Assembly (NCBI RefSeq): GCF_003991155.1
Contig: NZ_CP031293.1
Reading direction: 5' to 3' (one strand)
Source: Escherichia coli
GTDB lineage: Bacteria > Pseudomonadota > Gammaproteobacteria > Enterobacterales > Enterobacteriaceae
Length of the DNA stretch: 64,000 nucleotides
Part shown: piece by piece, positions 1 to 64,000 of the stretch
Numbering within the stretch: the first letter of the stretch is position 1
Layout of the letters: each line of letters begins with the position of its first letter
The notes under the pieces: generated by a model
Databases searched by the model: none
What the model was told of the DNA's origin: nothing
Seen by the model: the letters and a program-made list of their open reading frames with translations, nothing else
Made by a program: the position numbers and the translations under genes

Positions 1-32
1 GCTTCCTGAACTTTCTTCTGACAGATCAATGG

Positions 33-1007
33 ATGCCAGTAATGATTAGCGGCGTGTTGTACGCCCTGTTAGCAGGGTTGATGTGGGGGCTTATTTTTGT
101 CGGGCCGTTGATCGTACCGGAATACCCGGCGATGTTGCAGTCGATGGGGCGTTATCTGGCGTTAGGGTTAATTGCGCTGCCCATTGCCTGGCTGGGACGC
201 GTGCGTCTGCGTCAGTTGGCGCGTCGCGACTGGCTTACCGCCTTGATGCTCACCATGATGGGCAACCTTATCTATTACTTCTGCCTTGCAAGTGCCATTC
301 AACGTACTGGCGCGCCTGTTTCCACGATGATTATCGGCACCCTGCCGGTGGTGATTCCCGTTTTTGCCAATCTGCTTTATAGCCAGCGCGACGGCAAACT
401 CGCATGGGGAAAACTCGCCCCGGCACTGGTTTGTATTGGCATCGGCCTGGCGTGTGTGAATATTGCTGAGTTAAACCACGGACTCCCCGATTTTGACTTG
501 GCACGTTATACCTCTGGCATCGTGCTGGCGTTAGTTTCCGTGGTCTGCTGGGCATGGTATGCCCTGCGCAACGCCCGCTGGCTGCGGGAAAATCCCGACA
601 AACATCCGATGATGTGGGCGACGGCGCAGGCGCTGGTCACGCTGCCGGTTTCTCTCATCGGCTATCTCGTCGCCTGTTACTGGCTGAATATGCAAACGCC
701 GGACTTCTCCTTACCCTTTGGCCCCCGTCCGCTGGTGTTTATTAGTCTGATGGTTGCGATAGCCGTGCTTTGCTCATGGGTTGGCGCACTCTGCTGGAAC
801 GTCGCCAGCCAGCGATTACCGACAGTGATTCTCGGGCCGCTGATTGTTTTCGAAACGCTGGCAGGTTTGCTGTACACCTTTTTACTCCGCCAGCAAATGC
901 CGCCGCTAATGACGCTGAGCGGTATCGCGCTGTTAGTGATTGGCGTGGTCATCGCGGTCAGAGCAAAACCAGAAAAACCTTTAACTGAATCTGTCTCAGA
1001 AAGTTGA
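33..1007 (+). CDS. ytfF: Inner membrane protein, DMT/EamA-like transporter family (YtfF)
   Basis: 324-aa ORF, highly hydrophobic multi-TM sequence; position immediately upstream of ytfE as in E. coli K-12 (from memory). True start may be a few codons inside the ORF. Confidence 0.8.
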   Translation: MPVMISGVLYALLAGLMWGLIFVGPLIVPEYPAMLQSMGRYLALGLIALPIAWLGRVRLRQLARRDWLTALMLTMMGNLIYYFCLASAIQRTGAPVSTMIIGTLPVVIPVFANLLYSQRDGKLAWGKLAPALVCIGIGLACVNIAELNHGLPDFDLARYTSGIVLALVSVVCWAWYALRNARWLRENPDKHPMMWATAQALVTLPVSLIGYLVACYWLNMQTPDFSLPFGPRPLVFISLMVAIAVLCSWVGALCWNVASQRLPTVILGPLIVFETLAGLLYTFLLRQQMPPLMTLSGIALLVIGVVIAVRAKPEKPLTESVSES

Positions 1008-1065
1008 CACGCTGGCAGTGAGTTAAATAAGCCTCTGCTACGTAAGGGTTATAGCTTTTGCCTTA

Positions 1066-1088
1066 AAGATGCATTTAAAATGCATCTT
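1066..1088. promoter_or_regulatory. NsrR operator (11-1-11 inverted repeat aagatgcatttaaaatgcatctt) in ytfE promoter
   Basis: Near-perfect palindrome seen in sequence about 27 bp upstream of the ytfE ATG; matches the known NsrR box of the ytfE promoter (established knowledge). Confidence 0.6.
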
Positions 1089-1114
1089 ATCTTATTAAGA
1101 ATGAGGTATCAGCT

Positions 1115-1777
1115 ATGGCTTATCGCGACCAACCTTTAGGTGAACTGGCGCTCTCTATTCCTCGCGCTTCGGCTCTGTTTCGTAAATATGATATGGATTA
1201 CTGCTGTGGCGGTAAGCAGACGCTGGCGCGCGCGGCGGCACGTAAAGAACTGGATGTTGAGGTCATTGAAGCCGAACTGGCAAAGCTTGCTGAACAACCG
1301 ATTGAGAAAGACTGGCGTAGCGCCCCGCTGGCGGAAATCATCGACCACATTATTGTGCGCTATCACGATCGCCATCGCGAGCAGCTGCCGGAGCTGATTC
1401 TGCAAGCGACTAAAGTCGAGCGCGTTCACGCCGACAAACCGAGCGTGCCAAAAGGGCTGACAAAATACCTGACTATGCTGCATGAAGAGCTTTCCAGCCA
1501 CATGATGAAAGAAGAGCAGATCCTCTTCCCGATGATCAAACAAGGCATGGGCAGCCAGGCAATGGGGCCAATCAGCGTAATGGAAAGCGAGCACGATGAA
1601 GCGGGTGAACTGCTGGAAGTAATCAAACACACTACCAATAACGTCACACCGCCGCCGGAAGCCTGCACCACCTGGAAAGCGATGTATAACGGCATTAATG
1701 AACTGATTGATGACCTGATGGAGCACATCAGCCTGGAAAATAATGTGCTGTTCCCGCGCGCACTGGCGGGTGAGTGA
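1115..1777 (+). CDS. ytfE: Iron-sulfur cluster repair di-iron protein YtfE (RIC)
   Basis: 220-aa ORF beginning [33 protein letters not shown], recognised as YtfE/RIC; hemerythrin-like His/Glu motifs. Confidence 0.92.
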
Positions 1778-1784
1778 TCTAAAA

Positions 1785-1809
1785 GCTGGATGGCATTGCG
1801 CCATCCAGC
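1785..1809. terminator. Hairpin (gctggatggc / gccatccagc) between convergent ytfE and cycA
   Basis: 10-bp perfect inverted repeat with 5-nt loop in the 44-bp gap between two convergent stop codons; no clear T-tract. Confidence 0.35.
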
Positions 1810-1821
1810 ATGATAATGCGG

Positions 1822-3234
1822 TTATTTCCGCAGTTCAGCAGCCCGCTTCTTACCAATAAACAACCAGCCCAACCCCAGCGCGATAAACCACAGCGGGGTA
1901 ACCAGCAGCGCCTGGCGAGTGTCATCTTCCAGTGTCAGCAACACGACCACGAACACAAAGAACGCCATACATACCCAGCACATCAGCTTGCCGAGCGGCA
2001 TCTTATAGATCGACTTCTCATGCAGATGAGGACGCTGTTTGCGGTACACCAGGTACGAGCAAAGGATAATCGTCCAGACGAACATAAACAGAATCGCGGA
2101 AACGGTCGTGATCATCGTGAACGCGCCAATCACGCTGGGATTCACATACAGCATCACCACGCCGCCGAGCAGACAGATGCAGGAGAAGGTCAGCCCTTTC
2201 GCGGGTACTGCGCGCTTAGAGAGTTTAGCGAACGCTTTCGGTGCCACACCTTCCTGGGCCAGACCAAACAGCATACGGCTGGTAGAGAAGACACCGCTGT
2301 TAGCGGAAGAAGCGGCAGAGGTCAGCACCACAAAGTTAATCACGCTGGCGGCAGCAGGCAGACCCACCAACACGAACAGTTCAACAAACGGGCTTTTCTC
2401 CGGGACTACCGAACTCCACGGCGTCACGGACATAATCACAATCAGCGCGAAGACGTAGAACATAATGATACGGATCGGAATGGAGTTAATCGCGCGTGGC
2501 AGTGATTTCTCTGGATCTTTGGTTTCCGCAGCGGTGGTACCTACCAGCTCAATCCCTACGAAAGCGAAAACCGCTATCTGGAATCCGGCAAAGAAGCCAC
2601 TTAAACCTTTCGGGAACCAGCCGCCATCATTCCACAAATGCGCGAATGACGCTTCCACACCGGTCGGTGACTGAAAGTGCATCGCCACCATGACCAGGCC
2701 GACGACTATCAGCGACACAATGGCGACGATTTTGATCATCGCAAACCAGAACTCCATCTCACCGAACATTTTCACGGTGGCGAGGTTAAGCGTCAGCAGC
2801 AGCACTATCACCGCCAGCGAGGCGACCCAGTCGGAGAGATCGGGGAACCAGAACTGAGCATAAGCCGTGATCGCCACCACGTCTGCCATACCGGTTACAA
2901 CCCAGCAGAACCAGTAAGTCCAGCCGGTGAAATATCCTGCCCACGGCCCGAGTAAATCGGAAGCGAAGTCACTAAAAGATTTGTATTCCAGATTCGAAAG
3001 CAGCAATTCCCCCATTGCCCGCATCACGAAAAAGAGCATAAAACCGATGATCATATAAACGAAAATGATCGACGGCCCGGCAAGGCTAATCGTTTTGCCG
3101 GACCCCATAAACAACCCTGTACCAATGGCACCGCCAATGGCAATAAGCTGAATATGTCGGTTTGTGAGATTGCGCCGTAGCGACTGTTCAGCCGGAGCCT
3201 GATCATCGGCAACGACTTTTACCTGATCTACCAT
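1822..3234 (-). CDS. cycA: D-serine/D-alanine/glycine:H+ symporter CycA (APC family)
   Basis: 470-aa ORF, APC-family amino acid permease sequence; synteny with ytfE and fklB. Confidence 0.92.
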   Translation of the reverse strand: MVDQVKVVADDQAPAEQSLRRNLTNRHIQLIAIGGAIGTGLFMGSGKTISLAGPSIIFVYMIIGFMLFFVMRAMGELLLSNLEYKSFSDFASDLLGPWAGYFTGWTYWFCWVVTGMADVVAITAYAQFWFPDLSDWVASLAVIVLLLTLNLATVKMFGEMEFWFAMIKIVAIVSLIVVGLVMVAMHFQSPTGVEASFAHLWNDGGWFPKGLSGFFAGFQIAVFAFVGIELVGTTAAETKDPEKSLPRAINSIPIRIIMFYVFALIVIMSVTPWSSVVPEKSPFVELFVLVGLPAAASVINFVVLTSAASSANSGVFSTSRMLFGLAQEGVAPKAFAKLSKRAVPAKGLTFSCICLLGGVVMLYVNPSVIGAFTMITTVSAILFMFVWTIILCSYLVYRKQRPHLHEKSIYKMPLGKLMCWVCMAFFVFVVVLLTLEDDTRQALLVTPLWFIALGLGWLFIGKKRAAELRK

Positions 3235-3542
3235 GTTTTTTTCTTCCTGTACCTGTCTGTGTTGTTCAGGCTCTACGGCCTTTAGTCAGTCTATGATACG
3301 ACGAATCTGTATCGGGACTCATCGATATTAGGTAACAATACGCGGGATGAATACTAAGATTTAGATCTAATGTTAATTTTATGTTTAAAGTAAGTGTCAT
3401 ATCACGGTGATAACGCGAAACAGCTCACAAAAATACACGCTTACAGGGTCTTTGCAACATAAAATAGCGCCGTTTGGCAAACTGAAGGAGTTATTGCTGA
3501 ATGCCTGCTCCCCTCTGGTTCGAAGGGAACAGAATGCGCTGC

Positions 3543-4163
3543 TTAGAGGATTTCCAGCAGTTCGACTTCAAACACCAGGGTGCTGAACGGAGGGATGGAC
3601 GCGCCAGCGCCGCGCTCGCCATATGCCAGTTCCTGCGGGATAGTCAGTTCCCATTTAGAACCTACCGGCATCAGAGTCAGTGCTTCAATCCAGCCAGGGA
3701 TCACACCATTAACCGGGAATTCAGCTGGCTCGCCGCGAGCAACGGAGCTGTCAAACACGGTGCCGTCGATCAGTTTTCCGGTGTAATGAACACGAACGCG
3801 GTCGGTACGTGCCGGAATTGCGCCTTCGCCCTGGTTGATCACGCGGAATTGCAGGCCAGATTCGGTGCTATTTACACCTTCTTTTTTGGCGTTTTCTTCC
3901 AGGTATTTCACACCTTCAGCAGCCATCGCCTGGAAACGCTGACGACGAACGGCATCGGCGCGTTCGTGGATTTCACGCAGCGCGCGGTGCACCACATCAA
4001 CCGGAACAGCCGGATGTTTGCCTTCCAGCGCATCGGCAATGCCTGCAACCAGTGCTTCTGGCAGCAGCCCTTCCAGGCCAGATTCACTCAGTTGTTGCCC
4101 TACCTGCAAACCAATGCCGTAGCTTGCTTGCGCTTCGATGGTGTCAAAAGTTGGGGTGGTCAT
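3543..4163 (-). CDS. fklB: FKBP-type peptidyl-prolyl cis-trans isomerase FklB
   Basis: ORF track gives 259 aa; conserved protein starts at internal [20 protein letters not shown] (206 aa) with FKBP domain at the C-terminus; start chosen accordingly. Confidence 0.9.
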
Positions 4164-4380
4164 CGTATTTCCTTTCTTAGGGTATAAAGTAGCGGGCAGC
4201 ATATCAGCCACACTTCTTTGGGTAAAACTTTGTCGCGGGAATGATGACAAATCCCGGGGAAAAAGAAACAATAGCAATATCCCGTATGAATATAATAAAG
4301 GCGGGTTTACCACGGACATCATAGCGTTAGCTTATTCATAGGCTATGATTGAGGAACAAGACGCGGAGCAGGAGGAAACC

Positions 4381-5019
4381 ATGCCCGGGCGCTTTGAACT
4401 AAAACCAACCCTGGAGAAAGTCTGGCACGCGCCGGACAATTTTCGCTTCATGGACCCGCTGCCGCCGATGCATCGTCGGGGGATCATTATTGCCGCCATT
4501 GTATTGGTAGTCGGATTTCTGCTTCCATCTGATGATACGCCCAACGCGCCAGTGGTGACGCGTGAAGCGCAGTTAGATATTCAGTCGCAATCACAACCAC
4601 CGACAGAAGAACAGCTGCGGGCGCAATTAGTCACGCCACAAAATGATCCTGATCAGGTGGCTCCGGTCGCTCCAGAACCAATACAGGAAGGCCAGCCAGA
4701 AGAGCAGCCGCAAACCACCCATACGCAACCATTCCAGCCAGATAGCGGAATTGATAATCAATGGCGCTCCTATCGTGTCGAACCCGGTAAAACGATGGCG
4801 CAGCTGTTCCGCGACCACGGACTGCCCGCTACCGATGTCTATGCCATGGCGCAGGTAGAAGGCGCGGGTAAGCCGCTGAGTAATTTGCAAAACGGGCAGA
4901 TGGTGAAAATCCGCCAGAACGCCAGCGGCGTGGTGACGGGCTTAACCATTGATACGGGGAATAATCAACAGGTCCTGTTTACCCGCCAGCCGGATGGCAG
5001 TTTTATTCGTGCGCGGTAG
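4381..5019 (+). CDS. ytfB: Cell division protein YtfB (OapA/LysM-like C-terminal domain)
   Basis: ORF 4345..5019; start set at [23 protein letters not shown] to give 212 aa; Pro/Gln-rich linker then C-terminal OapA-like domain. Confidence 0.8.
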
Positions 5020-5650
5020 ATGAAGGGTCAACCAAAAGCCAGCTAAGGATTGTCTCTTTGATGACCTTACGTCTGGCTTCCAGTGCCTGGGGTGAAACCA
5101 TACTGATGTGATAAACCAGGCCAAGCGTATGCTGGTTGATCAAATAATATCCCCCAAGCGCAGCAATATTAATATTCACCTGCAATGGGTCGATATCTGG
5201 CTTAAAAATATTGTGTTTCTTCCCTTCATCCAATAAGGATTCCATTAACTGCAAGTGCGCATGGTTAATTTCTAAAAGACGCTGTGACTTTGCATAATGC
5301 ACACCCTTACTTTGATTTTCACTATGCACAATTTTTAAAAACCAGGGATTAGAAATATAATAATCCCATGTAAAATCGATTATTTTCTCAATGGCTTTCT
5401 GTGGCGGAAGATCTGAGAAATCAAGGGCCTTTTCTTTTTGTCGAATATCGTTCCAGGTATATTCCAGTACTTCGATAAATAAATTTTCTTTATTACCAAA
5501 GTGGTGATAAACCGTCTGTTTACTGCACCCTGCTGCCTTGACAATATTATCGACTCTGGCCCCTTCGTAACCATATTCGGCAAATTCATTAACCGCGCAT
5601 AACAGCAGCTTTTCTTTCAGGCTCTGTACGTTGCTGGTATCAAGATACAT
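5003..5650 (-). CDS. TetR/AcrR-family transcriptional regulator, divergent from the catabolic operon
   Basis: N-terminal HTH signature ([28 protein letters not shown]) typical of TetR; start set at [11 protein letters not shown] (215 aa); AT-rich coding sequence; 3' end overlaps ytfB by 17 bp (convergent). Possibly the intact counterpart of the K-12 ytfA fragment (from memory, unverified). Confidence 0.8.
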
Positions 5651-5862
5651 AACGCTTCCCCACGACCTCTTCGTGGTGACTATCATAACCTGATTTGATT
5701 TCAGCTTCAGAAAAAAGGGCAAAAACTTGTACTTTCATCAGGTTATCAAATGTCCTGTGATCGCCATCGCATATCAACCAACTAGATGGTTGATCTTTTT
5801 ATCATCCAGTCGCAAGCTAATCATCACCAAGGAAACAAAATTCAAAAAAAGAGAGCTATTGT

Positions 5863-6654
5863 ATGAAATCCACTCGTCCTGTTGCCGTGATTACCGGAGC
5901 CGCTCGTGGTATTGGAAAGGGCTGTGCGCTGGAGCTTGCGCGTGGCGGATTTAATCTGCTGATTAATGATCGTCCGGATGCGGATAGCGTAGAAAAATTA
6001 CATGCCACACAACAAGAATGTCTGGCGGAAGGCGTGGAAGTGATTTGCTTCCCTGCTGATGTGGGCGATCTCTCCCTTCATGAAGAGATGCTCGACGCGG
6101 CGCAAAACCAGTGGGGACGTCTGGACTGTCTACTCAACAACGCAGGCATTTCAGTGAAAAAACGCGGTGACCTCCTCGACCTCGAACCAGACAGCTTCGA
6201 TCAAAACATTGCCATTAACACCCGCGCGCCGTTCTTCCTTGCTCAGGCATTCAGTAAGCGCTTACTGGCACAGCCGAAACCGGAAGCAGAACTGCCGCAC
6301 CGCTCGATTATTTTTGTCAGTTCCATCAACGCCATCATGCTGGCGATGAATCGCGGCGAATATACCATTGCCAAAACTGCCGTCTCCGCCGCAGCTCGTC
6401 TGTTTGCCGCTCGCCTTTGCAATGAACAAATTGGCGTTTATGAAGTGCGCCCTGGTCTCATCAAAACTGATATGACTATTCCGGCAACGGCTTATTACGA
6501 CGAACTGATTGCCAAAGGTCTGGTGCCGTGGGGACGTTGGGGTTATCCGGCTGATATTGCTTCCACTGTCCGCGCGATGGCGGAAGGTAAACTGATTTAC
6601 ACCTGCGGTCAGGCGGTTGCCATCGACGGCGGCTTAAGTATGCCGCGCTTCTGA
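5863..6654 (+). CDS. Short-chain dehydrogenase/reductase (SDR) family oxidoreductase
   Basis: 263-aa ORF with N-terminal TGAARGIGKG Rossmann motif and SDR-like catalytic region; first gene of the operon. Confidence 0.85.
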   Translation: MKSTRPVAVITGAARGIGKGCALELARGGFNLLINDRPDADSVEKLHATQQECLAEGVEVICFPADVGDLSLHEEMLDAAQNQWGRLDCLLNNAGISVKKRGDLLDLEPDSFDQNIAINTRAPFFLAQAFSKRLLAQPKPEAELPHRSIIFVSSINAIMLAMNRGEYTIAKTAVSAAARLFAARLCNEQIGVYEVRPGLIKTDMTIPATAYYDELIAKGLVPWGRWGYPADIASTVRAMAEGKLIYTCGQAVAIDGGLSMPRF

Positions 6655-6663
6655 GGCTGAATC

Positions 6664-7506
6664 ATGAGAGATCTGTTACAACGCCCGGATTTATTCAGTA
6701 TCAATACCGCAACACTGGGCTATAAAACGCCGCTACCCGCCATTATTGATGCCTGCGCCGCACGCGGTATTGGCGCAATTGCCCCCTGGCGCAGGGAGTT
6801 GCAGGGTGAAGATCTCCAGCAAATCGCCCGCCAGCTTGCTGCCAGTAACATAAACGTTTCCGGTTTGTGCCGTAGCACCTACTACACCGCACCGACGCTG
6901 GCGGAGCGCAAACTGGCGATTGACGATAACCGCCGGGCGCTGGACGACGCCGCTGTACTGAACGCTGCCTGTTATATGCAGGTGGTTGGCGGTCTGCCAA
7001 TGGGAACAAAAGATCTGTACGAAGCGCGGGAACAGGTGAAACAAGGGATTCGCCAGTTGCTGCCACATTCGAAAGATGTCGGTGTGCCAATTGCACTGGA
7101 GCCACTGCACCCGATGACTGCTGCCGATCGTTCTTGTCTGTGCACGTTACGTCAGGCGCTGGACTGGTGTGATGAACTCGATCCCGATGGCGAATTTGGC
7201 CTCGGCGTGGCGGTAGATGTCTACCATGTCTGGTGGGATCCGGATCTCGCCAGTCAGATCCTGCGTGCCGGAAAACGCATCCTCGCGTTTCATGTTTCCG
7301 ACTGGTTAGTGCCGACCACCGATCTGGTCAATGACCGTGGAATGCCGGGAGATGGTGTCATCAATATTCCGTCAATTCGTCGGCTGGTTGAAAACGCCGG
7401 ATTTAATGGCGCTATTGAACTGGAAATATTCTCACCGTATTGGTGGCAGCAAGATATTGACAGCACACTGGATATTAGCGTCGATCGCATCGCGCATTAT
7501 TGCTAA
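6664..7506 (+). CDS. Sugar-phosphate isomerase/epimerase-like TIM-barrel protein (xylose isomerase-like fold)
   Basis: 280-aa ORF; resembles the AP-endonuclease-2/xylose-isomerase-like TIM-barrel family (hydroxypyruvate isomerase, dehydroshikimate dehydratase, IolE-like). Family call from memory. Confidence 0.7.
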   Translation: MRDLLQRPDLFSINTATLGYKTPLPAIIDACAARGIGAIAPWRRELQGEDLQQIARQLAASNINVSGLCRSTYYTAPTLAERKLAIDDNRRALDDAAVLNAACYMQVVGGLPMGTKDLYEAREQVKQGIRQLLPHSKDVGVPIALEPLHPMTAADRSCLCTLRQALDWCDELDPDGEFGLGVAVDVYHVWWDPDLASQILRAGKRILAFHVSDWLVPTTDLVNDRGMPGDGVINIPSIRRLVENAGFNGAIELEIFSPYWWQQDIDSTLDISVDRIAHYC

Positions 7507-7515
7507 GGAATAATC

Positions 7516-8292
7516 ATGAGTGACCAACCCGTTCTGTTCAGCAGAGCGGCGGCTTCTTGCCGCCTGACATTGAACCGTGAAGATAAATGTCATGCTATTA
7601 ATGAAGAAATGATCGAATCTCTCGACCATTATTTAAATGAAATTGAAAATGACACGGCATTACGCTTAGTCGAATTAACGGCAACCGGCGATAAATTCTT
7701 TTGTGCGGGCGGCGATATTAAATCGTGGTCGGCCTATTCGCCATTAGATATGGGCAGAAAATGGATTAAACGCGGTAACGAGGTTTTTAATCGCCTGCGC
7801 AATTTACCCCAATTAACGGTTGCAAATCTCAACGGTCATACCATTGGCGGTGGGATTGAACTCGCCTTGTGCTGCGATATTCGTATTGCCCGCCCCGGCG
7901 CGAAATTCTCTAACCCGGAAGTGATGCTCGGCATGGTGCCTGGCTGGATGGGCATTGAACGCGTGCTTAATCAGGTTGGCCCGGTGGTCGGTCGCCAGAT
8001 GCTGATGCTGGGTAAACGCCTGACGGCGCAGGAAGCTCAGGCGGCGAATTTAATTGATGAAGTGGTAGAAAAAGAACAGGTGGAAAGCTGGATGGCGAAT
8101 CAGTTAGCGCAGCTGGAAAAATGCGGTCCGGTGGCGCTCGCACATATCAAGCAACTGATTCTGGCACTGGAAAATAAACATGCTGATTACCCGCACCAGT
8201 TACTGGCTGGATTAATGTCCGCCACTCAGGATTGCCAGCAGGCGACGCGCGCCTTTGCCGAAAAAAGTAGCGTGAGCTTCCAAAATCAATAA
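7516..8292 (+). CDS. Enoyl-CoA hydratase/isomerase (crotonase) family protein
   Basis: 258-aa ORF with crotonase-fold hallmarks (FCAGGDIK, GHTIGGGIELALCCDIRIA oxyanion-hole region). Confidence 0.85.
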   Translation: MSDQPVLFSRAAASCRLTLNREDKCHAINEEMIESLDHYLNEIENDTALRLVELTATGDKFFCAGGDIKSWSAYSPLDMGRKWIKRGNEVFNRLRNLPQLTVANLNGHTIGGGIELALCCDIRIARPGAKFSNPEVMLGMVPGWMGIERVLNQVGPVVGRQMLMLGKRLTAQEAQAANLIDEVVEKEQVESWMANQLAQLEKCGPVALAHIKQLILALENKHADYPHQLLAGLMSATQDCQQATRAFAEKSSVSFQNQ

Positions 8293-8301
8293 GGAAATTG
8301 T

Positions 8302-9843
8302 ATGCGTAAGATAACAACCACCGAGACACTGGCGGCGCAAATTCAGGACGGCGCAACCATTGCCATTAGCGGTAATGGCGGCGGAATGGTGGAAGCGGAC
8401 CATATTCTGGCTGCTATTGAAGCGCGTTTCCTGCAAACCGGACACCCGCGCGATCTGACATTAATCCACTCGCTGGGCATTGGCGATCGCGACTGCAAAG
8501 GCACTAACCGCTTCGCTCATGCAGATATGCTCAAACGCATCATTGCCGGGCACTTTACCTGGTCGCCCAAAATGCAGGCGCTGGTAAAAAATAACACGAT
8601 TGAAGCCTACTGCTTTCCTGGTGGCGTGATTCAGGCACTGCTACGGGAGATCGGCGCCGGACGTCCGGGGCTTTTTACCCACGTTGGGCTGGGATCGTTT
8701 GTTGATCCACGCAATGGCGGCGGTAAGTCGAATGAATGCACGACCGACGACCTGGTAGAACTGATTGAAATCGATGGTGAAACCAAACTTCGTTATCGCC
8801 CTTTCAAAGTGGATTACGCGATTTTGCGTGGCACTTATGCCGATCCACGAGGCAACGTCAGCCTCGAAGAAGAGGCGATTGATATGGATAGCTATTCGAT
8901 GGCGCTGGCAGCACACAACAGCGGCGGCAAAGTGTTCGTACAGGTACGCGATGTGCTGGAAGCTGGCGCGATTGAACCACGCCGGGTCAAATTACCGGGC
9001 ATTCTGGTTGATGGCATCGTTGAACACCGCGAACAACCGCAAACCTATCTTGGCGGTTACGACCTGACCATTAGCGGTCAACATCGCCGTCTGAGTTCTA
9101 ACGACGCTATTGAACTGGTTAGTCATCCAGTACGCCGCCTGATTGCCCGTCGGGCAGCACGCGAACTGGTGGCTGGCGCTTCAACCAACTTTGGCTTTGG
9201 TATTCCTGGCGGTATTCCAGGCGTAGCGCTGCGCGAAGGCGTTCCTTACCAAAGTTTATGGCTGAGCGTCGAGCAAGGTGTACATAACGGCATGATGCTG
9301 GATGATGCGTTCTTCGGCTGCGCCCGCAACGCCGACGCCATTATTCCATCACTCGATCAATTTGAGTTCTACAGTGGCGGAGGGATCGATATCACCTTCC
9401 TCGGCATGGGAGAGATGGATCAGTACGGTAACGTCAACGTCTCCCATCTCAATGGCAATCTGATTGGCCCCGGCGGATTTCTCGAAATTGCGCAAAACGC
9501 CCGTAAAGTGGTGTTCTGCGGCACGTTCGACGCCAAAGGTAGCAAGATCGATGTAACGCCAGATGGCTTGCATATCGCCCAGTCAGGTCAAATCCCTAAA
9601 CTGGTTACCCAGGTGGAAAAAATCACTTTTAGCGCCGCCTACGCACAGCAAAGCGGTCAGGAAGTGTTGTATATCACTGAACGTGCAGTATTCCAGTTAA
9701 CGGCAGAAGGCGTTGAATTAATTGAAATCGCACCGGGTGTGGAGATTGAGCGCGACATTCTGCCGTATATGGCTTTCCGTCCAATTATCAAGCACCCACG
9801 CCTGATGGAAAGTAGCCTGTTTACGCCGATGGAGGATGCATGA
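8302..9843 (+). CDS. Family-I CoA-transferase (acyl-CoA:acetate/3-ketoacid CoA-transferase, YdiF/Pct-like, fused subunits)
   Basis: 513-aa ORF; shares conserved blocks with E. coli YdiF and propionate CoA-transferase (FVDPR, YITERAVF, LIEIAPGV) as recalled from memory. Confidence 0.8.
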   Translation: MRKITTTETLAAQIQDGATIAISGNGGGMVEADHILAAIEARFLQTGHPRDLTLIHSLGIGDRDCKGTNRFAHADMLKRIIAGHFTWSPKMQALVKNNTIEAYCFPGGVIQALLREIGAGRPGLFTHVGLGSFVDPRNGGGKSNECTTDDLVELIEIDGETKLRYRPFKVDYAILRGTYADPRGNVSLEEEAIDMDSYSMALAAHNSGGKVFVQVRDVLEAGAIEPRRVKLPGILVDGIVEHREQPQTYLGGYDLTISGQHRRLSSNDAIELVSHPVRRLIARRAARELVAGASTNFGFGIPGGIPGVALREGVPYQSLWLSVEQGVHNGMMLDDAFFGCARNADAIIPSLDQFEFYSGGGIDITFLGMGEMDQYGNVNVSHLNGNLIGPGGFLEIAQNARKVVFCGTFDAKGSKIDVTPDGLHIAQSGQIPKLVTQVEKITFSAAYAQQSGQEVLYITERAVFQLTAEGVELIEIAPGVEIERDILPYMAFRPIIKHPRLMESSLFTPMEDA

Positions 9844-11921
9844 GCCAGCTTGATGACACCCTCCTTGATGCGCTGACACACGTCACTTTCCCAAAGGGTT
9901 TTGTGTCAGCAGAGCCAGCGTCAATTGTCACGGTTGAAGATGTCGATTACCCGATCTGGCAAGTTGATGCGCTAGTCGTTGGTAGCGGCGCAGCAGGATT
10001 ACGTGCGGCAGTTGAACTTAAACGCCGCCAGCAAAATGTGCTGATCGCCACCGCCGGGTTATATATGGGGACATCGGCATGTTCTGGCTCTGATAAACAG
10101 ACGCTGTTTACCGCCGCTACCGCGGGCAACGGCGATAACTTCGCCAAACTGGCGGAAGCACTGGCGAGCGGTGGGGCGATGGATCATGACACCGCTTATG
10201 TCGAAGCGGTAGGTTCTCTGCACACTCTTGGCGGGTTGCAATATCTTGGTCTGGAATTACCGGAAGATCGCTATGGCGCGATTCTTCGTTATCAAACCGA
10301 CCATGACGAAGCCGGGCGTGCAACCTCGTGTGGGCCGCGTACCTCAAGGTTAATGGTGAAAGTGCTGTTGGAAGAAGTACAGCGCCTCGCCATTCCAGTG
10401 TTGACCAGTGCAACAGTGATTAAACTGCTGCATCAGCGTGACGAAAACGGCGAAGACCGTGTGGCGGGGGCAATCCTCGCGACCGGTCATCGCGCCCTTA
10501 ACCCATGGGGGCTGGCAATTGTGACTGCGCCCAATGTGGTACTGGCAACAGGAGGGCCTGGCGAGCTTTATCGCGACAGTGTGTACCCACACAAATGTTT
10601 TGGCTCGCTGGGGCTGGCGCTGGAGGAAGGCCTGACACTAACTAATCTGACCGAAAGCCAGTTTGGTATAGGCACGCCGCGCAGCACGTTTCCGTGGAAT
10701 TTGTCCGGCACCTATGTGCAGGTGATCCCATATATCTATTCCGTGGATGCTGAGGGTAACGAGTATAACTTCCTCGCGGATTACTATCGCACCACCCAGG
10801 AGCTGGCTTCAAACATCTTCCGTAAAGGCTATCAGTGGCCGTTCCACGCCACGCGGGTAATGGATTTTGGCTCCAGCTTGTTAGATATGGCGGTGGCGCA
10901 AGAGCAGCAATCAGGGCGTCAGGTATTTATGGATTTCAATCGTAATCCTGTAGCGGTGCCTGGTGATTTGCCCTTCTCATTAGATCGACTGGACGACGAC
11001 GTTCGCGCGTATCTGGAAAATAACGACGCTCTGGCACCATCGCCCATCGAACGACTGCAACGAATGAATCCGCTGTCTATCTCGCTGTATAAGATGCACG
11101 GTTACGATCTCACCACGCAGCCATTGCAGTTTGCCATGAATAATCAGCACATGAATGGCGGCATTGAAGTCGATATCTGGGGACAAACATCTCTGCCCGG
11201 TTGTTTTGCAGTGGGGGAAGTTGCTGGCACACACGGCGTCACCCGACCTGGCGGCGCGGCGTTGAATGCCGGGCAGGTTTTTGCTGTTCGTCTGGCGCGC
11301 TTTATTGGTTGCACGCAAAAGCGGAATATTGATGGAGATATTGCACAGCTGGCAGCTCCGGCACTGGCTTCTATAAGAGAGATCATTACTCAGGCGCACG
11401 ATAACGGGACCGGGATGCCGTTGTCGATTGTGAGAGAAAAAATTCAGGCACGAATGTCTGACTATGCGGGATTTATTTGCCATGCCGATAAAGTTCGACG
11501 TGCCACTCGTGATGCCCTGCTATTGAGTGAATTTGTCCAACAGCATGGATTGGCAATCAAACATGTGGGCGAAGTTGCCGAGCTGTTTATGTGGCGGCAT
11601 ATGGCACTGACTTCTGCCGCCGTATTAACGCAATTGACGCATTATATTGACGCAGGTGGTGGTAGCCGGGGAGCACGTATTATTCTCGACAGTGATGGAA
11701 ATTCTATTCCGCAAACACGAAATGGTTTTTGTGATGCCTGGCGCTTTCGTTCAGAGCGTACTGAGGATAAAAAAGATAAACTACTTATTCATTATTGCAA
11801 CGGTATCTTTCACGTCAGAGAAACACCTGTTCGTGAGTTTCCTATTATCCGAGGTATTTGGTTTGAAAAAAACTGGCCTGGTTTTCTTAATGGGACAATT
11901 TACCAGCCACAGGATGAATGA
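9840..11921 (+). CDS. FAD-dependent oxidoreductase (fumarate reductase/succinate dehydrogenase flavoprotein-like superfamily), 693 aa
   Basis: Dinucleotide-binding motif VVGSGAAGLRAA near the N-terminus and a second glycine-rich FAD motif (AVGEVAGTHGVTRPGGAALNAG); ATGA overlap with upstream and downstream genes; the last ~90 codons are encoded by AT-rich DNA. Confidence 0.75.
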   Translation: MSQLDDTLLDALTHVTFPKGFVSAEPASIVTVEDVDYPIWQVDALVVGSGAAGLRAAVELKRRQQNVLIATAGLYMGTSACSGSDKQTLFTAATAGNGDNFAKLAEALASGGAMDHDTAYVEAVGSLHTLGGLQYLGLELPEDRYGAILRYQTDHDEAGRATSCGPRTSRLMVKVLLEEVQRLAIPVLTSATVIKLLHQRDENGEDRVAGAILATGHRALNPWGLAIVTAPNVVLATGGPGELYRDSVYPHKCFGSLGLALEEGLTLTNLTESQFGIGTPRSTFPWNLSGTYVQVIPYIYSVDAEGNEYNFLADYYRTTQELASNIFRKGYQWPFHATRVMDFGSSLLDMAVAQEQQSGRQVFMDFNRNPVAVPGDLPFSLDRLDDDVRAYLENNDALAPSPIERLQRMNPLSISLYKMHGYDLTTQPLQFAMNNQHMNGGIEVDIWGQTSLPGCFAVGEVAGTHGVTRPGGAALNAGQVFAVRLARFIGCTQKRNIDGDIAQLAAPALASIREIITQAHDNGTGMPLSIVREKIQARMSDYAGFICHADKVRRATRDALLLSEFVQQHGLAIKHVGEVAELFMWRHMALTSAAVLTQLTHYIDAGGGSRGARIILDSDGNSIPQTRNGFCDAWRFRSERTEDKKDKLLIHYCNGIFHVRETPVREFPIIRGIWFEKNWPGFLNGTIYQPQDE

Positions 11922-12418
11922 TATTGCAAAGGTTAATCACTATGCGAAATATAATTAGATCTATTAATGCTCTACTTGCAGCATTGAACATTACCATTTT
12001 GGCGATCATCGTGGCATGTGTGACGTGGCAGGTGGCTGCACGATTTATATTTACTAGTCCCAGTATTTTTACAGATGAACTCAGCCGTTTGCTCTTTATT
12101 TGTCTTGGACTTTTTGGTGGGGCATACACCGCAGGGCAAAACCGGCATCTGGCGATTGACCTGATACCTATGATGCTGAAAGGAAAAGCCCGACGTCATT
12201 TATTTTTGTGTATTCAGATTATCGTTATTATCTTCGCTACCATCATTATGGTATATGGTGGTGGGCTATTAACGATGGATACATTCGATTCAGGTCAGAC
12301 CTCGCCCGCTTTAGGCTGGCAAATGGGATATATCTATATGAGCATCCCGATGAGTGGTGTACTTATTATTATATACACCATAGATATGGTTTTAACCGAA
12401 CTTAAACAACCACTCTAA
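11918..12418 (+). CDS. TRAP transporter small permease subunit (DctQ-like)
   Basis: 166-aa hydrophobic ORF with about 4 predicted TM segments directly upstream of a DctM-like gene; an alternative start at the internal MRNIIRS is possible. Confidence 0.75.
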   Translation: MILQRLITMRNIIRSINALLAALNITILAIIVACVTWQVAARFIFTSPSIFTDELSRLLFICLGLFGGAYTAGQNRHLAIDLIPMMLKGKARRHLFLCIQIIVIIFATIIMVYGGGLLTMDTFDSGQTSPALGWQMGYIYMSIPMSGVLIIIYTIDMVLTELKQPL

Positions 12419-12460
12419 AGATAACAAACAACAACCAACCATAGTAGGAATGGAGAAATT

Positions 12461-13762
12461 ATGGATTACTGGTTACCGATTATTGTGTTATTTGGTGCCT
12501 TCTTTTTTATGTTGGCATTAGGTGTACCTATTGTTTATGCCATTGGTTTATCGACACTGGCATCAATTTCCACACAACTCGATTTCAACTCAGCATTGAG
12601 TGTGGTTTCCCAAAAGTTAGCCTCCGGGTTAGATAGTTTTACGTTGTTGGCAATCCCATTTTTTATCTTGTCTGGCAACATTATGAATCATGGAGGAATA
12701 GCGCGACGATTAATCAACTTTGCCCGTATTCTCGGCGGTCGTCTGCCAGGCTCACTTGCCCACTGTAATATTCTCGCCAATATGCTGTTCGGGGCAATTT
12801 CTGGTTCAGCCGTGGCTTCGGCGGCTGCGATGGGCGGCGTCATGCATCCGCAACAGGTTAAAGAGGGCTACGACCCGGCATTCAGTACTGCGGTTAACGT
12901 TGCCTCTGCCCCGACGGGTTTGCTTATTCCACCAAGTAATACGTTAATCGTCTATTCACTGGTCAGTGGTGGTACTTCTATTGCCGCACTGTTTCTGGCG
13001 GGTTATGTTCCGGGAATTTTGCTGGGTCTGGCACTGATGGTAATAGCCGGTATTATCGCGGTACGTCGCGGTTATCCAAAGCCAGAACGCCCGACTTTAC
13101 GCCAGGCTGGCGTTGCGATATGGATGGCTATCCCCAGTATTTTCCTGATTATTTTAATTATGGGGGGTGTATTAAGTGGTATTTTTACCCCGACAGAGGC
13201 CTCCGCAATTGCAGTAATTTATACCCTTTTCCTTGCACTGGTTCTTTATCGTGAAATCTCAGTTAAAGATTTACCTAAAATATTTCTGGAATCCGTTATT
13301 ACCACTGCAATTGTCTTGTTATTAATTGGTTCTTCGATGGGAATGTCATGGGCGATGTCAAACGCTGACGTTCCCTTCCTGATTCTCGATTTGCTTAACA
13401 CTATTTCTGACAACCCAATAATAATCCTGCTTATTATCAATATTATCCTGTTGATTATCGGCACTTTTATGGATATGACACCGGCGGTACTGATTTTTAC
13501 GCCGATATTTTTACCGGTTGTCACCGAACTGGGCATGGACCCGATTCACTTTGGTATTGTCATGGTACTGAACATGTGTATCGGTATTTGTACTCCGCCT
13601 GTAGGCAGTGTGTTATTTGTCGGTTGTAGTGTATCTAAATTACCGATTAATAAAATTATCAAACCTATGCTGCCATTTTATGCCGTGATGGTATTGGTGC
13701 TGGCAATGGTGACCTATATTCCGCAAATCAGTATGGCATTGCCAAGAGCACTGGGTTACTGA
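12461..13762 (+). CDS. TRAP transporter large permease subunit (DctM-like)
   Basis: 433-aa polytopic membrane protein with DctM-family features; AT-rich. Confidence 0.88.
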   Translation: MDYWLPIIVLFGAFFFMLALGVPIVYAIGLSTLASISTQLDFNSALSVVSQKLASGLDSFTLLAIPFFILSGNIMNHGGIARRLINFARILGGRLPGSLAHCNILANMLFGAISGSAVASAAAMGGVMHPQQVKEGYDPAFSTAVNVASAPTGLLIPPSNTLIVYSLVSGGTSIAALFLAGYVPGILLGLALMVIAGIIAVRRGYPKPERPTLRQAGVAIWMAIPSIFLIILIMGGVLSGIFTPTEASAIAVIYTLFLALVLYREISVKDLPKIFLESVITTAIVLLLIGSSMGMSWAMSNADVPFLILDLLNTISDNPIIILLIINIILLIIGTFMDMTPAVLIFTPIFLPVVTELGMDPIHFGIVMVLNMCIGICTPPVGSVLFVGCSVSKLPINKIIKPMLPFYAVMVLVLAMVTYIPQISMALPRALGY

Positions 13763-13814
13763 TGCGCATTCACTGGCGGCACCTGCCGCCATATTTATTA
13801 GAAAAGGAACATCT

Positions 13815-14786
13815 ATGAAAATAAAAGTATCCGCTGGCATTATCGGTGCTGTTCTTATGTTATCCGCAAGCCAGTCCTGGGCAGTGACATTAAAACTGAG
13901 TCATAATCAGGATAAGTCTCATCCTGTTCATAAAGCGATGGAGTTCTTTGCGAAAAAGAGCAAAGAGTACTCTAACGGTGATATTACTATTCGTATTTAT
14001 CCAAATGGAACATTGGGTACTCAACGAGAAACAATGGAGCTGATTCGTTCTGGCGCTATTCCACTGGTAAAAACCAACGCGGCAGAAATGGAAGCATTTG
14101 AAAATTCCTATAAATTATTTAGCCTGCCTTATTTGTTCCGCGATCGTGATCATTATTATCAGGTCATGCAGGGCGATATCGGGAGAAAAATCCTCGACTC
14201 AACGAAAAGCAAAGGTTATTTCGGGCTGACTTTTTATGATGGAGGCGCCCGCAGTTTCTACGGCAATAAACCAGTACTGAAACCAGACGATCTCAAAGGC
14301 ATGAAAGTCCGTGTCCAGCCAAGTCCTGGCGCAGTTGAAATGATCAAAGTCATGGGCGGTAACCCGACGCCACTGGATTACGGCGAGTTGTATACAGCCT
14401 TACAGCAGGGTGTGGTCGATATGGCAGAAAACAGCGTGATGGCGCTGACCACCATGCGTCACGGTGAAGTGGCAAAATCCTTCAGCCTTGACGAACACAC
14501 TATGGTTCCCGATGTGGTTCTGATGAGCAATGCTGCGTTTGATAAACTTAGCCCGGAAAATCAGGCAGTTATATTAAAAGCAGCTAAAGAATCAATGAGC
14601 TACATGAAAGACTTGTGGAGCGAGGAAGAGAAACAAGAATTTGCAAAACTGGATAAAATGGGCGTGAAAGTCTACCAGGTAGATAAAGCTCCGTTTATCG
14701 AGAAAGTACAGCCAATGTACGCAAACTTCGCTAAGGACAACCCAGCCCTTGCCCCAATGCTGGCTGATATTCAGGCAGCTAAGTAA
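13815..14786 (+). CDS. TRAP transporter periplasmic solute-binding protein (DctP/YiaO-like)
   Basis: 323-aa ORF with signal peptide (MKIKVSAGIIGAVLMLSASQSWA) and DctP-family sequence; last gene of the operon. Confidence 0.85.
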   Translation: MKIKVSAGIIGAVLMLSASQSWAVTLKLSHNQDKSHPVHKAMEFFAKKSKEYSNGDITIRIYPNGTLGTQRETMELIRSGAIPLVKTNAAEMEAFENSYKLFSLPYLFRDRDHYYQVMQGDIGRKILDSTKSKGYFGLTFYDGGARSFYGNKPVLKPDDLKGMKVRVQPSPGAVEMIKVMGGNPTPLDYGELYTALQQGVVDMAENSVMALTTMRHGEVAKSFSLDEHTMVPDVVLMSNAAFDKLSPENQAVILKAAKESMSYMKDLWSEEEKQEFAKLDKMGVKVYQVDKAPFIEKVQPMYANFAKDNPALAPMLADIQAAK

Positions 14787-14842
14787 TTATCTTCGTAGGG
14801 CTGCTTATTGTGGCCCTTATCGATATCTGCAAGTGCTCGCTA

Positions 14843-14877
14843 CAAAAGCAAAACGCCGACCAATGGTCGGCGTTTTT
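14843..14877. terminator. Bidirectional rho-independent terminator between the TRAP operon (+) and rplI (-)
   Basis: GC hairpin cgccgacc-aat-ggtcggcg flanked by an A-run upstream and a T-run downstream, read directly from the sequence. Confidence 0.6.
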
Positions 14878-14897
14878 ACGTCTCGTTGAATAACGAA

Positions 14898-15359
<462 letters not shown>

Positions 15360-15388
15360 TCAAAGTCGTATTAATGGACCGTGACCGA

Positions 15389-15935
<547 letters not shown>

Positions 15936-15941
15936 CAGAAA

Positions 15942-16355
<414 letters not shown>

Positions 16356-16663
16356 TTATTCAGCCTCCTGTCTGGGTCAGCCGAATCCCGGGGAGGCAAG
16401 GAACGTGTTAAAGGTCGGCTGAAAAATGACGCGTTATAGTACTGACATACCCCGCTAAACTCAAGGGCAGAGCCGAAATAAATCTCCCCTTTCGCAAATA
16501 ACCTCTAAACCGCTGATTTGGAGTTCATCACACTTCATCATGGTGTTTTTTTGAACAACTGCATCAGAAATGGTCACCATCAACTTCTTTATCATTGATT
16601 AAAATTAAATCAGAAGATCATCACAGAGGAGAGCACACAAAGTCAGCCGTCGAGGAGGTATCT

Positions 16664-16939
16664 ATGTTCAGTCGTGTTTTAGCCCTTCTGGCTGTGCTTT
16701 TGCTAAGTGCAAATACATGGGCAGCCATTGAAATTAATAACCACCAGGCCAGAAATATGGACGATGTGCAAAGCTTAGGCGTGATTTATATCAACCATAA
16801 CTTCGCCACTGAAAGTGAAGCACGTCAGGCATTAAATGAAGAGACAGATGCGCAGGGCGCAACGTACTACCACGTGATTCTGATGCGGGAACCGGGAAGT
16901 AACGGCAATATGCACGCCAGCGCGGATATTTATCGCTAG
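16664..16939 (+). CDS. yjfY: YdgH/BhsA/McbA-like (DUF1471) periplasmic protein YjfY
   Basis: ORF 16595..16939; start set at MFSRVLALLAVLLLSANTWA signal peptide (91 aa); followed by a strong terminator. Confidence 0.8.
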   Translation: MFSRVLALLAVLLLSANTWAAIEINNHQARNMDDVQSLGVIYINHNFATESEARQALNEETDAQGATYYHVILMREPGSNGNMHASADIYR

Positions 16940-16980
16940 CACCAGGTATAACCAACGAAACATTGCCATAGTTTGCTTTG

Positions 16981-17004
16981 CCCCCTTCGCAGGGGGCTTT
17001 TTTT
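16981..17004 (+). terminator. Rho-independent terminator downstream of yjfY
   Basis: cccccttcgcaggggg hairpin followed by a T7 run. Confidence 0.65.
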
Positions 17005-17067
17005 GAAAAACGGCTGCGGAATTAGACCAGTTATCTCCCGAAGAAGGAAATTTCCGCAGCGCGTGTT

Positions 17068-17754
17068 TTACTTCTGCCCGTAATAAGCGTTGGGACCATG
17101 CTTACGCATGAAGTGTTTATTCATAAGATAGCTGTCGATGTGATTCAGTTGCGGGTTTATACTGCGCGCAATCCACGCCATTTTCGCCACTTCTTCCATC
17201 ACCACCGCGTTATGCACCGCATCGTGGGCATCTTTCCCCCAGGCAAACGGCCCGTGCTGATACACCACAATTCCCGGCGTATGCAGCGGTTCAGCGCCAC
17301 CCAGCGTTTCGATAATCACTTTGCCGGTGTTCAGTTCATACTCGCCCTGCACCTCTTCTTCGCTTAACCCACGCGTACACGGGATGTCGCCAAAGAAGTA
17401 GTCGGCGTGCGTGGTGCCTAACGCCGGGATCGCCAGCCCCGCCTGCGCCCATGCGGTGGCATGAGTGGAGTGGGTATGGACAATGCCGCCAAGCGACGGG
17501 TAACGACGGTAGAGTTCGAGATGCGTCGCAGTATCGGAAGACGGGCGATACGCCCCTTCCACCACCTTGCCGCTCATATCAACCACCACCATATCGTCTG
17601 CTTTCATGGTTTCGTAGGCGACGCCGCTGGGCTTGATCACCACCAGCCCGCGTTCGCGGTCAATGGCGCTGACGTTGCCCCAGGTAAAGGTCACCAGCCC
17701 GTAGCGCGGCAGATCCATGTTGGCTTCAAACACCTGCTGTTTTAGCTTTTGCAT
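17068..17754 (-). CDS. ulaF: L-ribulose-5-phosphate 4-epimerase UlaF
   Basis: Class II aldolase/epimerase sequence; start at [21 protein letters not shown] (228 aa); last gene of the ulaABCDEF operon. Confidence 0.9.
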
Positions 17755-18608
17755 TATGCCGCCTCCACCATGCCTGCTTTGGCCATGCGCGCTTTCACCC
17801 AATCACGCGCTTTCGCCACTTCTGCCGCCGGGTCTTCCGCCGTTTCGCTCCACATCTCAATCAGGTACGGCCCGCAATAGCCACTCTGCTTGAGCGTTTC
17901 AAAGCAACGTTCGAAATCCACTACGCCTTCGCCAAACGGCACATTTTTGAAGACGCCTGGTTTGGTGTCTTTCACATGCACCGCGACGATATGCCCAATT
18001 CCGGCCTGCAATTCCATCTGCACGTCGTTGTCCCACGCCGACAGGTTGCCGATATCCGGGTAGAGCTGGAACCACGGGTTGTTGAGATAGTGCGCGTAGC
18101 CCAGCGCCTTGCTGATGGAGTTCATCAACGGATAATCCATGATCTCCATCGCCAGCGTCACCTGCGCACGGCTTGCCATCTCAACGCTCTCTTTCAGGCC
18201 GTCACGGAAACGACGACGCGTTTCGTTATTGGCTTCCTGATAATAAACGTCATAGCCCGCCAGCTGGATCACGCGAATACCAACGTCCTGGGCGAACTGG
18301 ATAGCTTTATGCATAATCTCCAGCCCCTGCGCCCGTACCGCGTCATCTTCGCTGCCCAGCGGGAAACGACGATGAGCAGAAAGGCACATGGAGGGCACGC
18401 GCACGCCGGTTTCAACAATCGCATTCACCAGCGCCAGACGCTGCTCGCGGCTCCAGTCGAGGCGCGACAGGCGATCGTCCGTTTCATCTACCGACATCTC
18501 GACAAAATCGAAGCCTAACGTTTTTGCCAGTTGCAGCCGTTCCAGCCAGCACTCCCCGGCGGGGAGCGCTTTTTCATAGATGCCAAGCGGGATTTGTTTG
18601 GACAACAT
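17754..18608 (-). CDS. ulaE: L-ribulose-5-phosphate 3-epimerase UlaE
   Basis: 284-aa [45 protein letters not shown]. Confidence 0.9.
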
Positions 18609-18617
18609 ATCCGCTCC

Positions 18618-19268
18618 TTAACCCCACAGTTCGGCGATGGAACGTTTGAACTGACGTGCGGCTTCCACCGGAGAAGCGGCATCACGGATACTACGGCCCG
18701 CGATAAAGACGTGAATCGGAATGCCTTTGAACAGCGGCAGATCTTCCAGCGCCAGGCCACCAGTGACGGTCACTTTGAAGCCCATATCGGAAAGACGTTT
18801 GATCGCGGTAATGTCCGCTTCGCCCCACGCTACGCCTGCGGCCTGTGCGTCACGGCTGCGGTGATAAACCACCTGCTGAATGCCTGCGTCGCGCCACTGC
18901 TGCGCCTGTTCCCAGGTCCAGTAACCGGTCAGTTCGATCTGCACGTCGCCGTTAAACTCTTTTGCCACGTCCAGCGCACCTTTGGCGGTGTTGATATCCG
19001 CACAGCAAATCACGGTCACCCAGTCAGCGTTGGCTTCGAAGCACATACGAGAAAGGATTTTGCCCGCATCGGCAATTTTGGCGTCTGCCAGTACGATTTT
19101 GTGCGGGTAAAGCGCTTTCAGGTCACGAACCGCACGCACGCCTTCGCCCACGCACAGAATGGTGCCCACTTCAATAATGTCGACTTCTTCGGCAATCAGG
19201 CGAGTGGTTTCGTAGGCGCTATCCATAGTCTGGTTGTCCAGCGCGACTTGCAACATCGGTAATGACAT
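18618..19268 (-). CDS. ulaD: 3-keto-L-gulonate-6-phosphate decarboxylase UlaD
   Basis: ORF track 268 aa; conserved start at [23 protein letters not shown] gives 216 aa. Confidence 0.9.
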
Positions 19269-19281
19269 CTTCAATTCCTTC

Positions 19282-19746
19282 TTAAGCTGCCGCGTTGGTG
19301 CGGTCAATGAGATCCAGTACTTCCTGCTCGGTACGGCAGGCACGTAAACGGTCGAAATTCTCTTCATCTTCAAACAGGTTGACGATCTGCATGATGCCCA
19401 CTTCCTGGTGGGTGTTGGCATCAACCGCCGCCATAGTGATGAGGATATCCACCGGGTCGTTATCTTCGTGGTTGAACTCCAGCGGCTTTTTCAGCGTCAC
19501 CAGCGCAAAACCGGTTTTCTTAACACCCTCTTCCGGGCGACCGTGCGGCATTGCCAGGCCTGGTGCGAGCACAAAGTACGGACCGTGCTGTTCAACCGCA
19601 TCCAGAATCGCCTGGTAGTAACGCGGCTCGACAACATCCGCCGCCACCAGCAGGTCAACGCCGATTTTCACTGCGTCCTGCCATGTCTCAGCTTCAGCCT
19701 GCAGACGGATAGATTTATTCTCCGCCAGCGAATCACGTAATTTCAT
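19282..19746 (-). CDS. ulaC: PTS ascorbate-specific EIIA component UlaC
   Basis: 154-aa [36 protein letters not shown]. Confidence 0.9.
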
Positions 19747-19755
19747 AGCGCGCCC

Positions 19756-20061
19756 TTACTTCACGTCCTGCGGGAAATGCGCTTTGATCACTTCCAGCAG
19801 TTTCGGGCCAAAGTCAGCAGGAGAGAGCATGTTGCGCACGCCAACCACATATTTGTTGCCGGTCACGGTGATTTCGCCCGCAATGTGCGTAGAAGCGATG
19901 ATGATATCCGCGCCGCTCAACTCGCTTTTGTATTCGCCAACCGCGCAGCTGTTTACCGTGTGGTCAATGTTCGACTGGGTTAAAAACTGGTCCACTTTCA
20001 TCTTCATGATCATGGAACTGCCTTGTCCGTTGCCACACACAGCCAGAATACGTACGGTCAT
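19756..20061 (-). CDS. ulaB: PTS ascorbate-specific EIIB component UlaB
   Basis: ORF 103 aa; start set at [16 protein letters not shown] (101 aa) with the active-site Cys. Confidence 0.9.
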
Positions 20062-20076
20062 AATCAAAACTCCTTA

Positions 20077-21531
<1,455 letters not shown>

Positions 21532-21822
21532 TCACTCTAATTTTCAAAAGTAATCACAACAAGATTATTTATGATTAAATGTGACGCGACCCGCAAATAA
21601 TTCCACATGGATAGAGTGGGATTCACACAACGAAACGATTATTCATTTAAATTCATTTAGTTAATTGAATTACACATTCCATTAAATCTTTCCATACTCA
21701 AAATCAACAACAACTTCCCTGGCAAAAAGTCAAAAAATGGTCATTGCCTTCCTGAAAAAATAGTGTCAGGATTAATCAAAACCAATCACATATTGATTCG
21801 AATTGAACTATCATGAAGGTAA
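21532..21822. promoter_or_regulatory. Divergent ulaA / ulaG promoter-operator region (UlaR-controlled)
   Basis: AT-rich 290-bp divergent intergenic region between ulaA and ulaG; regulation by UlaR is established knowledge; individual operator positions not resolved here. Confidence 0.5.
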
Positions 21823-21828
21823 ATGGCG

Positions 21829-22893
21829 ATGAGTAAAGTGAAAAGTATCACCCGAGAATCCTGGATCCTGAGCACTTTCCCGGAGTGGGGTAGCTGGCTG
21901 AATGAAGAAATTGAACAAGAGCAGGTCGCCCCTGGCACATTTGCGATGTGGTGGCTAGGCTGCACCGGGATCTGGCTAAAATCAGAAGGTGGCACCAACG
22001 TTTGCGTTGATTTCTGGTGCGGCACTGGCAAACAAAGTCACGGTAACCCGTTAATGAAACAGGGTCACCAGATGCAGCGCATGGCTGGCGTGAAAAAACT
22101 GCAGCCAAACCTGCGCACCACCCCGTTTGTTCTTGATCCGTTTGCGATTCGCCAGATCGACGCGGTACTGGCGACTCACGATCACAACGATCATATCGAC
22201 GTTAACGTCGCTGCTGCCGTGATGCAGAACTGTGCTGATGACGTACCGTTCATTGGACCGAAAACCTGCGTTGATTTGTGGATTGGCTGGGGTGTGCCGA
22301 AAGAACGTTGCATCGTGGTCAAACCAGGCGATGTCGTTAAAGTGAAAGACATTGAAATTCATGCGCTTGACGCTTTCGACCGTACTGCACTGATCACCCT
22401 ACCTGCCGATCAAAAAGCGGCTGGCGTACTGCCAGATGGCATGGACGATCGCGCAGTAAACTACCTGTTCAAAACCCCTGGCGGTTCCCTGTATCACAGT
22501 GGCGATTCCCACTACTCTAACTATTATGCGAAGCACGGTAACGAACATCAGATCGATGTGGCGTTAGGATCGTACGGTGAGAACCCACGCGGTATTACCG
22601 ACAAAATGACCAGCGCCGATATGCTGCGTATGGGTGAAGCCCTGAATGCGAAAGTGGTTATCCCGTTCCACCACGACATCTGGTCAAACTTCCAGGCCGA
22701 TCCGCAAGAAATCCGCGTGCTGTGGGAGATGAAAAAAGATCGTCTGAAGTATGGCTTCAAGCCGTTTATCTGGCAGGTGGGCGGCAAATTTACCTGGCCG
22801 CTGGATAAAGACAACTTCGAGTACCACTATCCGCGTGGTTTCGATGATTGCTTCACTATTGAACCGGATCTGCCGTTCAAGTCGTTCCTGTAA
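21829..22893 (+). CDS. ulaG: L-ascorbate-6-phosphate lactonase UlaG (metallo-beta-lactamase fold)
   Basis: Start at [21 protein letters not shown] (354 aa); HxHxDH metal-binding motif ([10 protein letters not shown]). Confidence 0.9.
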
Positions 22894-23000
22894 TCTGTCG
22901 TTTATACCGGATAGCGTGGAGTAGTTCGCGCTATCCGGCGTAGTATTTCCTGGCTATTTCAAATATCATCTAAAAAAATCAAATTTTATCGGAATAGCTC

Positions 23001-23756
23001 ATGACTGAAGCACAAAGACATCAAATCCTCCTGGAAATGCTCGCACAATTGGGCTTTGTGACCGTTGAGAAAGTCGTTGAGCGTCTGGGAATTTCGCCTG
23101 CCACTGCACGACGCGATATCAATAAACTTGACGAAAGCGGCAAACTGAAAAAAGTGCGCAATGGCGCAGAAGCTATTACCCAGCAGCGCCCACGCTGGAC
23201 GCCGATGAATCTGCATCAGGCGCAGAATCACGATGAAAAAGTACGTATTGCTAAAGCGGCCTCGCAGCTGGTTAATCCGGGCGAAAGCGTAGTCATCAAC
23301 TGCGGCTCCACCGCGTTTCTGCTTGGGCGGGAAATGTGTGGCAAGCCAGTGCAAATCATCACTAATTATCTACCGCTGGCAAATTACCTGATCGATCAGG
23401 AGCATGACAGCGTGATCATTATGGGCGGACAGTACAACAAAAGTCAGTCCATCACTTTAAGCCCGCAGGGCAGCGAAAACAGTCTCTATGCCGGGCACTG
23501 GATGTTTACCAGCGGCAAAGGGCTGACAGCAGAAGGGTTGTATAAAACCGATATGTTGACGGCAATGGCAGAGCAGAAGATGCTGAGCGTGGTAGGGAAA
23601 CTGGTGGTACTGGTTGATAGCAGTAAGATTGGCGAACGCGCGGGAATGCTTTTTAGCCGTGCCGATCAAATCGATATGCTGATCACCGGCAAAAATGCTA
23701 ACCCGGAAATCCTGCAACAGCTGGAAGCGCAAGGGGTCAGCATTCTGCGTGTTTAA
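23001..23756 (+). CDS. ulaR: DeoR-family transcriptional repressor UlaR
   Basis: 251-aa [46 protein letters not shown] (DeoR HTH). Confidence 0.9.
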
Positions 23757-24502
23757 AGATGCTGGCGGAAAAATGTCACGGCAGCATCTAATGCCTCAGG
23801 CGTAATGCGGTGACGCACGCCAGGCTGCCATGAACAGGTTAGCAGTTTATCCCGTCCCGTCTCGCTTAAGGCCTGCTGCAAACGTAGTGATTCGTCGGCA
23901 GGCACGACGTCGTCGTCAAGGCCATGCCACAGCAGTAGAGGTCTGTCAGCAAGTTGTTCCTGGTGGTTTGTCGCTTCCCACTCTGCCAGCGGCGCGACAA
24001 TGTTATTGAATTCATTCTGCTGTGCTGCCGTTTCAGGTATCAGCGGTGGAAACAGTGAACGGGCGAGCGATGTAAAATAGCCCGATCCCATCATGCTGGC
24101 GGTACATTTCACCGTGGGGTGGCGAGCGGTAATTCCCAGTGCCGTCATCGCGCCCATCGACGCGCCACCGACTGCCAGACGGTCATCACGCAGCCAGTTT
24201 TCTTCGGCTATTGCCGCACGTAAGGTAGTGAATTCCTGCATACTTTGTAGCAAGATTTGCCAGAATTGATTTAACCGCCGCGCTGCGTCGCCACTAAAAC
24301 GGCTACCGTGATCGGGCGCATCCGGCATGATCACCCGCAAACCAGCCTGCGCCAGCGCAACGGCAAAATAGCTATACACCAGACTGGACGAAGTAAAGCC
24401 GTGATAAAAAATCACACACGGTAACGGGGTATCTTTTTGCCCGACAGGATAAGCATGAAGAACGGGAGTATCTGCCAGCTCGCGTGATTCTATTTCAATC
24501 AT
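23753..24502 (-). CDS. yjfP: Esterase YjfP (alpha/beta hydrolase)
   Basis: 249-aa ORF with GGASMG nucleophile-elbow-like motif; convergent with ulaR, 4-bp overlap. Confidence 0.85.
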
Positions 24503-24683
24503 CTGTCTCTCCTTTTTGTCTGGTATGACATGAAGAAATCCTTAGCACAAGTTTCTGCTGGCGGTATTAGTTCATAATGTTGAGATGTGGGTTACGCTTT
24601 CGTCACGTTTTCATTCGAAAATCGCGTACCAGGTAACAATTCGGGAACATTCCCCCAAAGTTAAATTAATAAGGCACTACACT

Positions 24684-25013
24684 ATGGTTAGCAGGAAACG
24701 TAATAGCGTTATTTACCGGTTTGCCAGTTTATTATTGGTGTTGATGTTAAGTGCCTGTAGCGCACTGCAAGGTACGCCACAGCCAGCACCGCCAGTAACC
24801 GACCATCCGCAAGAGATTCGCCGCGACCAGACGCAAGGGTTACAGCGAATAGGTAGCGTAAGCACGATGGTTCGGGGTTCTCCGGATGACGCATTAGCAG
24901 AAATCAGAGCGAAAGCTGTCGCTGCAAAAGCTGATTATTACGTTGTCGTCATGGTGGACGAAACCATCGTGACAGGACAGTGGTATTCACAAGCCATTTT
25001 GTACCGTAAATAA
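24684..25013 (+). CDS. bsmA: Biofilm stress and motility lipoprotein BsmA (YjfO), DUF1471
   Basis: ORF 24585..25013; start set at MVSRKRNSVIYRFASLLLVLMLSAC (lipobox LSAC), 109 aa. Confidence 0.8.
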   Translation: MVSRKRNSVIYRFASLLLVLMLSACSALQGTPQPAPPVTDHPQEIRRDQTQGLQRIGSVSTMVRGSPDDALAEIRAKAVAAKADYYVVVMVDETIVTGQWYSQAILYRK

Positions 25014-25161
25014 ATCAGACAACTTACATAGTCAGCTTTACATTGCTTTGCGTCCCTATGCGTTTACCTGTGCACAATAAATTACCGGCTGGAAGCTCGG
25101 GCGTTTATTACCGCGATGGAATGCCCTGCAACATGTGGGGAAACGAAAAATGGAGCTGACG

Positions 25162-25437
25162 ATGAAACAATTACTTGCCTCACCCTCGCTGCAATTAGTG
25201 ACTTATCCTGCGAGCGCCACGGCACAGTCTGCAGAATTCGCCAGTGCTGACTGCGTGACGGGCCTGAATGAAATAGGTCAGATCTCAGTTAGCAATATTT
25301 CAGGGGATCCGCAGGACGTGGAACGTATCGTGGCGTTAAAGGCCGATGAACAAGGTGCGTCATGGTACCGCATTATTACCATGTACGAAGACCAGCAGCC
25401 TGATAACTGGCGCGTACAGGCGATACTGTATGCGTGA
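25162..25437 (+). CDS. yjfN: DUF1471-family small secreted protein YjfN
   Basis: ORF 25135..25437; start set at MKQLLASPSLQLVTYPASATA (91 aa). Confidence 0.75.
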   Translation: MKQLLASPSLQLVTYPASATAQSAEFASADCVTGLNEIGQISVSNISGDPQDVERIVALKADEQGASWYRIITMYEDQQPDNWRVQAILYA

Positions 25438-25461
25438 GTATCATCTACTGCAAATGAACAA

Positions 25462-25495
25462 TGCCGGATGCGGCGCGAGCGCCTTGTCCGGCCTA
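25462..25495. repeat. REP (repetitive extragenic palindromic) element
   Basis: gccggatgcggcgcgagcgccttgtccggcctac closely matches the E. coli REP consensus; lies between convergent yjfN and aidB. Confidence 0.55.
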
Positions 25496-25553
25496 CAATT
25501 TTAAAATATTTCATTTAGTTAATCGAAACCAGCGTCGCATCAGTCGTATACGC

Positions 25554-27179
25554 TTACAAACACACTCCTCCCGTCGCCCGCAGCAATAAATCATTCTGGA
25601 TCTGCTCTGACAACCGTACGCCGCCGCGCGTATCTAACATCACCTGACACCACGCCTGCGCCATTGGCGGAGAGGCATATTTCAACATTTGCGCACCACA
25701 GCCCAGCAGGAATAGCTGATGAGTAATCTCTCGCCCCAGTTCTTCAGCAGGCTTACGCAGCTGCTGCTGTAAACGACGAACCGCGCGATCAAAATAGCGA
25801 TCCTGTCCTTTCACTTCCACAAATGCTTCCGACAATAAGTCGTATACGCCCGCTTGCTTATTGAGCACGCGCAGCACATCCAGGCACATAATGTTGCCGG
25901 AACCTTCCCAGATACTATTTACCGGCATCTCCCGGTAAAGCCGCGGCAGCTCGCTCTCCTCGCAATAACCAATGCCGCCCAGCACCTCCATCGCTTCGGC
26001 CATAAACGGCATACCTCGTTTGCAGATCACAAATTTCGCCGCAGGCGTAAATAAACGCGCCCACAGGGCTTCTTTGGCATCAGCACGCCGGTCCCACGCT
26101 CGCGCAAGACGAAACAGCAACGCCGTTTGACCTTCAAGCTGAAGCGCCATGCGACTTAAGACATGACGCATAAGGGGCTGTTGGATCAATGGATTACCAA
26201 AAACATGGCGTTGATGTGCATGATAAATCGCCAGCGAAAATGCACGGCGCATCATGGCATGGCTACCCAGGGCGCAATCAAAACGCGTCATCCCTCCCAT
26301 TTTCAGGATCAGACGAGTTCCTTCCCCTTCCTGCCCTAACAACCAGCCAATGGCATCCTGAAACTCCACTTCGCAACTGGCGTTAGAGCGATTACCCAGC
26401 TTATCTTTCAGCCGCTCGAGGCGAATCGCGTTGCGTTGCCCGTCAGGCAAAAAGCGCGGCACAAAAAAGCAGGACAAACCGCCCGTAGTCTGCGCCAGCA
26501 CCAGATGCGCATCGCTTTGCGGCACCGAGAAAAACCATTTATGCCCCACCAGCCGATAAGAGCCATCTTCCAGGCGCTCTGCGCGGGTGGTGTTGCTCAT
26601 GACATCGGAACCGCCCTGCTTTTCCGTCATTCCCATGCCAATCAACAAACCGCGTTTTTGCCCACCTGGCAATAAGTGAGAATCGTAGCGATCGCTCAAC
26701 AGCGGCGTGGTCCAGTCCTGAAACGGCGCGGGTAACATCTGTAACAGCAATGGCGTGGCGGCAAAGGTCATGGTTATCGGACATAACGACCCAGCCTCAA
26801 CCTGCGCATGTAACATAAAACGCGCCGCGCGCGCCACAAATGCGCCGGAGCGAGCGTCTTCTTCCCAGGCAAGATTGTGCACCCGATTGGTACATAGCGC
26901 CTGCATCAGCAGGTGCCAGGCGGGGTGAAAACGCACATCGTCCAGACGGCGTCCTTGCGCATCGTAGCGCAATAATTCAGGCGGATTCACATTCGCCAGC
27001 CGCCCCAGTTCAAGGGATTCAGCCGTCCCTAACTGCTGACCAATACTGGCTAGAAAATCGCTATCCCAGCCAGCACCTTCACGCGTTACCGCTTCGCAGA
27101 GCGCGCCATCAGACAGGTATAAATTGCTGTTATTTAATGGTATAGGTTGATTAAAAACGGTGTGAGTTTGCCAGTGCAC
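25554..27179 (-). CDS. aidB: Adaptive-response protein AidB (acyl-CoA dehydrogenase family)
   Basis: ORF track 547 aa; conserved N-terminus begins at the GTG codon of V-HWQTHTVFNQPIPLNNSNLY (541 aa). Confidence 0.9.
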   Translation of the reverse strand: MHWQTHTVFNQPIPLNNSNLYLSDGALCEAVTREGAGWDSDFLASIGQQLGTAESLELGRLANVNPPELLRYDAQGRRLDDVRFHPAWHLLMQALCTNRVHNLAWEEDARSGAFVARAARFMLHAQVEAGSLCPITMTFAATPLLLQMLPAPFQDWTTPLLSDRYDSHLLPGGQKRGLLIGMGMTEKQGGSDVMSNTTRAERLEDGSYRLVGHKWFFSVPQSDAHLVLAQTTGGLSCFFVPRFLPDGQRNAIRLERLKDKLGNRSNASCEVEFQDAIGWLLGQEGEGTRLILKMGGMTRFDCALGSHAMMRRAFSLAIYHAHQRHVFGNPLIQQPLMRHVLSRMALQLEGQTALLFRLARAWDRRADAKEALWARLFTPAAKFVICKRGMPFMAEAMEVLGGIGYCEESELPRLYREMPVNSIWEGSGNIMCLDVLRVLNKQAGVYDLLSEAFVEVKGQDRYFDRAVRRLQQQLRKPAEELGREITHQLFLLGCGAQMLKYASPPMAQAWCQVMLDTRGGVRLSEQIQNDLLLRATGGVCL

Positions 27180-27262
27180 TGTGTCTCCCTCCATCAATGG
27201 CAGTCACCATTAGTATGGTCACTGCCATGGATTCATGACAGAAAGAGATTGCTAAAACATTC

Positions 27263-28426
27263 TTATCCAGCAATGTAATGCGGAACGAAACGTGAGGTGT
27301 CTTTGGTGATCAGCGTGTTATCTTCACGGATCCCCATTCCGCACGCTTCATCATCGACAATCCAGCTACCGATGAGTGTGTAGCTATCGCCAAATCGCGG
27401 CAGAGGTTGAAACGCCTGGTAGATCATCGGTTCATCGGCGTAATCACCATCAGCGTGGTCAACGACGTTATTCTGACCGTCGAAAATGGTGACGTTGCCG
27501 CCTTCGCGCGAGTAGATCGGTTTACGCACATAGCTTTCGCCAGCGGCAATCTGCGATTTTTCACCCTCAAACCAGGATGCAAGAAGGTTAGGATGACCAG
27601 GGAAGAAGCGCCAAAGCAGCGGCATTAGCCCTTTATTACTCAAGATACTTTTCCATAACGGCTCCACCCATTGCTCGCGACGCTTGCGCAGCAGCGGACC
27701 GTTATCGTCACGCATCATCCACTCCAGCGGATACAGCTTAAATGCACGCTGGATGACATTATCATCAAGATCGGTCAGTACGCCGCCGACGCCCAAACCG
27801 AGATCTTCAATGTAGATAAACCGCGACTCCTGCCCTGCCTGCTGGGCGCAGTCCTGCAAGTACAGCACGGTACTCCTGTCTTCATCGGTGTCCTGACAGC
27901 AGCAAAAATAAAACGGTTCCCGACTGTAAAGCTCACTAAAGCGCGAAATCAGGCGTTCCTGAATGGCATTGTACTGATCGGCATCACGCGGAACAATGCC
28001 GCTGCGCCGGGCATCTTCCAGCCACAGCCACTGGAAATAAGCCGACTCGTACAATGAAGTTGGCGTATCGGCGTTGTACTCCAGCAGCTTCACCGGCGCA
28101 TTACCACACCAGGCAAAATCCATCCGGCCATACAACGAAGGATCGCGTGCGCGCCAGCTTTCGGCGATCACATCCCAGTACAACGGCGGGATCGCCAGTT
28201 GCGTCAGGATCTCTTCATCTTTAACCGCGCGATCCACCACCTCAAGGCACATCTGATGCAGTTCCGCAGTCGGTTTTTCGATCTGCTCTTCAATCTGGCG
28301 CAGAGTAAAACGGTAAGCCCGACTCTCGTCCCAATAGATTTCATTGTCGATGATATGAAAGTCAAATCCGTTATCGGCGGCAATCCGGTCCAGATCCCGC
28401 CGCACAGGAACATTGTGTCTCAGCAT
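27263..28426 (-). CDS. yjfC: Glutathionylspermidine synthase-like ATP-grasp protein YjfC
   Basis: ORF 392 aa; start set at MLRHNVPVRRDLDRIAADNGFDFH (387 aa). Confidence 0.85.
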   Translation of the reverse strand: MLRHNVPVRRDLDRIAADNGFDFHIIDNEIYWDESRAYRFTLRQIEEQIEKPTAELHQMCLEVVDRAVKDEEILTQLAIPPLYWDVIAESWRARDPSLYGRMDFAWCGNAPVKLLEYNADTPTSLYESAYFQWLWLEDARRSGIVPRDADQYNAIQERLISRFSELYSREPFYFCCCQDTDEDRSTVLYLQDCAQQAGQESRFIYIEDLGLGVGGVLTDLDDNVIQRAFKLYPLEWMMRDDNGPLLRKRREQWVEPLWKSILSNKGLMPLLWRFFPGHPNLLASWFEGEKSQIAAGESYVRKPIYSREGGNVTIFDGQNNVVDHADGDYADEPMIYQAFQPLPRFGDSYTLIGSWIVDDEACGMGIREDNTLITKDTSRFVPHYIAG

Positions 28427-28428
28427 GA

Positions 28429-29067
28429 TTAGCCTCCCCAATGCCCACGGGCGCTGGAAGAACGACCATAGCCGCCGCGAGAAACGGTTGACGCTTTTTT
28501 GGTGGTAAAGCCGCCCGAAGAGTAAGACTCTTTTTTGCCAGAACCGGAGCGCCAGGAGTAATCACCGGAAGTGTTGCGCCAGACGGGGCGGGAAGCAAAT
28601 GAGGATCCGCCGCTGTTATAGACGAACGGCTCATCGCGATCTTTACGAATAACCCGGCTTAACAAAAATCCAGAAACGACCGGGATCCAACTCTGTTCAA
28701 CATTGTCGTAGTAACAATTTTCATACTTAGACTGACAATTCTGCTGAGTCATATTCTTCGGAACATCGGCATAAAACGCCGCTTTGGCGTTGTTCCAGCC
28801 ATGAGCACAGATATCTGAATTATTACCGTCATCAATACAATCCTGCACAGTCGAGTAAAACGTTCCGTCGCCGTCGTTATCGACATCGCCACTATCGCCA
28901 CAACCTTTCAATACGAAAAAAGCGGCACCGCCCATTAGCGCCAACGTTAAGTATTTTTGTGCGTAGCGATTGCGACGCGGTTCAAAAGGATTATTCGGTC
29001 TGCCAATGCGACTGATCGCTCCGTGACCAATTTTACTGTTATTTCTTGATTTGCGTTTTCTGGCCAT
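28429..29067 (-). CDS. yjfM: DUF1190-family protein YjfM with Gly/Ser-rich C-terminal tail
   Basis: 212-aa ORF; N-terminal hydrophobic segment, Cys-containing central region, low-complexity G/S/R-rich C-terminus. Confidence 0.8.
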   Translation of the reverse strand: MARKRKSRNNSKIGHGAISRIGRPNNPFEPRRNRYAQKYLTLALMGGAAFFVLKGCGDSGDVDNDGDGTFYSTVQDCIDDGNNSDICAHGWNNAKAAFYADVPKNMTQQNCQSKYENCYYDNVEQSWIPVVSGFLLSRVIRKDRDEPFVYNSGGSSFASRPVWRNTSGDYSWRSGSGKKESYSSGGFTTKKASTVSRGGYGRSSSARGHWGG

Positions 29068-29076
29068 GATCGTCCA

Positions 29077-29475
29077 TTACCATGTCATACAAGCTGCGTT
29101 AAAAATACCACCAGCCAGTGCGGCGGTTCCCATAAACATTCCTGCTGCGGTATTGTGATTAATAATTTTTTCGCTTAATGCGGGCATATAAAGTCTGACG
29201 CCAGCAAAAACGAGTAACTGAATCACCAGTGCAATCCCGCCCCAGGCGAAATAATCCGGAATACTCACCGCATTGATTGCCGCACTGGATAAGGGGATCA
29301 CGTAACCCAACAATGTACCGCTGAATGCCAGTGACGCCGCGGTATTATTGTTTTTGATTAATTGCCATTCGTTGTGCGGTGTAATTTTGGAGTAGATAAA
29401 CAGAAAAATAATCACCATAGCCACGCCAATAAAAAAATAGGCGCTAAAGGCAAGAAGTGAATCCAGTATATGCAT
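29077..29475 (-). CDS. yjfL: DUF350-family inner membrane protein YjfL
   Basis: ORF 159 aa; start set at MHILDSLLAFSAYFFIGVAMVIIF (132 aa), 4 predicted TM segments. Confidence 0.75.
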   Translation of the reverse strand: MHILDSLLAFSAYFFIGVAMVIIFLFIYSKITPHNEWQLIKNNNTAASLAFSGTLLGYVIPLSSAAINAVSIPDYFAWGGIALVIQLLVFAGVRLYMPALSEKIINHNTAAGMFMGTAALAGGIFNAACMTW

Positions 29476-29492
29476 CGTAAACGTCCTTGTAA

Positions 29493-30152
29493 TTAACCAA
29501 TAATATGAAGTGATGTCAGCGGGATATCGACACCCAGCGCGCGCGAAAATAACCACTCTGGCTCGCCGAGATCGTTAAAAGATTCCTCACCATTTAGCAG
29601 CAAATATTCGTAAGTATCTTCGGTTACTTGCCGTTGGTAGCCCATGGTAAAATTATGCACTTCCCATTTGGCATGGTTTTGATTTTCTACTTTTTCCAGC
29701 ATGTAGACGGGTTCGATATTTCCCGGTTCTTCGCTGTTAAAAAATCGCTGCCAGCGTTTTTCCTGCCAGTTTAAGGTCATTGCCCCCATCGCTTTGGCAT
29801 TGATCGTCTCGCGCCAGTGACTCTCTTTACTGATACCGTAGCTCTCTTCATAGACAAAGAGCTTGATATCATCAATGTCATCAATATTTTCGCCGCCGGT
29901 GGTATTGATTTGCAGAAACTCATCGCCTGAAGTGTAGTAGCGGAAAATCTGGCTACCGCCGCCCAGATCGATGCGGCTGACGGCGGCTACCGTAAATTCC
30001 TCACCCGGCAGCGCAATCAGCAATTCATCTTCCAGCAAACGAAACGCTAACGTGTCGAGCGTAAAGCCACTATTGAGATGAAGTCCCAGCGGACCACGAG
30101 CGATAGCAGGCTTATTATCCTTGCCAAACAGACGCTGGAAAAAACCAGACAT
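29493..30152 (-). CDS. yjfK: DUF2491-family protein YjfK
   Basis: 219-aa ORF; synteny yjfI-yjfJ-yjfK-yjfL-yjfM-yjfC. Confidence 0.8.
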   Translation of the reverse strand: MSGFFQRLFGKDNKPAIARGPLGLHLNSGFTLDTLAFRLLEDELLIALPGEEFTVAAVSRIDLGGGSQIFRYYTSGDEFLQINTTGGENIDDIDDIKLFVYEESYGISKESHWRETINAKAMGAMTLNWQEKRWQRFFNSEEPGNIEPVYMLEKVENQNHAKWEVHNFTMGYQRQVTEDTYEYLLLNGEESFNDLGEPEWLFSRALGVDIPLTSLHIIG

Positions 30153-30201
30153 ATTTTATCCTTATAATAGTTGCCAGCCTTGCAGTGAGGCTGGCAAAAA
30201 A

Positions 30202-30900
30202 TTACTCGCCCTGTTGGCGTTGCAGTCTTGCTAATACATCCTGGGCGCTACTTTTATTGCTACCGCCAATTCCGGCTTCCGCCAGCTTTTCATCGAGATC
30301 GCGACCGTCTGCGACTTTTTCCAACTGTGCGGCAGCATCCAGGCGAGCCTGACGTTCGGCCTGACGCGTTTGCAGGCGTTTTAAGGATTCTGCCGCTGTC
30401 GAAACGCTGGAAGATGCGCCAACGGTAGAGGTCGTTACAGCCTGTTGTGCACGCTGCATGGCTTCAGTGGCTTTAACGACTTCCATTTGCTGCTCAAACT
30501 GAGCGATACGCTGCGCTGTCGCTGTAACTGCTTTTTCCACGCCATCACGAGAGACTTCCAGATTCGACAACACTTGCTCTTCAGCGGTAATGAGATTCTC
30601 AAGGCGCGCGATTTCTTCAGCAACTTCGTTAATCAACGACGGATTCACGTTCTTGCTTAACGCTTCCAGCGCACGAGCTTCCAGACTGGCTTTGCGCTCA
30701 CGTAAATCTTTCAGCTTATCGTGACTTAATTTCACTCGCGCCAGCAGATCAACGCGAGATTTTCCGGCTTTATCGAGTTCAGCTTTAGCGTCACGAATAT
30801 GCTGTTCCAGCATGCGCACGCCCTGGGTTTCTTCAATGGACTCTTCCGCCTGGGAGATAAACGATTTCCCCAGCGTAAATAAACTTTTTAAAATCCCCAT
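30202..30900 (-). CDS. yjfJ: PspA/IM30-family protein YjfJ
   Basis: 232-aa ORF, coiled-coil-rich sequence (MGILKSLFTLGKSFISQAEESIEETQGVRMLEQHIRDAKAEL) typical of PspA/Vipp1. Confidence 0.85.
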   Translation of the reverse strand: MGILKSLFTLGKSFISQAEESIEETQGVRMLEQHIRDAKAELDKAGKSRVDLLARVKLSHDKLKDLRERKASLEARALEALSKNVNPSLINEVAEEIARLENLITAEEQVLSNLEVSRDGVEKAVTATAQRIAQFEQQMEVVKATEAMQRAQQAVTTSTVGASSSVSTAAESLKRLQTRQAERQARLDAAAQLEKVADGRDLDEKLAEAGIGGSNKSSAQDVLARLQRQQGE

Positions 30901-30918
30901 AAATACCCGTCCTTGTAA

Positions 30919-31320
30919 TTAGTGTGAATATTCTTCTGTAATTTCAGCCAGATCCAATGCGTTATCTACCAGCGAGGTTATCTCAAGCAGAATATCTTCA
31001 AGAGAAGATTTAAGCGATAACGCACCGAAAACAATGTAATACTCTTCCTGTTGCACGCTGGAGATCCCTACCGATGACAACGGCATCATCTTCTGATTTC
31101 TTAATAAGAAGGTATTAAATTCATCTGGATTGCTGATACTACTTACCGGACAAATAAAGGTTTCGATAATCATTTGGCGGGAAGTAAATAGAATATTGAT
31201 TTGCAAATCGCCATAATCATTCATTTTAATAATTAATGCGTTCTCGCTATTTGTTACATCAATATTTTGTTCAGGTACAGTTTGCAGCGCCGTCGCCAGC
31301 GCCAACGGATTCCATGTCAT
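30919..31320 (-). CDS. yjfI: DUF2170-family protein YjfI
   Basis: 133-aa ORF; first gene of the yjfIJKLMC cluster, AT-rich upstream region. Confidence 0.8.
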   Translation of the reverse strand: MTWNPLALATALQTVPEQNIDVTNSENALIIKMNDYGDLQINILFTSRQMIIETFICPVSSISNPDEFNTFLLRNQKMMPLSSVGISSVQQEEYYIVFGALSLKSSLEDILLEITSLVDNALDLAEITEEYSH

Positions 31321-31400
31321 ATATTATTCCATATAAATTAAGTTTAAATATTAATAAAATGAATATTTGCAGTACGTAATTATCTTACCAGCTATAGACA

Positions 31401-31426
31401 AAAAAAAACCATCCAAATCTGGATGG
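31401..31426 (-). terminator. Rho-independent terminator downstream of rlmB
   Basis: On the minus strand: hairpin ccatccagatttggatgg followed by a T8 run (plus-strand a8 at 31401..31408). Confidence 0.55.
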
Positions 31427-31446
31427 CTTTTCATAATTCCGAGAAA

Positions 31447-32178
31447 TTAGCTACGCTGGCGTACCGCTTCAAATAAGCAAATGCCTGTCGCCACAGAAAC
31501 GTTCAGCGAAGAAACACTTCCTGCCATGGGGATGCTGATCAACTCATCGCAATGTTCACGGGTCAGGCGACGCATGCCTTCACCTTCTGCGCCCATCACC
31601 AGTGCCAGCCGTCCGGTCATTTTGCTCTGATAGAGTGTATGATCCGCCTCGCCTGCCGTACCGACGATCCAGATATTCTCTTCCTGCAACATACGCATGG
31701 TGCGCGCCAGATTAGTCACCCGAATCAGCGGAACGCTTTCTGCCGCACCACAGGCCACTTTTTTCGCCGTGGCGTTGAGCTGTGCGGAGCGATCTTTCGG
31801 CACAATCACCGCATGAACACCAGCGGCGTCCGCGCTACGCAGGCACGCGCCGAGGTTGTGCGGATCGGTTACGCCGTCGAGGATCAGCAGGAACGGTTGA
31901 TCGAGCGAAGCGATCAGATCCGGCAGATCGTTTTCCTGATACTGCCGTCCTGGCTTCACACGAGCGATAATGCCCTGATGCACGGCACCGTCGCTTTTCT
32001 CGTCGAGATATTGGCGGTTTGCCAGCTGGATAACCACGCCCTGGGACTCAAGGGCGTGAATCAGCGGCAACAGACGTTTATCTTCACGGCCTTTTAAAAT
32101 AAAGACTTCCTGAAAACGTTCAGGGGCGCGCTCCAGCAGGGCCTGCACTGCGTGGATGCCGTAAATCATTTCGCTCAT
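31447..32178 (-). CDS. rlmB: 23S rRNA (guanosine2251-2'-O)-methyltransferase RlmB
   Basis: 243-aa SpoU-family methyltransferase sequence; downstream of rnr. Confidence 0.92.
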
Positions 32179-32268
32179 TAATGTACTCGTTGTTTACGTT
32201 TTGCCGGGAGCGCCACGCTTGCCCGGCCTACGGATAATTCACCCTCTTCTGTTTGAAGAGGGTAATGA

Positions 32269-34710
32269 TCACTCTGCCACTTTTTTCTTCGCCGCACGCT
32301 TCGCTTTGGTCGCTGCGGCTATTTTCTGCGTTTTCGCCGATGGCTTTTTCGCTTTTCTCGCGTCTTTCTTCGCCGCTTTCGGCTTCGGTTTTTTCTCGCC
32401 GCGGAAGGCGCTGTCTGGCTCAAAGTTTACCTTTTTACCGACCTGACGACGCTTGCCGCCTTTTTTGCCTGCATCGCCTTTTTTCGCTTTCTCGCGCGCC
32501 GTTTTACCGACGTTGCGCGGTGCGCGTTCGCTGGAGATCAGGCTAAAGTCGATTTTACGCTCGTCCATATTAACCGCTTCGACGCGAACTTCCACGCGAT
32601 CGCCCAGGCGATAAGTCTGGCCGCTGGATTCACCCATCAGGCGTTGCCCTACCTGGTCAAAGCGATAGTAGTCATTGTCCAGCGAAGAGACATGGACCAG
32701 ACCATCAATGAACAAGTCGTCCAGACGGACGAAGAAGCCAAAGCCAGTGACGCTGGAAATTACGCCTTTAAAGACGTTACCTACCTGGTCGAGCATGAAG
32801 TCACACTTCAGCCAGTCAGCTACATCGCGTGTTGCTTCGTCGGCACGACGTTCCGCCATCGAACAGTGCTGACCCAGTTGCAGCATCTCTTCCATCGAAT
32901 AATGGTAGCCGCCGGTTTCAGTGGTGTTGCCCTGATGCCCCTGCTCTTTCGCCAGCAGATATTTAATGGCGCGGTGCAGCGTCAGGTCAGGATAACGACG
33001 AATCGGCGAAGTAAAGTGCGCATAGGACTGCAATGCCAGACCGAAGTGACCACGGTTTTCCGGATCGTAAATCGCCTGTTTCATCGAGCGCAGCAGCATG
33101 GTTTGCAGCATTTCTGCGTCAGGACGATCGGCAACCGACTCCAGCAACTCCGCGTAATCACGCGGTTCCGGCTTGTTACCGCCCGGCAGTTCCAGCCCCA
33201 GCTCCGCCAGCACTGAACGGAAAGAGGTAATCGCTTCGGTGCTCGGCTTATCGTGAATACGGAATAGTGCTGGTTCTTTGGCTTTCTCAACGAAACGCGC
33301 CGCCGAGATATTCGCCAGAATCATGCATTCTTCAATTAACTTGTGGGCGTCGTTACGCTGAGTCTGTTCGATACGTTCAATACGGCGTTCAGCGTTGAAA
33401 ATGAACTTCGCTTCTTCGCTCTCAAATGAGATCCCACCGCGTTCTTCACGGGCTTTATCCAGCACTTTATAGAGGTTATGCAACTCTTCGAGATGCTTAA
33501 CCAGCGGGGCGTACTGCTCGCGCAGATCCTGATCGCCCTGCAGAATATGCCAGACTTTGGTGTAGGTCAGACGTGCGTGAGAGCTCATTACCGCTTCATA
33601 GAATTTGTAGCCAGTCAGGCGGCCTTTCGACGAAACCGTCATCTCGCACACCATACACAGGCGGTCTACCTGCGGGTTGAGCGAGCACAGGCCGTTAGAG
33701 AGCACTTCCGGCAGCATCGGGATAACCTGCGAAGGGAAGTACACCGACGTACCACGGTTACGCGCTTCTCTGTCCAGCGGTGTTGGCGGACGCACATAGT
33801 AGCTGACGTCGGCAATCGCGACCCATAAACGCCAGCCGCCGCCGCGTTTTTTCTCACAGTAAACTGCATCGTCAAAGTCACGGGCGTCTTCGCCATCAAT
33901 GGTGACCAGCGGTAAATCGCGCAAATCGACACGGCCCGCTTTTGCTTCTTCCGGCACTTCTTCTTTCAGCCCGGCAACTTGTTGCTCAACAGCCTGCGGC
34001 CAGATATACGGAATTTCATGGGTACGCAGAGCGATATCAACCGCCATGCCGGTGCCCATATTGTCGCCAAGTACTTCGACGATTTTACCCACCGCTTTGG
34101 TACGGCGAGTCGGGCGTTGGGTCAGTTCAACCACCACCACAAAGCCCATCCGCGCGCCCATGATCTGATCGGGCGGGATTAAGATATCGAAGCTCAAACG
34201 ACTGTCGTCAGGAACCACAAAGCCGACGCCCGCTTCGGTAAAGTAGCGACCAACAATCTGGCTGGTTTTTGGCACCAGTACGCGGACAATACGCGCTTCA
34301 CGACGACCTTTACGGTCAGCGCCCAGCGGCTGCGCCAGCACCTGATCGCCATGAATGCAGGTTTTCATCTGCTCGCTGGAGAGATACAAATCATCTTTAC
34401 GCCCTTCAACCCGCAGAAAGCCGTAGCCATCACGGTGGCCAATAACGGTACCTTTCACCAGGTCGAGGCGTTCCGGCAGCGCATAGCACTGACGACGAGT
34501 GAAGACCAGTTGACCATCGCGCTCCATCGCGCGCAGGCGGCGACGCAGGCCTTCAAGCTGCTCTTCGCCTTCAATGTGCAGTTCTACCGCCAGCTCATCA
34601 CGGCTGGCCGGTTTTTCACGTTTGGTTAAATGTTCGAGGATAAATTCCCGACTAGGGATGGGATTCGCGTATTTTTCAGCTTCGCGTTCCTGGAAAGGAT
34701 CTTGTGACAT
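32269..34710 (-). CDS. rnr: Ribonuclease R (RNB-family 3'-5' exoribonuclease) with lysine-rich C-terminal tail
   Basis: ORF 827 aa; conserved start at [21 protein letters not shown] (813 aa); RNB and S1 domains then a K/A-rich basic tail. Confidence 0.92.
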
Positions 34711-34748
34711 CTCGGTTCCTCCGTTGTCATCTCTGATGAAGATTTTCG

Positions 34749-35174
34749 TCACTCCACCAGCAATAATTTATAAAGCGGTTGATTCTCTTCAACCAAATCG
34801 GCAAGCGTGTAGTTATCCAGTTCCGTAAGAAAACTTTGCACGGCCTTAGAAAGCGCCTGTTTCAACCGACAGGCAGGTGTAATGTGGCAAAACTCACTGC
34901 TGCAATTCACCAGCGATAAGGGCTCCAGCTCGCGCACCACATCACCAATACGTATCGCACTCGCCGGTTTACCCAGACGAATGCCGCCATTTTTTCCACG
35001 AACAGCAGTCACGTAGCCGGCACGACTAAGTTGATTGATTATTTTGACCATATGATTACGGGAGACGCCGTAGACGTCAGTCACTTCAGAAATACTGGTC
35101 ATCCGCCCTTCAGGCAATGACGCCATGTAGATCAGCGCACGTAATCCGTAATCAGTGAAACTCGTTAACTGCAC
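34749..35174 (-). CDS. nsrR: Nitric-oxide-sensing transcriptional repressor NsrR (Rrf2 family)
   Basis: 141-aa [53 protein letters not shown]. Confidence 0.92.
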
Positions 35175-35378
35175 ATCAACCTCAAAAGGGAAATCGGGAA
35201 AAAATACATTTATATTGATGATAAACCAGCCACAAGCTGTGTCGCTAATTTATTTCAGTTCGGGGAAGGAAAAAAGCGAGGATTTAACACTGTGTCGGAA
35301 AGCGTAATGGCTTAACCGACACAGCAATGTATCACACTGTTAGCCCGGCAGGCAAAATATCTGCCAGGCGTACCAGAA

Positions 35379-36680
<1,302 letters not shown>

Positions 36681-36700
36681 TCAAAATCACCGTTTGCTTA
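36681..36700. promoter_or_regulatory. Possible PurR-box-like sequence at the purA 5' end
   Basis: Minus-strand sequence aagcaaacggtgattttga partially matches the PurR operator half-site GCAAACG; tentative. Confidence 0.3.
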
Positions 36701-36780
36701 AAAATGGATTCTACCATCGCTTTTTCAGAGTTACAGCACTTTTTGCACTCAAAAATGACCTCGATCAGTCTGTTTTTTGT

Positions 36781-36978
36781 TCAGCCAATCGTTTTCCTCA
36801 ACATGTAGTAGACCACAACGCCCGCAACCACAAGTCCACCGCCAAAACGACGTAAAATATTATCGGGCAAATTGGTCATCGCAGAGATCATCTTCTTCCA
36901 TGCCTTCGGGTAAAGCATCGGCCCTAAACCTTCCAGCACCAAAACCAGGGCAAGCGCCAGCCAGATTGTCGAATTCAT
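36781..36978 (-). CDS. yjeT: Small membrane protein YjeT (DUF2065)
   Basis: 65-aa ORF MNSTIWLALALVLVLEGLGPMLYPKAWKKMISAM; located downstream of hflC. Confidence 0.75.
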   Translation of the reverse strand: MNSTIWLALALVLVLEGLGPMLYPKAWKKMISAMTNLPDNILRRFGGGLVVAGVVVYYMLRKTIG

Positions 36979-36993
36979 TGATTATCCTTATAG

Positions 36994-37030
36994 AAAAAGA
37001 AAACCACCGACATCCCTGAGGATGCGGTGG
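36994..37030 (-). terminator. Putative rho-independent terminator downstream of hflC
   Basis: On the minus strand: imperfect GC-rich hairpin (ccaccgcatcc ... ggatgtcggtgg) followed by a ttttctttttc run. Confidence 0.45.
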
Positions 37031-37059
37031 CTTTATTGACCTGTACCGCAGTCGTTATA

Positions 37060-38064
37060 TTAACGCGTTGCGGAAGTCGGCGTCTTCATGTAGCGGAAGA
37101 AATCGCTATCCGGGCTCATGACCATCACGTCCTGATTGCCAGAGAAGCTGTTCTCATAAGCACGCAGGCTACGGATGAATGCGTAGAAGTCTGGATCTTT
37201 ACTGAATGCATCAGCAAACAGTTTGGCTGCTTCGGCATCGCCTTCACCACGCATGATGCGGCCCTGACGCTCAGCTTCTGCCAGCGTTCTGGTCACTTCA
37301 TAGTCGGCAGTTGCACGCAGTTTTTCCGCTTCTTCCTGACCTTGTGAACGGTGACGACGCGCTACCGCTTCACGCTCGGCGCGCATACGGTTGTAGATCG
37401 CTTCAGACACTTCGGTCGGCAGGTTGATCTGCTTAATTCGCACATCGACAACTTCAATACCCAGCGCCGCCATACTGTTCGGGTTGATGACCGGAACTTT
37501 GCCCTTCGTCTCAGCCGTTACGCGCTCTGCCGCTTCGGCAATGGCGTTATCTGCCGCCGGGGTAGTAACTTCATCTTCTGTACCCGCAGAACCGGAGTTC
37601 AGCGCGTCACGTACTTCGAGGGTCAGACGACCACGGGAATCGGTGACGATGTCTTTCACGTCCAGGCGACCAATTTCAGAACGCAGACGGTCAGAGAACT
37701 TACGTTTCAACAGCACTTCCGCTTGCGAAATGTCGCCACCGCCCGTTGCCAGGTAGTAACGGCTGAAATCGCTGATGCGCCATTTGATGTAAGAGTCGAC
37801 GATCAGGTCTTTCTTCTCTTTGGTCACAAAGCGGTCGGCCTGGTTGTCCATGGTCTGAATACGTGCGTCGAGCATTTTCACCGTTTCAATGAACGGTATC
37901 TTGAAATGCAGACCCGGCTCATAAACCAGAGGTTTGTTGTCATCGTCACGCAGTACCTTACCAAAACGCAGCGTAATACCGCGCTCACCTTCTTTGACGA
38001 CAAAGACAGACATGTAAAGCACTACCAGCACGATGATGATAATCGCGATAACTGACTTACGCAT
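37060..38064 (-). CDS. hflC: FtsH protease modulator HflC (SPFH/band-7)
   Basis: 334-aa ORF MRKSVIAIIIIVLVVLYMSVFVVKEGERGITLRFGKV. Confidence 0.93.
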   Translation of the reverse strand: MRKSVIAIIIIVLVVLYMSVFVVKEGERGITLRFGKVLRDDDNKPLVYEPGLHFKIPFIETVKMLDARIQTMDNQADRFVTKEKKDLIVDSYIKWRISDFSRYYLATGGGDISQAEVLLKRKFSDRLRSEIGRLDVKDIVTDSRGRLTLEVRDALNSGSAGTEDEVTTPAADNAIAEAAERVTAETKGKVPVINPNSMAALGIEVVDVRIKQINLPTEVSEAIYNRMRAEREAVARRHRSQGQEEAEKLRATADYEVTRTLAEAERQGRIMRGEGDAEAAKLFADAFSKDPDFYAFIRSLRAYENSFSGNQDVMVMSPDSDFFRYMKTPTSATR

Positions 38065-38066
38065 CG

Positions 38067-39326
38067 TTATTCCCCCTGACGCTGGTAGTCGTTACGCTGC
38101 GCGTTGGCGCGGCGTTGGTCCATAATATCGCCCTGACTGGTGGACGACGTGTTGCTTGCTCCACTGGTTGTGGAGGAAGAGGCTGGCGGCAGACGCAGCA
38201 GATTGCTGGCACCGTTATCGCTCTTCGCTGCAGGGGCGTTACCACCTTTCAGCATCTGGTCTAACGGCAGAACCATCAGGTTGCCACCTTTGTCGTTAAC
38301 CAGCACTTTGCGGGTGTTACCCAACACTTTTTCCATCGTCTCGATATACAGACGCTCGCGAGTAATTTCCGGCGCAGCTTTATATTCCGGCAGAAGTTTA
38401 GCAAAGCGCGCCACTTCACCCTGAGCTTCCAGGATGGTCTGGGCCTTGTACGCACGCGCCTCTTCGAGGATACGTTGCGCCTGACCGTTCGCACGCGGCT
38501 GAACTTCGTTGGTATACGCTTCTGCTTCACGAATGTATTGCTGTTCGTTTTCACGCGCGGCAATCGCATCGTCAAACGCCGCTTTTACTTCTTCCGGCGG
38601 ACGAGCTGCCTGGAAGTTGACGTCCAGCAGAGTGATACCCATATCATACGGACGAATCGTCTCTTCCAGTTCGCGCTGGGTATCGCTACGAATCACGGTA
38701 CGACCTTCCGTCAGAATGCGGTCCATGGTGTATTTACCGATAACCCCGCGCAGGGCGCTGTCGGTAGCCTGACGCAGACTGTCATCCGGGCTGGTCACGC
38801 TATACAGATATTTTTCCGGATCGGTGACGCGGTACTGCACGTTCATCTCAACGCGCACTACGTTCTCGTCCGACGTCAGCATCACACCAGAAGCTGCCAG
38901 TTCACGCACGGCTTCCACGTTCACCGGTTTGACTTCGTCGATAAACGTCGGTTTCCAGTTCAGACCCGGCTCAACCAGATGGCTGAATTTACCAAAGCGT
39001 GTTACCACGCCACGTTCGGCTTCTTTAATGGTATAGAAACCACTGGCCGCCCAGATAATGACAATCGCTGCCGCTGCGATGGTAACGACACGACCGCCAA
39101 GCTGCGGGCGTGGGCCTTGCGATGAACTGCCACCGCCAGATCCGGTGCCTTTACCGCCGCCCAGACCACCGAGCTTTTTGCTCAGCTTGCGGAAGATATC
39201 ATCTAAATCAGGTGGCCCTTGATCGCGACCGCCTTTGTTTCCATTTCCCTCAGAGTTGCCGCCAGGTTTGCTGCTTCCCCACGGGTCGCGGTCTTGTCCG
39301 TTATTACCGGGCTGATTCCACGCCAT
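38067..39326 (-). CDS. hflK: FtsH protease modulator HflK (SPFH/band-7)
   Basis: 419-aa ORF with Gly-rich N-terminus MAWNQPGNNGQDRDPWGSSKPGGNSEGNGNKGG. Confidence 0.93.
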   Translation of the reverse strand: MAWNQPGNNGQDRDPWGSSKPGGNSEGNGNKGGRDQGPPDLDDIFRKLSKKLGGLGGGKGTGSGGGSSSQGPRPQLGGRVVTIAAAAIVIIWAASGFYTIKEAERGVVTRFGKFSHLVEPGLNWKPTFIDEVKPVNVEAVRELAASGVMLTSDENVVRVEMNVQYRVTDPEKYLYSVTSPDDSLRQATDSALRGVIGKYTMDRILTEGRTVIRSDTQRELEETIRPYDMGITLLDVNFQAARPPEEVKAAFDDAIAARENEQQYIREAEAYTNEVQPRANGQAQRILEEARAYKAQTILEAQGEVARFAKLLPEYKAAPEITRERLYIETMEKVLGNTRKVLVNDKGGNLMVLPLDQMLKGGNAPAAKSDNGASNLLRLPPASSSTTSGASNTSSTSQGDIMDQRRANAQRNDYQRQGE

Positions 39327-39411
39327 GTTTGTGCTCCATATTTGTTATGCGGTGATCCCTGTTGTCTTTCGACGCCAGAGGATATGACTCCACGCTTCAG
39401 ACGCTACGCCG

Positions 39412-40692
39412 TTAGATCAAGTAATCGATCAACGCCGGTTCTTGTTTGCAGAGGCGACGCCAGTCAACGATCGGCATACGAACTTGCAGACTTACGCTGC
39501 CGTCCTCCTCCATCCACTCTTTTTCTATTGCCTGAAGCTGATAAAAACGACTTCTCAGACGCCCTTCCTGCGGTGGCAGACGCAATGTATGCTGCGCCAC
39601 CTCGCCGGAAAGCCGCTCCGTCAAAGCCTGAAAAAGCTGTGGTATCCCCGCTCCGGTCTGTGCGGAAAGCCAGACACGGATCGGTTTGTTCTCTTCGTCC
39701 CGATCAATACGCGGTTCGAAATCTTCCAGCATATCGATCTTGTTCATCACCAGCAGGGTTGGGATCTCGTGAGCGTCGATCTCTTCAAGAACCGTATTCA
39801 CCGCTTCGATGTTTTCTTGTACACGCACATCCGCCGCGTCAATGACGTGCAGCAGTAATGTGGCTTGCCGCGTCTCTTGTAACGTGGCTTTAAATGCCGC
39901 CACCAGATCGTGCGGCAGGTGGCGAATAAACCCTACGGTATCTGCAAGTACGGTTTCACCGACATCCGCGACGTCAATACGCCGCAACGTCGGGTCGAGG
40001 GTGGCAAACAACTGGTCTGCCGCGTAGACCCGCGCTTCGGTGATGCGATTGAAAAGGGTAGATTTACCGGCGTTGGTATATCCCACCAGCGAAACAGTAG
40101 GAACGTCGGCTTTGATACGCGATTGCCGCCCCTGCTCACGCTGCTTTTCAACTCTTTCCAGGCGCGACTGTATCTGCACGATGCGATTACGCAACAAACG
40201 ACGGTCGGTTTCGAGCTGGGTTTCACCCGGACCACGCAAACCTATCCCGCCTTTCTGTCTTTCAAGGTGGGTCCAGCCACGCACCAGGCGCGTAGCCAGA
40301 TGGCGCAACTGCGCCAGCTCAACCTGCAACTTACCCTCATGGGTACGCGCACGTTGGGCGAAAATATCTAAAATAAGGCCGGTGCGGTCGATAACACGAC
40401 ACTCGCACAAACGCTCCAGGTTACGCTCTTGCGCCGGGCTCAGGGCATGGTCAAAAAGAACGACCGAAGCACCCGTCGCTTTGACAGCTTCCGCAATTTC
40501 AACTGCTTTACCTTCACCTACAAAATACTTTGGGTGCGGCGCTTTACGGCTACCGGTAATCACCTGCAATGCTTCGACACCGGCGGAAGAGACCAGAGAT
40601 TCAAACTCCTGGAGGTCTTCCATATCTTTGTCTTGCGTAAAATAGATGTGTACCAGTACCGCCTGCTCACCAGCATCATAACGGTCAAACAA
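39412..40692 (-). CDS. hflX: GTPase HflX
   Basis: 426-aa ORF with P-loop ([12 protein letters not shown]) and Obg/HflX-type N-terminal domain. Confidence 0.93.
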
Positions 40693-40768
40693 GCGTATAA
40701 CCCTCTAAATAGATCAGCGGGGAACGCAGGATCGCTGGCTCCCCGTGTAAAAAAAACAGCCCGAAACC

Positions 40769-41089
<321 letters not shown>

Positions 41090-41162
41090 TTATATGCTTA
41101 TTTGTACTTTGAACCTTTCGATTCTGAAAAAATTGCGCACGATACGTCTCAATTGTACACAT

Positions 41163-42113
41163 TCAGCCTGCGATAGCACCAACAACCTGTAATACTTCGT
41201 CACGCGCTTGTTCTGGTTTTTCACTGTCAAGCCAGTGAACCCCTTCCCAACCACGCAGCCAGGTTATCTGCCGCTTCGCCAACTGTCTCGTGGCGCAAAC
41301 ACCTCGATAAACCATTTCATCGTATGAGATTTCGCCTTCAAGGTAAGACCACATCTGGCGATAACCCACGCAACGAATGGAAGGCAAGTCCGTATGCAAA
41401 TCTCCTCGGGCAAAAAGCGCCCGGACTTCTGCTTCAAAACCTGAAGCCAACATCTGATGAAAACGCTGCTCAATTCGTTGATGGAGCAGTTCACGACTCG
41501 CCGGGGCGATGGCGAACTGATGCACCTGATACGGTAGAGCGTCTCCTGACGTTTGCGTCAGTTCCGTTAAAGTTTTACCCGAAATGAAAAAAACTTCCAG
41601 TGCCCGGGAAAGCCTTTGTGGATCATTTGGATGAATCCTTGCTGCCGCAACCGGATCGATCTCCTGAAGTTGACGATGCAATGACTCCCAACCTTGCTCT
41701 GCCGCCTGTTGCTCAATTCTGGCCCGCACTTCCGGGTCTGCCGACGGTAGCGGCGACAACCCTTCCAGCAATGCCTTGAAATACAACATCGTACCGCCCA
41801 CTAACAGTGGGATCCGCCCCGCTGCGGTGATATCGGCCATTTCCGCCAGCGCATCGCGGCGAAAATCAGCAGCCGAGTAAGCCTGCGACGGATCGCGAAT
41901 ATCCAGCAATCGGTGCGGCGCGGCGAGTAACTCTTCAGCGTTCGGCTTCGCCGTCCCGATATCCATCCCTTTGTAAATAAGGGCAGAATCAACGCTTATC
42001 AACTCTACTGGTAAAATTTTACGCAGCTCAATGGCTAACGCCGTTTTACCGGAGGCCGTCGGCCCCATCAAAAAAATCGCCTTAGGCAGGCTCGCCTTAC
42101 TGATATCACTCAT
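41163..42113 (-). CDS. miaA: tRNA dimethylallyltransferase MiaA
   Basis: 316-aa ORF with P-loop GPTASGKT; overlaps the mutL 3' end by 8 bp. Confidence 0.93.
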
Positions 42114-43953
42114 CTTTCAGGGCTTTTATCGCCGGATGTAAATCAACAGATTGTAACAGACCACCCGGCGGCGTTTTCACAAGTTGCGGACATAACCGTT
42201 CCACGTCCGCCAGCAGGGTTATGGCCTGTGCCATTGACCACTGCGCATGTTCGCTCATCAGATTTCGTGCAATCCACTGCGCAATATTGCCAGGTTCGAA
42301 TACGGACTGCTTCGCCAGGTAGCCTATCAGTTCAGGAATCAAGATTTGTAAATTTTGTTGGCGTAAGGGTAAAGGCACGGCCCTGATGGTCACATGCTGT
42401 GCATCGGACTGGAAATCAATACCCAATTCCGCCAGGGCAGACTGCGCTTTTTCTAATGCCGATTTTTCTTCGCCAGAAACTTTTAGCCGCAGCGGAATCA
42501 GCAACGGCTGGGCGCAAACTGGCGCTTCACCCGGCGTCAGTTGCGCCTGACGCAGCCAACGTTCTGCCACTGGCAAGGCTAAAAGTGAAATGTTGCCGTC
42601 GCGCTCCAGCAACGCACAGTCGGAATGGACGATAGTCAGTACCCGACCAAAACTCTGACTGTTCGCCGCAAGTGCAGGTTCCTGCGGTTCTGGCGCTTTT
42701 GGTTTTTGCATCGGCGCGGGCGTTTGCAAAAGCTGGCGATACACTTCACCTTGCTGTTTCTGGTAGCCTGGCTGCGCATTCGGCCAGGGGGCAGCCGGAC
42801 GACTGCCTGAGGAGGGCGCAGGAGTGTAACGCGGAGCTACTGGCTCACGAACTGCCGGTTCAGCAAAATGATTGCGCCCCGCCGCCACGCGGTTTTCCGG
42901 AATAGCACGCGGTGCAGGTTGGGGTTCATCGTCCAGCGGTAGCGGTGTTTCCAGTTGCTGCTGTAACACGCTCAGCACGCCCTGATAGATAAAGTCATGC
43001 ACCAGACGCGACTGATGAAAACGCACTTCGTGTTTGGCGGGGTGCACGTTGACGTCCACCTGATGTGGGTCGATCTCCAGATACAGCACAAATGCCGGTT
43101 GCTGATCGGCCCCCAGTTTGTCTTCGCAGGCCTGGCGGATCGCGTGATTGATCAGGCGATCGCGCATCATGCGACCATTCACGTAGCAATACTGAATTTC
43201 CGCCAGTGCGGGCGTAGTGTGATTTGGATCGGCCACCCAGCCGCGCAGCATGAGATCGCCGTGTTGCCATTCAATCGCCAGCGCTTGTTCGAGAAAAGCG
43301 GTGCCGCAAATCGCGCCTAAGCGCCGTTCTTTTTGCCCGCCTTCCGGCACTGCGCGGTACTGACGCACAATTTTACCGTTATGCGACAGGTTGATCGTGA
43401 CGTCGAAACGCGCCAGCGCAATGCGGCGAATAATTTCATCGATATGGTTAAATTCGGTTTTCTCGGTGCGCAGGAATTTGCGCCGCGCCGGGGTGTTGTA
43501 GAACAGATCCAGCACCTCCAGCGTCGTTCCCACCGGATGCGCCGCCGGTTTAACCGTCACGTCCATATCGCGCCCTTCGGCATAGGCCTGCCAGGCTTCC
43601 TGTTGTTCTGCGGTGCGTGAAGTGAGCGTCAGGCGGGAAACCGAACTGATACTCGCCAGCGCCTCACCGCGAAAGCCCAGGCTGATAATGGCTTCGAGAT
43701 CGTCCAGAGAGGCGATTTTACTGGTGGCATGACGAGCCAGCGCCAGCGCCAGCTCATCTTTTTTGATACCGCAGCCGTTATCACGAATGCGGATAAGTTT
43801 CGCCCCACCGCGTTCGATATCAATATCGATACGCGTCGCACCTGCATCGAGGCTGTTTTCCACCAGTTCTTTGACTACCGACGCAGGTCGCTCGACCACC
43901 TCACCTGCGGCAATCTGGTTCGCCAGTTGTGGCGGTAAGACCTGAATTGGCAT
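42106..43953 (-). CDS. mutL: DNA mismatch repair protein MutL
   Basis: ORF 616 aa; conserved start [38 protein letters not shown] (GHKL ATPase), 615 aa. Confidence 0.93.
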
Positions 43954-43962
43954 CAATCGTCC

Positions 43963-45294
43963 TTAGTTTGGCAGCGTGCGATCTGGCGTCGTCACCGTAC
44001 TGGCCGTTTGTGCCGTTGCACCCTGCGGCGCAGATTGCATCGGATGCGCAAGGAAATAATTGCGCAGACCTTTATAAATGGCTTCTGCCAGCTGTTGTTG
44101 GTAATCGTCGCTCGCCAGCAAACGTTCTTCGCTGTTGTTGCTGATAAAACCGGTTTCGACCAGTACTGATGGGATATCCGGCGAACGCAGAACGCCAAGG
44201 CTGGCGTGTTCTGGTCGACGTTTATGAATTTCGCCAATGCGTTGCAACTGACTGATCATACTGGTCGCTACATCATACCCTACCCGCTGGGAATGACCGA
44301 ACTGTAAATCCAGCACCGCCTGGCTTAAATAGGGGTCAGACTGACTGTTCGCCAGCACATCGCCCGCTCCGCCCAGTAGCTCCGACTGTTTCTCATGCTG
44401 TTCCAGCCAGCTTGCCATCTCGCTGTTTGCACGACGGTTAGAGAGCACCCATACGGAAGCGCCAGTCGCACTGCGGTTCGGTGCGGCATCAGCGTGAATC
44501 GACACGAGGAAATTGGCGTTTTGCTTACGTGCCACATCGCTGCGCCCCATCACCGAGATAAAGTAATCCCCGTCACGGGTTAAAACGCCTTTAAACATCG
44601 GATCGTCATTGAGCAAAGTACGCAATTTACGCGCGATGGCGATGGTGACATTTTTCTCCCGCGTACCACCGGGGCCGATAGCGCCAGGGTCCTGACCGCC
44701 GTGTCCGGCATCAATAGCGATGATAATTTTATCGCCTGTGTTAGCCGTCGCGCGCGTTGCCGGACGCGTTACCGTATTACTGCTGATAACCCCCGTAGTG
44801 CGGTTACTTTCGGTTTTAAACGGATTGCGCGCCGGTTCGCTGGCGCGCGGTGCGACAACCGCAGGCGTTTCAACGCGTTTCGCAACCACTGGCGGAGGCG
44901 GTGGCGGCGCATCGGCGTTAATCGTAAAGACAACAGTGTAATTGCTGCCATTCTGCCGCTTCACCGCTTCGGTTTTACCGTTTTCGGTGAGATCGACCAC
45001 CAGCCGTAGCGTTTGTGCATCTTTAGGCGTTCCGGAGCGAATCGCCTTCACCAGATTATTGCCGCTAAACAACAACGGCAGCCCCTGAATTACCCCCGTT
45101 TGTTTGATATCGAGCGCCACGGTGCGTTTGCTTTGATGGCTAAACGCATAATCAGGATCGCCAATAAAACTCAACGTTATCCGCGCCTGTTGGTTGCCGT
45201 TAGAAACCTGAATATCAGAGAGCGTCGCGGCACCCACCTGCGCGCACAGCAGCAGCAACGTCGCTACCAACCAATTTCTGATGCGATACATCAT
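43963..45294 (-). CDS. amiB: N-acetylmuramoyl-L-alanine amidase AmiB
   Basis: ORF 448 aa; start set at [23 protein letters not shown] (signal peptide); Pro-rich linker then Amidase_3 domain. Exact start uncertain by a few codons. Confidence 0.88.
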
Positions 45295-45312
45295 CCCGCC
45301 ACCTTTCAAAGG

Positions 45313-47291
<1,979 letters not shown>

Positions 47292-47293
<2 letters not shown>

Positions 47294-48431
47294 GTCAGAG
47301 CCCCTCGATCTCAATCAGTTAGCGCAAAAAATTAAACAGTGGGGGCTGGAACTGGGCTTTCAGCAGGTAGGTATTACCGATACCGATCTCAGCGCGTCCG
47401 AGCCCAAACTGCAAGCATGGCTGGACAAACAATACCACGGCGAAATGGACTGGATGGCGCGTCACGGTATGCTGCGTGCTCGTCCTCACGAATTATTGCC
47501 CGGTACGCTGCGCGTGATCAGCGTGCGGATGAATTACCTTCCTGCTAACGCCGCATTTGCCAGCACGCTGAAAAATCCCAAACTCGGCTATGTTAGCCGT
47601 TATGCGCTGGGCCGTGACTATCACAAGCTTCTGCGCAACCGACTCAAAAAGCTGGGCGAGATGATTCAGCAACATTGTGTTTCGCTGAATTTTAGACCGT
47701 TTGTCGATTCTGCGCCTATTCTCGAGCGCCCGTTAGCTGAAAAAGCAGGTCTTGGCTGGACAGGTAAGCACTCACTTATCCTCAATCGCGAGGCCGGTTC
47801 GTTCTTTTTTTTAGGCGAATTGCTGGTCGATATTCCGCTGCCCGTGGATCAACCAGTCGAGGAAGGATGCGGTAAATGCGTGGCCTGTATGACGATTTGC
47901 CCGACCGGTGCCATCGTCGAGCCATATACCGTCGATGCTCGCCGCTGTATCTCTTATCTCACCATCGAACTGGAAGGGGCGATCCCGGAAGAGTTGCGAC
48001 CGTTAATGGGAAACCGTATTTACGGTTGCGATGACTGCCAGCTTATCTGCCCGTGGAATCGCTATTCGCAACTCACTACAGAAGACGATTTCAGCCCGCG
48101 TAAGCCGCTACACGCACCGGAACTCATTGAGTTATTCGCCTGGAGTGAAGAGAAGTTTTTAAAAGTCACGGAAGGTTCGGCGATTCGCCGTATAGGTCAC
48201 CTGCGTTGGCTGCGTAATATTGCCGTAGCCTTAGGCAATGCGCCCTGGGATGAAACGATTCTGGCGGCGCTGGAAAGTCGTAAAGGTGAGCACCCACTTC
48301 TTGATGAGCACATAGCGTGGGCGATTGCGCAGCAAATCGAGAGGCGAAATGCGTGCGTGGTCGAAGTGCAATTACCGAAAAAACAGCGTCTGGTTCGGGT
48401 GATTGAAAAAGGGTTACCGCGTGACGCCTGA
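47292..48431 (+). CDS. queG: Epoxyqueuosine reductase QueG (4Fe-4S, cobalamin-dependent)
   Basis: ORF 415 aa; conserved start at MSEPLDLNQLAQKIKQWGLELGF (379 aa); two CxxCxxCxxxCP ferredoxin motifs. Confidence 0.88.
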
Positions 48432-48700
48432 TTCATCCACAGCTTGTGAATAAAAATAAAAACGCATTGCAATTCAAGCCGGAAAAAATCGTCAAGTGAT
48501 CGATACGACAAAACGAAATCTTAATTTTTAACTTATCTATCAATAGGTTAAAAAAATACTATTCACCGTGCGAAGTTTCTTTGAAATTAAGATTACGGCC
48601 TGAGGCTGTGGATAACTCTGTTTACAAGAGTTTGTCAGAGACAACAAAAACCAGCAATACCGCATCGCGTCGCTGTGGATATTTTATTGAGAGAAGAATT

Positions 48701-48776
<76 letters not shown>

Positions 48777-48811
48777 TTGGGTGGTCTGTGCTTTACAGCA
48801 CTTTCAAATTT

Positions 48812-48887
<76 letters not shown>

Positions 48888-48923
48888 TTGGGTGGTCTGT
48901 GCTTTGCAGCACTTTTCAAATTT

Positions 48924-48999
<76 letters not shown>

Positions 49000-49209
49000 G
49001 TACTACTTAATTTTGCTTTCGTAATTTTCGCATTTCTGCGTCGTTACGGGAGGCGCATTATACGAGAAATCTTTCCCTCTGCAACCCCCCTAAAAAATTT
49101 TTTTTGAGTTTTTATCTCAAGTGCTGAAATTATCAGCAAGACGTTCAATTTAGCGTCAAAATCACGCCGCCGCAAGTGGATTCCGGCGCTTACGTGACCA
49201 GGAAAAATT

Positions 49210-49755
49210 TTACAGCTTGATAAAATGCTCGCGGTAGTAAGCCAGCTCCGCCACCGATTCACGGATATCATCCATCGCCTGATGCGTCCCCTGCTTGGTA
49301 AAGCCGTCAAGAATTTCCGGCTTCCAGCGGCGCGCCAGCTCTTTCAGGGTGCTAACATCGAGATAGCGGTAGTGGAAGTAGGCTTCCAGCTCCGGCATGT
49401 ATTTAAACAGGAAGCGACGGTCCTGACCGATGCTGTTACCACAAATCGGCGATTTTCCCGCAGGCACCCACTGTTTTAAGAATTCGAGCGTTGCCAGTTC
49501 AGCTTCACGATCGCCCATCGTGCTCGCTTTCACGCGCTCCACCAGCCCGCTGGCGGTATGGGTGCGCACGTTCCAGTCATCCATCAGCGCCAGCTGTTCA
49601 TCGGACTGATGTACTGCAATGGTCGGCCCTTCTGCCAGAATATTCAGGTTGGCATCGGTCACCAGCGTGGCAATCTCAATAATGCGATCGCGCTCGGGAT
49701 CCAGACCGGTCATCTCAAGATCGATCCAAATCAGGTTGTTTTCATTGGCACTCAT
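49210..49755 (-). CDS. orn: Oligoribonuclease
   Basis: ORF 229 aa; conserved start at [27 protein letters not shown] (181 aa), DEDDh exonuclease. Confidence 0.92.
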
Positions 49756-49849
49756 GCTATTTTCCACCCATTCACAGTGACTATATTGATCCACAATTGC
49801 GTGTATCATAGATGTTTTGCCCATCAGGGGCGACCAGGAGTCTGTACGA

Positions 49850-50902
49850 TTGAGTAAAAATAAACTCTCCAAAGGCCAGCAGCGCCGCGTGAACGCCAAT
49901 CACCAGCGTCGTCTTAAAACGTCTAAGGAGAAGCCCGACTACGACGACAATCTGTTTGGCGAGCCTGATGAAGGTATCGTCATCAGCCGCTTTGGTATGC
50001 ACGCTGATGTGGAATCCGCAGATGGCGACGTTCACCGCTGCAATATTCGCCGTACCATCCGTTCGCTGGTGACCGGCGACCGCGTAGTCTGGCGTCCGGG
50101 TAAACCGGCGGCGGAAGGAGTAAATGTCAAAGGGATCGTGGAAGCGGTGCATGAGCGCACCTCGGTGTTGACGCGTCCGGATTTCTACGACGGCGTGAAA
50201 CCTATTGCCGCCAACATCGACCAGATTGTCATTGTCTCCGCCATTTTGCCGGAGCTGTCGCTCAATATTATCGACCGTTACCTGGTGGCCTGCGAAACCT
50301 TGCAGATTGAGCCGATTATTGTGCTCAACAAGATAGACCTGCTGGACGACGAAGGCATGGAGTTCGTCAACGAGCAGATGGATATCTACCGCAATATCGG
50401 TTATCGCGTATTGATGGTTTCCAGTCATACTCAGGATGGGCTGAAACCGCTGGAAGAGGCGTTGACCGGGCGCATCAGCATTTTTGCCGGGCAGTCTGGC
50501 GTCGGTAAATCCAGCCTGCTGAACGCGCTGCTGGGGCTGCAAAAAGAGATCCTGACCAACGATGTCTCTGACAACTCGGGTCTCGGTCAGCACACCACGA
50601 CCGCCGCTCGGCTGTATCACTTCCCGCACGGCGGTGATGTGATTGACTCCCCAGGAGTGCGTGAGTTCGGCCTCTGGCACCTGGAGCCGGAACAAATCAC
50701 TCAGGGCTTTGTCGAATTCCATGACTACTTAGGTCTGTGTAAATATCGCGATTGCAAACACGATACCGATCCGGGCTGCGCTATCCGGGAAGCGGTTGAG
50801 GAAGGGAAAATCGCGGAAACCCGTTTCGAAAACTATCACCGTATTCTGGAAAGCATGGCGCAGGTAAAAACGCGTAAAAACTTTTCTGATACGGATGACT
50901 GA
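49850..50902 (+). CDS. rsgA: Small ribosomal subunit biogenesis GTPase RsgA (YjeQ)
   Basis: ORF track starts upstream; conserved N-terminus (M)[20 protein letters not shown] begins at a TTG codon (350 aa); circularly permuted GTPase motifs and C-terminal Zn-finger cysteines. Confidence 0.88.
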
Positions 50903-50997
50903 CAATTAAGCTAACCGTCGTTAGAATCGTCCCCTTTTTTCAGGATCCGGCATGTAGGCCGGATCAGGAACGACAAAACAATGGCCTGGAGGCTACC

Positions 50998-51966
50998 TTG
51001 TTAAATTCATTTAAACTTTCGCTACAGTACATTCTGCCGAAACTATGGCTTACTCGCCTGGCGGGTTGGGGCGCAAGCAAGCGGGCAGGATGGCTGACAA
51101 AACTGGTTATCGATCTGTTCGTTAAATACTACAAGGTCGACATGAAAGAGGCGCAAAAGCCGGATACCGCCAGCTACCGCACCTTTAACGAATTCTTTGT
51201 CCGTCCGCTGCGTGACGAAGTACGCCCAATCGATACCGATCCGAATGTACTGGTTATGCCTGCCGATGGCGTTATCAGCCAGTTGGGTAAAATCGAAGAA
51301 GATAAAATCCTGCAAGCCAAAGGCCACAACTACAGCCTCGAAGCCCTGCTGGCAGGCAACTATCTGATGGCGGACCTGTTCCGCAACGGTACGTTTGTGA
51401 CCACTTACCTCTCCCCGCGTGACTACCACCGCGTACACATGCCGTGCAACGGTATTCTGCGTGAGATGATCTACGTGCCGGGCGATCTCTTTTCCGTTAA
51501 CCATCTCACCGCTCAGAACGTGCCGAATCTGTTTGCCCGTAACGAACGCGTGATCTGCCTGTTCGATACCGAATTTGGCCCAATGGCGCAGATTCTGGTC
51601 GGGGCGACGATTGTAGGCAGCATTGAGACGGTCTGGGCGGGCACCATTACGCCGCCGCGCGAAGGTATCATCAAGCGCTGGACCTGGCCTGCCGGGGAAA
51701 ACGACGGTTCTGTGGCACTGCTGAAAGGCCAGGAAATGGGTCGCTTTAAACTCGGTTCCACCGTTATCAACCTGTTTGCACCGGGTAAAGTGAATCTGGT
51801 TGAGCAACTGGAAAGCCTGTCTGTCACGAAAATTGGCCAGCCGCTGGCAGTATCTACCGAAACCTTTGTTACGCCAGACGCTGAACCCGCCCCGCTTCCT
51901 GCTGAAGAGATCGAAGCAGAACACGACGCCAGCCCATTGGTTGACGACAAAAAAGACCAGGTCTAA
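50998..51966 (+). CDS. psd: Phosphatidylserine decarboxylase proenzyme
   Basis: 322-aa [39 protein letters not shown] with LGST self-cleavage motif near the C-terminus. Confidence 0.93.
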
Positions 51967-51987
51967 TCCATCAAAGGAAACGCTGAC

Positions 51988-54900
51988 GTGCGCCTGATTA
52001 TCACTTTTCTGATGGCCTGGTGCCTCAGTTGGGGGGCGTACGCCGCGACGGCCCCCGATAGCAAACAAATCTCACAAGAACTGGAGCAGGCAAAAGCGGC
52101 GAAACCCGCGCAACCGGAAGTCGTAGAGGCGCTCCAGTCTGCCTTAAATGCGCTTGAGGAACGAAAAGGTTCCCTTGAGCGCATCAAGCAATATCAAGAA
52201 GTCATTGATAATTATCCGAAACTCTCCGCTACTCTGCGCGCGCAATTAAACAACATGCGTGACGAGCCGCGCAGCGTGTCACCGGGAATGTCTACCGACG
52301 CGCTGAATCAGGAAATTCTCCAGGTCAGCAGCCAGTTGCTGGATAAAAGCCGTCAGGCCCAGCAAGAGCAGGAACGCGCCCGCGAGATTGCCGATTCGCT
52401 GAATCAACTGCCGCAACAGCAAACCGATGCCCGCCGTCAGTTAAATGAAATCGAGCGCCGCCTGGGGACGCTTACCGGCAATTCCCCGCTCAATCAGGCA
52501 CAAAATTTCGCGTTGCAGTCTGACTCCGCACGCCTGAAAGCGCTCGTCGATGAACTGGAACTGGCGCAGCTGTCCGCCAATAACCGCCAGGAATTAGCGC
52601 GTTTACGCTCAGAGCTGGCGGAAAAAGAGAGCCAGCAACTGGATGCATATTTGCAGGCCTTACGTAATCAGTTGAACAGCCAACGTCAGCTTGAGGCGGA
52701 GCGGGCGCTGGAAAGTACCGAATTACTGGCAGAAAACAGTGCCGATTTGCCGAAAGATATCGTCGCGCAATTCAAAATTAACCGCGAACTATCGGCAGCG
52801 CTGAATCAACAGGCGCAGCGGATGGATCTCGTTGCCTCGCAACAGCGTCAGGCTGCCAGCCAGACGTTACAGGTCCGGCAGGCGTTGAATACGCTGCGTG
52901 AACAGTCGCAATGGCTGGGCTCGTCCAACCTGCTCGGCGAAGCGTTGCGGGCGCAGGTGGCACGGCTGCCGGAAATGCCAAAACCACAACAACTTGATAC
53001 CGAAATGGCGCAGTTGCGTGTGCAACGGTTACGTTATGAGGATCTGCTTAATAAACAGCCGCAGCTAAGGCAAATTCATCAGGCCGACGGTCAGCCGCTG
53101 ACCGCCGAGCAAAACCGTATTCTGGAAGCACAGCTACGCACTCAGCGTGAGTTGCTGAACTCATTGTTGCAGGGTGGAGACACGCTACTGCTGGAACTGA
53201 CCAAGCTGAAAGTCTCCAACGGGCAACTGGAGGATGCGCTGAAAGAGGTGAATGAAGCGACGCACCGCTATCTGTTCTGGACCTCTGACGTGCGCCCAAT
53301 GACCATCGCCTGGCCGCTGGAAATCGCCCAGGATCTGCGTCGTCTCATTTCGCTGGACACCTTCAGTCAGTTGGGCAAAGCCAGTGTGATGATGCTGACC
53401 AGTAAAGAGACAATTTTACCGCTGTTTGGCGCGTTGATTCTGGTCGGTTGCAGTATTTACTCACGCCGCTATTTCACCCGTTTTCTTGAACGTTCGGCGG
53501 CGAAAGTCGGCAAAGTGACTCAGGATCACTTCTGGCTGACGTTACGCACTCTTTTCTGGTCGATTCTCGTCGCGTCACCGCTACCGGTGCTGTGGATGAC
53601 GCTGGGTTACGGCTTGCGCGAGGCGTGGCCTTATCCGCTGGCGGTAGCGATTGGTGATGGCGTAACAGCCACCGTACCGCTGCTATGGGTAGTGATGATT
53701 TGCGCTACCTTTGCCCGCCCGAACGGCTTATTTATCGCTCATTTTGGCTGGCCGCGCGAACGGGTTTCCCGTGGGATGCGCTACTACCTGATGAGCATTG
53801 GGCTTATCGTGCCGCTGATTATGGCGCTGATGATGTTCGATAATCTCGACGACCGCGAGTTTTCCGGTTCGCTGGGACGGCTTTGCTTTATCCTCATTTG
53901 CGGTGCGCTGGCGGTGGTCACTCTCAGTCTGAAAAAGGCCGGGATCCCGCTGTATCTCAACAAAGAAGGCAGCGGTGACAACATTACCAACCATATGCTG
54001 TGGAACATGATGATTGGCGCACCGCTGGTTGCCATTCTGGCGTCGGCGGTGGGTTATCTGGCAACGGCGCAGGCACTGTTAGCGAGGCTTGAAACCTCGG
54101 TTGCCATCTGGTTCCTGCTACTAGTGGTTTATCACGTTATCCGCCGCTGGATGCTGATCCAGCGCCGCAGGCTGGCGTTTGACCGGGCGAAGCATCGCCG
54201 GGCAGAGATGTTAGCGCAACGTGCGCGTGGCGAAGAGGAAGCGCATCATCACAGTAGCCCGGAAGGGGCAATTGAAGTAGATGAAAGCGAAGTCGATCTC
54301 GATGCCATCAGTGCGCAATCCTTGCGGCTGGTGCGCTCAATTTTGATGTTGATCGCCCTGCTTTCGGTCATTGTGCTGTGGTCAGAAATCCATTCCGCTT
54401 TCGGCTTCCTCGAAAATATTTCGCTGTGGGATGTCACCTCCACGGTACAGGGCGTAGAAAGTCTGGAGCCGATTACCCTCGGTGCGGTGCTGATTGCCAT
54501 TCTGGTGTTTATCATCACCACGCAGCTGGTGCGCAACCTGCCCGCGCTGCTGGAACTGGCGATTTTGCAGCACCTGGATTTAACGCCGGGTACGGGCTAC
54601 GCCATCACCACCATCACCAAATATCTGCTGATGCTGATTGGCGGGCTGGTCGGCTTCTCAATGATTGGTATTGAGTGGTCGAAATTGCAGTGGCTGGTCG
54701 CCGCGCTCGGTGTTGGTCTCGGTTTTGGTTTGCAGGAAATTTTCGCCAACTTTATCTCTGGCCTGATCATCCTGTTCGAAAAACCGATTCGCATTGGCGA
54801 TACGGTAACGATCCGCGATCTTACTGGTAGCGTGACGAAAATTAACACCCGCGCCACCACCATCAGCGACTGGGACCGTAAAGAGATAATCGTGCCGAAC

Positions 54901-55311
54901 AAGGCGTTTATTACCGAGCAGTTTATCAACTGGTCGCTCTCTGACTCGGTCACGCGCGTGGTGTTGACGATTCCGGCCCCTGCCGATGCCAACAGTGAAG
55001 AAGTGACGGAAATCCTGCTCACCGCAGCGCGTCGCTGCTCGCTGGTGATCGACAACCCGGCACCGGAAGTCTTCCTGGTGGATCTGCAACAGGGGATTCA
55101 GATTTTCGAGCTGCGTATTTACGCCGCTGAGATGGGTCACCGTATGCCGCTACGCCATGAGATCCACCAGCTAATTCTGGCAGGCTTCCATGCCCACGGT
55201 ATCGATATGCCATTCCCGCCCTTCCAGATGCGTCTGGAAAGCCTCAACGGTAAACAAACGGGGAGAACGCTGACGTCTGCGGGCAAAGGTCGTCAGGCGG
55301 GAAGTTTATAA
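51988..55311 (+). CDS. mscM: Miniconductance mechanosensitive channel MscM (YjeP; MscS family with large periplasmic coiled-coil domain)
   Basis: 1107-aa ORF; signal peptide, Gln-rich coiled-coil N-terminal domain, multiple TM segments and C-terminal MscS domain. Confidence 0.9.
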   Translation: MRLIITFLMAWCLSWGAYAATAPDSKQISQELEQAKAAKPAQPEVVEALQSALNALEERKGSLERIKQYQEVIDNYPKLSATLRAQLNNMRDEPRSVSPGMSTDALNQEILQVSSQLLDKSRQAQQEQERAREIADSLNQLPQQQTDARRQLNEIERRLGTLTGNSPLNQAQNFALQSDSARLKALVDELELAQLSANNRQELARLRSELAEKESQQLDAYLQALRNQLNSQRQLEAERALESTELLAENSADLPKDIVAQFKINRELSAALNQQAQRMDLVASQQRQAASQTLQVRQALNTLREQSQWLGSSNLLGEALRAQVARLPEMPKPQQLDTEMAQLRVQRLRYEDLLNKQPQLRQIHQADGQPLTAEQNRILEAQLRTQRELLNSLLQGGDTLLLELTKLKVSNGQLEDALKEVNEATHRYLFWTSDVRPMTIAWPLEIAQDLRRLISLDTFSQLGKASVMMLTSKETILPLFGALILVGCSIYSRRYFTRFLERSAAKVGKVTQDHFWLTLRTLFWSILVASPLPVLWMTLGYGLREAWPYPLAVAIGDGVTATVPLLWVVMICATFARPNGLFIAHFGWPRERVSRGMRYYLMSIGLIVPLIMALMMFDNLDDREFSGSLGRLCFILICGALAVVTLSLKKAGIPLYLNKEGSGDNITNHMLWNMMIGAPLVAILASAVGYLATAQALLARLETSVAIWFLLLVVYHVIRRWMLIQRRRLAFDRAKHRRAEMLAQRARGEEEAHHHSSPEGAIEVDESEVDLDAISAQSLRLVRSILMLIALLSVIVLWSEIHSAFGFLENISLWDVTSTVQGVESLEPITLGAVLIAILVFIITTQLVRNLPALLELAILQHLDLTPGTGYAITTITKYLLMLIGGLVGFSMIGIEWSKLQWLVAALGVGLGFGLQEIFANFISGLIILFEKPIRIGDTVTIRDLTGSVTKINTRATTISDWDRKEIIVPNKAFITEQFINWSLSDSVTRVVLTIPAPADANSEEVTEILLTAARRCSLVIDNPAPEVFLVDLQQGIQIFELRIYAAEMGHRMPLRHEIHQLILAGFHAHGIDMPFPPFQMRLESLNGKQTGRTLTSAGKGRQAGSL

Positions 55312-55660
55312 GGTTTTGTAGCCGGATAGTCTCATCCGGCTCACCAACAAAACAGATAGCGCAGGGAAAACTGCCACAGCCAATAGAAGAGCATTATTGA
55401 AATAACAAAATATTGCCAAAGAGAGTGCTGTTTCTTCCAAATAACAGCATAAATATATGGGATGAATAATGGTAAGGTCATTATAATACCAACTGGGCGA
55501 ATATCATCATTCTCAAGATATGTCATAACATCACAAACATTATTAATTCCTCTACCGTCGATAAACCACTCTTTGTCTTGAACAGATAAAAAATCTATCC
55601 AAAATATGCTTATAACAAACCAGATAAGGTTAAGGGAAAATGATTTCCAGTTCATCATAG
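55240..55660. repeat. Segmental duplication copy A (mscM 3' end + terminator hairpin + yjeO)
   Basis: DNA-level similarity to 57440..57852 read directly (e.g. acggtaaacaaacggggagaacgctgacgtctgcggg versus acggtaagcaaacggggtgaacgctgacctctgcggc; shared aaggttttgtagc.ggat.gtctcatccggc hairpin). Boundaries approximate. Confidence 0.6.
55341..55658 (-). CDS. yjeO: Small inner membrane protein, YjeN/YjeO paralog family (copy adjacent to mscM)
   Basis: 105-aa ORF with 2-3 TM segments; paralogous to the ORF at 57538..57852 (conserved DKEW, YLENDD, IMTLPLF, YWLWQF, LRY.FC blocks); start overlaps the upstream 237-aa gene (ATGA). yjeO versus yjeN assignment is from K-12 gene order (memory). Confidence 0.7.
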   Translation of the reverse strand: MMNWKSFSLNLIWFVISIFWIDFLSVQDKEWFIDGRGINNVCDVMTYLENDDIRPVGIIMTLPLFIPYIYAVIWKKQHSLWQYFVISIMLFYWLWQFSLRYLFCW

Positions 55661-56368
55661 ATTATTCATTATTTTCATTAAAGCAGTTTTCTTTTCAAGA
55701 ATACGTCGACCATATTCACTGTATTCTCTCTGATGGGATCCTTTCGGTGCTGCAATGGAGTCTATAATATCTTGTTTATTTCTTTCAATACCACGGTTGT
55801 ATCGGGAGCCGACTACAATTAACTGCTCATCCGTTAAATTAGTGGTGTCACCTATTTCCGGATAGTCATAATGTATAAGGTCTCGTAAATGAAATGCTAC
55901 CACTCTAATGTTGAAGCGGTCATTTAGTAAGCACTGGGAAAGTTGGAACTGCTCAAAGGATGACAAAAGATCTGGATGTATCCCTATAGTCCTGGCTGCA
56001 ACGCCTAACTGTATTGCGACAGAACCGACTGAAGTAGAGTTTGAGTAGGTATTGCCTCCTCTCTTTGAAACGGCCTCTAGGATTATTTTTAATTGCAGCA
56101 CCCCCACTGGTTTAAATCTTTCTGGCATTCCGCCAACCTCAGCAGCCGCAACGCCCGCAAGTAATAATAACGGGATTTGCGCCTCTTTGGCATATTGCCA
56201 CAACATATCACGGTGATAAATCAACCATGATGTTTTATATAACCATAAGTGTGCAGTCCCCGTGCTGAATGTCCAATTAGTCGGAAGAAAACGCCATCGA
56301 AAATAATCAATGCCATTCCATTTAGGAAAGCCTAATTCATCAACTTCGCAAAAAATAAGATTATTCAT
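55655..56368 (-). CDS. Hypothetical protein, 237 aa, tentative lysozyme-like (GH23/SLT-like) motifs; no signal peptide
   Basis: Intact ORF with AT-rich composition; ordered motifs AAAEVGG ... GSVAIQLG ... NIRVVAFHL ... VGSRYNRG resemble the E-S / G-L-M-Q / A-Y-N-x-G blocks of lytic transglycosylases (manual inspection only); translationally coupled to yjeO. Confidence 0.55.
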   Translation of the reverse strand: MNNLIFCEVDELGFPKWNGIDYFRWRFLPTNWTFSTGTAHLWLYKTSWLIYHRDMLWQYAKEAQIPLLLLAGVAAAEVGGMPERFKPVGVLQLKIILEAVSKRGGNTYSNSTSVGSVAIQLGVAARTIGIHPDLLSSFEQFQLSQCLLNDRFNIRVVAFHLRDLIHYDYPEIGDTTNLTDEQLIVVGSRYNRGIERNKQDIIDSIAAPKGSHQREYSEYGRRILEKKTALMKIMNNL

Positions 56369-56510
56369 TTAAAGTCCCTTATTAAAATCATTCCCAGAAT
56401 GAAGAATAGTACTATCATCAGAAAAACTGATTTGTGATGGGACAGACAAAAAATATAAAAAAGGGTTCGACTTAAGATAATCAAGATAAAACATATATAC
56501 CCAATAAACC

Positions 56511-56939
56511 TCAAGATGCGGGTGTGAGCACCTGAAAGTGATCGTTAATTCGGGATGTCAGAGAGTCCGCTATATCCGGCAGCGTCTGGTTAAAAAAGAC
56601 AGAAAAACGGGATACATTATATTCATGAATGGTTTTATATTCGCAGATTAGCGGTGACGTCAGTGCTTTCAGATTCAGCGCCCCCATGATATTCAGGCGT
56701 GTGCGGCAGCCTGTTGTTTTTACTGCTTTTTTCTGGCCTTTACGTATCCAGCCATAGCTGATTTTAGTGGCCTGAGTCGGATGGACTCCATCAATAAAAA
56801 GAACCGGTTCATCACCCACAGTTATTTTCAGTTCCTCATAATATTCAATGAATTGCCTTTGTTTCTCTTCACTGAATTTATGGGGGACGCCTGACGGTTT
56901 TTTGTAGGTGAAACCATTACGATGCAGCCACTTATTCAT
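56511..56939 (-). pseudogene. IS630-family transposase fragment (C-terminal part)
   Basis: 142-aa ORF MNKWLHRNGFTYKKPSGVPHKFSEEKQRQFIEYYEEL, separated by a frameshift or gap from the N-terminal fragment. Confidence 0.6.
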
Positions 56940-57031
56940 CCCCGGAATGCTGAAAATGATGTTCCATGTCCGGGTGATAAACGCAATAACATCGCGGGTA
57001 TGGTGAAATAAATTATCGGATAACTGGCTGA

Positions 57032-57328
57032 TTAAAAGGCCGTTTGTTCAGCACTGAGTTTGCTGTCTGAGCCGCCGTTTTCGGGCTTCAGTTTTCCTTT
57101 ATTCAGGAATTCGCTGATATGGTGATCAATCGTTGTCTGATGCAAGCGTAAAGCCTGAGCAATCATGGCAGAACTCCAGCCTTCGGAAACCAGAAGAATG
57201 GCTTTAATACGATCTCTGACTCGCCCGTCACGACTGGAATCATGAAGGCGTTCAAGTTCAGCTTTTTGTTGCTCAGTAATGAATATTTTCATGTTGGACA
57301 GCATGATCTTCTGTTGCTGAAAAATCAA
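57032..57328 (-). pseudogene. IS630-family transposase fragment (N-terminal HTH part)
   Basis: 98-aa ORF with HTH region; no contiguous reading frame with the downstream fragment. Confidence 0.6.
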
Positions 57329-57439
57329 GCATCTTCAATGATCACGGGTATATAAGGTGAATATTTATTGTTTTTAATATAAAAATCGCTTGCCCAACTT
57401 ACAGAGTGACTGCAAGCTGGATAATATACTCGTCATACT

Positions 57440-57852
57440 TCAGAACGGTAAGCAAACGGGGTGAACGCTGACCTCTGCGGCTAAAGCGCGCCAGGACGGC
57501 GGTATATAAGGTTTTGTAGCAGGATGGTCTCATCCGGCTACAAACAAAACTGATAGCGCAGAAAAAACTGCCACAGCCAGTAGCCGAAAATCACAAGCGC
57601 GGTGGCATACATAAACCAGCCGCGTTTTTTTCGCCACAAAGCGAACCAGAGAAAAGGGAAAAAGAGCGGTAACGTCATTATCACACCGACATCGCGGGTA
57701 TCATCATTTTCCAGATACTCCAGCACATGGCAGATATTTTTAACCCCACCTTCATCAATCATCCACTCTTTGTCCAGCGTGGAAGTGATGACTATCTAGG
57801 GGATCGCTACAACAAACCAGATGCAGCATAAGACAAACGTGCGCGCACTCAT
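57440..57852. repeat. Segmental duplication copy B (fossil of mscM 3' end + hairpin + yjeN)
   Basis: See copy A; copy B carries about 60 bp homologous to the last codons of mscM although no mscM gene is adjacent. Boundaries approximate. Confidence 0.6.
57538..57852 (-). pseudogene. yjeN: YjeN/YjeO-family small membrane protein with in-frame TAG at codon 19 (possible pseudogene or 74-aa N-truncated product)
   Basis: Reading from ATG at 57852 gives MSARTFVLCCIWFVVAIP-stop(TAG, 57796..57798)-IVITSTLDKEWMIDEGG...; the stop aligns with a Trp in the paralog at 55341..55658; ORF track reports only the 74-aa downstream frame 57538..57762. Confidence 0.5.
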
Positions 57853-57949
57853 AAGATAACCCGTAGTTTAATTTCGCTATAGCGCATACGAAATCCCACT
57901 AATTCCCTGTCATTGCGCCCTATCGTCAGGCAGACGATAGGGCATCGGG

Positions 57950-59452
57950 TTATTCCACCGCCCACTGCGGATTTTTTGCCACTCTGCTGCAATAGTTCTG
58001 GTAAATCGCCATCGCTAACAGCGAGAAGAAGACAGGGCCGCCAATCATCCACAATGTGCTGTCCCAGTCTCCGGCTTCAACCACAGGTTGAAAGATGGTG
58101 AAGACGTTCGCAAATGTCACAACCAGTACGACAACCACCGTCGCAATCATTGCCGACATACGCGTTTTGAAAATCACAAACGGTCTGTCGAGATCCTGAC
58201 GTGCTTTAAAGAATGGGAAAGCCAGCGCGAGGAACAAGTAAGGAAGCGTCATAGACACGTTCGCCATCAGAGTCAGTTTGTTAAAGAACGCCGATGCGGT
58301 GCCACCGCCAAACGAAACCAGCAGGATGAAGACAGTAACCAGCCCGCACTGCATCCACATGGCGATAGACGGCATACCCATCGTATTCAGGCGCGTCATC
58401 GGTTCCGGCCACAATGCTTTCGGCGTTCCCTGGATGATGGCTTTCAGCGGTGAATAGCAAAGCGTAAAGAACGCACCGGTATAAGCGAGGAACATCGAAA
58501 GCCCGGTAATACGCGCAAACCATACGCCCAGCGACAATGACGCTTCTGGTGACAAATGCAGTGCGTTACCCAGCGTCACCCCGAGGCTCTTCATCAGCAC
58601 ATAGGTAATATTGCCGAGGTTAACGGAACCATTACTTAATACCTGCTGCCAGTTTGTGCTGACGCCCCATAAAAATATTGCCAGCGAATAACCGATTGAA
58701 ATAACAATAGCGGCAAAAACAATACCTTTGGCAAAGTTCTTTTCTGGATTTTCCGTTTTATCGACCAGACCACCAACCGCTTCAATTCCGCCATAGGCAA
58801 AAATAGCAAATACCACAAACGATAGCATTGCCAGACCGGACTGATAACCTGGATTCGGTGATGCAAGGAAATTAATATCCTGCGCGAAATGCCCACCATT
58901 TAATAACAAAATAGTAATGCTTACTAACAGCAATACTAAATTCAGACACATTACTGCAATACCGCCCACCGCAGTAATGCGGGCAATTTTATTAATCCCC
59001 TTTGAAGCAACGACGGTGACCAGAATCATCCATGCCACTGCCAGCAGACCAACCACCTGCGTAGGCTCCAGTCCGGCAATACGCCAGTGCTGGGTCATGT
59101 CGCTACCATAGAGGAATGTTGAGAACGGTACCCAAACTTTCGCGGAGGTACTCACCATCCAGATGATATAAGAGGAAAACCACATAAACGTACCAATGAA
59201 GGCAAAACGTGGTCCGACACTATTATTCATCCATGAATAGATACCGCCTTCTTCTTTGCGATAAGCAGCGCCCATTTCAGCCATCATTAAGGCGAATGGA
59301 ATAAAGAATAACAATGCAGAAAATATATAAAAGGGAATCGCACTATAACCCATTAAGTAATAAGCCGATGGGCTATTGGCAAATCCAAATACGGAAGTAA
59401 AGATCATCAATATGAGTCCTATCAGACTCATCTTTTTTATCGTGTGAGGCAT
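57950..59452 (-). CDS. yjeM: APC-family amino acid transporter YjeM
   Basis: ORF 530 aa; start set at MPHTIKKMSLIGLILMIFTSVFGF (500 aa); polytopic membrane protein. Confidence 0.88.
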   Translation of the reverse strand: MPHTIKKMSLIGLILMIFTSVFGFANSPSAYYLMGYSAIPFYIFSALLFFIPFALMMAEMGAAYRKEEGGIYSWMNNSVGPRFAFIGTFMWFSSYIIWMVSTSAKVWVPFSTFLYGSDMTQHWRIAGLEPTQVVGLLAVAWMILVTVVASKGINKIARITAVGGIAVMCLNLVLLLVSITILLLNGGHFAQDINFLASPNPGYQSGLAMLSFVVFAIFAYGGIEAVGGLVDKTENPEKNFAKGIVFAAIVISIGYSLAIFLWGVSTNWQQVLSNGSVNLGNITYVLMKSLGVTLGNALHLSPEASLSLGVWFARITGLSMFLAYTGAFFTLCYSPLKAIIQGTPKALWPEPMTRLNTMGMPSIAMWMQCGLVTVFILLVSFGGGTASAFFNKLTLMANVSMTLPYLFLALAFPFFKARQDLDRPFVIFKTRMSAMIATVVVVLVVTFANVFTIFQPVVEAGDWDSTLWMIGGPVFFSLLAMAIYQNYCSRVAKNPQWAVE

Positions 59453-59670
59453 GAAACCATCCTTCATTTCAGCGCGTGTATAAAACGCGCCCACTGAACT
59501 GCACTGCCCAACATTGAGCGGGCAGCGTAAAAACCAATACAAAATTGATACCTGGATGATATCAAATATCCAGTCTTAAATTGTGGCCTTTAGCGGAAAA
59601 ATGAAAACATATGCTACAGAATGGCGCTTATCACGCCATTCTTCGCGGTTAATTCAGTAATTTTTCAGAA

Positions 59671-60648
59671 TTATGCCCGGTCAACGCTAAAGGCGATGAC
59701 TTCAGCCAGTGTCTCCGCGCCCAGCGCCAACATCACCAGACGATCAACACCTAATGCCACGCCGGAACAGTCAGGCATACCGACTTTCAAGGCTTCAATC
59801 AGATTCTGGTCAATGGGGTGCTGCGGCAAACCGCGCGCCGCGCGCTTACGGTTATCTTGTTCAAAGCGTTGTTGCTGCTCACGGGCATCCGTCAATTCAT
59901 GGAAACCATTCGCCAGCTCAATACCTTTATAATAAACCTCAAAGCGTTCAGCGACCCGATGATCTTCGGTACTGATTTGCGCCAGTGATGCCTGGCTGGC
60001 TGGAAAGTGGTACACAAAGGTCGGTTTTTCTTTACCAATATTTGGCTCTACGCCAAAGGTAAACAGCAATTGTAGCAACGTGTCGCGGTCTTCTTCAGTA
60101 TCGGCAACGTTGCTCAAATCCAGTTTCGCTGCCACTTCCCGCAGTTGCGTTTTGTCGGCAGAGAGTGGGTCAATTTCCAGATAACGCAAGAAAGCTTGTT
60201 GATAAGAAAGGCTTTCTGCTGCCGGGCAGTCCAGCACCTGTTGCAAGAGATCGTCCACCTCGTTCATCAACCGGTACATATCATAGTGCGGTCGATACCA
60301 CTCAAGCATAGTGAACTCAGGGTTGTGATAACGCCCCATCTCTTCATTACGGAAGCTGCGGCACAGCTGGAATACCGGCCCACAACCGGCAACCAGCAGG
60401 CGCTTCATATGGTATTCCGGGCTGGTCATTAACCAGAGATTCATCCCCTGCGAATGCCCGGGGCCAACGAAACGTGTCTCAAACGGGACCAAATGAATAT
60501 CGGTTACCGTCGCCTGGCTCATACAAGGCGTCTCCACCTCCAGCACTCCACGATCGGCAAAGAAACGACGGATCTCCGCCATAATCGCCGCGCGTTTTAA
60601 TAAGTTAGGAATGGATGCGCTCGGCTGCCAGGATGCCGTTTCGCTCAT
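59671..60648 (-). CDS. epmA: Elongation factor P--(R)-beta-lysine ligase EpmA (PoxA)
   Basis: ORF 340 aa; conserved start at [30 protein letters not shown] (325 aa); class II aaRS-like (LysRS paralog) motifs. Confidence 0.9.
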
Positions 60649-60823
60649 AGTTAAATCTCCAGTTTTTGACAAGGGCACGAAGTCTACTCGCAACGCGACG
60701 GCGAGACAAATTTTACGCAGGAATCAAACAACGGTGGGCAGTGACTAAAAAAAGCACGATCTGATGGTTTAGTAATTAAATTAATCATCTTCAGTGATAA
60801 TTTAGCCCTCTTGCGCACTAAAA

Positions 60824-60843
60824 AAATCGATCTCGTCAAATTT
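60824..60843. promoter_or_regulatory. Putative FNR site in the frdA promoter (aaatcgatctcgtcaaattt)
   Basis: Imperfect FNR-like dyad (TCGAT-N4-TCAAA) about 20 bp upstream of a TATACT -10-like hexamer (60862..60867); consistent with known anaerobic FNR activation of frdABCD. Confidence 0.4.
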
Positions 60844-60972
60844 CAGACTTATCCATCAGACTATACTGTTGTACCTATAAAGGAGCAGTGGAATAGCGTT
60901 CGCAGACCGTAACTTTCAGGCACTTACCCTGAAGTACGGGGCTGTGGGATAAAAACAATCTGGAGGAATGTC

Positions 60973-62773
60973 GTGCAAACCTTTCAAGCCGATCTTGCCA
61001 TTGTAGGCGCCGGTGGCGCGGGATTACGTGCTGCAATTGCTGCCGCGCAGGCAAATCCAAATGCAAAAATCGCACTAATCTCAAAAGTATACCCGATGCG
61101 TAGCCATACCGTTGCTGCAGAAGGGGGCTCCGCCGCTGTCGCGCAGGATCATGACAGCTTCGAATATCACTTTCACGATACAGTAGCGGGTGGCGACTGG
61201 TTGTGTGAGCAGGATGTCGTGGATTATTTCGTCCACCACTGCCCAACCGAAATGACCCAACTGGAACTGTGGGGATGCCCATGGAGCCGTCGCCCGGATG
61301 GTAGCGTCAACGTACGTCGCTTCGGCGGCATGAAAATCGAGCGTACCTGGTTCGCCGCCGATAAGACCGGCTTCCATATGCTGCACACGCTGTTCCAGAC
61401 CTCTCTGCAATTCCCGCAGATCCAGCGTTTTGACGAACATTTCGTGCTGGATATTCTGGTTGATGATGGTCATGTTCGCGGCCTGGTAGCAATGAACATG
61501 ATGGAAGGCACGCTGGTGCAGATCCGTGCTAACGCGGTCGTTATGGCTACCGGCGGTGCGGGTCGCGTTTATCGTTACAACACCAACGGCGGCATCGTTA
61601 CCGGTGACGGTATGGGTATGGCGCTAAGCCACGGCGTTCCGCTGCGTGACATGGAATTCGTTCAGTATCACCCAACCGGTCTGCCAGGTTCCGGTATCCT
61701 GATGACAGAAGGCTGCCGCGGTGAAGGTGGTATTCTGGTCAACAAAAATGGCTACCGTTATCTGCAAGATTACGGCATGGGCCCGGAAACTCCGCTGGGC
61801 GAGCCGAAAAACAAATATATGGAACTGGGTCCACGCGACAAAGTTTCTCAGGCCTTCTGGCACGAATGGCGTAAAGGCAACACTATCTCCACGCCGCGTG
61901 GCGATGTGGTTTATCTCGACCTGCGTCACCTCGGCGAGAAAAAACTGCATGAACGTCTGCCGTTCATCTGCGAACTGGCGAAAGCGTACGTTGGCGTCGA
62001 TCCGGTTAAAGAACCGATTCCGGTACGTCCGACCGCGCACTACACCATGGGCGGTATCGAAACCGATCAGAACTGTGAAACCCGCATTAAAGGTCTGTTC
62101 GCCGTGGGTGAATGTTCCTCTGTTGGTCTGCACGGTGCGAACCGTCTGGGCTCCAACTCGCTGGCGGAACTGGTGGTCTTCGGTCGTCTGGCCGGTGAGC
62201 AAGCTATGGAACGCGCATCTACTGCCGGTAATGGCAACGATGCAGCAATCAATGCTCAGGTTGCTGGCGTTGAACAGCGCCTGAAAGATCTGGTTAACCA
62301 GGATGGCGGCGAAAACTGGGCTAAGATCCGCGACGAAATGGGCATGGCCATGGAAGAAGGCTGCGGTATCTACCGTACGCCAGAACTGATGCAGAAAACC
62401 ATCGACAAGCTGGCAGAATTGCAGGAACGCTTCAAGCGCGTGCGCATCACCGACACTTCCAGCGTGTTCAACACCGACCTGCTCTACACCATTGAACTGG
62501 GTCACGGTCTGAACGTTGCTGAATGTATGGCGCACTCCGCAATGGCACGTAAAGAGTCCCGCGGCGCGCACCAGCGTCTGGACGAAGGTTGCACCGAGCG
62601 TGACGACGTCAACTTCCTCAAACACACCCTCGCCTTCCGCGATGCTGATGGCACGACTCGCCTGGAGTACAGCGACGTGAAGATTACTACGCTGCCGCCA
62701 GCTAAACGCGTTTACGGTGGCGAAGCGGATGCAGCCGATAAGGCGGAAGCAGCCAATAAGAAGGAGAAGGCGA

Positions 62774-62781
<8 letters not shown>
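60973..62781 (+). CDS. frdA: Fumarate reductase flavoprotein subunit
   Basis: 602-aa ORF starting at GTG ([29 protein letters not shown]); covalent-FAD His region SHTVAAEGG. Confidence 0.96.

Positions 62782-64000
<1,219 letters not shown>

What the first reader, a model, noticed from the sequence alone, without database searches (positions are those of the whole stretch)
27263..31320. Conserved but uncharacterised yjfI-yjfJ-yjfK-yjfL-yjfM-yjfC cluster: a PspA-like membrane stress system with an ATP-grasp enzyme
Six co-directional, closely spaced genes form one operon-like block with its own terminators. It encodes a PspA/IM30-family coiled-coil protein (YjfJ), three DUF proteins including a DUF350 membrane protein (YjfL), a protein with a Cys-rich centre and Gly/Ser-rich tail (YjfM), and a glutathionylspermidine-synthase-like ATP-grasp ligase (YjfC) joined to yjfM by a 4-bp overlap. 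To my knowledge the cluster has no established function, even though it is core genome. Pairing a PspA paralog with an amide-bond-forming ligase suggests a modification-coupled envelope stress response.
Basis: partly seen in the sequence, partly recalled or inferred. Interest (0 to 1): 0.45.

Follow-up and report, generated by a model that had tools for sequence, protein, structure and literature searches.

The report
PspA-like cluster with polyamine ligase
This is the E. coli yjfIJKLMC gene cluster, a real, conserved and partly described envelope-stress cassette whose ligase (YjfC) most likely attaches a polyamine to the invariant Gly-Gly end of the lipoprotein encoded next to it (YjfM), an idea one mass-spectrometry experiment could test.

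Summary
The six genes are at the stated coordinates on the minus strand: yjfI (DUF2170), yjfJ (PspA/IM30), yjfK (DUF2491), yjfL (DUF350), yjfM (DUF1190) and yjfC (ATP-grasp). They occur in 5425 of 5426 complete E. coli genomes. Two details are wrong. yjfM and yjfC are separated by 2 nt, not overlapped by 4 bp. The only canonical terminator belongs to upstream rlmB.

The cluster is not unstudied. YjfC has crystal structures and in-vitro peptide-spermidine ligase activity. The operon type was described bioinformatically in 2024. yjfIJKL is a heat-tolerance iModulon, and loss of yjfMC together with ygiBC worsens a tolC defect.

New here: the ligase sits beside a lipoprotein gene in 16 of 18 non-enterobacterial contexts spanning three phyla. 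That lipoprotein has an acid-free Ser/Gly/Arg tail with an SRGGFG motif. The tail ends in Gly-Gly in 111 of 129 diverse representatives, independently of the downstream ribosome-binding site.

Best reading: YjfC amidates YjfM's terminal glycine with spermidine before export, alongside a YjfI-YjfJ membrane-repair pair. This is inferred, not shown. The tail's expected periplasmic location and a failed AlphaFold docking test count against it.

The parts
31400..31432 (-). Intrinsic terminator of upstream rlmB (13-pair hairpin plus a 9-T tract at 31408..31400). It marks the 5' boundary of the cluster.
   Evidence: dG -18.1 kcal/mol, z -4.2. In K-12, position -80 from the yjfI ATG is the last T of this tract.
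30919..31320 (-). yjfI: 133-aa DUF2170 protein with a CesT/Tir-like chaperone fold and no signal peptide. Presumed cytosolic partner of YjfJ.
   Evidence: Pfam PF09938, E 1.5e-44. Matches the BacA crystal structure 8Q8O at E 1e-16. CesT/Tir assignment from PMC11237479 and PMC10948618.
30202..30900 (-). yjfJ: 232-aa PspA/IM30 (ESCRT-III-like) coiled-coil protein, a very divergent family member.
   Evidence: Pfam PF04012, E 5e-58, full length. No PDB sequence hit.
30171..30197 (-). Hairpin (10-bp stem, no U-tract) in the 49-nt yjfJ-yjfK spacer. The spacer occupies the place of a ~357-aa K+ channel gene found in relatives.
   Evidence: dG -18.1 kcal/mol, z -4.0; the channel gene is kept in 19 of 5426 E. 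coli genomes and in Citrobacter, Serratia, Buttiauxella, Atlantibacter, Enterobacter and Rhizobium.
29493..30152 (-). yjfK: 219-aa DUF2491 all-beta protein with no signal peptide. Function unknown.
29077..29475 (-). yjfL: 132-aa DUF350 inner-membrane protein with four hydrophobic segments.
   Evidence: Pfam PF03994, E 1e-33. K-12 annotation. Sits immediately upstream of the DUF1190 gene in the L-M-C triads.
28429..29067 (-). yjfM: 212-aa DUF1190 protein. It has a basic N-terminus, a hydrophobic anchor with an atypical lipobox (LKGC), a four-Cys domain, a short hydrophobic motif and a Gly/Ser/Arg tail.
   Evidence: Pfam PF06693. Alignment A1. Family analysis.
28432..28482 (-). The part of yjfM that encodes the conserved tail SRGGYGRSSSARGHWGG. 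The invariant C-terminal Gly-Gly is encoded at 28437..28432. This is the proposed acyl donor for YjfC. The same bases carry the yjfC Shine-Dalgarno sequence.
   Evidence: 111 of 129 end in GG; 36 of 39 loci, all Gly codons, independent of ligase position.
27263..28426 (-). yjfC: 387-aa stand-alone ATP-grasp ligase of the glutathionylspermidine-synthetase family. It has no amidase domain.
   Evidence: Pfam PF03738, E 3e-149. PDB 7UK6, E 1e-272. 51% identical to YgiC. RefSeq product 'peptide--spermidine ligase YjfC'.
27197..27228 (-). Imperfect 14-bp hairpin without a U-tract between yjfC and aidB. It is not a canonical terminator and lies in the aidB upstream region.

Best explanation
The window carries the channel-less E. 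coli version of a conserved, horizontally mobile six- to seven-gene envelope cassette built from two modules.

Module 1 (yjfI-yjfJ). YjfJ is an ESCRT-III/PspA-type protein that polymerises on the cytoplasmic face of a damaged inner membrane. YjfI is its cytosolic CesT-like chaperone.

Module 2 ([K+ channel]-yjfK-yjfL-yjfM-yjfC). YjfC is an ATP-grasp carboxylate-amine ligase. I propose that its natural acyl donor is the alpha-carboxylate of the invariant C-terminal Gly-Gly of YjfM, whose gene is translationally coupled to yjfC.

Proposed steps:
1. YjfC phosphorylates the terminal Gly carboxylate, as glutathionylspermidine synthetase does with the Gly of glutathione.
2. It then amidates it with spermidine. 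This happens on the unfolded pre-protein in the cytoplasm, before Sec export.
3. The exported lipoprotein, or membrane-anchored protein, therefore carries an acid-free, basic Gly/Ser tail capped by a polyamine in the periplasm.
4. YjfL (a DUF350 four-helix membrane protein) and YjfK (a cytosolic all-beta protein) are accessory. Their roles are unknown.
5. ygiB-ygiC is a paralogous two-gene copy of the same reaction.

The cassette is almost silent in the laboratory. When yjfIJKL is switched on it improves growth at 42-45 C.

What is shown: family memberships, synteny, tail conservation, in-vitro ligase chemistry (literature) and the phenotypes (literature).

What is inferred: the YjfI-YjfJ partnership, YjfM as the substrate, the timing before export, and any coupling between the two modules.
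For: 1.

2. YjfC and YgiC are in-vitro peptide-spermidine ligases that do not use glutathione (PMC11762307; PMC12506659; RefSeq product names). The physiological substrate is stated to be unknown.

3. E. coli has two such ligases, and each lies directly after a DUF1190 gene. YjfC/YgiC are 51% identical. YjfM/YgiB are 23% identical at E 4e-12.

4. In 16 of 18 ligase-anchored contexts outside the enterics there is an adjacent lipoprotein gene with an [RK]GGF motif near its end. These contexts cover alpha-, beta- and gamma-proteobacteria, Deinococcus and Arthrobacter. They include five cases where annotation, my HMM or both do not call the neighbour DUF1190 (four of them checked against Pfam); in all five the tail still ends in GG.

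5. An exhaustive profile search found 1171 DUF1190 clusters. Of the 129 full-length representatives among the 150 best hits, 111 end in Gly-Gly, and WGG, FGG or MGG account for 90.

6. The terminal GG uses all four Gly codons. It persists when the ligase start is 76-142 nt away or the gene order is reversed, so it is not a by-product of the Shine-Dalgarno sequence.

7. The last 20 residues hold 0.09 acidic and 2.8 basic residues on average. The alpha-carboxylate is thus essentially the only carboxylate in the tail.

8. Gaps of -1 to 6 nt between the lipoprotein gene and the ligase gene in most loci indicate translational coupling.

9. Synteny of the whole cassette is shown. In channel-bearing strains the genes overlap (TAATG, ATGA), which fits one operon.

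11. From established knowledge: RimK (ribosomal protein S6) and tubulin-tyrosine ligase are ATP-grasp enzymes that act on protein C-terminal carboxylates. HMW1 adhesin is modified in the cytoplasm before Sec export.
Against: 1. Topology. 106 of 130 family members have a classic lipobox and 96 of 130 have four Cys in the mature part. The internal hydrophobic motif is too weak to be a membrane helix: the median 19-residue Kyte-Doolittle score is 0.79 and only 2 of 130 reach 1.6. The tail should therefore end up in the periplasm, where an ATP-dependent enzyme cannot work. The model needs modification before export, for which there is no evidence here.

2. An AlphaFold2 model of YjfC fused through a (G4S)6 linker to the YjfM tail, with 18 paired sequences, left the tail at pLDDT 24-36. 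There was no confident docking.

3. Two ligases have no such neighbour: Photobacterium (49% identical) and Azospirillum brasilense (26%). Three partner proteins end in GS, WGS or CCG.

4. The iModulon contains yjfIJKL but not yjfMC. In Rhizobium the I-J pair is divergently transcribed. The modules also occur separately. Functional coupling of the two modules is unproven.

5. I could not read Pederick et al. 2023, so I do not know which peptides were accepted in vitro.
Confidence: 0.4

Rival explanations
1. YjfC makes a soluble small peptide- or metabolite-polyamine conjugate. YjfL (DUF350) moves it, or polyamines, across the inner membrane, and YjfM (DUF1190) binds or senses it in the periplasm. 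On this view the conserved Gly-Gly tail of YjfM serves some other purpose, such as protein-protein docking.
For: The in-vitro activity is described only as 'peptide-spermidine ligase', with the physiological substrate unknown. Topology places the YjfM tail outside the cytoplasm. A DUF350 membrane protein accompanies the pair in many loci. Ravi et al. read DUF1190 as a metal-chelating lipoprotein and link the operon to polyamine monitoring. AlphaFold did not dock the tail.
Against: It does not explain why the very last two residues are Gly-Gly across phyla while the rest of the protein drifts beyond Pfam recognition. It does not explain the near absence of side-chain carboxylates in the tail, or why the pair is so often translationally coupled.
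Confidence: 0.25
2. Two functionally independent modules sit side by side. yjfIJ(KL) is a PspA-type membrane-maintenance unit. yjfMC is a separate polyamine-conjugation unit. They are neighbours because both serve the envelope, not because one modifies or controls the other.
For: ygiBC exists alone next to tolC. L-M-C triads and C-M pairs occur without PspA. The DUF2170-PspA pair occurs with other partners in P. aeruginosa and in other operon classes. The iModulon is yjfIJKL only. The Rhizobium arrangement is divergent.
Against: The same six genes in the same order recur in distant gamma-proteobacteria and travel together on plasmids. In channel-bearing strains the reading frames overlap from yjfJ through yjfK. 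YjfK (DUF2491) was found only inside full clusters in every locus I sampled.
Confidence: 0.2
3. In E. coli the cassette is a largely cryptic, decaying remnant. It is silent under laboratory conditions, has lost its K+ channel gene, and contributes little to fitness.
For: The iModulon is inactive in all PRECISE-1K samples except the evolved strains. The channel gene is missing in all but 19 of 5426 genomes. One Salmonella diarizonae locus has an internal deletion and one Enterobacter record is full of frameshifts. YjfM is only 69% identical between E. coli and Salmonella.
Against: All six frames are intact here and the block is kept in 5425 of 5426 genomes. The conserved motifs are maintained. 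Forced expression is beneficial at 42 C. yjfMC contributes to a tolC phenotype.
Confidence: 0.1

Closest known systems
CesT/Tir-PspA dyad with an ATP-grasp polyamine operon ('third group' of Ravi et al. 2024, mSystems, PMC11237479)
   Same: It has the same gene set: DUF2170/CesT-like, a yjfJ-type PspA, DUF2491, a four-helix DUF350 protein, a DUF1190 lipoprotein and a glutathionylspermidine-synthetase-like ATP-grasp ligase.
   Different: The window lacks the K+ channel listed for that class, which is kept in only 19 of 5426 E. coli genomes. In the passages I read, that paper names no substrate for the ligase and does not mention the conserved Gly-Gly terminus.
E. coli ygiB-ygiC (downstream of tolC)
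   Same: It is a paralogous DUF1190 plus ligase pair. YgiC is 51% identical to YjfC. YgiB shares the four Cys, the hydrophobic motif, the TRGGFG motif and the terminal GG. Both ligases are annotated peptide--spermidine ligase. The two pairs are genetically redundant in the tolC background.
   Different: It has no PspA, DUF2170, DUF2491 or DUF350 partners. YgiB has a canonical lipobox (LAGC), whereas YjfM has LKGC after a long basic N-terminus. ygiB is Cpx-induced in C. rodentium.
Glutathionylspermidine synthetase/amidase (GspSA) and trypanothione synthetase
   Same: They share the ATP-grasp synthetase domain, which ligates a C-terminal glycine carboxylate to a spermidine amine (PF03738; PDB hits 2IO7 and 2VOB).
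   Different: YjfC lacks the N-terminal CHAP amidase domain. It is 387 aa against 619 aa and aligns only to residues ~253-613. It does not make glutathionylspermidine (Sui 2012, as cited).
Canonical Psp system (pspF / pspABCDE)
   Same: YjfJ belongs to the same PspA/IM30 (ESCRT-III-like) family by profile.
   Different: There is no pairwise similarity to PspA. No PspB, PspC or PspF genes are nearby. No sigma-54 promoter match lies upstream of yjfI within three mismatches. The partner is a CesT-like protein instead.
P. aeruginosa bac cluster (BacA/PA3732 - BacB/PA3731)
   Same: It has the same DUF2170 plus PspA dyad. The BacA crystal structure 8Q8O matches YjfI at E 1e-16.
   Different: The bac cluster has no ligase, DUF1190 or DUF2491. 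It is reported with a sigma-54 site and a biofilm phenotype. YjfI scores 93.7 bits against the BacA model, far below its 300-bit equivalog cut-off.
RimK / ribosomal protein S6 and tubulin-tyrosine ligase (ATP-grasp enzymes acting on protein C-termini; from general knowledge)
   Same: An ATP-grasp enzyme activates the alpha-carboxylate of a specific protein's C-terminus. This is the chemistry proposed here.
   Different: Those enzymes add amino acids, not a polyamine. Their substrates are cytosolic. Enzyme and substrate genes are not adjacent.

Membership tests
PspA/IM30 (ESCRT-III-like) family | Full-length match to the family profile above the curated threshold | tested here: met
   PF04012, E 5.3e-58, 196.7 bits against a cut-off of 33.9, residues 2-232
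Canonical Psp stress system | Sigma-54 promoter with a PspF activator, and PspB/PspC membrane partners | tested here: not met
   No TGGCACG-N4-TTGCW match within three mismatches between rlmB and yjfI. The neighbours are DUF2170, DUF2491 and DUF350.
Canonical Psp stress system | Recognisable pairwise similarity to E. coli PspA | tested here: not met
No PDB sequence hit at 1e-3.
Glutathionylspermidine synthetase/amidase (GspSA) | ATP-grasp synthetase domain | tested here: met
   PF03738, E 3.3e-149, residues 15-385
Glutathionylspermidine synthetase/amidase (GspSA) | N-terminal CHAP amidase domain (bifunctional enzyme) | tested here: not met
   387 aa. The NCBIfam GspSA model scores 164.8 bits against a cut-off of 882. 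Only model positions 487-613 and PDB residues 253-444 align.
Glutathionylspermidine synthetase/amidase (GspSA) | Uses glutathione as the acyl donor | not testable with these tools
   The literature cited reports that YgiC (tested alongside YjfC in Sui 2012) lacks this activity.
Peptide-spermidine ligase YjfC/YgiC | Sequence identity with the crystallised, assayed protein | tested here: met
   7UK6 chain A, E 1e-272 over residues 1-387. YgiC 7UK8, E 6e-129.
CesT/Tir-PspA + ATP-grasp operon class (Ravi 2024, group 3) | DUF2170-PspA dyad together with the ligase, DUF350, DUF1190 and DUF2491 | tested here: met
   The same order is seen in distant taxa.
CesT/Tir-PspA + ATP-grasp operon class (Ravi 2024, group 3) | K+ channel with a cytoplasmic ligand-sensing domain | tested here: not met
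   A 49-nt spacer replaces it in the window. The channel (Ion_trans_2, plus TrkA_N in the Rhizobium copy) is present in relatives and in 19 of 5426 E. coli genomes.
DUF2170 / BacA (CesT-like chaperone) | Family profile match and similarity to the solved BacA structure | tested here: met
   PF09938, E 1.5e-44. 8Q8O, E 1.1e-16.
DUF2170 / BacA (CesT-like chaperone) | Equivalog of P. aeruginosa BacA | tested here: not met
   NF050185 scores 93.7 bits against a cut-off of 300.
Bacterial lipoproteins (for YjfM) | Lipobox [LVI][ASTVI][GAS]C at the end of a signal peptide | tested here: inconclusive
   YjfM has L-K-G-C after a ~40-residue basic N-terminus, and two orthologues lack the Cys. 106 of 130 family representatives and YgiB have a lipobox by a permissive pattern. 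Cleavage and acylation were not tested.
ATP-grasp modification of a protein C-terminus (RimK/S6 type) | Conserved free C-terminal residue on a dedicated substrate protein | tested here: met
   111 of 129 representatives and 36 of 39 loci end in GG. This holds independently of the downstream Shine-Dalgarno sequence.
ATP-grasp modification of a protein C-terminus (RimK/S6 type) | Enzyme-dependent covalent adduct on that terminus | not testable with these tools
   This needs mass spectrometry. The AlphaFold2 fusion test gave no docking signal.

The most novel reading that the evidence does not exclude
DUF1190 lipoproteins (YjfM, YgiB and more than a thousand relatives across several phyla) are dedicated, ribosomally made substrates of the neighbouring ATP-grasp ligase. 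Their invariant C-terminal Gly-Gly would be amidated with spermidine. That would be a new protein modification, C-terminal polyamination of an exported envelope protein. It would identify the long-sought physiological substrate of YjfC and YgiC. It would also explain why a polyamine ligase travels with a PspA-type membrane-repair pair and, next to tolC, with an outer-membrane channel.
Probability: 0.35. Interest if true: 0.75.

Novelty: already known. Interest (0 to 1): 0.5.

Why it matters
E. coli's two orphan peptide-spermidine ligases have structures and in-vitro chemistry but no known physiological substrate. Its second PspA-family protein has no known role.

The conserved acid-free tail ending in Gly-Gly on the adjacent lipoprotein turns that open question into one experiment: compare the mass of the YjfM and YgiB C-terminal peptides with and without the ligase.

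If the prediction holds, it defines a widespread new post-translational modification. It would also link polyamines mechanistically to envelope stress, heat tolerance and TolC biology. If it fails, the cluster remains an ordinary, already catalogued 'conserved unknown'.

Tried and rejected
1. Second membrane helix in YjfM. I tested whether this could put the tail in the cytoplasm. Rejected: the conserved [FW]xPxMxGF(M/L)L motif has a median 19-residue hydropathy of 0.79, and only 2 of 130 proteins reach 1.6.

2. Terminal GG as a by-product of the GGAGG ribosome-binding site of yjfC. Rejected: all four Gly codons are used, and GG persists with 76-142 nt gaps or reversed gene order.

3. AlphaFold2 docking. 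I fused YjfC through a (G4S)6 linker to the last 25 residues of YjfM and supplied 18 paired sequences. The ligase was modelled well (pLDDT above 90) but the tail stayed at 24-36. This gives no support and is not decisive.

5. Sigma-54 promoter upstream of yjfI, as in psp and bac. No match found.

6. Anti-phage defence models (PADLOC). Only a coiled-coil noise hit.

7. Rfam scan of 26900-31600. Nothing found.

8. Word-indexed homology searches with YjfM and YjfK returned only Enterobacterales sequences. The genome scan anchored on YjfK returned 27 loci, only enterics plus Endozoicomonas-like genomes. Diversity had to come from the exhaustive profile search and from plasmid and chromid records.

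9. Context look-ups for three metagenomic DUF1190 representatives gave only 1.3-2 kb contigs.

10. Pederick 2023, Sui 2012 and Dhamdhere 2010 are not held in the library. Their content is taken only from citing papers.

Full report
**1. Observation**

The window is Escherichia coli. On the minus strand between 31320 and 27263 lie six ORFs:
- yjfI 31320..30919
- yjfJ 30900..30202
- yjfK 30152..29493
- yjfL 29475..29077
- yjfM 29067..28429
- yjfC 28426..27263

The gaps between them are 18, 49, 17, 9 and 2 nt. Each protein matches one Pfam family over its whole length: DUF2170, PspA_IM30, DUF2491, DUF350, DUF1190 and GSP_synth. The 4.5-kb block is 100% identical to several E. coli chromosomes and is found in 5425 of 5426 complete genomes. 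K-12 RefSeq annotates the same six genes between rlmB and aidB.

Two details of the finding are wrong. The yjfM/yjfC junction reads TGG GGA GGC TAA tc ATG. That is a 2-nt gap, not a 4-bp overlap, and the ribosome-binding site lies inside the last yjfM codons. The cluster also has no terminators of its own:
- The strong hairpin plus U9 at 31432..31400 ends the upstream rlmB gene.
- The hairpins in the yjfJ-yjfK spacer and after yjfC lack U-tracts.

No Rfam family, no sigma-54-like promoter upstream of yjfI and no defence-system model matches.

**2. What is already known**

- Ravi et al. 2024 (PMC11237479) describe this operon class: a CesT/Tir-like protein plus a yjfJ-type PspA, joined to a glutathionylspermidine-synthetase-like ATP-grasp ligase, a K+ channel, DUF350, a DUF1190 lipoprotein and DUF2491. 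They propose a link between PspA-based membrane dynamics and polyamines.
- YjfC and its paralogue YgiC have crystal structures (7UK6-7UKA).
- According to papers citing Pederick et al. 2023, both enzymes are peptide-spermidine ligases in vitro. YgiC, tested alongside YjfC in Sui 2012, does not make glutathionylspermidine. The physiological substrate is stated to be unknown. RefSeq already uses that product name.
- yjfIJKL forms the 'YjfJ iModulon'. It is silent in about a thousand transcriptomes and strongly on in strains evolved to grow at 45 C (PMC12492005).
- Plasmid activation of this iModulon gave more than 1.21-fold faster growth at 42 C (PMC11472167).
- Loss of ygiBC and yjfMC aggravates the growth defect of tolC mutants (Dhamdhere 2010, as cited and in part).
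- The P. aeruginosa homologue of YjfI, BacA, has a CesT-like crystal structure and sits next to a PspA homologue.

It does not hold for YjfC's chemistry, the gene-neighbourhood idea or the phenotypes.

**3. Comparative anatomy**

A genome scan anchored on YjfK returned 27 loci. Wherever the contig is long enough, the order I-J-K-L-M-C is kept. This includes Endozoicomonas at 34-37% YjfK identity.

A tblastn search with YjfC against plasmids and chromids found 147 records. I inspected 18 from different genera:
- Full cassette: Vibrio vulnificus, Pseudomonas psychrotolerans, P. amygdali and Halomonas. The Halomonas ligase is broken by frameshifts.
- Full cassette with a divergently transcribed I-J pair: Rhizobium johnstonii pRL12.
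- DUF350-lipoprotein-ligase triads: Azospirillum B510, Methylobacterium, Methylorubrum, Asticcacaulis and Deinococcus.
- Ligase plus lipoprotein only: Sulfitobacter and Paracoccus, both with the ligase gene first, and Acinetobacter baumannii. E. coli ygiBC has the same two-gene layout.
- Ligase plus a lipoprotein not annotated as DUF1190: Arthrobacter, Acinetobacter sp. and Paraburkholderia.
- Orphan ligases: Photobacterium and Azospirillum brasilense.

The minimal conserved unit is therefore the lipoprotein plus the ligase. The PspA pair and YjfK are a frequent but separable addition.

Many enterics and Rhizobium carry a ~357-aa K+ channel gene between yjfJ and yjfK, with overlapping start and stop codons. 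The Pfam domains are Ion_trans_2, plus TrkA_N in the Rhizobium copy. Only 19 of 5426 E. coli genomes keep this gene. In the window an unrelated 43-nt stretch containing a hairpin stands in its place.

**4. The new lead**

An alignment of YjfM orthologues with the paralogue YgiB shows few invariant positions:
- four Cys;
- Pro and Gly in a short hydrophobic motif;
- Thr-x-x-Arg-Gly-Gly (in YjfM: TVSRGGYG);
- the last two residues, Gly-Gly.

An exhaustive profile search found 1171 clusters at 50% identity. Of the 129 full-length representatives among the best 150:
- 111 end in GG (WGG 63, FGG 19, MGG 8);
- 10 end in GS.

The stretch after the SRGGFG motif is 35% Ser, 23% Gly, 10% Ala and 8% Arg. 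The last 20 residues carry on average 0.09 acidic and 2.8 basic residues. The alpha-carboxylate is therefore practically the only carboxylate in the tail.

In five of the distant contexts (Deinococcus, Arthrobacter, Acinetobacter sp., Paraburkholderia, Methylorubrum) annotation, my HMM or both do not call the ligase's neighbour DUF1190; Pfam also fails to recognise the four I scanned (Methylorubrum was not scanned). All five are still lipoprotein-like, carry an ...RGGF... or ...RGGL... motif and end in ...GG.

Across 39 loci, 36 end in GG. All four Gly codons are used. GG persists when the ligase start is 76-142 nt away or when the gene order is reversed. The conservation is therefore at the protein level and is not a side effect of the ligase's Shine-Dalgarno sequence.

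The enzyme family activates the glycine carboxylate of glutathione and joins it to spermidine. The simplest reading is that the terminal glycine of the neighbouring lipoprotein is the natural acyl donor.

**5. Problems with that reading**

- 106 of 130 family members have a lipobox and 96 of 130 have four Cys in the mature part. The internal hydrophobic motif is too weak for a membrane helix. After export the tail should be periplasmic, out of reach of an ATP-dependent cytosolic enzyme.
- The model therefore requires modification of the unfolded pre-protein before Sec export. Translational coupling (gaps of -1 to 6 nt in most loci) would favour this, but nothing here shows it.
- An AlphaFold2 model of YjfC fused by a flexible linker to the YjfM tail, with 18 paired sequences, folded the ligase confidently but left the tail at pLDDT 24-36.
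- Two ligases lack the partner, and three partner proteins do not end in GG.
- I could not read the primary enzymology paper.

**6. Other parts**

- YjfJ is a PspA/IM30 member only at profile level.
- YjfI matches the BacA structure.
- Neither YjfI nor YjfK has a signal peptide. The published guesses of a periplasmic lipoprotein and an outer-membrane porin therefore look unlikely.

**7. Verdict**

The cluster is a known, bioinformatically described, mechanistically unsolved cassette, so it is not new in kind.

What raises its interest is a specific, cheap and decisive test. The test follows from three results: the ligase and lipoprotein genes are adjacent across three phyla, the tail is acid-free, and it ends in an invariant Gly-Gly. 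I put about 0.35-0.4 on C-terminal polyamination of YjfM by YjfC.

The main alternatives are:
- a soluble polyamine conjugate;
- two independent neighbouring modules;
- a largely cryptic locus in E. coli.

Noticed in passing
window 30153-30201 (yjfJ-yjfK spacer); L005 3067-4140: A ~357-aa K+ channel gene lies between yjfJ and yjfK in many enterics and in Rhizobium. It has a GSTLGFGD filter and Pfam Ion_trans_2, plus TrkA_N in the Rhizobium copy. Only 19 of 5426 complete E. coli genomes keep it. In the window an unrelated 43-nt stretch with a stable hairpin replaces it.
   Followed up: yes
window 31400-31408; L002 6046-6054: The single-base deletion '80 bp upstream of yjfI' is reported to switch on yjfIJKL in heat-evolved strains and is called a promoter mutation. 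Counted from the ATG, it falls on the last T of the 9-T tract of the rlmB terminator. Read-through from rnr-rlmB is an alternative explanation.
   Followed up: partly
window 30901-30921 and 29476-29495: The junctions before yjfJ and before yjfL share the same 14-mer, TAATTACAAGGACG. It spans the stop codon and the ribosome-binding site.
   Followed up: no
window 27197-27228: A 14-bp inverted repeat with one mismatch lies between yjfC and aidB and has no U-tract. It sits in the aidB upstream region and may be a protein-binding site rather than a terminator.
   Followed up: no
L034 (Vibrio vulnificus pVV20-8B-2), L035, L050 (Pseudomonas plasmids), L033 (Rhizobium pRL12): The whole six- or seven-gene cassette is carried on large plasmids. 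In the Vibrio and P. amygdali plasmids it lies beside DNA methyltransferase genes, and in Vibrio also recombinase genes. It is horizontally mobile, not only 'core genome'.
   Followed up: partly
L024 (Salmonella enterica subsp. diarizonae) 6387-7544; L019 (Enterobacter sp. EA-1): One Salmonella locus keeps only fragments (yjfI, part of yjfK, part of yjfC), which points to an internal deletion. One Enterobacter record has frameshifts throughout the cluster, either from decay or from poor assembly.
   Followed up: no
L038 6271-6774 (Arthrobacter caoxuetaonis plasmid): The lipoprotein next to the ligase ends in ...SVSRGGFGSGAKGGSVGG. The record annotates it as 'tRNA-dihydrouridine synthase', which is probably a mis-annotation.
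   Followed up: no
L045 6432-7658 (Photobacterium sp. GJ3): This YjfC-like ligase is 49% identical but has no DUF1190-like neighbour. It is flanked by a methionine aminopeptidase-like gene and a pentapeptide-repeat-like gene. It is the clearest exception to the pairing rule.
   Followed up: partly
window 29493-30152 and 30919-31320: A published structural annotation calls YjfK an outer-membrane porin and YjfI a periplasmic lipoprotein. Neither sequence has a signal peptide, and YjfI matches the BacA/CesT-like chaperone fold.
   Followed up: partly

Follow-up and report, generated by a model that had tools for sequence, protein, structure and literature searches.

Non-ATG start codons of rsgA, aidB and frdA in an Escherichia coli chromosomal segment: ordinary, already annotated initiation sites and their conservation in Enterobacteriaceae

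[quoted passage not shown] Initiation at GUG or UUG is less efficient than at AUG, a deficit that is offset by a strong SD. Both codons belong to the canonical class and lie outside the class discriminated by IF3; the AUU start of infC, which is discriminated by IF3, serves in autoregulation of this gene. In the preprint of Hecht et al., the infC (IF3) start is described as non-canonical AUU, and start usage across E. coli is given as 83% AUG, 14% GUG and 3% UUG. By tetracycline-inhibited ribosome profiling, UUG and GUG starts were re-annotated, e.g. for ftsH (Nakahigashi 2016; PMC4909307). In a genome-wide comparison, a tendency towards AUG was reported and purifying selection was suggested on a subset of GUG starts (Belinky et al. 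2017).

The window analysed here, a stretch of 64,000 nucleotides of the E. coli chromosome reaching from cycA to frdC, holds sites of the same kind as canonical E. coli GUG and UUG initiation, with NTG behind a strong SD at 5–9 nt. A preliminary description of this DNA had placed the rsgA start at TTG 49850, the aidB start at GTG 27177..27179 and the frdA start at GTG 60973, and all three were confirmed by the sequence and by RefSeq CDS boundaries. The RefSeq/PGAP entries of rsgA (yjeQ), aidB and frdA, together with the sequences of PDB 2YKR/7BOI, 3DJL and 1KF6, have the same CDS boundaries, N-termini and TTG/GTG/GTG starts, an agreement that is no independent proof of the starts because both sources follow annotation. 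Compared with the PDB sequences, RsgA, AidB and FrdA of the window carry only few internal substitutions and none at the starts. PGAP called the three starts correctly in every E. coli record examined.

The RefSeq (PGAP) annotation of NZ_AP021933.1 was transferable to the window because beyond about 6 kb the two sequences are collinear and almost the same; over window positions 29300–64000, a single mismatch was counted in 34,701 nt. Positions 1–5800 are out of register with this record (about 75% mismatches per kb), which points to an indel or a replaced segment within or before this stretch. A 1.1-kb probe around the rsgA start found a match in 5,425 of the 5,426 complete E. coli genomes, and in many of them the identity was 100%. 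For comparison between species, each species was represented by one genome, and the scan yielded 80 Enterobacteriaceae loci besides the E. coli window. SD strength was scored for each candidate start as the duplex energy with the 16S 3′ end (kcal/mol); each of the annotated rsgA, aidB and frdA starts was the best SD match among the candidates scored. Scanning the three upstream regions for sigma-70 promoters and terminators did not help to place transcription starts, the sole match being one orn-side promoter-like site.

Of the 64 CDS annotated in the window, 56 begin with ATG, 4 with GTG (aidB, nsrR, mscM, frdA), 3 with TTG (hflX, rsgA, psd) and 1 with ATA, i.e. seven non-ATG starts when the ATA of a gene fragment is set apart. 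The three non-ATG starts listed in the preliminary description were thus correct, and the list was incomplete, giving three of seven and missing psd, hflX, nsrR and mscM. With the E. coli-wide usage as expectation, at least three TTG starts in 63 genes have a probability of 0.29 and at least seven non-ATG starts one of 0.93; the number of non-ATG starts is within the genome-wide expectation, without excess over chance.

The four further starts were all taken from RefSeq. The psd start is TTG (50998..51000, plus strand), and the orthologous codon is TTG in 77 of 80 species and GTG in the other 3, the only change seen. For mscM, GTG (51988..51990, plus strand) was found in 80/80 species, and in-frame stops occur as close as codon −3 among the species compared. 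The hflX start is TTG (40690..40692, minus strand; TTG in all 34 species whose flank reached the gene), and that of nsrR is GTG (35172..35174, minus strand; SD duplex −6.3 kcal/mol). The adjacent genes rsgA and psd both start with TTG behind strong SDs. The divergent genes nnr (minus) and queG (plus) have annotated start codons that share 2 nt, read from opposite strands of the palindrome CATG at 47291–47294. Between mscM and yjeM lies an inserted block (56511–57795), consisting of a frameshifted IS630-family transposase pseudogene (about 56511–57304) and an adjoining YjeO-family gene fragment (57538–57795, minus strand), for which the PGAP start is ATA and the mechanically called ORF starts at ATG 57762.

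The rsgA coding sequence (49850..50902, plus strand; 350 aa) begins with TTG at 49850–49852, followed by AGT AAA AAT AAA CTC TCC AAA GGC CAG CAG, which gives the protein start MSKNKL. An AGGAG SD (49836..49840, plus strand) precedes the TTG by 9 nt with a duplex energy of −6.9 kcal/mol, and ACCAGGAG was present in 80 of 81 sequences. The orthologous start codon was TTG in 80/80 other Enterobacteriaceae species. The NCBIfam equivalog NF008931 (RsgA/YjeQ small-subunit biogenesis GTPase) was matched at 626 bits against a cut-off of 360, with RsgA residues 1–349 aligned to positions 1–346 of the 347-position profile, and the E. coli RsgA sequences of PDB 2YKR and 7BOI align over residues 1–350 and begin with MSKNKL. 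Six more distant relatives (47–74% identity) carry ATG or GTG at the same position of an M-x-K-x-K-L N-terminus, with an in-frame stop 2–10 codons upstream and no alternative start; this N-terminus recurs in RsgA relatives down to about 40% identity. Because distant relatives start with GTG or ATG at this very place, the position of the rsgA start is ancient, and the identity of the TTG is an Enterobacteriaceae trait. An ATG-initiated ORF of 313 aa lies antisense to almost all of rsgA (49781–50722, minus strand); it had no match among NCBIfam families and is most probably a shadow ORF.

A longest-ORF rule would start rsgA 11 codons further upstream, at the in-frame TTG 49817..49819 (plus strand), and yield 361 aa. 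That codon is invariant in 81/81 sequences, and no stop separates it from the annotated start. However, it has no SD of its own (duplex +0.1 kcal/mol vs −6.9 for TTG 49850), and the stretch between the two codons varies at all frame positions: in the 11 in-frame upstream codons, variable columns are distributed 5/3/5 over the three codon positions, codon −8 occurs as ten different triplets, residue changes at codons −9, −8, −3 and −2 are radical, and in Trabulsiella guamensis codon −2 is an in-frame TAA. Codons 2–10 of rsgA, in contrast, have variable columns in a 0/1/7 distribution, almost all at third positions, and at Gly9 all four GGN codons are used while the residues are invariant. Since the variation by frame position differs in this way upstream and in codons 2–10, the sequence changes from non-coding to coding behaviour at TTG 49850. 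The NCBIfam profile, too, starts at annotated residue 1, and an initiation at TTG 49817 is considered very improbable.

The invariance of TTG 49817 can be accounted for otherwise, because the codon lies on the 5′ side of a stem that is itself invariant. A hairpin UUGCCC-N5-GGGCGA is predicted at 49817..49833 (plus strand), just 5′ of the rsgA SD; its 6-bp stem was shared by 80 of 81 sequences, the exception being a C-to-U change that retains a G–U pair, and its 5-nt loop was hypervariable. As the stem does not vary, the hairpin is without covariation, and the fold z-score was −0.43, so the predicted structure is to be regarded as unproven. No Rfam family was detected in the orn–rsgA intergenic region. 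Upstream of the hairpin, a nearly invariant block GTGTATCATAG at about 49801–49811 was noticed, which could be a candidate −10 region.

In 29 of 81 sequences, Salmonella included, the hairpin loop contains an in-frame ATG that precedes the rsgA TTG by 8 codons and might be co-used in the species carrying it. PDB 2RCN, the Salmonella YjeQ/RsgA (orthologous to RsgA of the window and 95% identical), is longer by 8 residues at the N-terminus, MGDQEPVR, after which the TTG position is occupied by Leu in place of the initiator Met. It starts from this non-conserved upstream ATG, whereas the E. coli RsgA entries begin with MSKNKL. The extension is probably a start mis-annotation that was carried into the construct, and the eight residues would then be non-native.

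The aidB coding sequence (25554..27179, minus strand; 541 aa) begins with GTG at 27177..27179 (minus strand), where the reverse complement of 27179–27177 reads GTG and is followed by CAC TGG CAA ACT CAC ACC GTT TTT, i.e. (M)HWQTHTVF. The SD GGAGGGAG (27185..27192, minus strand) lies 5 nt before the GTG, has a duplex energy of −9.8 kcal/mol and is invariant in 5/5 aligned species. NF008594 (AidB/isovaleryl-CoA dehydrogenase, equivalog) was matched at 1177 bits against a cut-off of 545, AidB residues 1–540 covering profile positions 1–540 of 540, and the sequence of PDB 3DJL corresponds to residues 1–541. From the SD onward, the region aligned without gaps with Salmonella enterica, Citrobacter sedlakii, C. 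amalonaticus and C. portucalensis; further upstream, indels separate the genera. Salmonella and the three Citrobacter species read GGAGGGAGACAC(A/C) ATG vs GGAGGGAGACACA GTG in E. coli. This alignment shows that the position of the aidB start is conserved, the E. coli codon being set apart by a single A/G transition. The start context was sampled in five E. coli strains; K-12 J53 and three further strains have the same call and an identical GTG context.

For aidB, the longest-ORF rule gives an ORF 6 codons longer, from the in-frame TTG 27197–27195 (547 aa), or alternatively one from ATG 27194–27192 (546 aa), both within 27192..27197 (minus strand). These codons are in frame without a stop before the annotated GTG, and ATG is the preferred type of start codon. 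Neither has an SD of its own (−2.8 kcal/mol for ATG or TTG vs −9.8 for GTG), the ATG overlaps the SD of the GTG and is AAG in Salmonella and all three Citrobacter species, and the family profile starts at annotated residue 1; an initiation of aidB at these codons is likewise considered very improbable. Because an in-frame ATG is present 5 codons upstream in E. coli, a minor longer AidB proteoform or minor dual start use is possible. An M(H/S/Q/P/L)WQTHT N-terminus was found in all but one of 120 AidB homologues. The exception, a legacy E. coli record of 557 aa, has a 16-residue extension and starts with MAVTILMVMPLMEGDTV-HWQ; its upstream ATG is out of frame in the window, from which we infer that this strain seems to have a 1-nt indel in the inverted repeat upstream of aidB.

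This inverted repeat (27193–27232, minus strand) has arms of 18 nt with 89% complementarity and a 4-nt gap, and spans the in-frame TTG and ATG. It flanks a conserved GACCATACT. In Salmonella, a perfect 10-nt version with different inner bases was found. Further upstream of aidB, AATGTTTTAGCAA (27249–27261, minus strand) resembles AATnnnnnnGCAA, which we take to be the Ada-box consensus.

The frdA coding sequence (60973..62781, plus strand; 602 aa) begins with GTG at 60973–60975, followed by CAA ACC TTT CAA GCC GAT, i.e. (M)QTFQAD. Its SD GGAGG (60962..60966, plus strand) lies 5–6 nt before the GTG, with a duplex energy of −9.3 kcal/mol, and GGAGGAA was present upstream of frdA in all 67 sequences. 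The orthologous start codon was GTG in 66/66 other species. In-frame stops upstream of the GTG occur as close as codon −8, and in 33 of 67 sequences, E. coli included, this GTG is the first start-type codon (ATG, GTG or TTG) after the in-frame stop. NF006686 (fumarate reductase flavoprotein FrdA, equivalog) was matched at 1255 bits against a cut-off of 854, with FrdA residues 1–601 aligned to profile positions 1–597 of 598, and the sequence of PDB 1KF6 corresponds to residues 1–602. The GUG start of frdA is said to have stood already in the original frdA sequence paper of Cole from 1982. An out-of-frame ATG (60968–60970, plus strand) between the SD and the GTG (GGAGGAATGTCGTG) was seen in 63 of 67 sequences and opens a short ORF; it is probably unused, because it lies only 1 nt after GGAGG.

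The longest-ORF rule leaves the frdA start unchanged. What the preliminary description said of automated callers, namely that they lengthen or shorten these genes, therefore held for longest-ORF calls of rsgA and aidB and for some legacy or relative records, but not for frdA and not for PGAP.

Initiation could also be placed inside the annotated genes, at GTG codon 14 or ATG codon 50 of rsgA, ATG codon 42 of frdA and GTG codon 64 of aidB, leaving the N-terminal stretches untranslated. These are the next in-frame start-type codons, and ATG is the commonest start codon. Against this stand the almost exclusive third-position changes in rsgA codons 2–10, the recurrence of M-x-K-x-K-L among RsgA relatives and the coverage of residue 1 onward by the NCBIfam profiles; in frdA, the next in-frame start at codon 42 is downstream of the GAGGAG dinucleotide-binding motif (residues 12–17), so that its use would remove this N-terminal FAD-binding motif. 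The likelihood of such internal starts is accordingly put close to nil.

In all three genes, conserved coding sequence begins with the annotated codon, the SD spacing is suitable and the region upstream behaves as non-coding, as in canonical non-AUG initiation. At a probability of roughly 0.92, rsgA (UUG), aidB and frdA (both GUG) are ordinary, already annotated initiation sites with canonical alternative start codons. Each start codon would be used 5–9 nt 3′ of its strong SD and at the 5′ end of the conserved coding region, and through the initiator Met the predicted N-termini would be MSKNKL..., MHWQTH... and MQTFQA..., respectively. On the alignments, aidB toggles, with GUG in E. coli and AUG in Salmonella and Citrobacter; the UUG of rsgA and the GUG of frdA are invariant in identity. 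The alignment with orthologs, proposed in the preliminary description as a check, bore out its assignments: TTG was found in 80/80 species for rsgA, GTG in 66/66 for frdA, and for aidB an aligned ATG in Salmonella and Citrobacter.

The cases re-annotated in PMC4909307 resemble rsgA and aidB in that a start with a weak codon lies near an alternative in-frame start which a gene caller may prefer. Unlike those re-annotations, the starts of rsgA, aidB and frdA are already contained in current RefSeq records, and the three genes are not mentioned in PMC4909307 or its supplements. Likewise, no entry for rsgA, aidB, frdA, psd, hflX or nsrR was found among the listed TRAINSPOTTER N-terminomics rows or in the TetRP and Giess 2017 supplements, and a full-text literature search found no explicit statements on the start codons of rsgA, aidB or frdA.

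Across the Enterobacteriaceae, the first base of the start codon was unchanged in rsgA (80/80 species), frdA (66/66), mscM (80/80) and hflX (34/34). In the same alignments, invariant four-fold degenerate sites numbered 2 of 90 in rsgA, 4 of 225 in mscM and 1 of 33 in frdA; about 98% of such sites vary, and most show all four bases. That the identity of the start codon is invariant although four-fold sites are saturated points to purifying selection on start-codon identity. This family-wide invariance exceeds what the average genome-wide trend favouring switches to AUG would give, and these genes look like members of a subset under purifying selection such as that suggested by Belinky et al. 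(2017).

Such retention can be read as more than an expression level. The non-ATG starts might be selected regulatory devices, the UUG of rsgA with its hairpin tuning RsgA synthesis or feeding it back on ribosome-assembly or initiation status. Retention of weak starts suggests gene-specific selection, because the genome-wide trend runs towards AUG; the invariant first bases in rsgA, frdA, mscM and hflX, set against about 2% invariant four-fold sites, are in line with this, two genes for ribosome-associated GTPases (rsgA and hflX) both use UUG, and the hairpin stem and SD of rsgA are invariant. On the other side, distant RsgA genes use GTG or ATG, psd exchanges TTG for GTG in 3 species, and all start codons of these loci are conserved, the ATG of the ATG genes being retained across species as well. 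A simple expression set-point explains the data, the hairpin shows no covariation and has a fold z-score of −0.43, and the regulatory reading is considered unlikely.

The comparison with infC bears on the same question. Like infC, rsgA is translation-related and has a sub-optimal, conserved start codon; it differs in that its start is the canonical UUG, and the window starts of this kind are UUG or GUG only. In a reporter assay described in the literature, deletion of rsgA left start-codon discrimination unchanged. An infC-type autoregulation of rsgA was considered and given little weight, as the codon is not discriminated by IF3 and the deletion had no effect on start-codon recognition; on the same two grounds, a feedback device built on the rsgA UUG is unlikely. 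It is similarly doubtful that the weak UUG and GUG starts of rsgA (with its hairpin), hflX, psd, mscM and frdA are actively kept as regulatory or set-point devices coupling synthesis to the state of the translation-initiation machinery, as opposed to being neutral leftovers. The simplest reading of the alignments is presumably that the identity of the start codon is held, together with a strong SD, as an expression set-point.

The non-ATG starts of rsgA, aidB and frdA are thus already known and ordinary. The explicit curation that the preliminary description had called for is not needed: the starts are already in the reference annotation, the deposited structure sequences and the curated family models, and the window therefore requires no re-curation. 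What these loci do illustrate is a longest-ORF trap, which mis-calls rsgA and aidB; the same trap probably lies behind the Salmonella RsgA construct of 2RCN and the 557-aa AidB record. The only mildly novel angle is the family-wide freezing of weak start codons. With weak starts frozen throughout the family while silent sites are saturated, these genes are a neat, small-scale case of selection acting on the identity of the start codon.

Follow-up and report, generated by a model that had tools for sequence, protein, structure and literature searches.

The palindrome at positions 50944-50965, in the spacer between rsgA and psd of Escherichia coli, probably encodes a stem-loop of the psd-mscM mRNA, placed in its 5' leader and having a post-transcriptional role. 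We show that it lies in the leader, that it is a single-copy element, that its base-pairing, judged from the comparison of sequences, has been under selection, and that it has no terminator features. In the initial annotation of the window (the whole 64,000-nt stretch of DNA analyzed here) it had been grouped with several other short REP-like palindromes, thought to stabilize or terminate transcripts and to mark the boundaries of rearranged regions. The listed palindromes are ordinary gene-boundary hairpins, except for the psd leader stem-loop, which is of modest interest. The psd gene is essential, its product makes the major membrane lipid, and its transcriptional control by sigmaE and CpxR has already been published. 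What is new is the covariation-supported leader stem-loop, which is absent both from Rfam and from the literature searched, where we found no description of a psd leader structure or of the psd-mscM UTR.

The gene map was taken from the annotation of record NZ_CP029747.1 (E. coli 2016C-3878), whose minus strand is 100% identical to the window, window position x corresponding to 222747 - x in that record. The palindromes at 50944-50965, 22907-22938 and 55321-55340 are present in the window sequence exactly as first listed. The rsgA-psd and ulaG-ulaR spacers separate co-directional genes, and the mscM/yjeO gap of 29 bp is convergent. None of the listed hairpins proved too weak to fold, with predicted energies from -9.3 to -23.9 kcal/mol (Table 1).

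Table 1. Genes, promoter elements and hairpins of the window, with predicted RNA folding energies (kcal/mol) and z-scores.
Feature	Position	Strand	Description	dG	z
RpsF leader	16335-16419	-	Rfam RF02893, 110 bits; upstream of rpsF		
ulaG	21829-22893	+	Followed by ulaR		
ulaG 3' hairpin	22907-22948 (palindrome 22907-22938)	+	CCGGATAGCG...CGCTATCCGG; 10 perfect pairs, 14 with G.U; loop GUAG; interrupted U-tail; 5' of ulaR	-23.9	-6.9
ulaR	23001-23756	+			
yjfN	ends 25437	+	Convergent with aidB		
REP element	25462-25495	+	Between convergent yjfN and aidB; tail ...CCGGCCTAC; positive control	-20.3	
aidB	starts 25554	-			
rsgA	49850-50902	+	Followed by psd		
sigmaE promoter of psd	50689-50716	+	GGAACAA-16-TCGAA, in rsgA; read from the sequence, within the RpoE-responsive -391/-229 segment		
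CpxR box	50864-50878	+	GTAAA-N5-GTAAA, perfect, in rsgA ORF; read from the sequence and from PMC8138132		
sigma70-type promoter	50899-50927	+	CTGACA-17-TAGAAT, 10/12 match; predicted start ~50934		
Possible lower helix	50927-50973	+	UCGU (50927-50930)/ACGA (50970-50973); CCCCUUUUU becomes a bulge		
Helix extension (weak)	50939-50970	+	UUC...GAA closing a CAGG/CAGG tandem A.G internal loop; MFE folds		
Upper stem-loop, psd-mscM 5' UTR	50944-50965	+	GAUCCGGC/AUGUAG/GCCGGAUC (DNA GATCCGGC/ATGTAG/GCCGGATC), 8-bp perfect stem; fold, covariation, single copy	-14.3	-4.8
Small SD hairpin	50982-51000 (hairpin 50982-50995)	+	UGGCC/UGGA/GGCUA; holds Shine-Dalgarno GGAGG; then psd TTG		
psd	50998-51966	+			
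mscM	51988-55311	+	Convergent with yjeO-family gene		
mscM/yjeO hairpin	55313-55353 (core 55320-55341)	both	GCCGGATAGTCTCATCCGGC at 55321-55340; core stem 8 bp including flanking A/T; outer GUUUUGU/ACAAAAC; fills the 29-bp gap between stops	-12.4 (core)	-4.2 (core)
yjeO-family gene	55341-55655	-			
Degenerate copy of mscM/yjeO hairpin	57518-57539		GCAGGATGGTCTCATCCGGC; 2 substitutions, internal A.G mismatch	-9.3	

Position and structure of the psd leader stem-loop

Dissection of the psd-mscM promoter region by Hassoun et al. (2021; PMC8138132) identified two promoters. The distal one is a sigmaE promoter, and the proximal one, P2, drives basal psd expression and responds to activation by CpxR. 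In that study, the mutations of the sigmaE promoter and of the CpxR box both fell within the rsgA ORF, the latter abolishing CpxR activation of psdP2 and altering Lys340 of RsgA. A fusion spanning -391/-229 responded to RpoE, a P2 fusion spanning -196/+95 was active and CpxR-dependent, and the P2 start was placed 41 nt past the CpxR box and 197 nt past the sigmaE transcription start (PMC8138132). These elements were located in the window (Table 1), with the Lys340 codon at 50867-50869, in the first half-site of the CpxR box. Both published distances put the P2 start at about 50919-50920, a position derived here and not taken from a table of transcription start sites. It falls in the spacer of the CTGACA-17-TAGAAT promoter, which is conserved in Enterobacterales out to Proteus, Photorhabdus and Dickeya, and about 14 nt upstream of the start predicted from that promoter; two overlapping promoters may be present at 50899-50940. 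The predicted start coincides with a conserved run of C4-T6, which has T7 in place of T6 in K-12.

With either start, the stem-loop is part of the leader, 11-25 nt from the 5' end, and it ends 33 nt before the TTG start codon of psd (50998). Its assignment to a transcript end was wrong: both published promoters are upstream of the palindrome, which belongs to the psd-mscM 5' UTR. A terminator is likewise contradicted by the sequence: no U-tract follows the stem on either strand, a T6 run being found upstream instead, and a terminator scan returned no terminator-like site at 50944-50965 on either strand. The same scan detected no rsgA terminator in the rsgA-psd spacer. In the Term-seq and Rho tables of Adams (2021), neither a 3' end nor a Rho-termination region is recorded at the corresponding K-12 coordinates (43903xx-43904xx). 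More generally, the Term-seq data hold no 3' ends at the K-12 equivalents of the four sites, where expression was possibly too low and ula uninduced (Adams 2021). The supplements of Cappable-seq, SMRT-Cappable-seq, Kim 2012 and Cho 2014 contained no coordinates matching the sites.

Folding of the full spacer retains the upper stem-loop in both the MFE and the centroid structure, and folding of the leader retains it whichever candidate start is used. Two conserved CAGGA motifs lie at the base of the stem, and the flanks ...AGG and CAGGAAC on either side of it are conserved. In the MFE folds the helix extends below these motifs; alignment pairs 24-58 and 25-57 of this extension are only 60-65% paired, which makes it a weak part of the structure. 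A possible lower helix, UCGU/ACGA, is paired in 88% of cells with few wobble or compensatory cells, and it is considered tentative since it is mostly invariant. Closer to psd, the small hairpin around the Shine-Dalgarno sequence is 97.7% paired among 26 Enterobacteriaceae, invariant in sequence and free of covariation; as modelled, it would partly sequester the psd Shine-Dalgarno. The E. coli loop ATGTAG (50952-50957) reads as a start codon directly abutting a stop codon, which is probably meaningless, since this reading is not kept in O157 (ATTTAG) or in E. albertii (CTCTAC).

Comparative evidence for base-pairing in the leader

The comparative set came from a single scan of representative genomes with Psd, which yielded 80 loci from Escherichia to Vibrio. 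In every case among the Enterobacteriaceae, the leader has the same order of elements: a -10 box, CGTCCCC-T(5-7), ...AGG followed by the hairpin, CAGGAACGAC...AAAACAATGGCCTGGAGGCTACC, and TTG. The stem within this frame changes between genera. Escherichia and Citrobacter share GATCCGGC/GCCGGATC; the arms are GGTCCGC/GCGGATC in Pseudescherichia, GACCCGCCC/GGGCGGATC in Phytobacter, ACCCGCA/TGCGGGT in Pseudocitrobacter, GATCCGACG/CGTCGGGTC in Kluyvera and AGGCTC/GAGCCT in Pluralibacter. Among E. coli and E. albertii sequences, variation is found in the loop, and the stem does not change.

RNAalifold applied to a MAFFT alignment of the leaders missed the variable stem, and the E. coli stem was then scored explicitly and by a covariance model. 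In the MAFFT alignment, which is blind to structure, the E. coli stem columns were 83% paired, compared to 13-48% when the partner arm was slid, and 6 of the 8 pairs carried double-sided changes; the covariation score was not reached in any of 500 shuffles, a statistic that overstates independence as the compared sequences are phylogenetically related. Realignment with the covariance model, which was built from the MAFFT alignment and leans towards structure, raised these values to compensatory changes in 8/8 pairs and 87.6% of cells paired, 14 of the cells being G.U, with 0/500 shuffles matching. The register of the stem is independent of this bias, since it is fixed by the conserved flanks. 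Taken at the level of sequence, these substitutions show selection on base-pairing in the mRNA sense and not on the sequence itself.

When the leaders were folded singly, a hairpin appeared at the same place in all 24 Enterobacteriaceae, with z below -2 in 19 of them, and the mRNA-sense fold was the more stable strand in 17/23. The strand assignment draws mainly on these fold energies and on gene orientation, because G.U cells in the raw register (10) barely exceed A.C cells (8). Matches to the covariance model were confined to 26 loci, all from Enterobacteriaceae, and none was found among the loci of Erwiniaceae, Pectobacteriaceae, Yersiniaceae, Morganellaceae or Vibrionaceae in the 80-locus set. 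In the first four of these families the promoter is kept without the hairpin, which is thus dispensable for psd expression as such. Rfam has no family for the psd leader, the best matches (E>5) being eukaryotic snoRNA and lncRNA noise, and permissive Rfam scans of the psd, ulaG and mscM/yjeO spacers likewise returned only noise.

Proposed role of the psd leader stem-loop and competing explanations

As a leader element, the stem-loop would be transcribed from the CpxR-activated P2 and from the distal sigmaE promoter, and probably also by read-through from rsgA. A stable leader hairpin without a U-tract would most likely slow 5'-end-dependent decay by RNase E/RppH. A second effect may be to keep the leader fold alike across transcripts from P2, the sigmaE promoter and rsgA read-through, and with a constant fold the invariant Shine-Dalgarno hairpin and the weak TTG start would behave uniformly. 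The psd hairpin resembles leader hairpins of the ompA type in being stable and close to the 5' end, in the precedence of structure over sequence and in having no terminator tail. An ompA-type hairpin must sit within a few nucleotides of the 5' end to protect its mRNA, whereas 10-24 nt, depending on the start, precede the psd stem; as these are unpaired, 5'-terminal protection of the ompA type is less convincing here. If the stem-loop affects stability or translation, reporter fusions with and without it (e.g., the -196/+95 P2 fusion) would read differently, and the envelope-stress control of phospholipid synthesis would have a post-transcriptional component.

A broader reading, which we put forward as a tentative suggestion, is that the hairpin, the CAGGA...CAGGAACGAC flank, the C4-U6 run and the Shine-Dalgarno hairpin together form an undescribed regulatory leader specific to the Enterobacteriaceae. 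Such a leader would add post-transcriptional control of phosphatidylethanolamine synthesis beyond sigmaE and CpxR. The psd leader has in common with curated Rfam cis-regulatory leaders, such as RF02893 (RpsF leader), that it is structured, conserved, clade-restricted and attached to an essential gene, and it differs from them in having no family match. Possible routes of control are the binding of a GGA-recognizing protein, for example CsrA, across the base of the stem, or alternative 5' ends, dependent on the start site or on nucleotides (CTP/UTP), with or without the lower helix. The literature searched gave no support for a link between CsrA and psd. The CAGGA motifs at the feet of the stem occupy 50941-50945 and 50965-50969, a third GGA lies in the Shine-Dalgarno region (50988-50992), and their spacing is CsrA-like.

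The main rival to a psd leader element is a barrier to 3' exonucleases (PNPase/RNase II) that stabilizes the rsgA mRNA and decouples its decay from that of psd, which we regard as unlikely. According to this explanation, transcription would read through from rsgA, followed by cleavage or Rho-dependent release downstream, with the hairpin 41 nt past the rsgA stop codon. Several features are compatible with it: a stable GC-rich hairpin without a U-tract follows soon after a stop codon, as in REPs and intercistronic stabilizers, read-through is likely given the lack of an rsgA terminator in the spacer, and the + sense in which the structure was selected is also the sense of rsgA. However, the hairpin is located 3' of the psd promoter elements and not immediately 3' of rsgA, and its tightly conserved 3' flank (CAGGAACGAC...Shine-Dalgarno) ties it to the psd leader; nor do the Term-seq data contain a 3' end here, though expression may be too low (Adams 2021).

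Much less likely is an attenuator or terminator that limits read-through from rsgA and from the sigmaE promoter by a hairpin pause or by Rho loading. The leader does form a strong nascent-RNA hairpin, and premature 3' ends are numerous in E. coli 5' UTRs generally (Adams 2021), but the U-run is 5' and not 3' of the stem when both strands are considered, terminator-like sites are absent, and neither a 3' end nor a Rho-termination region is listed at 43903xx-43904xx (Adams 2021). Moreover, induction of sigmaE, acting on the distal promoter, raises reporter and Psd levels through the leader region (PMC8138132).

The resemblance to REP elements was assessed by copy number and by local alignment. 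Copy numbers were determined with blastn (word 11, E<=10) in a set of 5426 complete E. coli genomes. As a control, the canonical REP at 25462-25495, which is genuine, was searched as 25458-25499 and found at no fewer than 40 places in each of 5425 genomes. The psd-spacer query (50938-50971) had a median of 1 and a maximum of 2 places per genome, its 34-nt element being at least 99% identical in 4498 genomes and 95-99% identical in 923. The ulaG query (22900-22945) also had a median of 1 place, and the mscM/yjeO query (55309-55346) had 1-2 places, with the exact variant in only 44/5426 genomes. With about 1 place per genome, compared to at least 40 for the true REP, none of the three palindromes is a REP. 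The REP features of the K-12 RefSeq annotation were also looked up, and that annotation could be used neither way because it has no feature even at a textbook REP.

Local-alignment scores, computed against REP consensus sequences and the REP of the window itself, were 55-72 for the true REP; the psd hairpin scored 22-25, and the ulaG and mscM hairpins scored 16-17. None of the three palindromes aligned as the ~35-nt imperfect palindrome of the Y/Z consensus. The psd hairpin alone exceeded the 99th percentile of random windows (p~0.005), and its score is due to a single exact 11-mer of the REP tail, GTAGGCCGGAT, at 50954-50964, which also explains the original impression of a REP. The conserved GTAG/CTAC foot tetranucleotide of REPs, which is the signal for RAYT cleavage, was not found in its proper place in any of the three. 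In the psd hairpin GTAG belongs to the loop and is replaced by TTAG in O157, by CTAC in E. albertii and by GTAT in Citrobacter. In the ulaG hairpin GTAG follows instead of CTAC. The mscM hairpin of this strain carries GTAG-CCGGAT lacking one G, and that of K-12 carries GTGT. The term REP-like is thus apt for the short CCGGAT/ATCCGG arm motif and for the 11-mer in the psd hairpin and fails on repetition. The pattern CCGGAT-N(3-30)-ATCCGG occurs twice in the window, compared to 0.12 expected. Such a shared arm can mislead, and it is copy number that tells true REPs from locus-specific hairpins.

A degenerate or miniature REP, left in the spacer by a RAYT-mobilized element, is accordingly a highly improbable origin of the psd hairpin. 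The hairpin shares with REP/BIME elements (substrates of the RAYT TnpA_REP) a GC-rich extragenic palindrome, the CCGGAT/ATCCGG-type arm common to the psd, ulaG and mscM hairpins, a stable RNA fold without a U-tract and, in E. coli, the 11-mer with its raised alignment score. It differs in being a single copy and not one of hundreds, in its length (22 nt versus ~35 nt), in the position of its unconserved GTAG in the loop, and in its location in a 5' leader and not 3' of a gene. The gradual, compensatory evolution of the stem at one locus across genera, between fixed flanks, is not the pattern of an insertion. A 29-nt sequence in the rlmB-rnr spacer (32203-32231, TGCCGGGAGCGCCACGCTTGCCCGGCCTAC) has a REP-type stem and a CTAC tail; it was rejected as a second REP, having only 1-6 places per E. 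coli genome, and is similar to an Enterobacter-type REP located 3' of mscM in E. asburiae.

Least probable of all is a DNA element, either an operator bound by a dimeric protein or a site sensitive to Dam methylation. The palindrome is perfect, adjoins a promoter and has two GATC sites in its E. coli and Citrobacter arms. Across genera, however, complementarity is kept while sequence is not, whereas an operator would show the reverse; Enterobacter, Kluyvera, Pluralibacter and others have lost the GATC sites, and G.U-compatible substitutions are meaningful only in RNA.

Other hairpins of the window

Perfect palindromes with a stem of 8 bp or more and a loop of 3-14 nt number 16 in the window, compared to 11.3+-3.0 in first-order Markov random sequence, so a single palindrome is unremarkable. 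Their placement differs from chance: 12 of the 16 are intergenic, about 12-fold above the 1.0+-1.05 expected (maximum of 5 in 300 trials) from the 5,610 intergenic bases, or 8.8% of the window. As a class the intergenic palindromes are non-random, yet they are heterogeneous: besides the hairpins discussed here, the 12 include two probable operators (one for NsrR, one of TetR type) and a bidirectional terminator of the textbook kind.

The stabilizing or terminating function proposed for the listed palindromes is plausible for two of them, the ulaG hairpin, which was called terminator-like, and the mscM/yjeO hairpin, whose slot holds terminators elsewhere. The terminator scan flagged the ulaG hairpin on the + strand, where 14 pairs close a loop of 4 nt and the tail is CGUAGUAUUU, and the U-tract of 22907-22938 is marginally that of an intrinsic terminator. 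The hairpin is 5.8 kcal/mol more stable on the + strand (-23.9) than on the - strand (-18.1), and its natural variants pair only in the + sense (A to G giving G.U in K-12, G.U to A-U in D8, G.U to G-C in EH01). The simple reading is a weak intrinsic terminator or 3' stabilizer that insulates ulaR from the ulaG promoter. This promoter is controlled by UlaR, and ulaR is the repressor gene. With intrinsic terminators these hairpins share a GC-rich stem-loop at a gene boundary and, in the ulaG case, a partial U-tail; the psd leader and E. coli mscM/yjeO hairpins differ in having no downstream U-tract on either strand.

The mscM/yjeO hairpin, with its outer pairs, folds at -18.5 kcal/mol on the + strand and -18.9 on the - strand, and the terminator scan found no terminator-like site on either strand. 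In K-12 the stem is the same and the loop unrelated. Elsewhere, the slot 3' of mscM is occupied by canonical A-tract/stem/U-tract terminators (Enterobacter, Serratia, Dickeya and others) and, in Enterobacter asburiae, by a genuine REP. A 3' stem-loop shared by two convergent genes, with a stabilizing or terminating role, is a plausible interpretation. In K-12, a Rho-termination region at 4386122 (+), equivalent to ~55.2 kb in the window, lies ~76 nt past this hairpin in the yjeO sense, antisense to mscM (Adams 2021), so the hairpin is not a complete stop in that sense. The true REP is not a full stop in the yjfN sense either, as a Rho-termination region follows it by ~105 nt, antisense to aidB (K-12 4415796 (-), or ~25.6 kb in the window; Adams 2021).

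The palindrome at 57519-57538, described as a duplicate of that at 55321-55340, is not identical to it: it has two substitutions, one of which breaks a stem pair. Both lie in a 140-nt direct repeat (55246-55386 and 57444-57583, 84-89% identity, 2,198 nt apart), which is made up of the final 66 nt of mscM and the 3' end of a DUF2645 (yjeO-family) gene, together with the hairpin. The 2.2-kb segment between the copies carries a complete yjeO-like gene, an ORF of 237 aa without a Pfam match and an IS630 transposase gene that is frameshifted, and the K-12-type yjeO is 5'-truncated here to 74 aa. The 57.5-kb hairpin is a decayed passenger of the duplication and not a boundary signal. Marking of rearrangement boundaries by palindromes thus holds, trivially, for the 55.3/57.5-kb pair in its repeat; it does not hold for the rsgA-psd and ulaG-ulaR spacers, which are syntenic in >5400 genomes.

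Three further palindromes were noted in spacers of the window. A perfect 10-3-10 palindrome at 1066-1088 (AAGATGCATT-TAA-AATGCATCTT), 27 nt upstream of ytfE, is probably an NsrR operator, whose motif it matches; the nsrR gene is also in the window (34749-35174, - strand). The palindrome at 5773-5794 (ATCAACCA-ACTAGA-TGGTTGAT) lies in the spacer from which a TetR/AcrR-family regulator and an 8-gene operon diverge. The operon (reductase, CoA-transferase, TRAP transporter) is absent from K-12, and the palindrome is probably the operator of the adjacent regulator. Between the convergent TRAP substrate-binding gene and rplI, the palindrome at 14850-14876 (AAAACGCCGACC-AAT-GGTCGGCGTTTT) has the sequence of a textbook bidirectional intrinsic terminator, in contrast to the U-less hairpins. 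Besides three tRNA-Gly genes, the RpsF leader (Table 1) is the sole curated structured RNA in the window.

Follow-up and report, generated by a model that had tools for sequence, protein, structure and literature searches.

We analysed the region that separates the convergent genes mscM and yjeM in a stretch of 64,000 nt of Escherichia coli DNA, referred to here as the window. Since the pair formed by orf237 and a small YjeO-family gene occurs alone at this locus elsewhere, the window holds two alternative gene cassettes in tandem. Cassette 1 is the orf237 pair, whose small gene we call yjeO', and cassette 2 consists of a second yjeO gene and a stub of yjeN (Table 1). The two cassettes are accompanied by a direct repeat which includes a copy of the 3' end of mscM. 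This repeat is an ordinary rearrangement scar of an old head-to-tail cassette join and not the source of the two small genes. The mscM–yjeM gap is probably a variable slot in which an illegitimate join in an old Escherichia lineage put cassettes 1 and 2 in tandem.

Table 1. Features of the mscM–yjeM region (positions in the window)
Feature	Position	Strand	Remarks and evidence
mscM (1107 aa)	51988..55311	+	ORF; identical DNA annotated in RefSeq; convergent with the small genes
Repeat copy A	55246..55386	.	mscM tail 55246-55311, stem-loop ~55313-55353, last 15 codons of yjeO' 55341-55386; repeat search
yjeO' (name used here), proximal YjeO-family gene, 105 aa, cassette 1	55341..55658	-	Pfam DUF2645, E 5e-29
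orf237 (237 aa), conserved partner of yjeO'	55655..56368	-	Stop overlaps yjeO' start (ATGA)
Cassette-1 intergenic region, about 211 nt without the IS	56369..57443	.	Ends at junction 57443/57444; alignments to Cf136, L007, L056
IS630-family (ISEc40-like) remnant	56500..57348	-	Internally deleted; transposase frame broken, ORFs of 98 and 142 aa
Tail B, fossil of the last 21 codons and stop of an Escherichia mscM (sequence-based)	57444..57509	+	53/66 identical to tail A
Repeat copy B beyond the tail	57510..57583	.	Stem-loop ~57513-57545 and last 15 codons of distal yjeO; repeat search
Distal yjeO, K-12 yjeO ortholog, cassette 2, pseudogene	57538..57852	-	TAG at codon 19 (57796-57798)
yjeN stub (about 41 nt of the 3' end, 57853-57893) and spacer to yjeM	57853..57949	-	Alignment to K-12 locus L001
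yjeM, conserved right flank of the variable region	57950..59452	-	ORF; RefSeq annotation of matching DNA

The repeat search detected two matching stretches in direct orientation, 55246–55341 versus 57444–57539 (96 nt, 84%) and 55343–55386 versus 57540–57583 (44 nt, 89%), with a spacing of 2198/2197 nt between copies A and B. Together they form a repeat of about 140 nt (55246–55386 versus 57444–57583) comprising the mscM tail, a stem–loop structure and the 15 codons with which the small gene ends. The copies are identical at 53 of 66 positions in the tail (80%), at 27 of 29 in the hairpin spacer (93%) and at 38 of 45 in the last 15 codons (84%); exact matches extend to about 16 nt, and this only in the hairpin stem. 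The other 270 nt of the two small genes are 54% identical (42% at third codon positions), so that here the homology exists at the protein level only, with about 50% identical amino acids. Originally, a repeat of about 400 bp around the two genes had been predicted. The repeat is real and was correctly placed, but it is heterogeneous, with just 140 nt being closely similar.

The alignment that had been proposed as a check, 55200–55700 against 57400–57900, gave a score of 132; in 300 shuffles the mean score was 11.3 and the highest 20. When just the sequence outside the small genes was aligned, the score was 64, with a shuffle maximum of 14. Both stem–loop structures are stable folds on both strands (−17.4 to −18.9 kcal/mol, z −4.3 to −5.1), with −18.5/−18.9 kcal/mol for copy A and −17.4/−17.5 kcal/mol for copy B. 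At 55386/55387 the identity of the window to Citrobacter sp. Cf136 and to Escherichia sp. E13S3 changes sharply.

As mscM ends at 55311, the first 66 nt of the repeat correspond to its last 21 codons and the stop codon. The homology of roughly 60 bp to the mscM end that had been noticed beside the distal gene is therefore a tail copy of 66 nt. Tail A is the functional mscM end, with a single difference from the K-12 tail in 66 nucleotides. Tail B contains an in-frame TGA and has the C-terminus QDGGI where the conserved end is AGSL; among the functional MscM tails examined, 23 of 24 end in GSL and the exception in GSV. Compared with the K-12 tail, 14 differences were counted in tail B, of which five are common to the E. 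albertii tail, one is common to tail A and eight are unique. Five of the unique changes fall on codon positions 1–2, a stop among them. Judged by its sequence, tail B is an Escherichia-type mscM tail and non-functional.

The direct repeat with its copy of the mscM tail could suggest that a recent in situ tandem duplication of mscM tail, hairpin and small gene made the paralogs, the 237-aa gene and the IS630 element having been inserted later; the IS630 element is indeed secondary. However, the small genes are not each other's closest relatives. In a tree built on about 104 residues (support within the Citrobacter-like clade is low, 34–36%) yjeO' groups with Citrobacter sp. Cf136 and the distal copy with Escherichia yjeO, each with 100% bootstrap. 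The two proteins share 50% of their amino acids with each other, compared with 81% and 86–90% within their own clades, the 81% being that of yjeO' to Cf136. The divergence is also neither uniform nor higher in the unconstrained parts: the coding bodies, with saturated third positions, have diverged far more than the tail and the spacer. The 80–93% identity in the 140-nt repeat against that of the gene bodies gives the order of age. In addition, orf237 is already the partner of yjeO' at this locus outside Escherichia as well as in those Escherichia that have cassette 1 only, and the orf237 spacer is continuous up to the junction. The two small genes were thus not born of the join, as they belong to separate clades and have saturated third positions alongside a fossil that is still 80% identical, and as each cassette also exists alone. 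From the tandem duplication that had been predicted as the origin of the paralogs, the duplication-type junction and the non-functional mscM end can be retained, but not the descent of the genes from that event, and a recent in situ duplication is very improbable.

The separate existence of cassette 1 is well documented. We found 110 homologs of orf237, and a YjeO-family gene follows orf237 in 36 of 37 loci across Enterobacterales. The pair lies between yjeM and mscM in Citrobacter, Trabulsiella, Kosakonia, Enterobacter, Salmonella houtenae and some Escherichia, and it is the sole occupant of the locus in Citrobacter (Cf136), S. houtenae and the Escherichia-like genomes L055–L060. With these cassette-1-only loci the window is collinear from mscM through orf237 and over the full spacer, that is, its cassette-1 spacer corresponds to the entire orf237–yjeM spacer. 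Being the regular partner of the proximal gene at the same locus elsewhere, orf237 is part of the repeated unit and not, as had been assumed, an orphan gene inserted between the copies. The loci of Citrobacter and Salmonella enterica subsp. houtenae resemble the window in the gene pair, its order, the overlap and the position between yjeM and mscM, and the cassette body shows 87–91% nucleotide identity to Citrobacter sp. Cf136. Their hairpin differs, as does the 3' end of their small gene, whose last 46 nt are 67% identical, and, unlike the window, they contain no second unit, mscM fossil or IS.

The yjeO' product matches the DUF2645 profile (PF10840) over model positions 3–98 of 98, a full-length family match. 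yjeO' and orf237 taken together have a GC content of 38%. In YjeO, three membrane helices are predicted when the sequence is read by eye. For orf237, no sequence match was found in Pfam, NCBIfam or PDB; it matches phrog_11932 (E 9e-25). The AlphaFold2 model of orf237 has a mean pLDDT of 71. In Foldseek, every top-ranking hit of this model is to Tse3, MltE or g-type lysozyme, and these hits are weak (E 0.27–1, TM 0.3–0.45); E77 is invariant in 16 homologs.

Cassette 2 is the sole occupant of the locus in K-12, E. albertii and Escherichia sp. E2661. The distal gene had been taken for yjeN. However, its sequence is unrelated to K-12 YjeN (MDDTSRDP...), and it is instead the YjeO ortholog with 86% amino acid identity to K-12 YjeO and 90% to E2661. 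When the TAG codon is read as W, it matches DUF2645 in full length (E 6e-39, positions 1–98 of 98), and the gene is intact in Escherichia sp. E13S3. Of the window, 57444–57893 aligns to positions 647–1096 of the K-12 locus (L001), and 57902 onward to position 1370 onward. This yjeN deletion state is that of Nord1-type E. coli loci; with Nord1 the window is collinear over 57443–58600 at 93.3%, starting exactly at position −66 of mscM. The yjeN–yjeO locus of K-12 (b4157–b4158) shares with the distal unit the flank from mscM −66, the position of the hairpin and the yjeO ortholog. It has neither orf237 nor a second YjeO-family gene, both of which are present in the window. Unlike K-12, the window has a yjeN stub, a nonsense codon in yjeO, and cassette 1 between this unit and mscM.

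The junction of the two cassettes can be located by comparison with loci carrying cassette 1 only. These read ...GGATAATATATACTTTA TTACTCAG and then continue with CCGCC, the end of yjeM. The composite locus reads ...TACTTCAG followed directly by AACGGTAA of tail B, and this is the same in the window, in E13S3 and in L007, a contig of just 1.3 kb that covers 33 nt of its tail B. At the joint, mscM position −66 follows directly on the end of the cassette-1 spacer, which lies at about the yjeM stop codon. On the yjeM side the breakpoint can be placed only approximately, since the 8 nt preceding the joint resemble the yjeM end weakly (about 7 of 8 with one indel); microhomology at the joint amounts to at most 1 nt (G before AACGG). 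Consequently, two units in direct orientation are present, and the joint links unit end to unit start. On the left, both cassettes share the boundary ...CCAGTAG in an E. albertii-type background. The cassettes of the window and of L007 are 93.3% identical (6.7% different) and have the same joint, which indicates that the joint is old.

The locus probably arose as follows. The slot between mscM and yjeM is occupied in Escherichia and its relatives by one of two alternative cassettes, orf237 with a YjeO-family gene, or yjeN with yjeO or yjeO alone. Both cassettes lie in identical surroundings and have the stem–loop and about 15 terminal codons of the small gene in common at the mscM end. In an old Escherichia lineage, a cassette-1 unit ending at the yjeM stop, or no more than about 8 nt from it, would have been joined illegitimately to mscM −66. 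The product would resemble a tandem duplication of the unit from mscM (−66) to the yjeM stop, with cassette 1 in the proximal and cassette 2 in the distal position. The tail heading the distal unit, having lost its gene, would have decayed by gaining the TGA and an altered C-terminus, and the stem–loop of tail B would still close the distal yjeO. Later, most of yjeN would have been lost, the IS630 element would have inserted upstream of orf237 and then decayed, the distal yjeO would have acquired its nonsense mutation, and the inner block would have spread by recombination between Escherichia lineages.

The data show the anatomy, the junction, both cassettes existing separately, the order of ages and the lateral spread; the route to the product is inferred, and two routes can be considered. 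First, two alleles could have been joined directly, by one-sided homologous plus illegitimate recombination of incoming DNA between different alleles. Second, the whole cassette-1 unit could have been duplicated in tandem within one allele, and the distal interior then replaced by homologous recombination with cassette-2 DNA, with the left crossover in the distal tail, hairpin or last codons and the right one in yjeM. Such a swap needs just standard recombination, since the flanks are shared by the two cassettes and both are in circulation in Escherichia. A junction running exactly from unit end to unit start agrees with this second route. A rare hairpin with a GTCTCA loop is present in both window copies and, among the loci compared, otherwise in composite loci only, which is more readily reconciled with a duplication on the same chromosome, or with gene conversion at a later time, than with the joining of unrelated alleles. 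However, gene conversion between the copies can explain the shared hairpin as well, copy A of E13S3 has the canonical hairpin, and no genome with two identical units or with two copies of cassette 1 was found among 5426 E. coli genomes and the loci fetched. The second route is possible but unlikely.

A tandem join of the two cassettes, by either route, remains our preferred reading, and the IS630 element can be placed after it. The remnant matches ISEc40 copies in two segments at 98% identity and is noted in RefSeq as 'IS630 family transposase, frameshifted'. Owing to the flanking TATATA its ends are ambiguous by 6 nt, and the exact TA duplication is not resolvable. L007 has the same junction and reads GATAAAACATATATAAGGTGAATATT across the uninterrupted site. 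Since this empty site exists, the insertion was a later event, as originally predicted.

The inner block of the composite locus has spread between Escherichia lineages by recombination. Over this 2.1 kb the E. coli window and Escherichia sp. E13S3 are 99.2% identical, with 16 mismatches in 55387–57509 (0.75%) compared with 7.6% outside (Fisher p 2e-42); the flanks differ by 6–9%. The last mismatch on the left is at 55371 and the first on the right at 57521, so the block ends at the repeat edges. Tail B, 100% identical, moves with the cassette, and copy A of E13S3 is fully of the resident type up to the cassette boundary. This pattern would suit a Campbell-type movement, in which the 140-nt repeats recombine to form a circle of cassette 1, the IS and one repeat, which is then inserted into the tail–hairpin region of a cassette-2 chromosome through one homologous crossover, the repeat being both product and vehicle of mobility. 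However, the distribution of mismatches over the two repeat copies is incompatible with one single-crossover integration, a double crossover inside a pre-existing composite locus explains it equally, no circle or transfer vehicle was seen, and the first origin of the junction is left unexplained. We regard this movement as quite improbable. The direct repeats with a gene 3' end, flanking an AT-rich segment of 2.2 kb, could also be the attL and attR sites of a site-specific integrative island at the mscM 3' end that brought a replacement gene end. This was rejected because of the gene content: the ORFs in 55312–57443 are only yjeO', orf237 and the broken IS630 transposase, with no integrase or recombinase. 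Moreover, the repeats are 80–93% identical and have no exact core, and the supposed island genes are native to the locus in other genera, which makes an island hardly credible.

The arrangement can be compared with known systems. Like a tandem segmental duplication with a truncated gene end, the window has direct units, an end-to-start joint, and a decaying 66-nt mscM copy heading the second unit; unlike a plain tandem duplication, its units carry anciently diverged cassettes (orf237–yjeO' versus yjeO and the yjeN stub) and are closely similar over 140 nt. In homology-facilitated illegitimate recombination and in the displaced orphan ends downstream of rhs and cdi loci, incoming DNA brings its own version of a conserved gene 3' end and a new cassette, and the gene end and cassette that were there before are shifted downstream, where they decay. 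The opposite border of the slot shows a scar of the same kind in Enterobacter sp. ENT03, where 382 nt copied from the 3' end of epmA lie between yjeM and orf237; this is a parallel to the mscM fossil. Unlike at rhs and cdi loci, the displaced piece in the window is just 66 nt, and the mechanism is read from the scar.

From these results an attractive story of gene birth by duplication has to be corrected. A small slot between conserved convergent genes evolves by cassette swaps through recombination in shared flanks, and the occasional concatenation of two cassettes leaves a datable gene-end fossil. For annotation, the distal gene in this lineage is a yjeO pseudogene and the proximal pair a conserved two-gene module. 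It is conceivable, though we give it only a small chance, that the repeat may serve as portable homology arms for excision and re-insertion of the cassette by general recombination, making a non-mobile pair a mobile allele across Escherichia species, and that DUF2645 proteins may partner a cell-wall hydrolase in lysis control or self-protection. The strict orf237–YjeO pairing, the hint of a lysozyme-like fold and the three predicted YjeO helices may point to such a partner. The link to orf237 is the sole functional clue so far for YjeO, the product of an E. coli gene of unknown function, and a role as hydrolase partner, if true, would be the first functional lead for E. coli yjeO.

A repeat search of the window returned two adjoining direct-repeat blocks, 55246-55341 versus 57444-57539 (96 nt, 84% identity) and 55343-55386 versus 57540-57583 (44 nt, 89%). 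The left-hand members form copy A, at the functional end of mscM, and the right-hand members form copy B. The two 500-nt regions gave a local alignment score of 132, and the best of 300 shuffles scored 20. The portion of the repeat outside the small genes still scored 64 versus a shuffle maximum of 14, and the predicted repeat, with its copy of the mscM tail and of the hairpin, is therefore found in place and extends beyond the coding regions.

Copy A opens with the final 21 codons of mscM plus its stop codon, 66 nt in all (tail A). The corresponding tail B is identical at 53 of 66 positions (80%), and the 13 differences fall 3/3/7 by codon position, which is not significant as a test of coding constraint. 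The tail is followed by a hairpin spacer (27/29 identical, 93%), with a stem–loop whose fold is stable on either strand of each copy, and by the last 15 codons of the small gene (38/45, 84%). A simple scan for intrinsic terminators flagged neither stem–loop, both being without a T-run, and a search of 54800-58200 for known RNA families gave only two eukaryotic snoRNA-type chance matches below threshold. In the remaining gene body the proximal and distal genes are identical at 147 of 270 positions (54%); third codon positions are 42% identical, which is near saturation. The unconstrained pseudo-tail is thus far better preserved than the adjoining coding bodies, a pattern that no single duplication can produce.

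Features between mscM and yjeM in the window
Feature	Position	Strand	Remark
mscM	51988-55311	+	converges on a run of minus-strand genes
proximal small gene yjeO'	55341..55658	-	ORF, 105 aa
orf237	55655..56368	-	237 aa; overlaps the 105-aa gene by ATGA
IS630 transposase ORFs, broken	between orf237 and the second small gene	-	placed by ORF order
distal small gene	57538..57852	-	followed by yjeM, minus strand

Both small proteins match the Pfam family DUF2645 over the full length of the family. The distal gene had been labelled yjeN, a name that has to be withdrawn: its product is a YjeO ortholog, 86% identical to that of K-12 and 90% to that of Escherichia sp. E2661, and K-12 YjeN, which has no Pfam family, is unrelated to YjeO by sequence. 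In K-12, yjeO adjoins mscM and yjeN lies upstream of yjeO with a 4-nt overlap. YjeN was also considered as a degenerate relative of the orf237 product and rejected, there being no similarity. The distal yjeO of the window carries an in-frame TAG at codon 19 (57796-57798, minus strand), where K-12 has TGG; Escherichia sp. E13S3 has an intact copy. In RefSeq the annotation is confined to the 74-aa ORF downstream of the TAG, named 'YjeO family protein'. Only about 41 nt of the 3' end of yjeN remain upstream, the same deletion state as in E. coli Nord1, and collinearity with Nord1, at 93.3% identity, holds over window 57443-58600, starting precisely 66 nt ahead of the mscM stop. By this alignment the distal unit is the ordinary E. 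coli allele.

The 237-aa gene had been taken for an inserted orphan. Instead, it proved to be the conserved partner of a YjeO-family gene. Homologs of orf237 number 110, in Enterobacterales, and the gene order in Citrobacter sp. Cf136 and sp. MNAZ1397 is epmA-(yjeM)-orf237-DUF2645, convergent with mscM-psd. Among 100,044 species-representative genomes scanned, 37 orf237 loci emerged; a YjeO-family gene directly follows orf237 in 36 of them, the exception being a 44-residue fragment, and the pair abuts mscM in 12 of these loci as well as in the two Citrobacter contigs. The two genes are a strictly conserved module. Its loci (L005-L045) range from Citrobacter to Xenorhabdus, Yersinia and Pectobacterium, and the module has 33-42% GC, always AT-richer than its surroundings. 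The window and Cf136 run collinear from mscM to orf237 inclusive, and the spacer of the window without the IS (211 nt) aligns with the whole 212-nt orf237-yjeM spacer of Cf136.

Neither Pfam nor NCBIfam holds a family matching orf237, and defence-system, NCBIfam and PDB sequence searches returned nothing for orf237, YjeO or YjeN. The orf237 product matches phrog_11932 (E 9e-25), tblastn against phage genomes gave zero matches, and distant homologs lie on 11 plasmids. Residue E77 is invariant in 16 homologs. The AlphaFold2 model is all-helical (mean pLDDT 71). The top Foldseek matches of the model are without exception to Tse3, MltE or g-type lysozymes, at weak scores (E 0.27-1, TM 0.3-0.45), and the predicted lysozyme- or transglycosylase-like fold is a lead only.

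Neighbour-joining of 32 YjeO-family proteins (200 bootstraps) placed Escherichia yjeO' with Cf136 (100% support) within a Citrobacter/Trabulsiella clade (92%), and put every Escherichia yjeO in a clade of its own with 100% support. It follows that the two small genes of the window are alternative alleles of long standing and not products of the junction; together with the 54% identity of their bodies, this contradicts their proposed birth as paralogs by tandem duplication. Residues 33-50 of YjeO read IDGRGINNVCDV in K-12 and Nord1, identical to the yjeO' protein of the window, IDEGGVKNIC(D/H)V in the distal copy of the window, E13S3 and E2661, and IEERGVKNICDV in E. albertii. The IDGRGINNVCDV stretch in K-12-type yjeO may be a gene-conversion patch from the orf237-yjeO' cassette (cassette 1).

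The variable slot between mscM and yjeM (window 55312-57949) is polymorphic, with four states among 5426 complete E. coli genomes: yjeO plus yjeN (2153 genomes), yjeO without full yjeN (about 832, or about 876 when the composites are counted in), neither gene (about 2397), and the composite of orf237, yjeO' and tail B (44, all at ≥99% identity). Cassette 2 alone (yjeM-yjeN-yjeO-mscM) occurs in K-12, E. albertii (L050), E2661 (L048) and contig L054; a yjeO-only allele is also present in Salmonella (L049). Cassette 1 alone (yjeM-orf237-yjeO'-mscM), with no second unit, occurs in contigs L055-L060, including GCA_012207325.1. In an E. albertii-like background both cassettes have the hairpin and the boundary after CCAGTAG in common. 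The cassette of L056 is 92-93% identical to that of the window, the same divergence as in mscM (91.7%). Recent import of cassette 1 from Citrobacter is weakened as the whole explanation because cassette-1-only Escherichia-like genomes exist in which the lone cassette diverged in step with its flanks (93% versus 92%). In E. coli ECOD1 (L004, 1056-2546) orf237 of the same composite is split by a further IS1 insertion, which shows that cassette decay continues in this E. coli lineage.

The composite junction has the sequence CGTCATACTTCAGAACGGTAA. Cassette-1-only loci read GGATAATATATACTTTA TTACTCAG up to the breakpoint and CCGCCCACTGCGG beyond it, TTACTCAG onwards being the yjeM end in reverse complement. 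In the composite, GGATAATATACTCGTCA TACTTCAG is followed by AACGGTAAG (tail B), and the sequence is identical in the window, E13S3 and the Logan contig L007 (SRR26188688). Native cassette-1 DNA therefore makes up the left side, as far as about the yjeM stop, and the right side starts from mscM -66. A tandem duplication that took in the entire unit would be expected to leave just such a joint.

Tail B and the K-12 tail disagree at 14 of 66 positions; the state in tail B is common to the functional E. albertii tail at five, common to tail A at one and unique at eight. Five of the eight unique changes fall at codon positions 1-2, including AGA to TGA. Functional mscM tails from eight genera end in GSL and a stop in 23 of 24 cases, with one GSV. 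That tail B might be a working mscM terminus from a different species was considered and rejected, since it ends in QDGGI and holds the internal TGA. It was absent outside the 44 composite genomes among the 5426. We take tail B to be a decayed Escherichia mscM tail, and its description as a fossil holds.

L007 has the same junction without the IS, and its cassette is 93.3% identical to that of the window; this makes the junction old and the IS630 insertion the younger event, the order originally proposed. An exact protein look-up for a longer contig of the L007 lineage found only the 1.3-kb contig. E13S3 (L047) carries the complete composite including the IS remnant. Its flanks are 91-94% identical to those of the window, and between 55387 and 57509 only 16 mismatches occur in 2123 nt (0.75% versus 7.6% outside, Fisher p 2e-42). 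The edges of this low-divergence block coincide with the repeat edges, which indicates that the inner block was exchanged recently by recombination.

Across genera, the cassettes of Cf136 and Salmonella enterica subsp. houtenae (S. houtenae) are 98.3% identical and their mscM flanks 81.9%. Escherichia cassettes are 88-91.5% identical to these two, with flanks at 82-84%, and identity between the window and Cf136 falls from 91% to 67% at 55386/55387. The cassette therefore crossed genus lines, in one direction or the other, and the Cf136/S. houtenae similarity points to a recent inter-genus transfer by recombination in the conserved flanks.

By its anatomy the joint is of tandem type, with different cassettes in its two units, and two routes are proposed. 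A direct illegitimate join of cassette-1 DNA to a cassette-2 chromosome, with homologous crossover in mscM, fits. No locus with two cassettes 1 in tandem was found, and a scar in Enterobacter sp. ENT03 leans the same way: the epmA 3' end is present a second time between yjeM and orf237, as 382 nt (L018, 2940-3321) with 94.2% identity to the complete resident gene, which lies 1.8 kb upstream, and the sequence downstream of this copy matches loci without yjeM. Like tail B, the copy is a displaced gene end, here on the opposite edge of the slot. Duplication of the cassette-1 unit within one allele, with the distal interior then exchanged by homologous recombination, fits as well. The rare hairpin common to copies A and B leans towards this second route or gene conversion: the copy A hairpin is of the canonical Escherichia type in E13S3 and of the GTCTCA-loop type in the window and L007, and the latter was otherwise observed in composite loci alone, in their copy B. 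The composite loop (55324-55340 and 57522-57538) reads A/G/T-GTCTC versus the canonical GAACCA and resembles TGGTTC, the reverse complement of the canonical loop, which suggests a possible inversion of the loop within the palindrome.

We found no paper on this rearrangement; yjeN-yjeO appeared in the literature only in a sigma-E regulon table. The original prediction stands as to the scar, the fossil and the order of the IS, and falls as to the identity of the distal gene, the orphan and the origin of the paralogs. The repeat with its mscM fossil is a real, old and ordinary rearrangement scar, and the pairing of orf237 with DUF2645 is the only functional lead for YjeO.

Follow-up and report, generated by a model that had tools for sequence, protein, structure and literature searches.

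We report that a 64,000-nucleotide stretch of Escherichia coli DNA (contig NZ_CP031293.1, assembly GCF_003991155.1; hereafter the window) contains a two-gene module that probably encodes a Tge-like T6SS peptidoglycan glycosidase together with its cognate, membrane-embedded immunity protein of the DUF2645 family. The first gene (55655..56368, minus strand), which we call the effector, specifies a protein of 237 aa (27.1 kDa, pI 8.5) that is predicted to be synthesised in the cytoplasm and to adopt a lysozyme-like (GH23/Tge-like) fold. The second (55341..55658, minus strand), which we call the partner, specifies a 105-aa DUF2645/YjeO-family protein with three hydrophobic helices and is the predicted cognate immunity gene. 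T6SS peptidoglycan-glycosidase effectors with immunity partners are well known (e.g., Tse3/Tsi3 and the Tge families); what appears to be new here is the effector family, the polytopic membrane immunity family and a function for yjeO and ygiZ. Secretion, enzymatic activity, a periplasmic site of action and neutralisation by DUF2645 are all properties that we infer from sequence, structure prediction and gene neighbourhood.

The 237-aa reading frame had already been singled out in an earlier sequence-only reading of this DNA, and several of the features then ascribed to it are indeed there. A Shine-Dalgarno-like AAGGGA (56375..56380, minus strand, read from the sequence) lies 6 nt 5' of the effector ATG, and the TGA stop of the effector overlaps the ATG of the partner as ATGA. 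The gene is AT-rich as described: its GC content is 40.3% and that of the partner gene 33.6%, whereas the window as a whole has 51.5% and mscM 55.5%. A hydropathy scan of the effector found neither a signal peptide, in agreement with the earlier claim, nor a transmembrane segment; its maximal 19-residue hydropathy, 1.54, falls in the buried catalytic helix from residue 63. A 49-aa hydrophobic reading frame overlapping the effector start is probably spurious, being unconserved beyond this lineage. The claimed overlap with the yjeO start codon, on the other hand, is right about the overlap but not about yjeO: the downstream gene is another member of the DUF2645 family. We reject its identity with K-12 yjeO because its product shares only 55 of 105 residues (52%) with K-12 YjeO, because megablast with the partner gene finds it in just the same 44 E. 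coli genomes that carry the effector, and because a K-12-type yjeO lies upstream. RefSeq names the identical partner protein 'YjeO family protein' and its homologs in other genera carry PF10840, while NCBIfam holds no model that matches the window partner.

The surroundings of the pair record how it came to be here. Directly upstream of the effector lies a decayed, frameshifted IS630-family transposase (56511..57304, minus strand), as had been recognised by eye; it bounds the acquired module on the left, is represented by fragmentary reading frames at 56511..56939 and 57032..57328, and is labelled 'IS630 family transposase, frameshifted' by RefSeq/PGAP in the identical locus of strain CREC-544. 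Beyond it we find a duplicated yjeO-mscM junction (57457..57537, minus strand) that includes about 50 nt of the mscM 3' end and constitutes a scar of the recombination by which the module entered. This is followed by the resident K-12-type yjeO (57538..57852, minus strand), which translation and blastn against K-12 reveal to be a pseudogene interrupted by a stop near codon 19, and of which annotation pipelines call only the last 74 codons. Of yjeN only the last ~45 nt remain (57849..57893, minus strand; blastn of the K-12 interval against the window), the rest being lost to a deletion of 273 bp when compared with K-12. Overall, positions 4664-5100 of the K-12 interval match positions 57893-57457 of the window at 87% identity (blastn), and the functional mscM is of E. 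coli type all the way to its stop. Given the duplicated junction and the E. coli-like mscM, the IS630 element, the effector and its own DUF2645 gene entered as one module. The nearest relatives of the effector are 89-91% identical and include a Citrobacter protein, and a Citrobacter-like donor would thus seem to have supplied the pair, as an AT-rich module that settled beside IS630 in a slot already holding yjeO. The suspicion of horizontal acquisition is therefore borne out, and so is the statement that the gene has no K-12 counterpart: the K-12 yjeM-mscM interval contains yjeN and yjeO only. YjeN itself is a soluble 104-aa protein confined to Escherichia and Salmonella that matches nothing in Pfam and resembles neither YjeO nor the effector; we considered it as an effector remnant or a YjeO paralog and rejected both ideas, as it is unrelated and not a membrane protein.

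The pairing of the two genes recurs in other species. Among 48 loci, one per species, drawn from a set of genomes from 100,044 species, a DUF2645-like reading frame (detected with a local HMM) lies directly 3' of the effector in 47, within a few bases of its stop and often overlapping it; a distant homolog from Bacillota is the single exception. Besides Enterobacterales, Variovorax, Advenella and Methyloglobulus also show the pairing. In 17 of the 48 loci hcp directly adjoins the pair; it is also found there in Dickeya, in Pectobacterium and on a Serratia plasmid. The Dickeya arrangement is especially compact, with hcp followed 10 nt later by the effector and then by the DUF2645 gene. The adjoining Hcps all belong to one 159-aa subfamily with pairwise identities of 50% or more. 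In Methyloglobulus, the genes preceding the pair encode a PAAR-like-GHH2 nuclease toxin, Rap1a immunity and a Tae4 amidase effector. Of the two layouts originally put forward for this gene pair, effector/immunity and phage endolysin/holin, it is the former that the fixed partner and the frequent hcp neighbour favour. In nine of the 48 loci the effector is frameshifted or truncated while the DUF2645 gene next to it is intact.

Within E. coli, this particular effector is rare. A survey of the species for the gene beside yjeO, proposed along with the original observation, places it in 44 of 5426 complete genomes, always on the chromosome, always at this locus and always at least 99% identical, with K-12 among the non-carriers; a sensitive blastn search of the same 5426 genomes detected no diverged copy or remnant elsewhere. 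The most serious alternative to a working antagonistic system is that the genes belong to a T6SS effector/immunity family but are in this lineage a stranded passenger acquired with IS630, without a compatible Hcp or T6SS and of use at most for immunity. We regard this as possible but rather doubtful. No hcp, vgrG or PAAR gene adjoins the pair in the window, and the same is true of other Enterobacteriaceae that use the epmA-mscM slot. CREC-544, which has the identical module, lacks both the hcp-ygiZ locus and a T6SS island at aspV, the two places examined, so that delivery from this lineage is at present hypothetical. Effector decay also occurs here, one of the 44 copies being split by IS1, and it recurs beside intact immunity genes in the nine other species mentioned above. 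Against this, the remaining 43 copies are intact, with all invariant residues and a good Shine-Dalgarno sequence, and in many Enterobacteriaceae both genes are still intact at this slot, which lacks hcp there too. The intactness of the E. coli copies nevertheless says little about selection, because the 44 copies are near-identical. It may thus be that the module is stranded here and has nothing beyond its immunity gene to offer the host, even if the family as a whole serves a T6SS.

A second E. coli locus, read from a chromosome-like record, carries a related module. There the order is mdaB, hcp, a 236-aa paralog of the effector, ygiZ (also DUF2645) and qseC; the paralog is identical to the window effector at 80 of 245 positions and keeps all catalytic motifs. 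The full hcp-effector-ygiZ module is found in 1261 of 5426 complete E. coli genomes. In contrast, ygiZ as such is present in 4598 genomes, about 3300 of which, K-12-derived strains among them, carry it without the full module. For the yjeO locus, megablast places K-12-type yjeO in 3029 genomes, against 44 for the window effector. Orphan immunity classically shows this pattern, with the immunity gene near-universal and the effector in a minority. Since the module is complete in 1261 genomes while some 3300 more retain ygiZ alone, K-12 yjeO and ygiZ look like orphan immunity genes of this effector family. The idea that YjeN and YjeO are partners of an enzyme lost from K-12 accordingly fares differently for the two proteins: the population pattern supports it for YjeO and extends it to YgiZ, but YjeN, unrelated and soluble, drops out.

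More distant homologs point to a domain that travels among several secretion systems. In these proteins the toxin domain is almost always C-terminal, and the N-terminal partners in 65 long homologs comprise the eCIS core (8 proteins), PAAR (2-3), DUF4280 (2), a teneurin/Rhs YD shell (1) and WXG100 (1), as well as peptidoglycan-binding domains. Relatives in AFDB are likewise annotated as PAAR, RHS, eCIS and WXG100 proteins. Such C-terminal fusions are the signature of a putative polymorphic-toxin domain. A weak Pfam match of the long homologs to Ntox3 does not identify this domain, because Ntox3 is described as an all-beta domain of PVC/eCIS toxins (Zhang et al. 2012, PMC3482391); we take it to be a separate domain of those proteins. 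The use of the domain by several delivery systems, including the eCIS core and the single WXG100 fusion, raises the question of whether the window protein is a toxin delivered by other means (an eCIS, a tailocin or bacteriocin-like release by lysis), with DUF2645 still acting as immunity. The pair in Yersinia aldovae, which adjoins P2-like baseplate genes, would also fit such a route. We nonetheless consider it improbable: the stand-alone form of ~235 aa found in Enterobacterales goes with hcp and not with eCIS genes, and the effector has no receptor-binding or translocation domain of its own.

What kind of enzyme the effector might be has to be read from remote similarity. Close homologs number 110 and occur in Enterobacterales and Advenella, and 270 representatives were recovered at E <= 1e-3 from a library of 1.8 billion proteins; a profile from the diverse alignment run against a set of 5.8 billion proteins was dominated by close relatives and added no census of fusions. 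Across 41 diverse sequences, 23-65% identical to the query, E77, G80, S113, Q120, Y190 and G193 are invariant, and in the close family so are N153, A158, H160 and R189-G193. The candidate catalytic residue E77 is invariant in all sets compared (27 close sequences, the 41 diverse ones and the 65 long homologs). It sits at the C-terminal end of a hydrophobic helix and is followed by Val instead of the usual Ser; in family 1 lytic transglycosylases, a Ser usually follows the catalytic Glu. Motifs of the G-L-M-Q type (S113-x-G115-x4-Q120) and of the A-Y-N-x-G type (Y190-N191-x-G193) are invariant or nearly so, although their spacing is non-canonical. All four motifs that had been picked out by hand are therefore present, and they coincide with the most conserved positions of the family.

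Structure prediction tells a compatible story. The predicted fold of the effector is all-alpha and lysozyme-like, with a substrate cleft. Its comparison list reads Tse3/Tge1 12.1, Slt 12.1, MltC 11.9, MltE 11.3, Slt70 10.8 and g-type lysozyme 9.3, and Foldseek returned these same six with weak scores. Profile methods reach less far. Single-sequence searches of Pfam, NCBIfam, PADLOC and the PDB with the effector gave nothing useful; neither the query nor its 27 close homologs has any Pfam match, SLT (PF01464) included, even at E <= 10, and only one of the 65 distant long homologs matches Pfam SLT at E <= 1e-3. The close-family profile found nothing but chance matches in the PDB, whereas the profile of the 41 diverse members had Tse3 as its best match there, at a marginal E of 0.018. 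In that alignment E77 falls on the Glu of the 'LAEQ' segment of Tse3, and the T-S-x-G and F-N-I..A motifs are aligned as well. The resemblance to GH23/SLT enzymes proposed from the sequence therefore stands as regards the predicted lysozyme-like fold and the motifs, but not as regards a match to the Pfam SLT profile. On the basis of its modelled structure, we regard the effector as a divergent protein of the lysozyme-like/GH23 fold class, one that escapes present-day profile libraries and would be expected to cleave the MurNAc-GlcNAc bond, whether hydrolytically or lytically.

A specialised lytic transglycosylase for remodelling the cell's own wall, with the membrane protein as its regulator or anchor, would share the GH23-like fold; the partner family moreover includes a conserved inner-membrane protein of the K-12 core genome. 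We judge this very improbable, as an enzyme with no export signal cannot reach its own periplasm. A patchy, mobile distribution, AT-rich DNA, frequent effector decay and the fusion of the domain to PAAR, Rhs and eCIS trafficking domains are likewise at odds with a resident housekeeping role. The other layout raised initially, a phage-type endolysin paired with a small holin-like membrane protein, is the least credible of all: a signal-less lysozyme-like enzyme ahead of a small multi-helix membrane protein would suit it, as would a match to PHROG 11932 (function unknown, E 9e-25) and the Yersinia aldovae locus near P2-like baseplate genes, yet tblastn found no homolog of the effector in 50,697 phage genomes, the inspected loci are chromosomal housekeeping slots or lie beside hcp with a lysis cassette in none, most E. 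coli retain the membrane partner without the enzyme, and the strictly coupled order of enzyme first and membrane protein second is that of effector and immunity genes.

Returning to a T6SS effector and its antidote, the architecture of the partner gives some idea of how immunity might work. Hydropathy places its hydrophobic helices at about residues 7-25, 56-74 and 80-98. The first two are separated by an acidic loop of ~30 residues (26-55, pI 4.1), and helices 2 and 3 are joined by a K-K-Q-H turn. The positive-inside rule predicts that the N-terminus is inside, with the loop and the C-terminus in the periplasm. Conserved in 41 partners are E30, C42, D51, D52, P67, W93, F97 and C104, and the two cysteines, both predicted to be periplasmic, could form a disulfide. 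The loop is also the part most conserved between the window partner and K-12 YjeO (22 of 30 residues identical, against 36-58% in the helices). To look at the pair together, effector and partner were co-folded as a fusion joined by a 30-residue Gly/Ser linker, with a paired alignment of 26 loci. The fused model reached a pTM of 0.83 with a partner pLDDT of 84-95, and residues 81-110 of the effector, beside the catalytic helix, rose from a pLDDT of about 62-67 to 78-87. The model is compatible with a confident effector-partner complex and lends that idea weak support.

Comparison with characterised systems helps to define what is distinctive here. The closest functional analogues are Tse3/Tge1-Tsi3, the muramidase system of the P. 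aeruginosa H1-T6SS, and Tge2/Tge3, to which the window effector is tied by a sequence identity of only 12-15% and the marginal profile match given above. Tse3 has 408 aa compared with 237 here. The Tgi immunity proteins are periplasmic and either soluble or lipoproteins, whereas the window partner is a non-homologous integral membrane protein of three helices; we know of no Tge immunity protein that is a polytopic membrane protein. Unlike Tse3/Tge, the present family is also linked to a particular orphan Hcp subtype. From GH23 family 1 enzymes (Slt70, MltC, MltE, MltF; PF01464) the effector differs in lacking an SLT match, in having V-G-G and not Ser after the catalytic Glu, in having no signal peptide or lipobox, in an extra conserved N-terminal region of ~35 residues, in a C-terminal helix pair with the motif R-x-Y-S-x-Y-G-R and in serving, on our reading, as a toxin module. 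The partner belongs to the same family as YjeO and YgiZ (DUF2645/PF10840), for which an immunity role is proposed here.

There are similarities of organisation with Hcp-linked cargo islands that have orphan immunity genes, of which the Pantoea hcp island (PMC9796082) and Tae4/Tai4 are examples; there, too, an effector-immunity bicistron sits beside hcp, and effectors are replaced or decay while immunity genes are kept. The effector and immunity families are different ones, however, and the orphan yjeO and ygiZ occupy conserved E. coli housekeeping slots far from T6SS clusters. Three leads from the literature proved to be distinct systems: the APEC hcp2B system delivers XmtU/XmtV (PMC5874247), the 'lysozyme-like effector' of Pantoea (PMC9796082) is a VgrG glucosaminidase whose immunity protein is of the LprI type, and the lysozyme-like effector of Salmonella SPI-21 has 812 aa and an immunity protein with a signal peptide (PMC13304343). 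Searches of open-access PubMed Central and bioRxiv texts, a scope that leaves subscription literature outside, yielded no mention of DUF2645/PF10840 and no link of ygiZ or yjeO to the T6SS.

Taken together, these observations are consistent with the following sequence of events. The effector would be made in the cytoplasm without a signal peptide and probably loaded into the lumen of the specific 159-aa Hcp subtype, which a T6SS would then fire into neighbouring Gram-negative cells. There, acting from the periplasm, the enzyme may cut the glycan strands of the wall, with E77 as the putative acid catalyst. In sister cells, the coupled three-helix DUF2645 protein of the inner membrane would act as cognate immunity, its acidic periplasmic loop, probably stapled by the C42-C104 disulfide, blocking the basic enzyme. 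Because the antidote is embedded in the membrane, the substrate may be membrane-proximal (nascent or lipid-linked glycan) and not the mature sacculus. The broader generalisation, that DUF2645 proteins (YjeO, YgiZ) form an unrecognised class of polytopic inner-membrane immunity proteins acting at the outer face of the cytoplasmic membrane against Hcp-borne lysozyme-like effectors, is one to which we give about even chances.

If confirmed, our reading would reveal a widespread effector family that has no Pfam model, is labelled 'hypothetical' in RefSeq and extends through Enterobacterales and some beta- and gammaproteobacteria, with a toxin domain that recurs in PAAR, Rhs, eCIS and T7SS-type carriers. 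It would also give DUF2645 its first function, as an immunity family with an unusual polytopic-membrane architecture, and account for yjeO and ygiZ, two K-12 genes that have long gone uncharacterised, as orphan immunity genes lodged in housekeeping slots. The E. coli population, in which the immunity gene is nearly universal and the effector with hcp is confined to a minority, amounts to a natural experiment. Were the proposed role of DUF2645 true, yjeO and ygiZ would provide E. coli with standing protection against effectors carried by 23% (ygiZ locus) and 0.8% (yjeO locus) of the species.

In the window, a resident K-12-type yjeO persists on the minus strand at 57538-57852 with an early stop near codon ~19, and RefSeq-style annotation retains just its final 74 codons, named 'YjeO family protein'. 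Between this pseudogene and what is left of the IS630 element, the yjeO-mscM junction occurs again (57457-57537), together with the 3'-terminal part of mscM (approximately 50 nt); this duplicate resembles a scar left by recombination when the module arrived. Immediately upstream of the putative effector gene lies a strongly hydrophobic 49-aa ORF with a TTG start (56365-56514, minus strand), whose stop codon and the effector's start codon overlap in an ATGA; this ORF is confined to the E. coli lineage of the window and is probably not a gene. Among the 44 genomes carrying the module, one (strain ECOD1, NZ_CM129827.1, 4411275-4412765) has its effector gene split by an IS1 insertion.

The window has also lost nearly all of yjeN, of which a remnant remains on the minus strand (57849-57902), with 273 bp gone relative to K-12. 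When the K-12 yjeN-yjeO region was used as a query, about 880 other E. coli genomes were matched by the yjeO part only, and loss of yjeN is therefore common. In K-12, an ATGA overlap also joins yjeN and yjeO (locus L012, 4394-5019); YjeN is unrelated to the effector, is distributed in Escherichia and Salmonella only, and had no recognised domain.

Beyond E. coli, the pairing of the effector with a DUF2645 gene recurs in other settings. In Methyloglobulus morosus (locus L051, 2183-8412) it belongs to a T6SS cargo array, which runs from a toxin with Tox-PAAR-like and Tox-GHH2 domains through a REP-associated tyrosine transposase, a Rap1a immunity protein, Tae4 and the lysozyme-like effector with DUF2645 to a TIGR02270-family protein. 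In Yersinia aldovae (locus L029, 3163-7628), the pair adjoins P2-like baseplate genes (gpW/gpJ-like) and a HigB/HigA-like pair, a neighbourhood that may explain the match of the effector to PHROG 11932; no effector homologue was found in any phage genome of the collection searched.

E. coli itself harbours a paralogous module, in the order mdaB-hcp-effector (236 aa)-ygiZ-qseC, as seen in strain PN43 (locus L062, 5489-7020). Since this module is complete in 1261 of the 5426 genomes while ygiZ is found in 4598, K-12 ygiZ is a second DUF2645 orphan. In CREC-544, a carrier of the window's module, the qseC-mdaB gap measures 109 nt and holds neither ygiZ nor hcp (L064, 25515-27555); in the same strain yafV directly follows tRNA-Asp (aspV), with no T6SS island at aspV (L066, 38688-39633).

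Decay of the effector beside its partner can be followed across species. In nine of them (loci L015, L043, L046, L052, L054, L056, L058, L059 and L060) the effector is frameshifted or truncated and the neighbouring DUF2645 gene is intact, and these loci are intermediates toward the K-12-like orphan state.

Follow-up and report, generated by a model that had tools for sequence, protein, structure and literature searches.

Background

ISEc40 is an IS element of the IS630 family (Tc1/mariner superfamily) that, in the literature searched, is listed only in mobilome tables. Its intact form, as seen in full-length copies, is 1097 bp long with TA on each side, and an intact relative of the copy described below (98% DNA identity) codes for a transposase of 341 aa with the full HTH plus DDE_3 architecture (DDE_3 at residues 164-307). 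MITE-like derivatives of IS elements are non-autonomous and internally deleted. For the gene pair that lies next to the element in the present locus, the closest described systems are the peptidoglycan glycoside-hydrolase pairs of the T6SS (Tge/Tgi; Tse3-Tsi3 of Pseudomonas aeruginosa), of which the immunity protein is periplasmic and soluble or a lipoprotein.

In the window (the whole stretch of 64,000 nucleotides of Escherichia coli DNA that was analysed), the element on the minus strand at 56498-57350 resembles ISEc40 in nucleotide sequence (98% identity), in its ends, in its TA flanks and in the layout of HTH and DDE_3, and differs from it in length (853, not 1097 bp), in a frameshift at codon 86, in the loss of codons 231-311 and in having no functional transposase. 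As in the MITE-like derivatives, the deletion affects internal coding sequence and spares both terminal repeats; unlike these, the element gives no indication of having been amplified or moved, there being one copy per genome at one locus in 5,426 genomes. We consider it very probable that 56498-57350 is a fossil copy of ISEc40, which was inserted at a TA in the spacer that precedes a conserved gene pair, suffered two internal lesions and is now a passive passenger of an islet. The IS is a known element and an ordinary dead copy that is already annotated as a pseudogene.

Results and discussion

Identity and limits of the element

The name ISEc40 was taken from RefSeq product names: window 56494-57354 is about 98% identical to elements named "IS630-like element ISEc40 family transposase". 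The exact ends were taken from four aligned insertions, namely the window copy and three full-length copies at unrelated chromosomal sites (L003, L004 and L005; L004 has the intact 341-aa transposase). Compared with ISEc40 copies having the intact 341-aa transposase, the window element showed a DNA identity of 98.1% (16 mismatches in 853). The assignment to the IS630 family in the earlier note, made from the sequence alone, was thus borne out, well beyond what chance would give, by this identity of about 98% and by matches to HTH_29, HTH_33, DDE_3 and NCBIfam transpos_IS630. The element and its limits are as follows.

56498-57350, minus strand: defective ISEc40 (IS630 family) copy of 853 bp (alignment with L004, L003 and L005)
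57326-57350, minus strand: left terminal inverted repeat (TACCCGTGATCATTGAAGATG...), identical to full-length copies
56498-56522, plus strand: right terminal inverted repeat (TACCCAATAAACCTCAAGATG...), intact (alignment with full-length copies)
57351-57352, no strand: TA beside the left (transposase 5') end, half of a putative target-site duplication (alignment)
56496-56497, no strand: TA beside the right (transposase 3') end, completing the putative duplication (alignment)

In the alignment, conservation began and stopped at the same bases in all four insertions (TA/TACCCGTG...TTG(G/A)GTA/TA, with the slashes at the limits), so that the pattern TA/TACCC...GGGTA/TA was found at four independent sites. 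Both termini are present in the window (TACCCGTG... at 57350 and ...TTGGGTA at 56498) and match the full-length copies at 97-98%; the left and right ends, compared as reverse complements, match at 15 of 25 positions and are therefore imperfect repeats. The alignment proposed in the earlier note, performed here on ISEc40 copies, located the terminal repeats, the TA flanks, a frameshift and a deletion; the truncation at the 3' side that the note had supposed was absent, as both termini, the TA flanks, the natural stop codon and the right inverted repeat are all retained and the loss is internal.

TA stands on both sides of the element in the window and at the three other independent insertion sites. 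The TA pair in the window could be pre-existing sequence, since the spacer is AT-rich and the corresponding Citrobacter spacer is only about 64% identical there. An islet without the IS (an empty site) was not found in E. coli, all 44 carriers among the 5,426 complete genomes having the element.

Note that one of the aligned copies (L003 1-4104, strain K56-43-un), which is full-length but frameshifted, lies inside a T6SS PAAR/VgrG cluster beside an ISAs1 fragment; its position in this cluster is probably a coincidence.

Lesions of the transposase gene

The transposase had been described as split into a 98-aa and a 142-aa fragment with about 90 bp between them, and this holds: the 98-aa ORF (57032-57328, minus strand) and the 142-aa ORF (56511-56939, minus strand) are 92 bp apart. 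In Pfam scans the two fragments matched HTH_29 (5e-11), HTH_33 (1e-10) and DDE_3 (8e-8), the 98-aa ORF giving the winged-helix/HTH matches and the 142-aa ORF matching HTH_33 and also DDE_3, the latter over its first half (profile positions 1-72 of 146). NCBIfam transpos_IS630 matched both ORFs (1.7e-19 and 5e-8), below the cut-off for full-length proteins, as is expected for fragments. The reading frames were then assigned from the intact copy.

57032-57292, minus strand: N-terminal transposase fragment (HTH), 86 codons followed by a premature stop (start placed at IS position 59 by comparison with the intact copy; Pfam HTH_29)
57034-57037, no strand: frameshift site, four A/T where intact copies have five (reference position 314, codon 86; alignment)
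56511-57031, minus strand: remainder of the transposase in the shifted frame, free of stops, ending at the natural stop codon (frame 0 translation; Pfam HTH_33 and DDE_3)
56603-56604, no strand: junction of a 243-bp in-frame deletion (reference positions 749-991, codons 231-311; alignment)

The 98-aa ORF begins at a TTG within the left end of the element, and the true start is the ATG at 57292; likewise, the 142-aa ORF is that part of the shifted-frame remainder which follows its first ATG (56939). The 92-bp interval between the ORFs is transposase coding sequence in the shifted frame, free of stops and 5' of this ATG, and nothing was lost there. There are exactly two differences in length from the intact copy: the loss of one T from a run of five, by which the frame is shifted at codon 86, and the 243-bp internal deletion. 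Both ends are complete and the damage is internal. The catalytic DD35E triad was tentatively placed at D168, D250 and E285 of the intact protein from the motifs FIDG, ILDGAG and PIERMW, following the Tc1/IS630 motif, and the deletion takes out D250 and E285 of the triad so placed. Owing to the frameshift and the deletion, the window copy has no full-length transposase with a complete catalytic triad, and the element is defective, as had been proposed. Programmed frameshifting was rejected as a cause of the split, because the intact copies have one continuous ORF of 341 aa.

Distribution of the decayed copy among E. coli genomes

The islet locus was present in 44 of 5,426 complete E. coli genomes, all of which carry the IS with both lesions, so that the decayed state read from the window is common to 44/44 carriers; in the three other genomes that were compared base by base, the element had 853 bp, TA flanks and 0, 1 and 8 differences. 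An 80-mer across the deletion junction, searched against the 5,426 complete genomes, matched in full in exactly 44 of them, once each and always at this locus, and the 243-bp-deleted form was not found at another site in this search. The element had also been called immobile, and the occurrence of the junction at one and the same place in each of the 44 genomes agrees with this.

The splitting of the transposase might be an error of sequencing or assembly in an element that is really intact, and one of the lesions does lie in a homopolymer run, a typical site of such errors; however, the same 1-bp loss and the same 243-bp deletion occur in 44 complete genomes that were independently sequenced (several countries and hosts), and we regard the probability of an error as negligible. 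Since all 44 carriers have both lesions and the junction occurs nowhere else, the element is a real, immobile fossil. In identical genomes RefSeq already labels it as a pseudogene ("IS630 family transposase, frameshifted").

Other copies of ISEc40 in the carriers were counted with a 2.6-kb query; the 40-base halves of the junction were unreliable for this use, as SNPs break the 28-base word. In most carriers, a single place matched the whole 2.6-kb query, and most carriers are therefore without another ISEc40 copy that could supply the transposase. Immobility is here an observation across 5,426 genomes rather than a proven property: with its intact ends, the element could in principle be mobilised given an ISEc40 transposase.

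Layout of the islet

The order of features around the element is mscM (to 55311, plus strand), a DUF2645 gene, the 237-aa gene (hereafter orf237), a 127-bp spacer, the IS, a 91-bp spacer, a remnant of mscM, a second yjeO, a remnant of yjeN, and yjeM.

55246-55341, plus strand: left copy of a 96-bp direct repeat, the true mscM 3' end with its terminator (84% identity to the right copy)
55341-55658, minus strand: YjeO-family (DUF2645) membrane protein, the partner of orf237 (Pfam DUF2645, 4.8e-29; 53% aa identity to K-12 YjeO)
55655-56368, minus strand: orf237, predicted to be lysozyme- or lytic-transglycosylase-like, without a signal peptide, candidate T6SS effector (alignment, AlphaFold model, Foldseek, neighbourhoods)
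56369-56495, minus strand: spacer reaching from the start of orf237 to the TA beside the IS, in origin the proximal half of the yjeM-orf237 spacer (collinearity with Citrobacter L010 extends down to position 5914)
57353-57443, minus strand: 91 bp beyond the IS, distal half of the yjeM-orf237 spacer, with a decayed hairpin like the yjeM terminator (aligns with the Citrobacter spacer beside the yjeM stop codon)
57444-57539, plus strand: right copy of the 96-bp direct repeat, an mscM 3'-end remnant without the mscM body, right edge of the islet (84% identity to the left copy)
57538-57852, minus strand: second, K-12-type yjeO with TAG at codon 19 (85% aa identity; sequence comparison)
57849-57893, minus strand: remnant of the real yjeN, of which 273 bp are deleted and the last 45 bp kept (sequence comparison)

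The earlier note placed the IS between yjeO and yjeN. This assignment has to be corrected, for both neighbours belong to the YjeO family (DUF2645), the ORF that had been labelled yjeN is really the truncated second yjeO, and of the real yjeN only the last 45 bp are left. By its stop codon the second yjeO is reduced to an ORF of 74 aa (57538-57762), with the first hydrophobic segment gone. The region differs among strains: the second, K-12-type yjeO is intact in VCSW7, and in GF3-3 yjeN is kept and yjeO is frameshifted. The possibility that yjeN is a remnant of orf237 was rejected, as no similarity was found between orf237 and K-12 YjeN; K-12 YjeN matched no Pfam family.

Nor does the IS mark the insertion point, as had been thought: the right junction of the islet is at 57443/57444, 91 bp beyond the element. 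The islet has about 2.2 kb, consists of the yjeO-like gene, orf237, the spacer and the IS, and is bounded by the 96-bp imperfect direct repeat. Bracketing of an islet by a repeat in this manner is typical of a homology-assisted or illegitimate join and not of transposition, and recombination between the 96-bp copies would delete the islet and restore a K-12-type mscM-yjeO junction. To judge from the sequences compared, the mscM-yjeM interval behaves as a hypervariable spot.

The yjeO/yjeN alleles (57538-57893, compared with L002, L006 and L007) were 88-90% identical between E. coli lineages, and the adjacent yjeM was about 98% identical. Among other complete E. coli genomes, no match above 90% to the yjeO allele of the window was found.

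The IS itself matters little, since both the element and its decayed state were already known and RefSeq flags the latter. The corrected anatomy is of use for annotation, namely that the ends are intact and the lesions internal, that the "yjeN" is a second yjeO, and that the islet boundary is a duplicated mscM 3' end.

Origin of the gene pair and the role of the IS

The 237-aa gene had been taken as an orphan. This view was not upheld, as orf237 has 110 clusters of homologues across Enterobacterales and in some Betaproteobacteria. The pair of orf236/237 and the DUF2645 gene was found without an IS at the mscM-yjeM/epmA position in Citrobacter sp. Cf136, Cronobacter, Enterobacter and Kosakonia, and 14 further loci of the 57 species-representative loci have the pair at the mscM position without an IS; in total, the IS-free pair stands at the same position in at least 18 loci of other Enterobacteriaceae. 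The orf236 of Citrobacter sp. Cf136 has a protein identity of 89% to orf237. Window 51904-56458 is collinear with mscM, the DUF2645 gene and orf236 of Citrobacter together with 87 bp of the spacer upstream of orf236, and the 91 bp beyond the IS align with the rest of this Citrobacter yjeM-orf236 spacer, up to the yjeM terminator hairpin. Because the pair is IS-free at the same locus elsewhere and the spacer is collinear on both sides, the IS is best read as a plain insertion into the spacer of a module that was already there. The DNA identity of the module to Citrobacter L010 is 87-88%, versus 78-83% for the adjacent mscM.

The earlier note had suggested that the IS delivered the 237-aa gene or lost its 3' end in the event that did so. 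It is true that the islet holding the IS is strain-specific, that the IS is found 129 bp upstream of orf237, and that all 44 E. coli genomes with orf237 have it. Against this, the 3' end of the IS, its stop codon and its TA flank are intact, there is a single copy of the IS, the edge of the islet is the mscM 3'-end repeat 91 bp away from the IS, and the gene pair occurs without the IS at the same locus in the other Enterobacteriaceae mentioned above. To our knowledge, IS630-family elements carry no passenger genes, which also counts against delivery by the IS. We judge delivery, in either of these forms, to be very improbable, and a simple insertion into the spacer is preferred.

The islet was 99-100% identical among three E. 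coli backgrounds, of which the flanking mscM and yjeM differed by 2-3%. This difference between islet and flanks suggests that homologous recombination carried the islet from one E. coli lineage to another when its IS had already decayed. The closer identity of the module than of mscM to Citrobacter also hints that the islet may have been acquired by E. coli from a different enterobacterial lineage and not by vertical inheritance.

The comparisons establish the anatomy of the locus, the lesions that the carriers have in common and, in other genera, an ancestral arrangement that lacks the IS; the order of events that we infer is as follows. By ordinary transposition to a TA target, ISEc40 would have entered the spacer that precedes the module of orf237 and the DUF2645 gene. 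This copy would then have lost one T of the T5 run, giving the frameshift at codon 86, and would also have lost 243 bp in frame (codons 231-311), including the putative second and third acidic residues of the DD35E triad. The decayed copy would now ride passively in the islet of about 2.2 kb, beside a K-12-type yjeO and with yjeN deleted.

Possible promoter activity of the IS remnant

It had further been suggested that the remaining IS sequence supplies promoter activity for the genes downstream. The remnant would in this case be co-opted: it would supply or modulate the transcription of orf237 and the yjeO-like gene, whether through a promoter directed outward or because transcripts from the transposase promoter read through, and would for this reason be kept in all carriers. 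The orientation of the IS is the same as that of both genes, a scan for terminator-like sites gave none on the minus strand from the IS to orf237, and all 44 carriers have kept the element. However, a consensus scan found no sigma-70-like promoter on the minus strand in the 3' part or end of the IS or in the spacer, and the total number of sites, 11, was not clearly above the expectation from shuffled sequences (7.4 +/- 2.5). Moreover, the IS has diverged more quickly than the genes beside it: the window and GF3-3 differ at 8 of the 853 positions of the IS versus 4 of 1028 in the two genes, which fits neutral decay better than co-option. A single recent common origin of the islet explains the retention equally well. 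Co-option is considered unlikely, though less so than delivery of the gene by the IS; the scan for promoters and terminators in itself speaks neither for nor against a promoter in the IS.

The orf237/DUF2645 pair

The start of the DUF2645 gene overlaps the stop codon of orf237 (ATGA), and in 56 of 57 species loci the orf237 homologue is directly followed by a DUF2645 gene with the same orientation. In 21 of the 57, an orphan hcp was found within about 600 bp of the homologue; the genera with this linkage are Xenorhabdus, Photorhabdus, Pectobacterium, Brenneria, Yersinia, Serratia, Rahnella and Samsonia, and also Dickeya. The linkage with hcp is thus a property of the orf237 family and is not seen at the E. 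coli locus itself.

An alignment of 20 sequences of the orf237 family contained an invariant Glu (E77 in AEVGG), S113/G115...Q120 and R189-Y-N-R-G193, which we take to resemble the E-S, GLMQ and AYNxG motifs of family-1 lytic transglycosylases. Pfam and NCBIfam scans assigned orf237 to no family, a comparison of its sequence profile with solved structures gave no significant match, and no hydrophobic N-terminus was found. The AlphaFold (AF2) model was confident, with a mean pLDDT of 86.7, and the top 30 Foldseek matches of this model in the PDB were all lytic transglycosylases (MltE, MltC), g-type (goose-type) lysozymes or Tse3, with modest scores (E = 0.02-0.8, TM 0.4-0.5). In the DUF2645 partner, two or more hydrophobic segments were above the threshold of the scan.

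The pair can be compared with the Tge/Tgi and Tse3-Tsi3 pairs. It resembles them in the predicted fold type of orf237, with the muramidase Tse3 among the top structural matches; in the invariant Glu, the SLT-like S/G..Q and YNRG motifs and the apparent lack of a signal peptide; and in the small gene directly downstream (56/57 loci) and the adjacent hcp (21/57). It differs from them in that orf237 has no detectable sequence similarity to solved structures or to Pfam and NCBIfam families, in that the partner is a polytopic membrane protein (DUF2645) and not a periplasmic soluble or lipoprotein immunity protein, and in that the pair stands at mscM without hcp in E. coli and other Enterobacteriaceae. 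A structural-bioinformatics paper of 2024 on T6SS effectors concerned a different, SleB-like family; no mention of DUF2645 was found in the literature searched, and the literature on yjeO and yjeN held nothing informative on function.

We hold it to be evenly balanced whether orf237 and DUF2645 proteins constitute an undescribed group of Hcp-associated T6SS effectors that degrade the cell wall, with a membrane-embedded immunity protein. If so, the yjeO of K-12 would be an orphan immunity gene left at the hypervariable mscM-yjeM hotspot; the IS would stay an ordinary one. The pairing of orf237 with DUF2645, together with the linkage to hcp in about one-third of the species, offers a testable function for DUF2645 and for yjeO, a K-12 gene without a known role.

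Secondary insertions into the islet were observed in some carriers: an IS1 splits orf237 in ECOD1 (L001 3356-4846), and an IS3-family element is present in SX4 and SX48.
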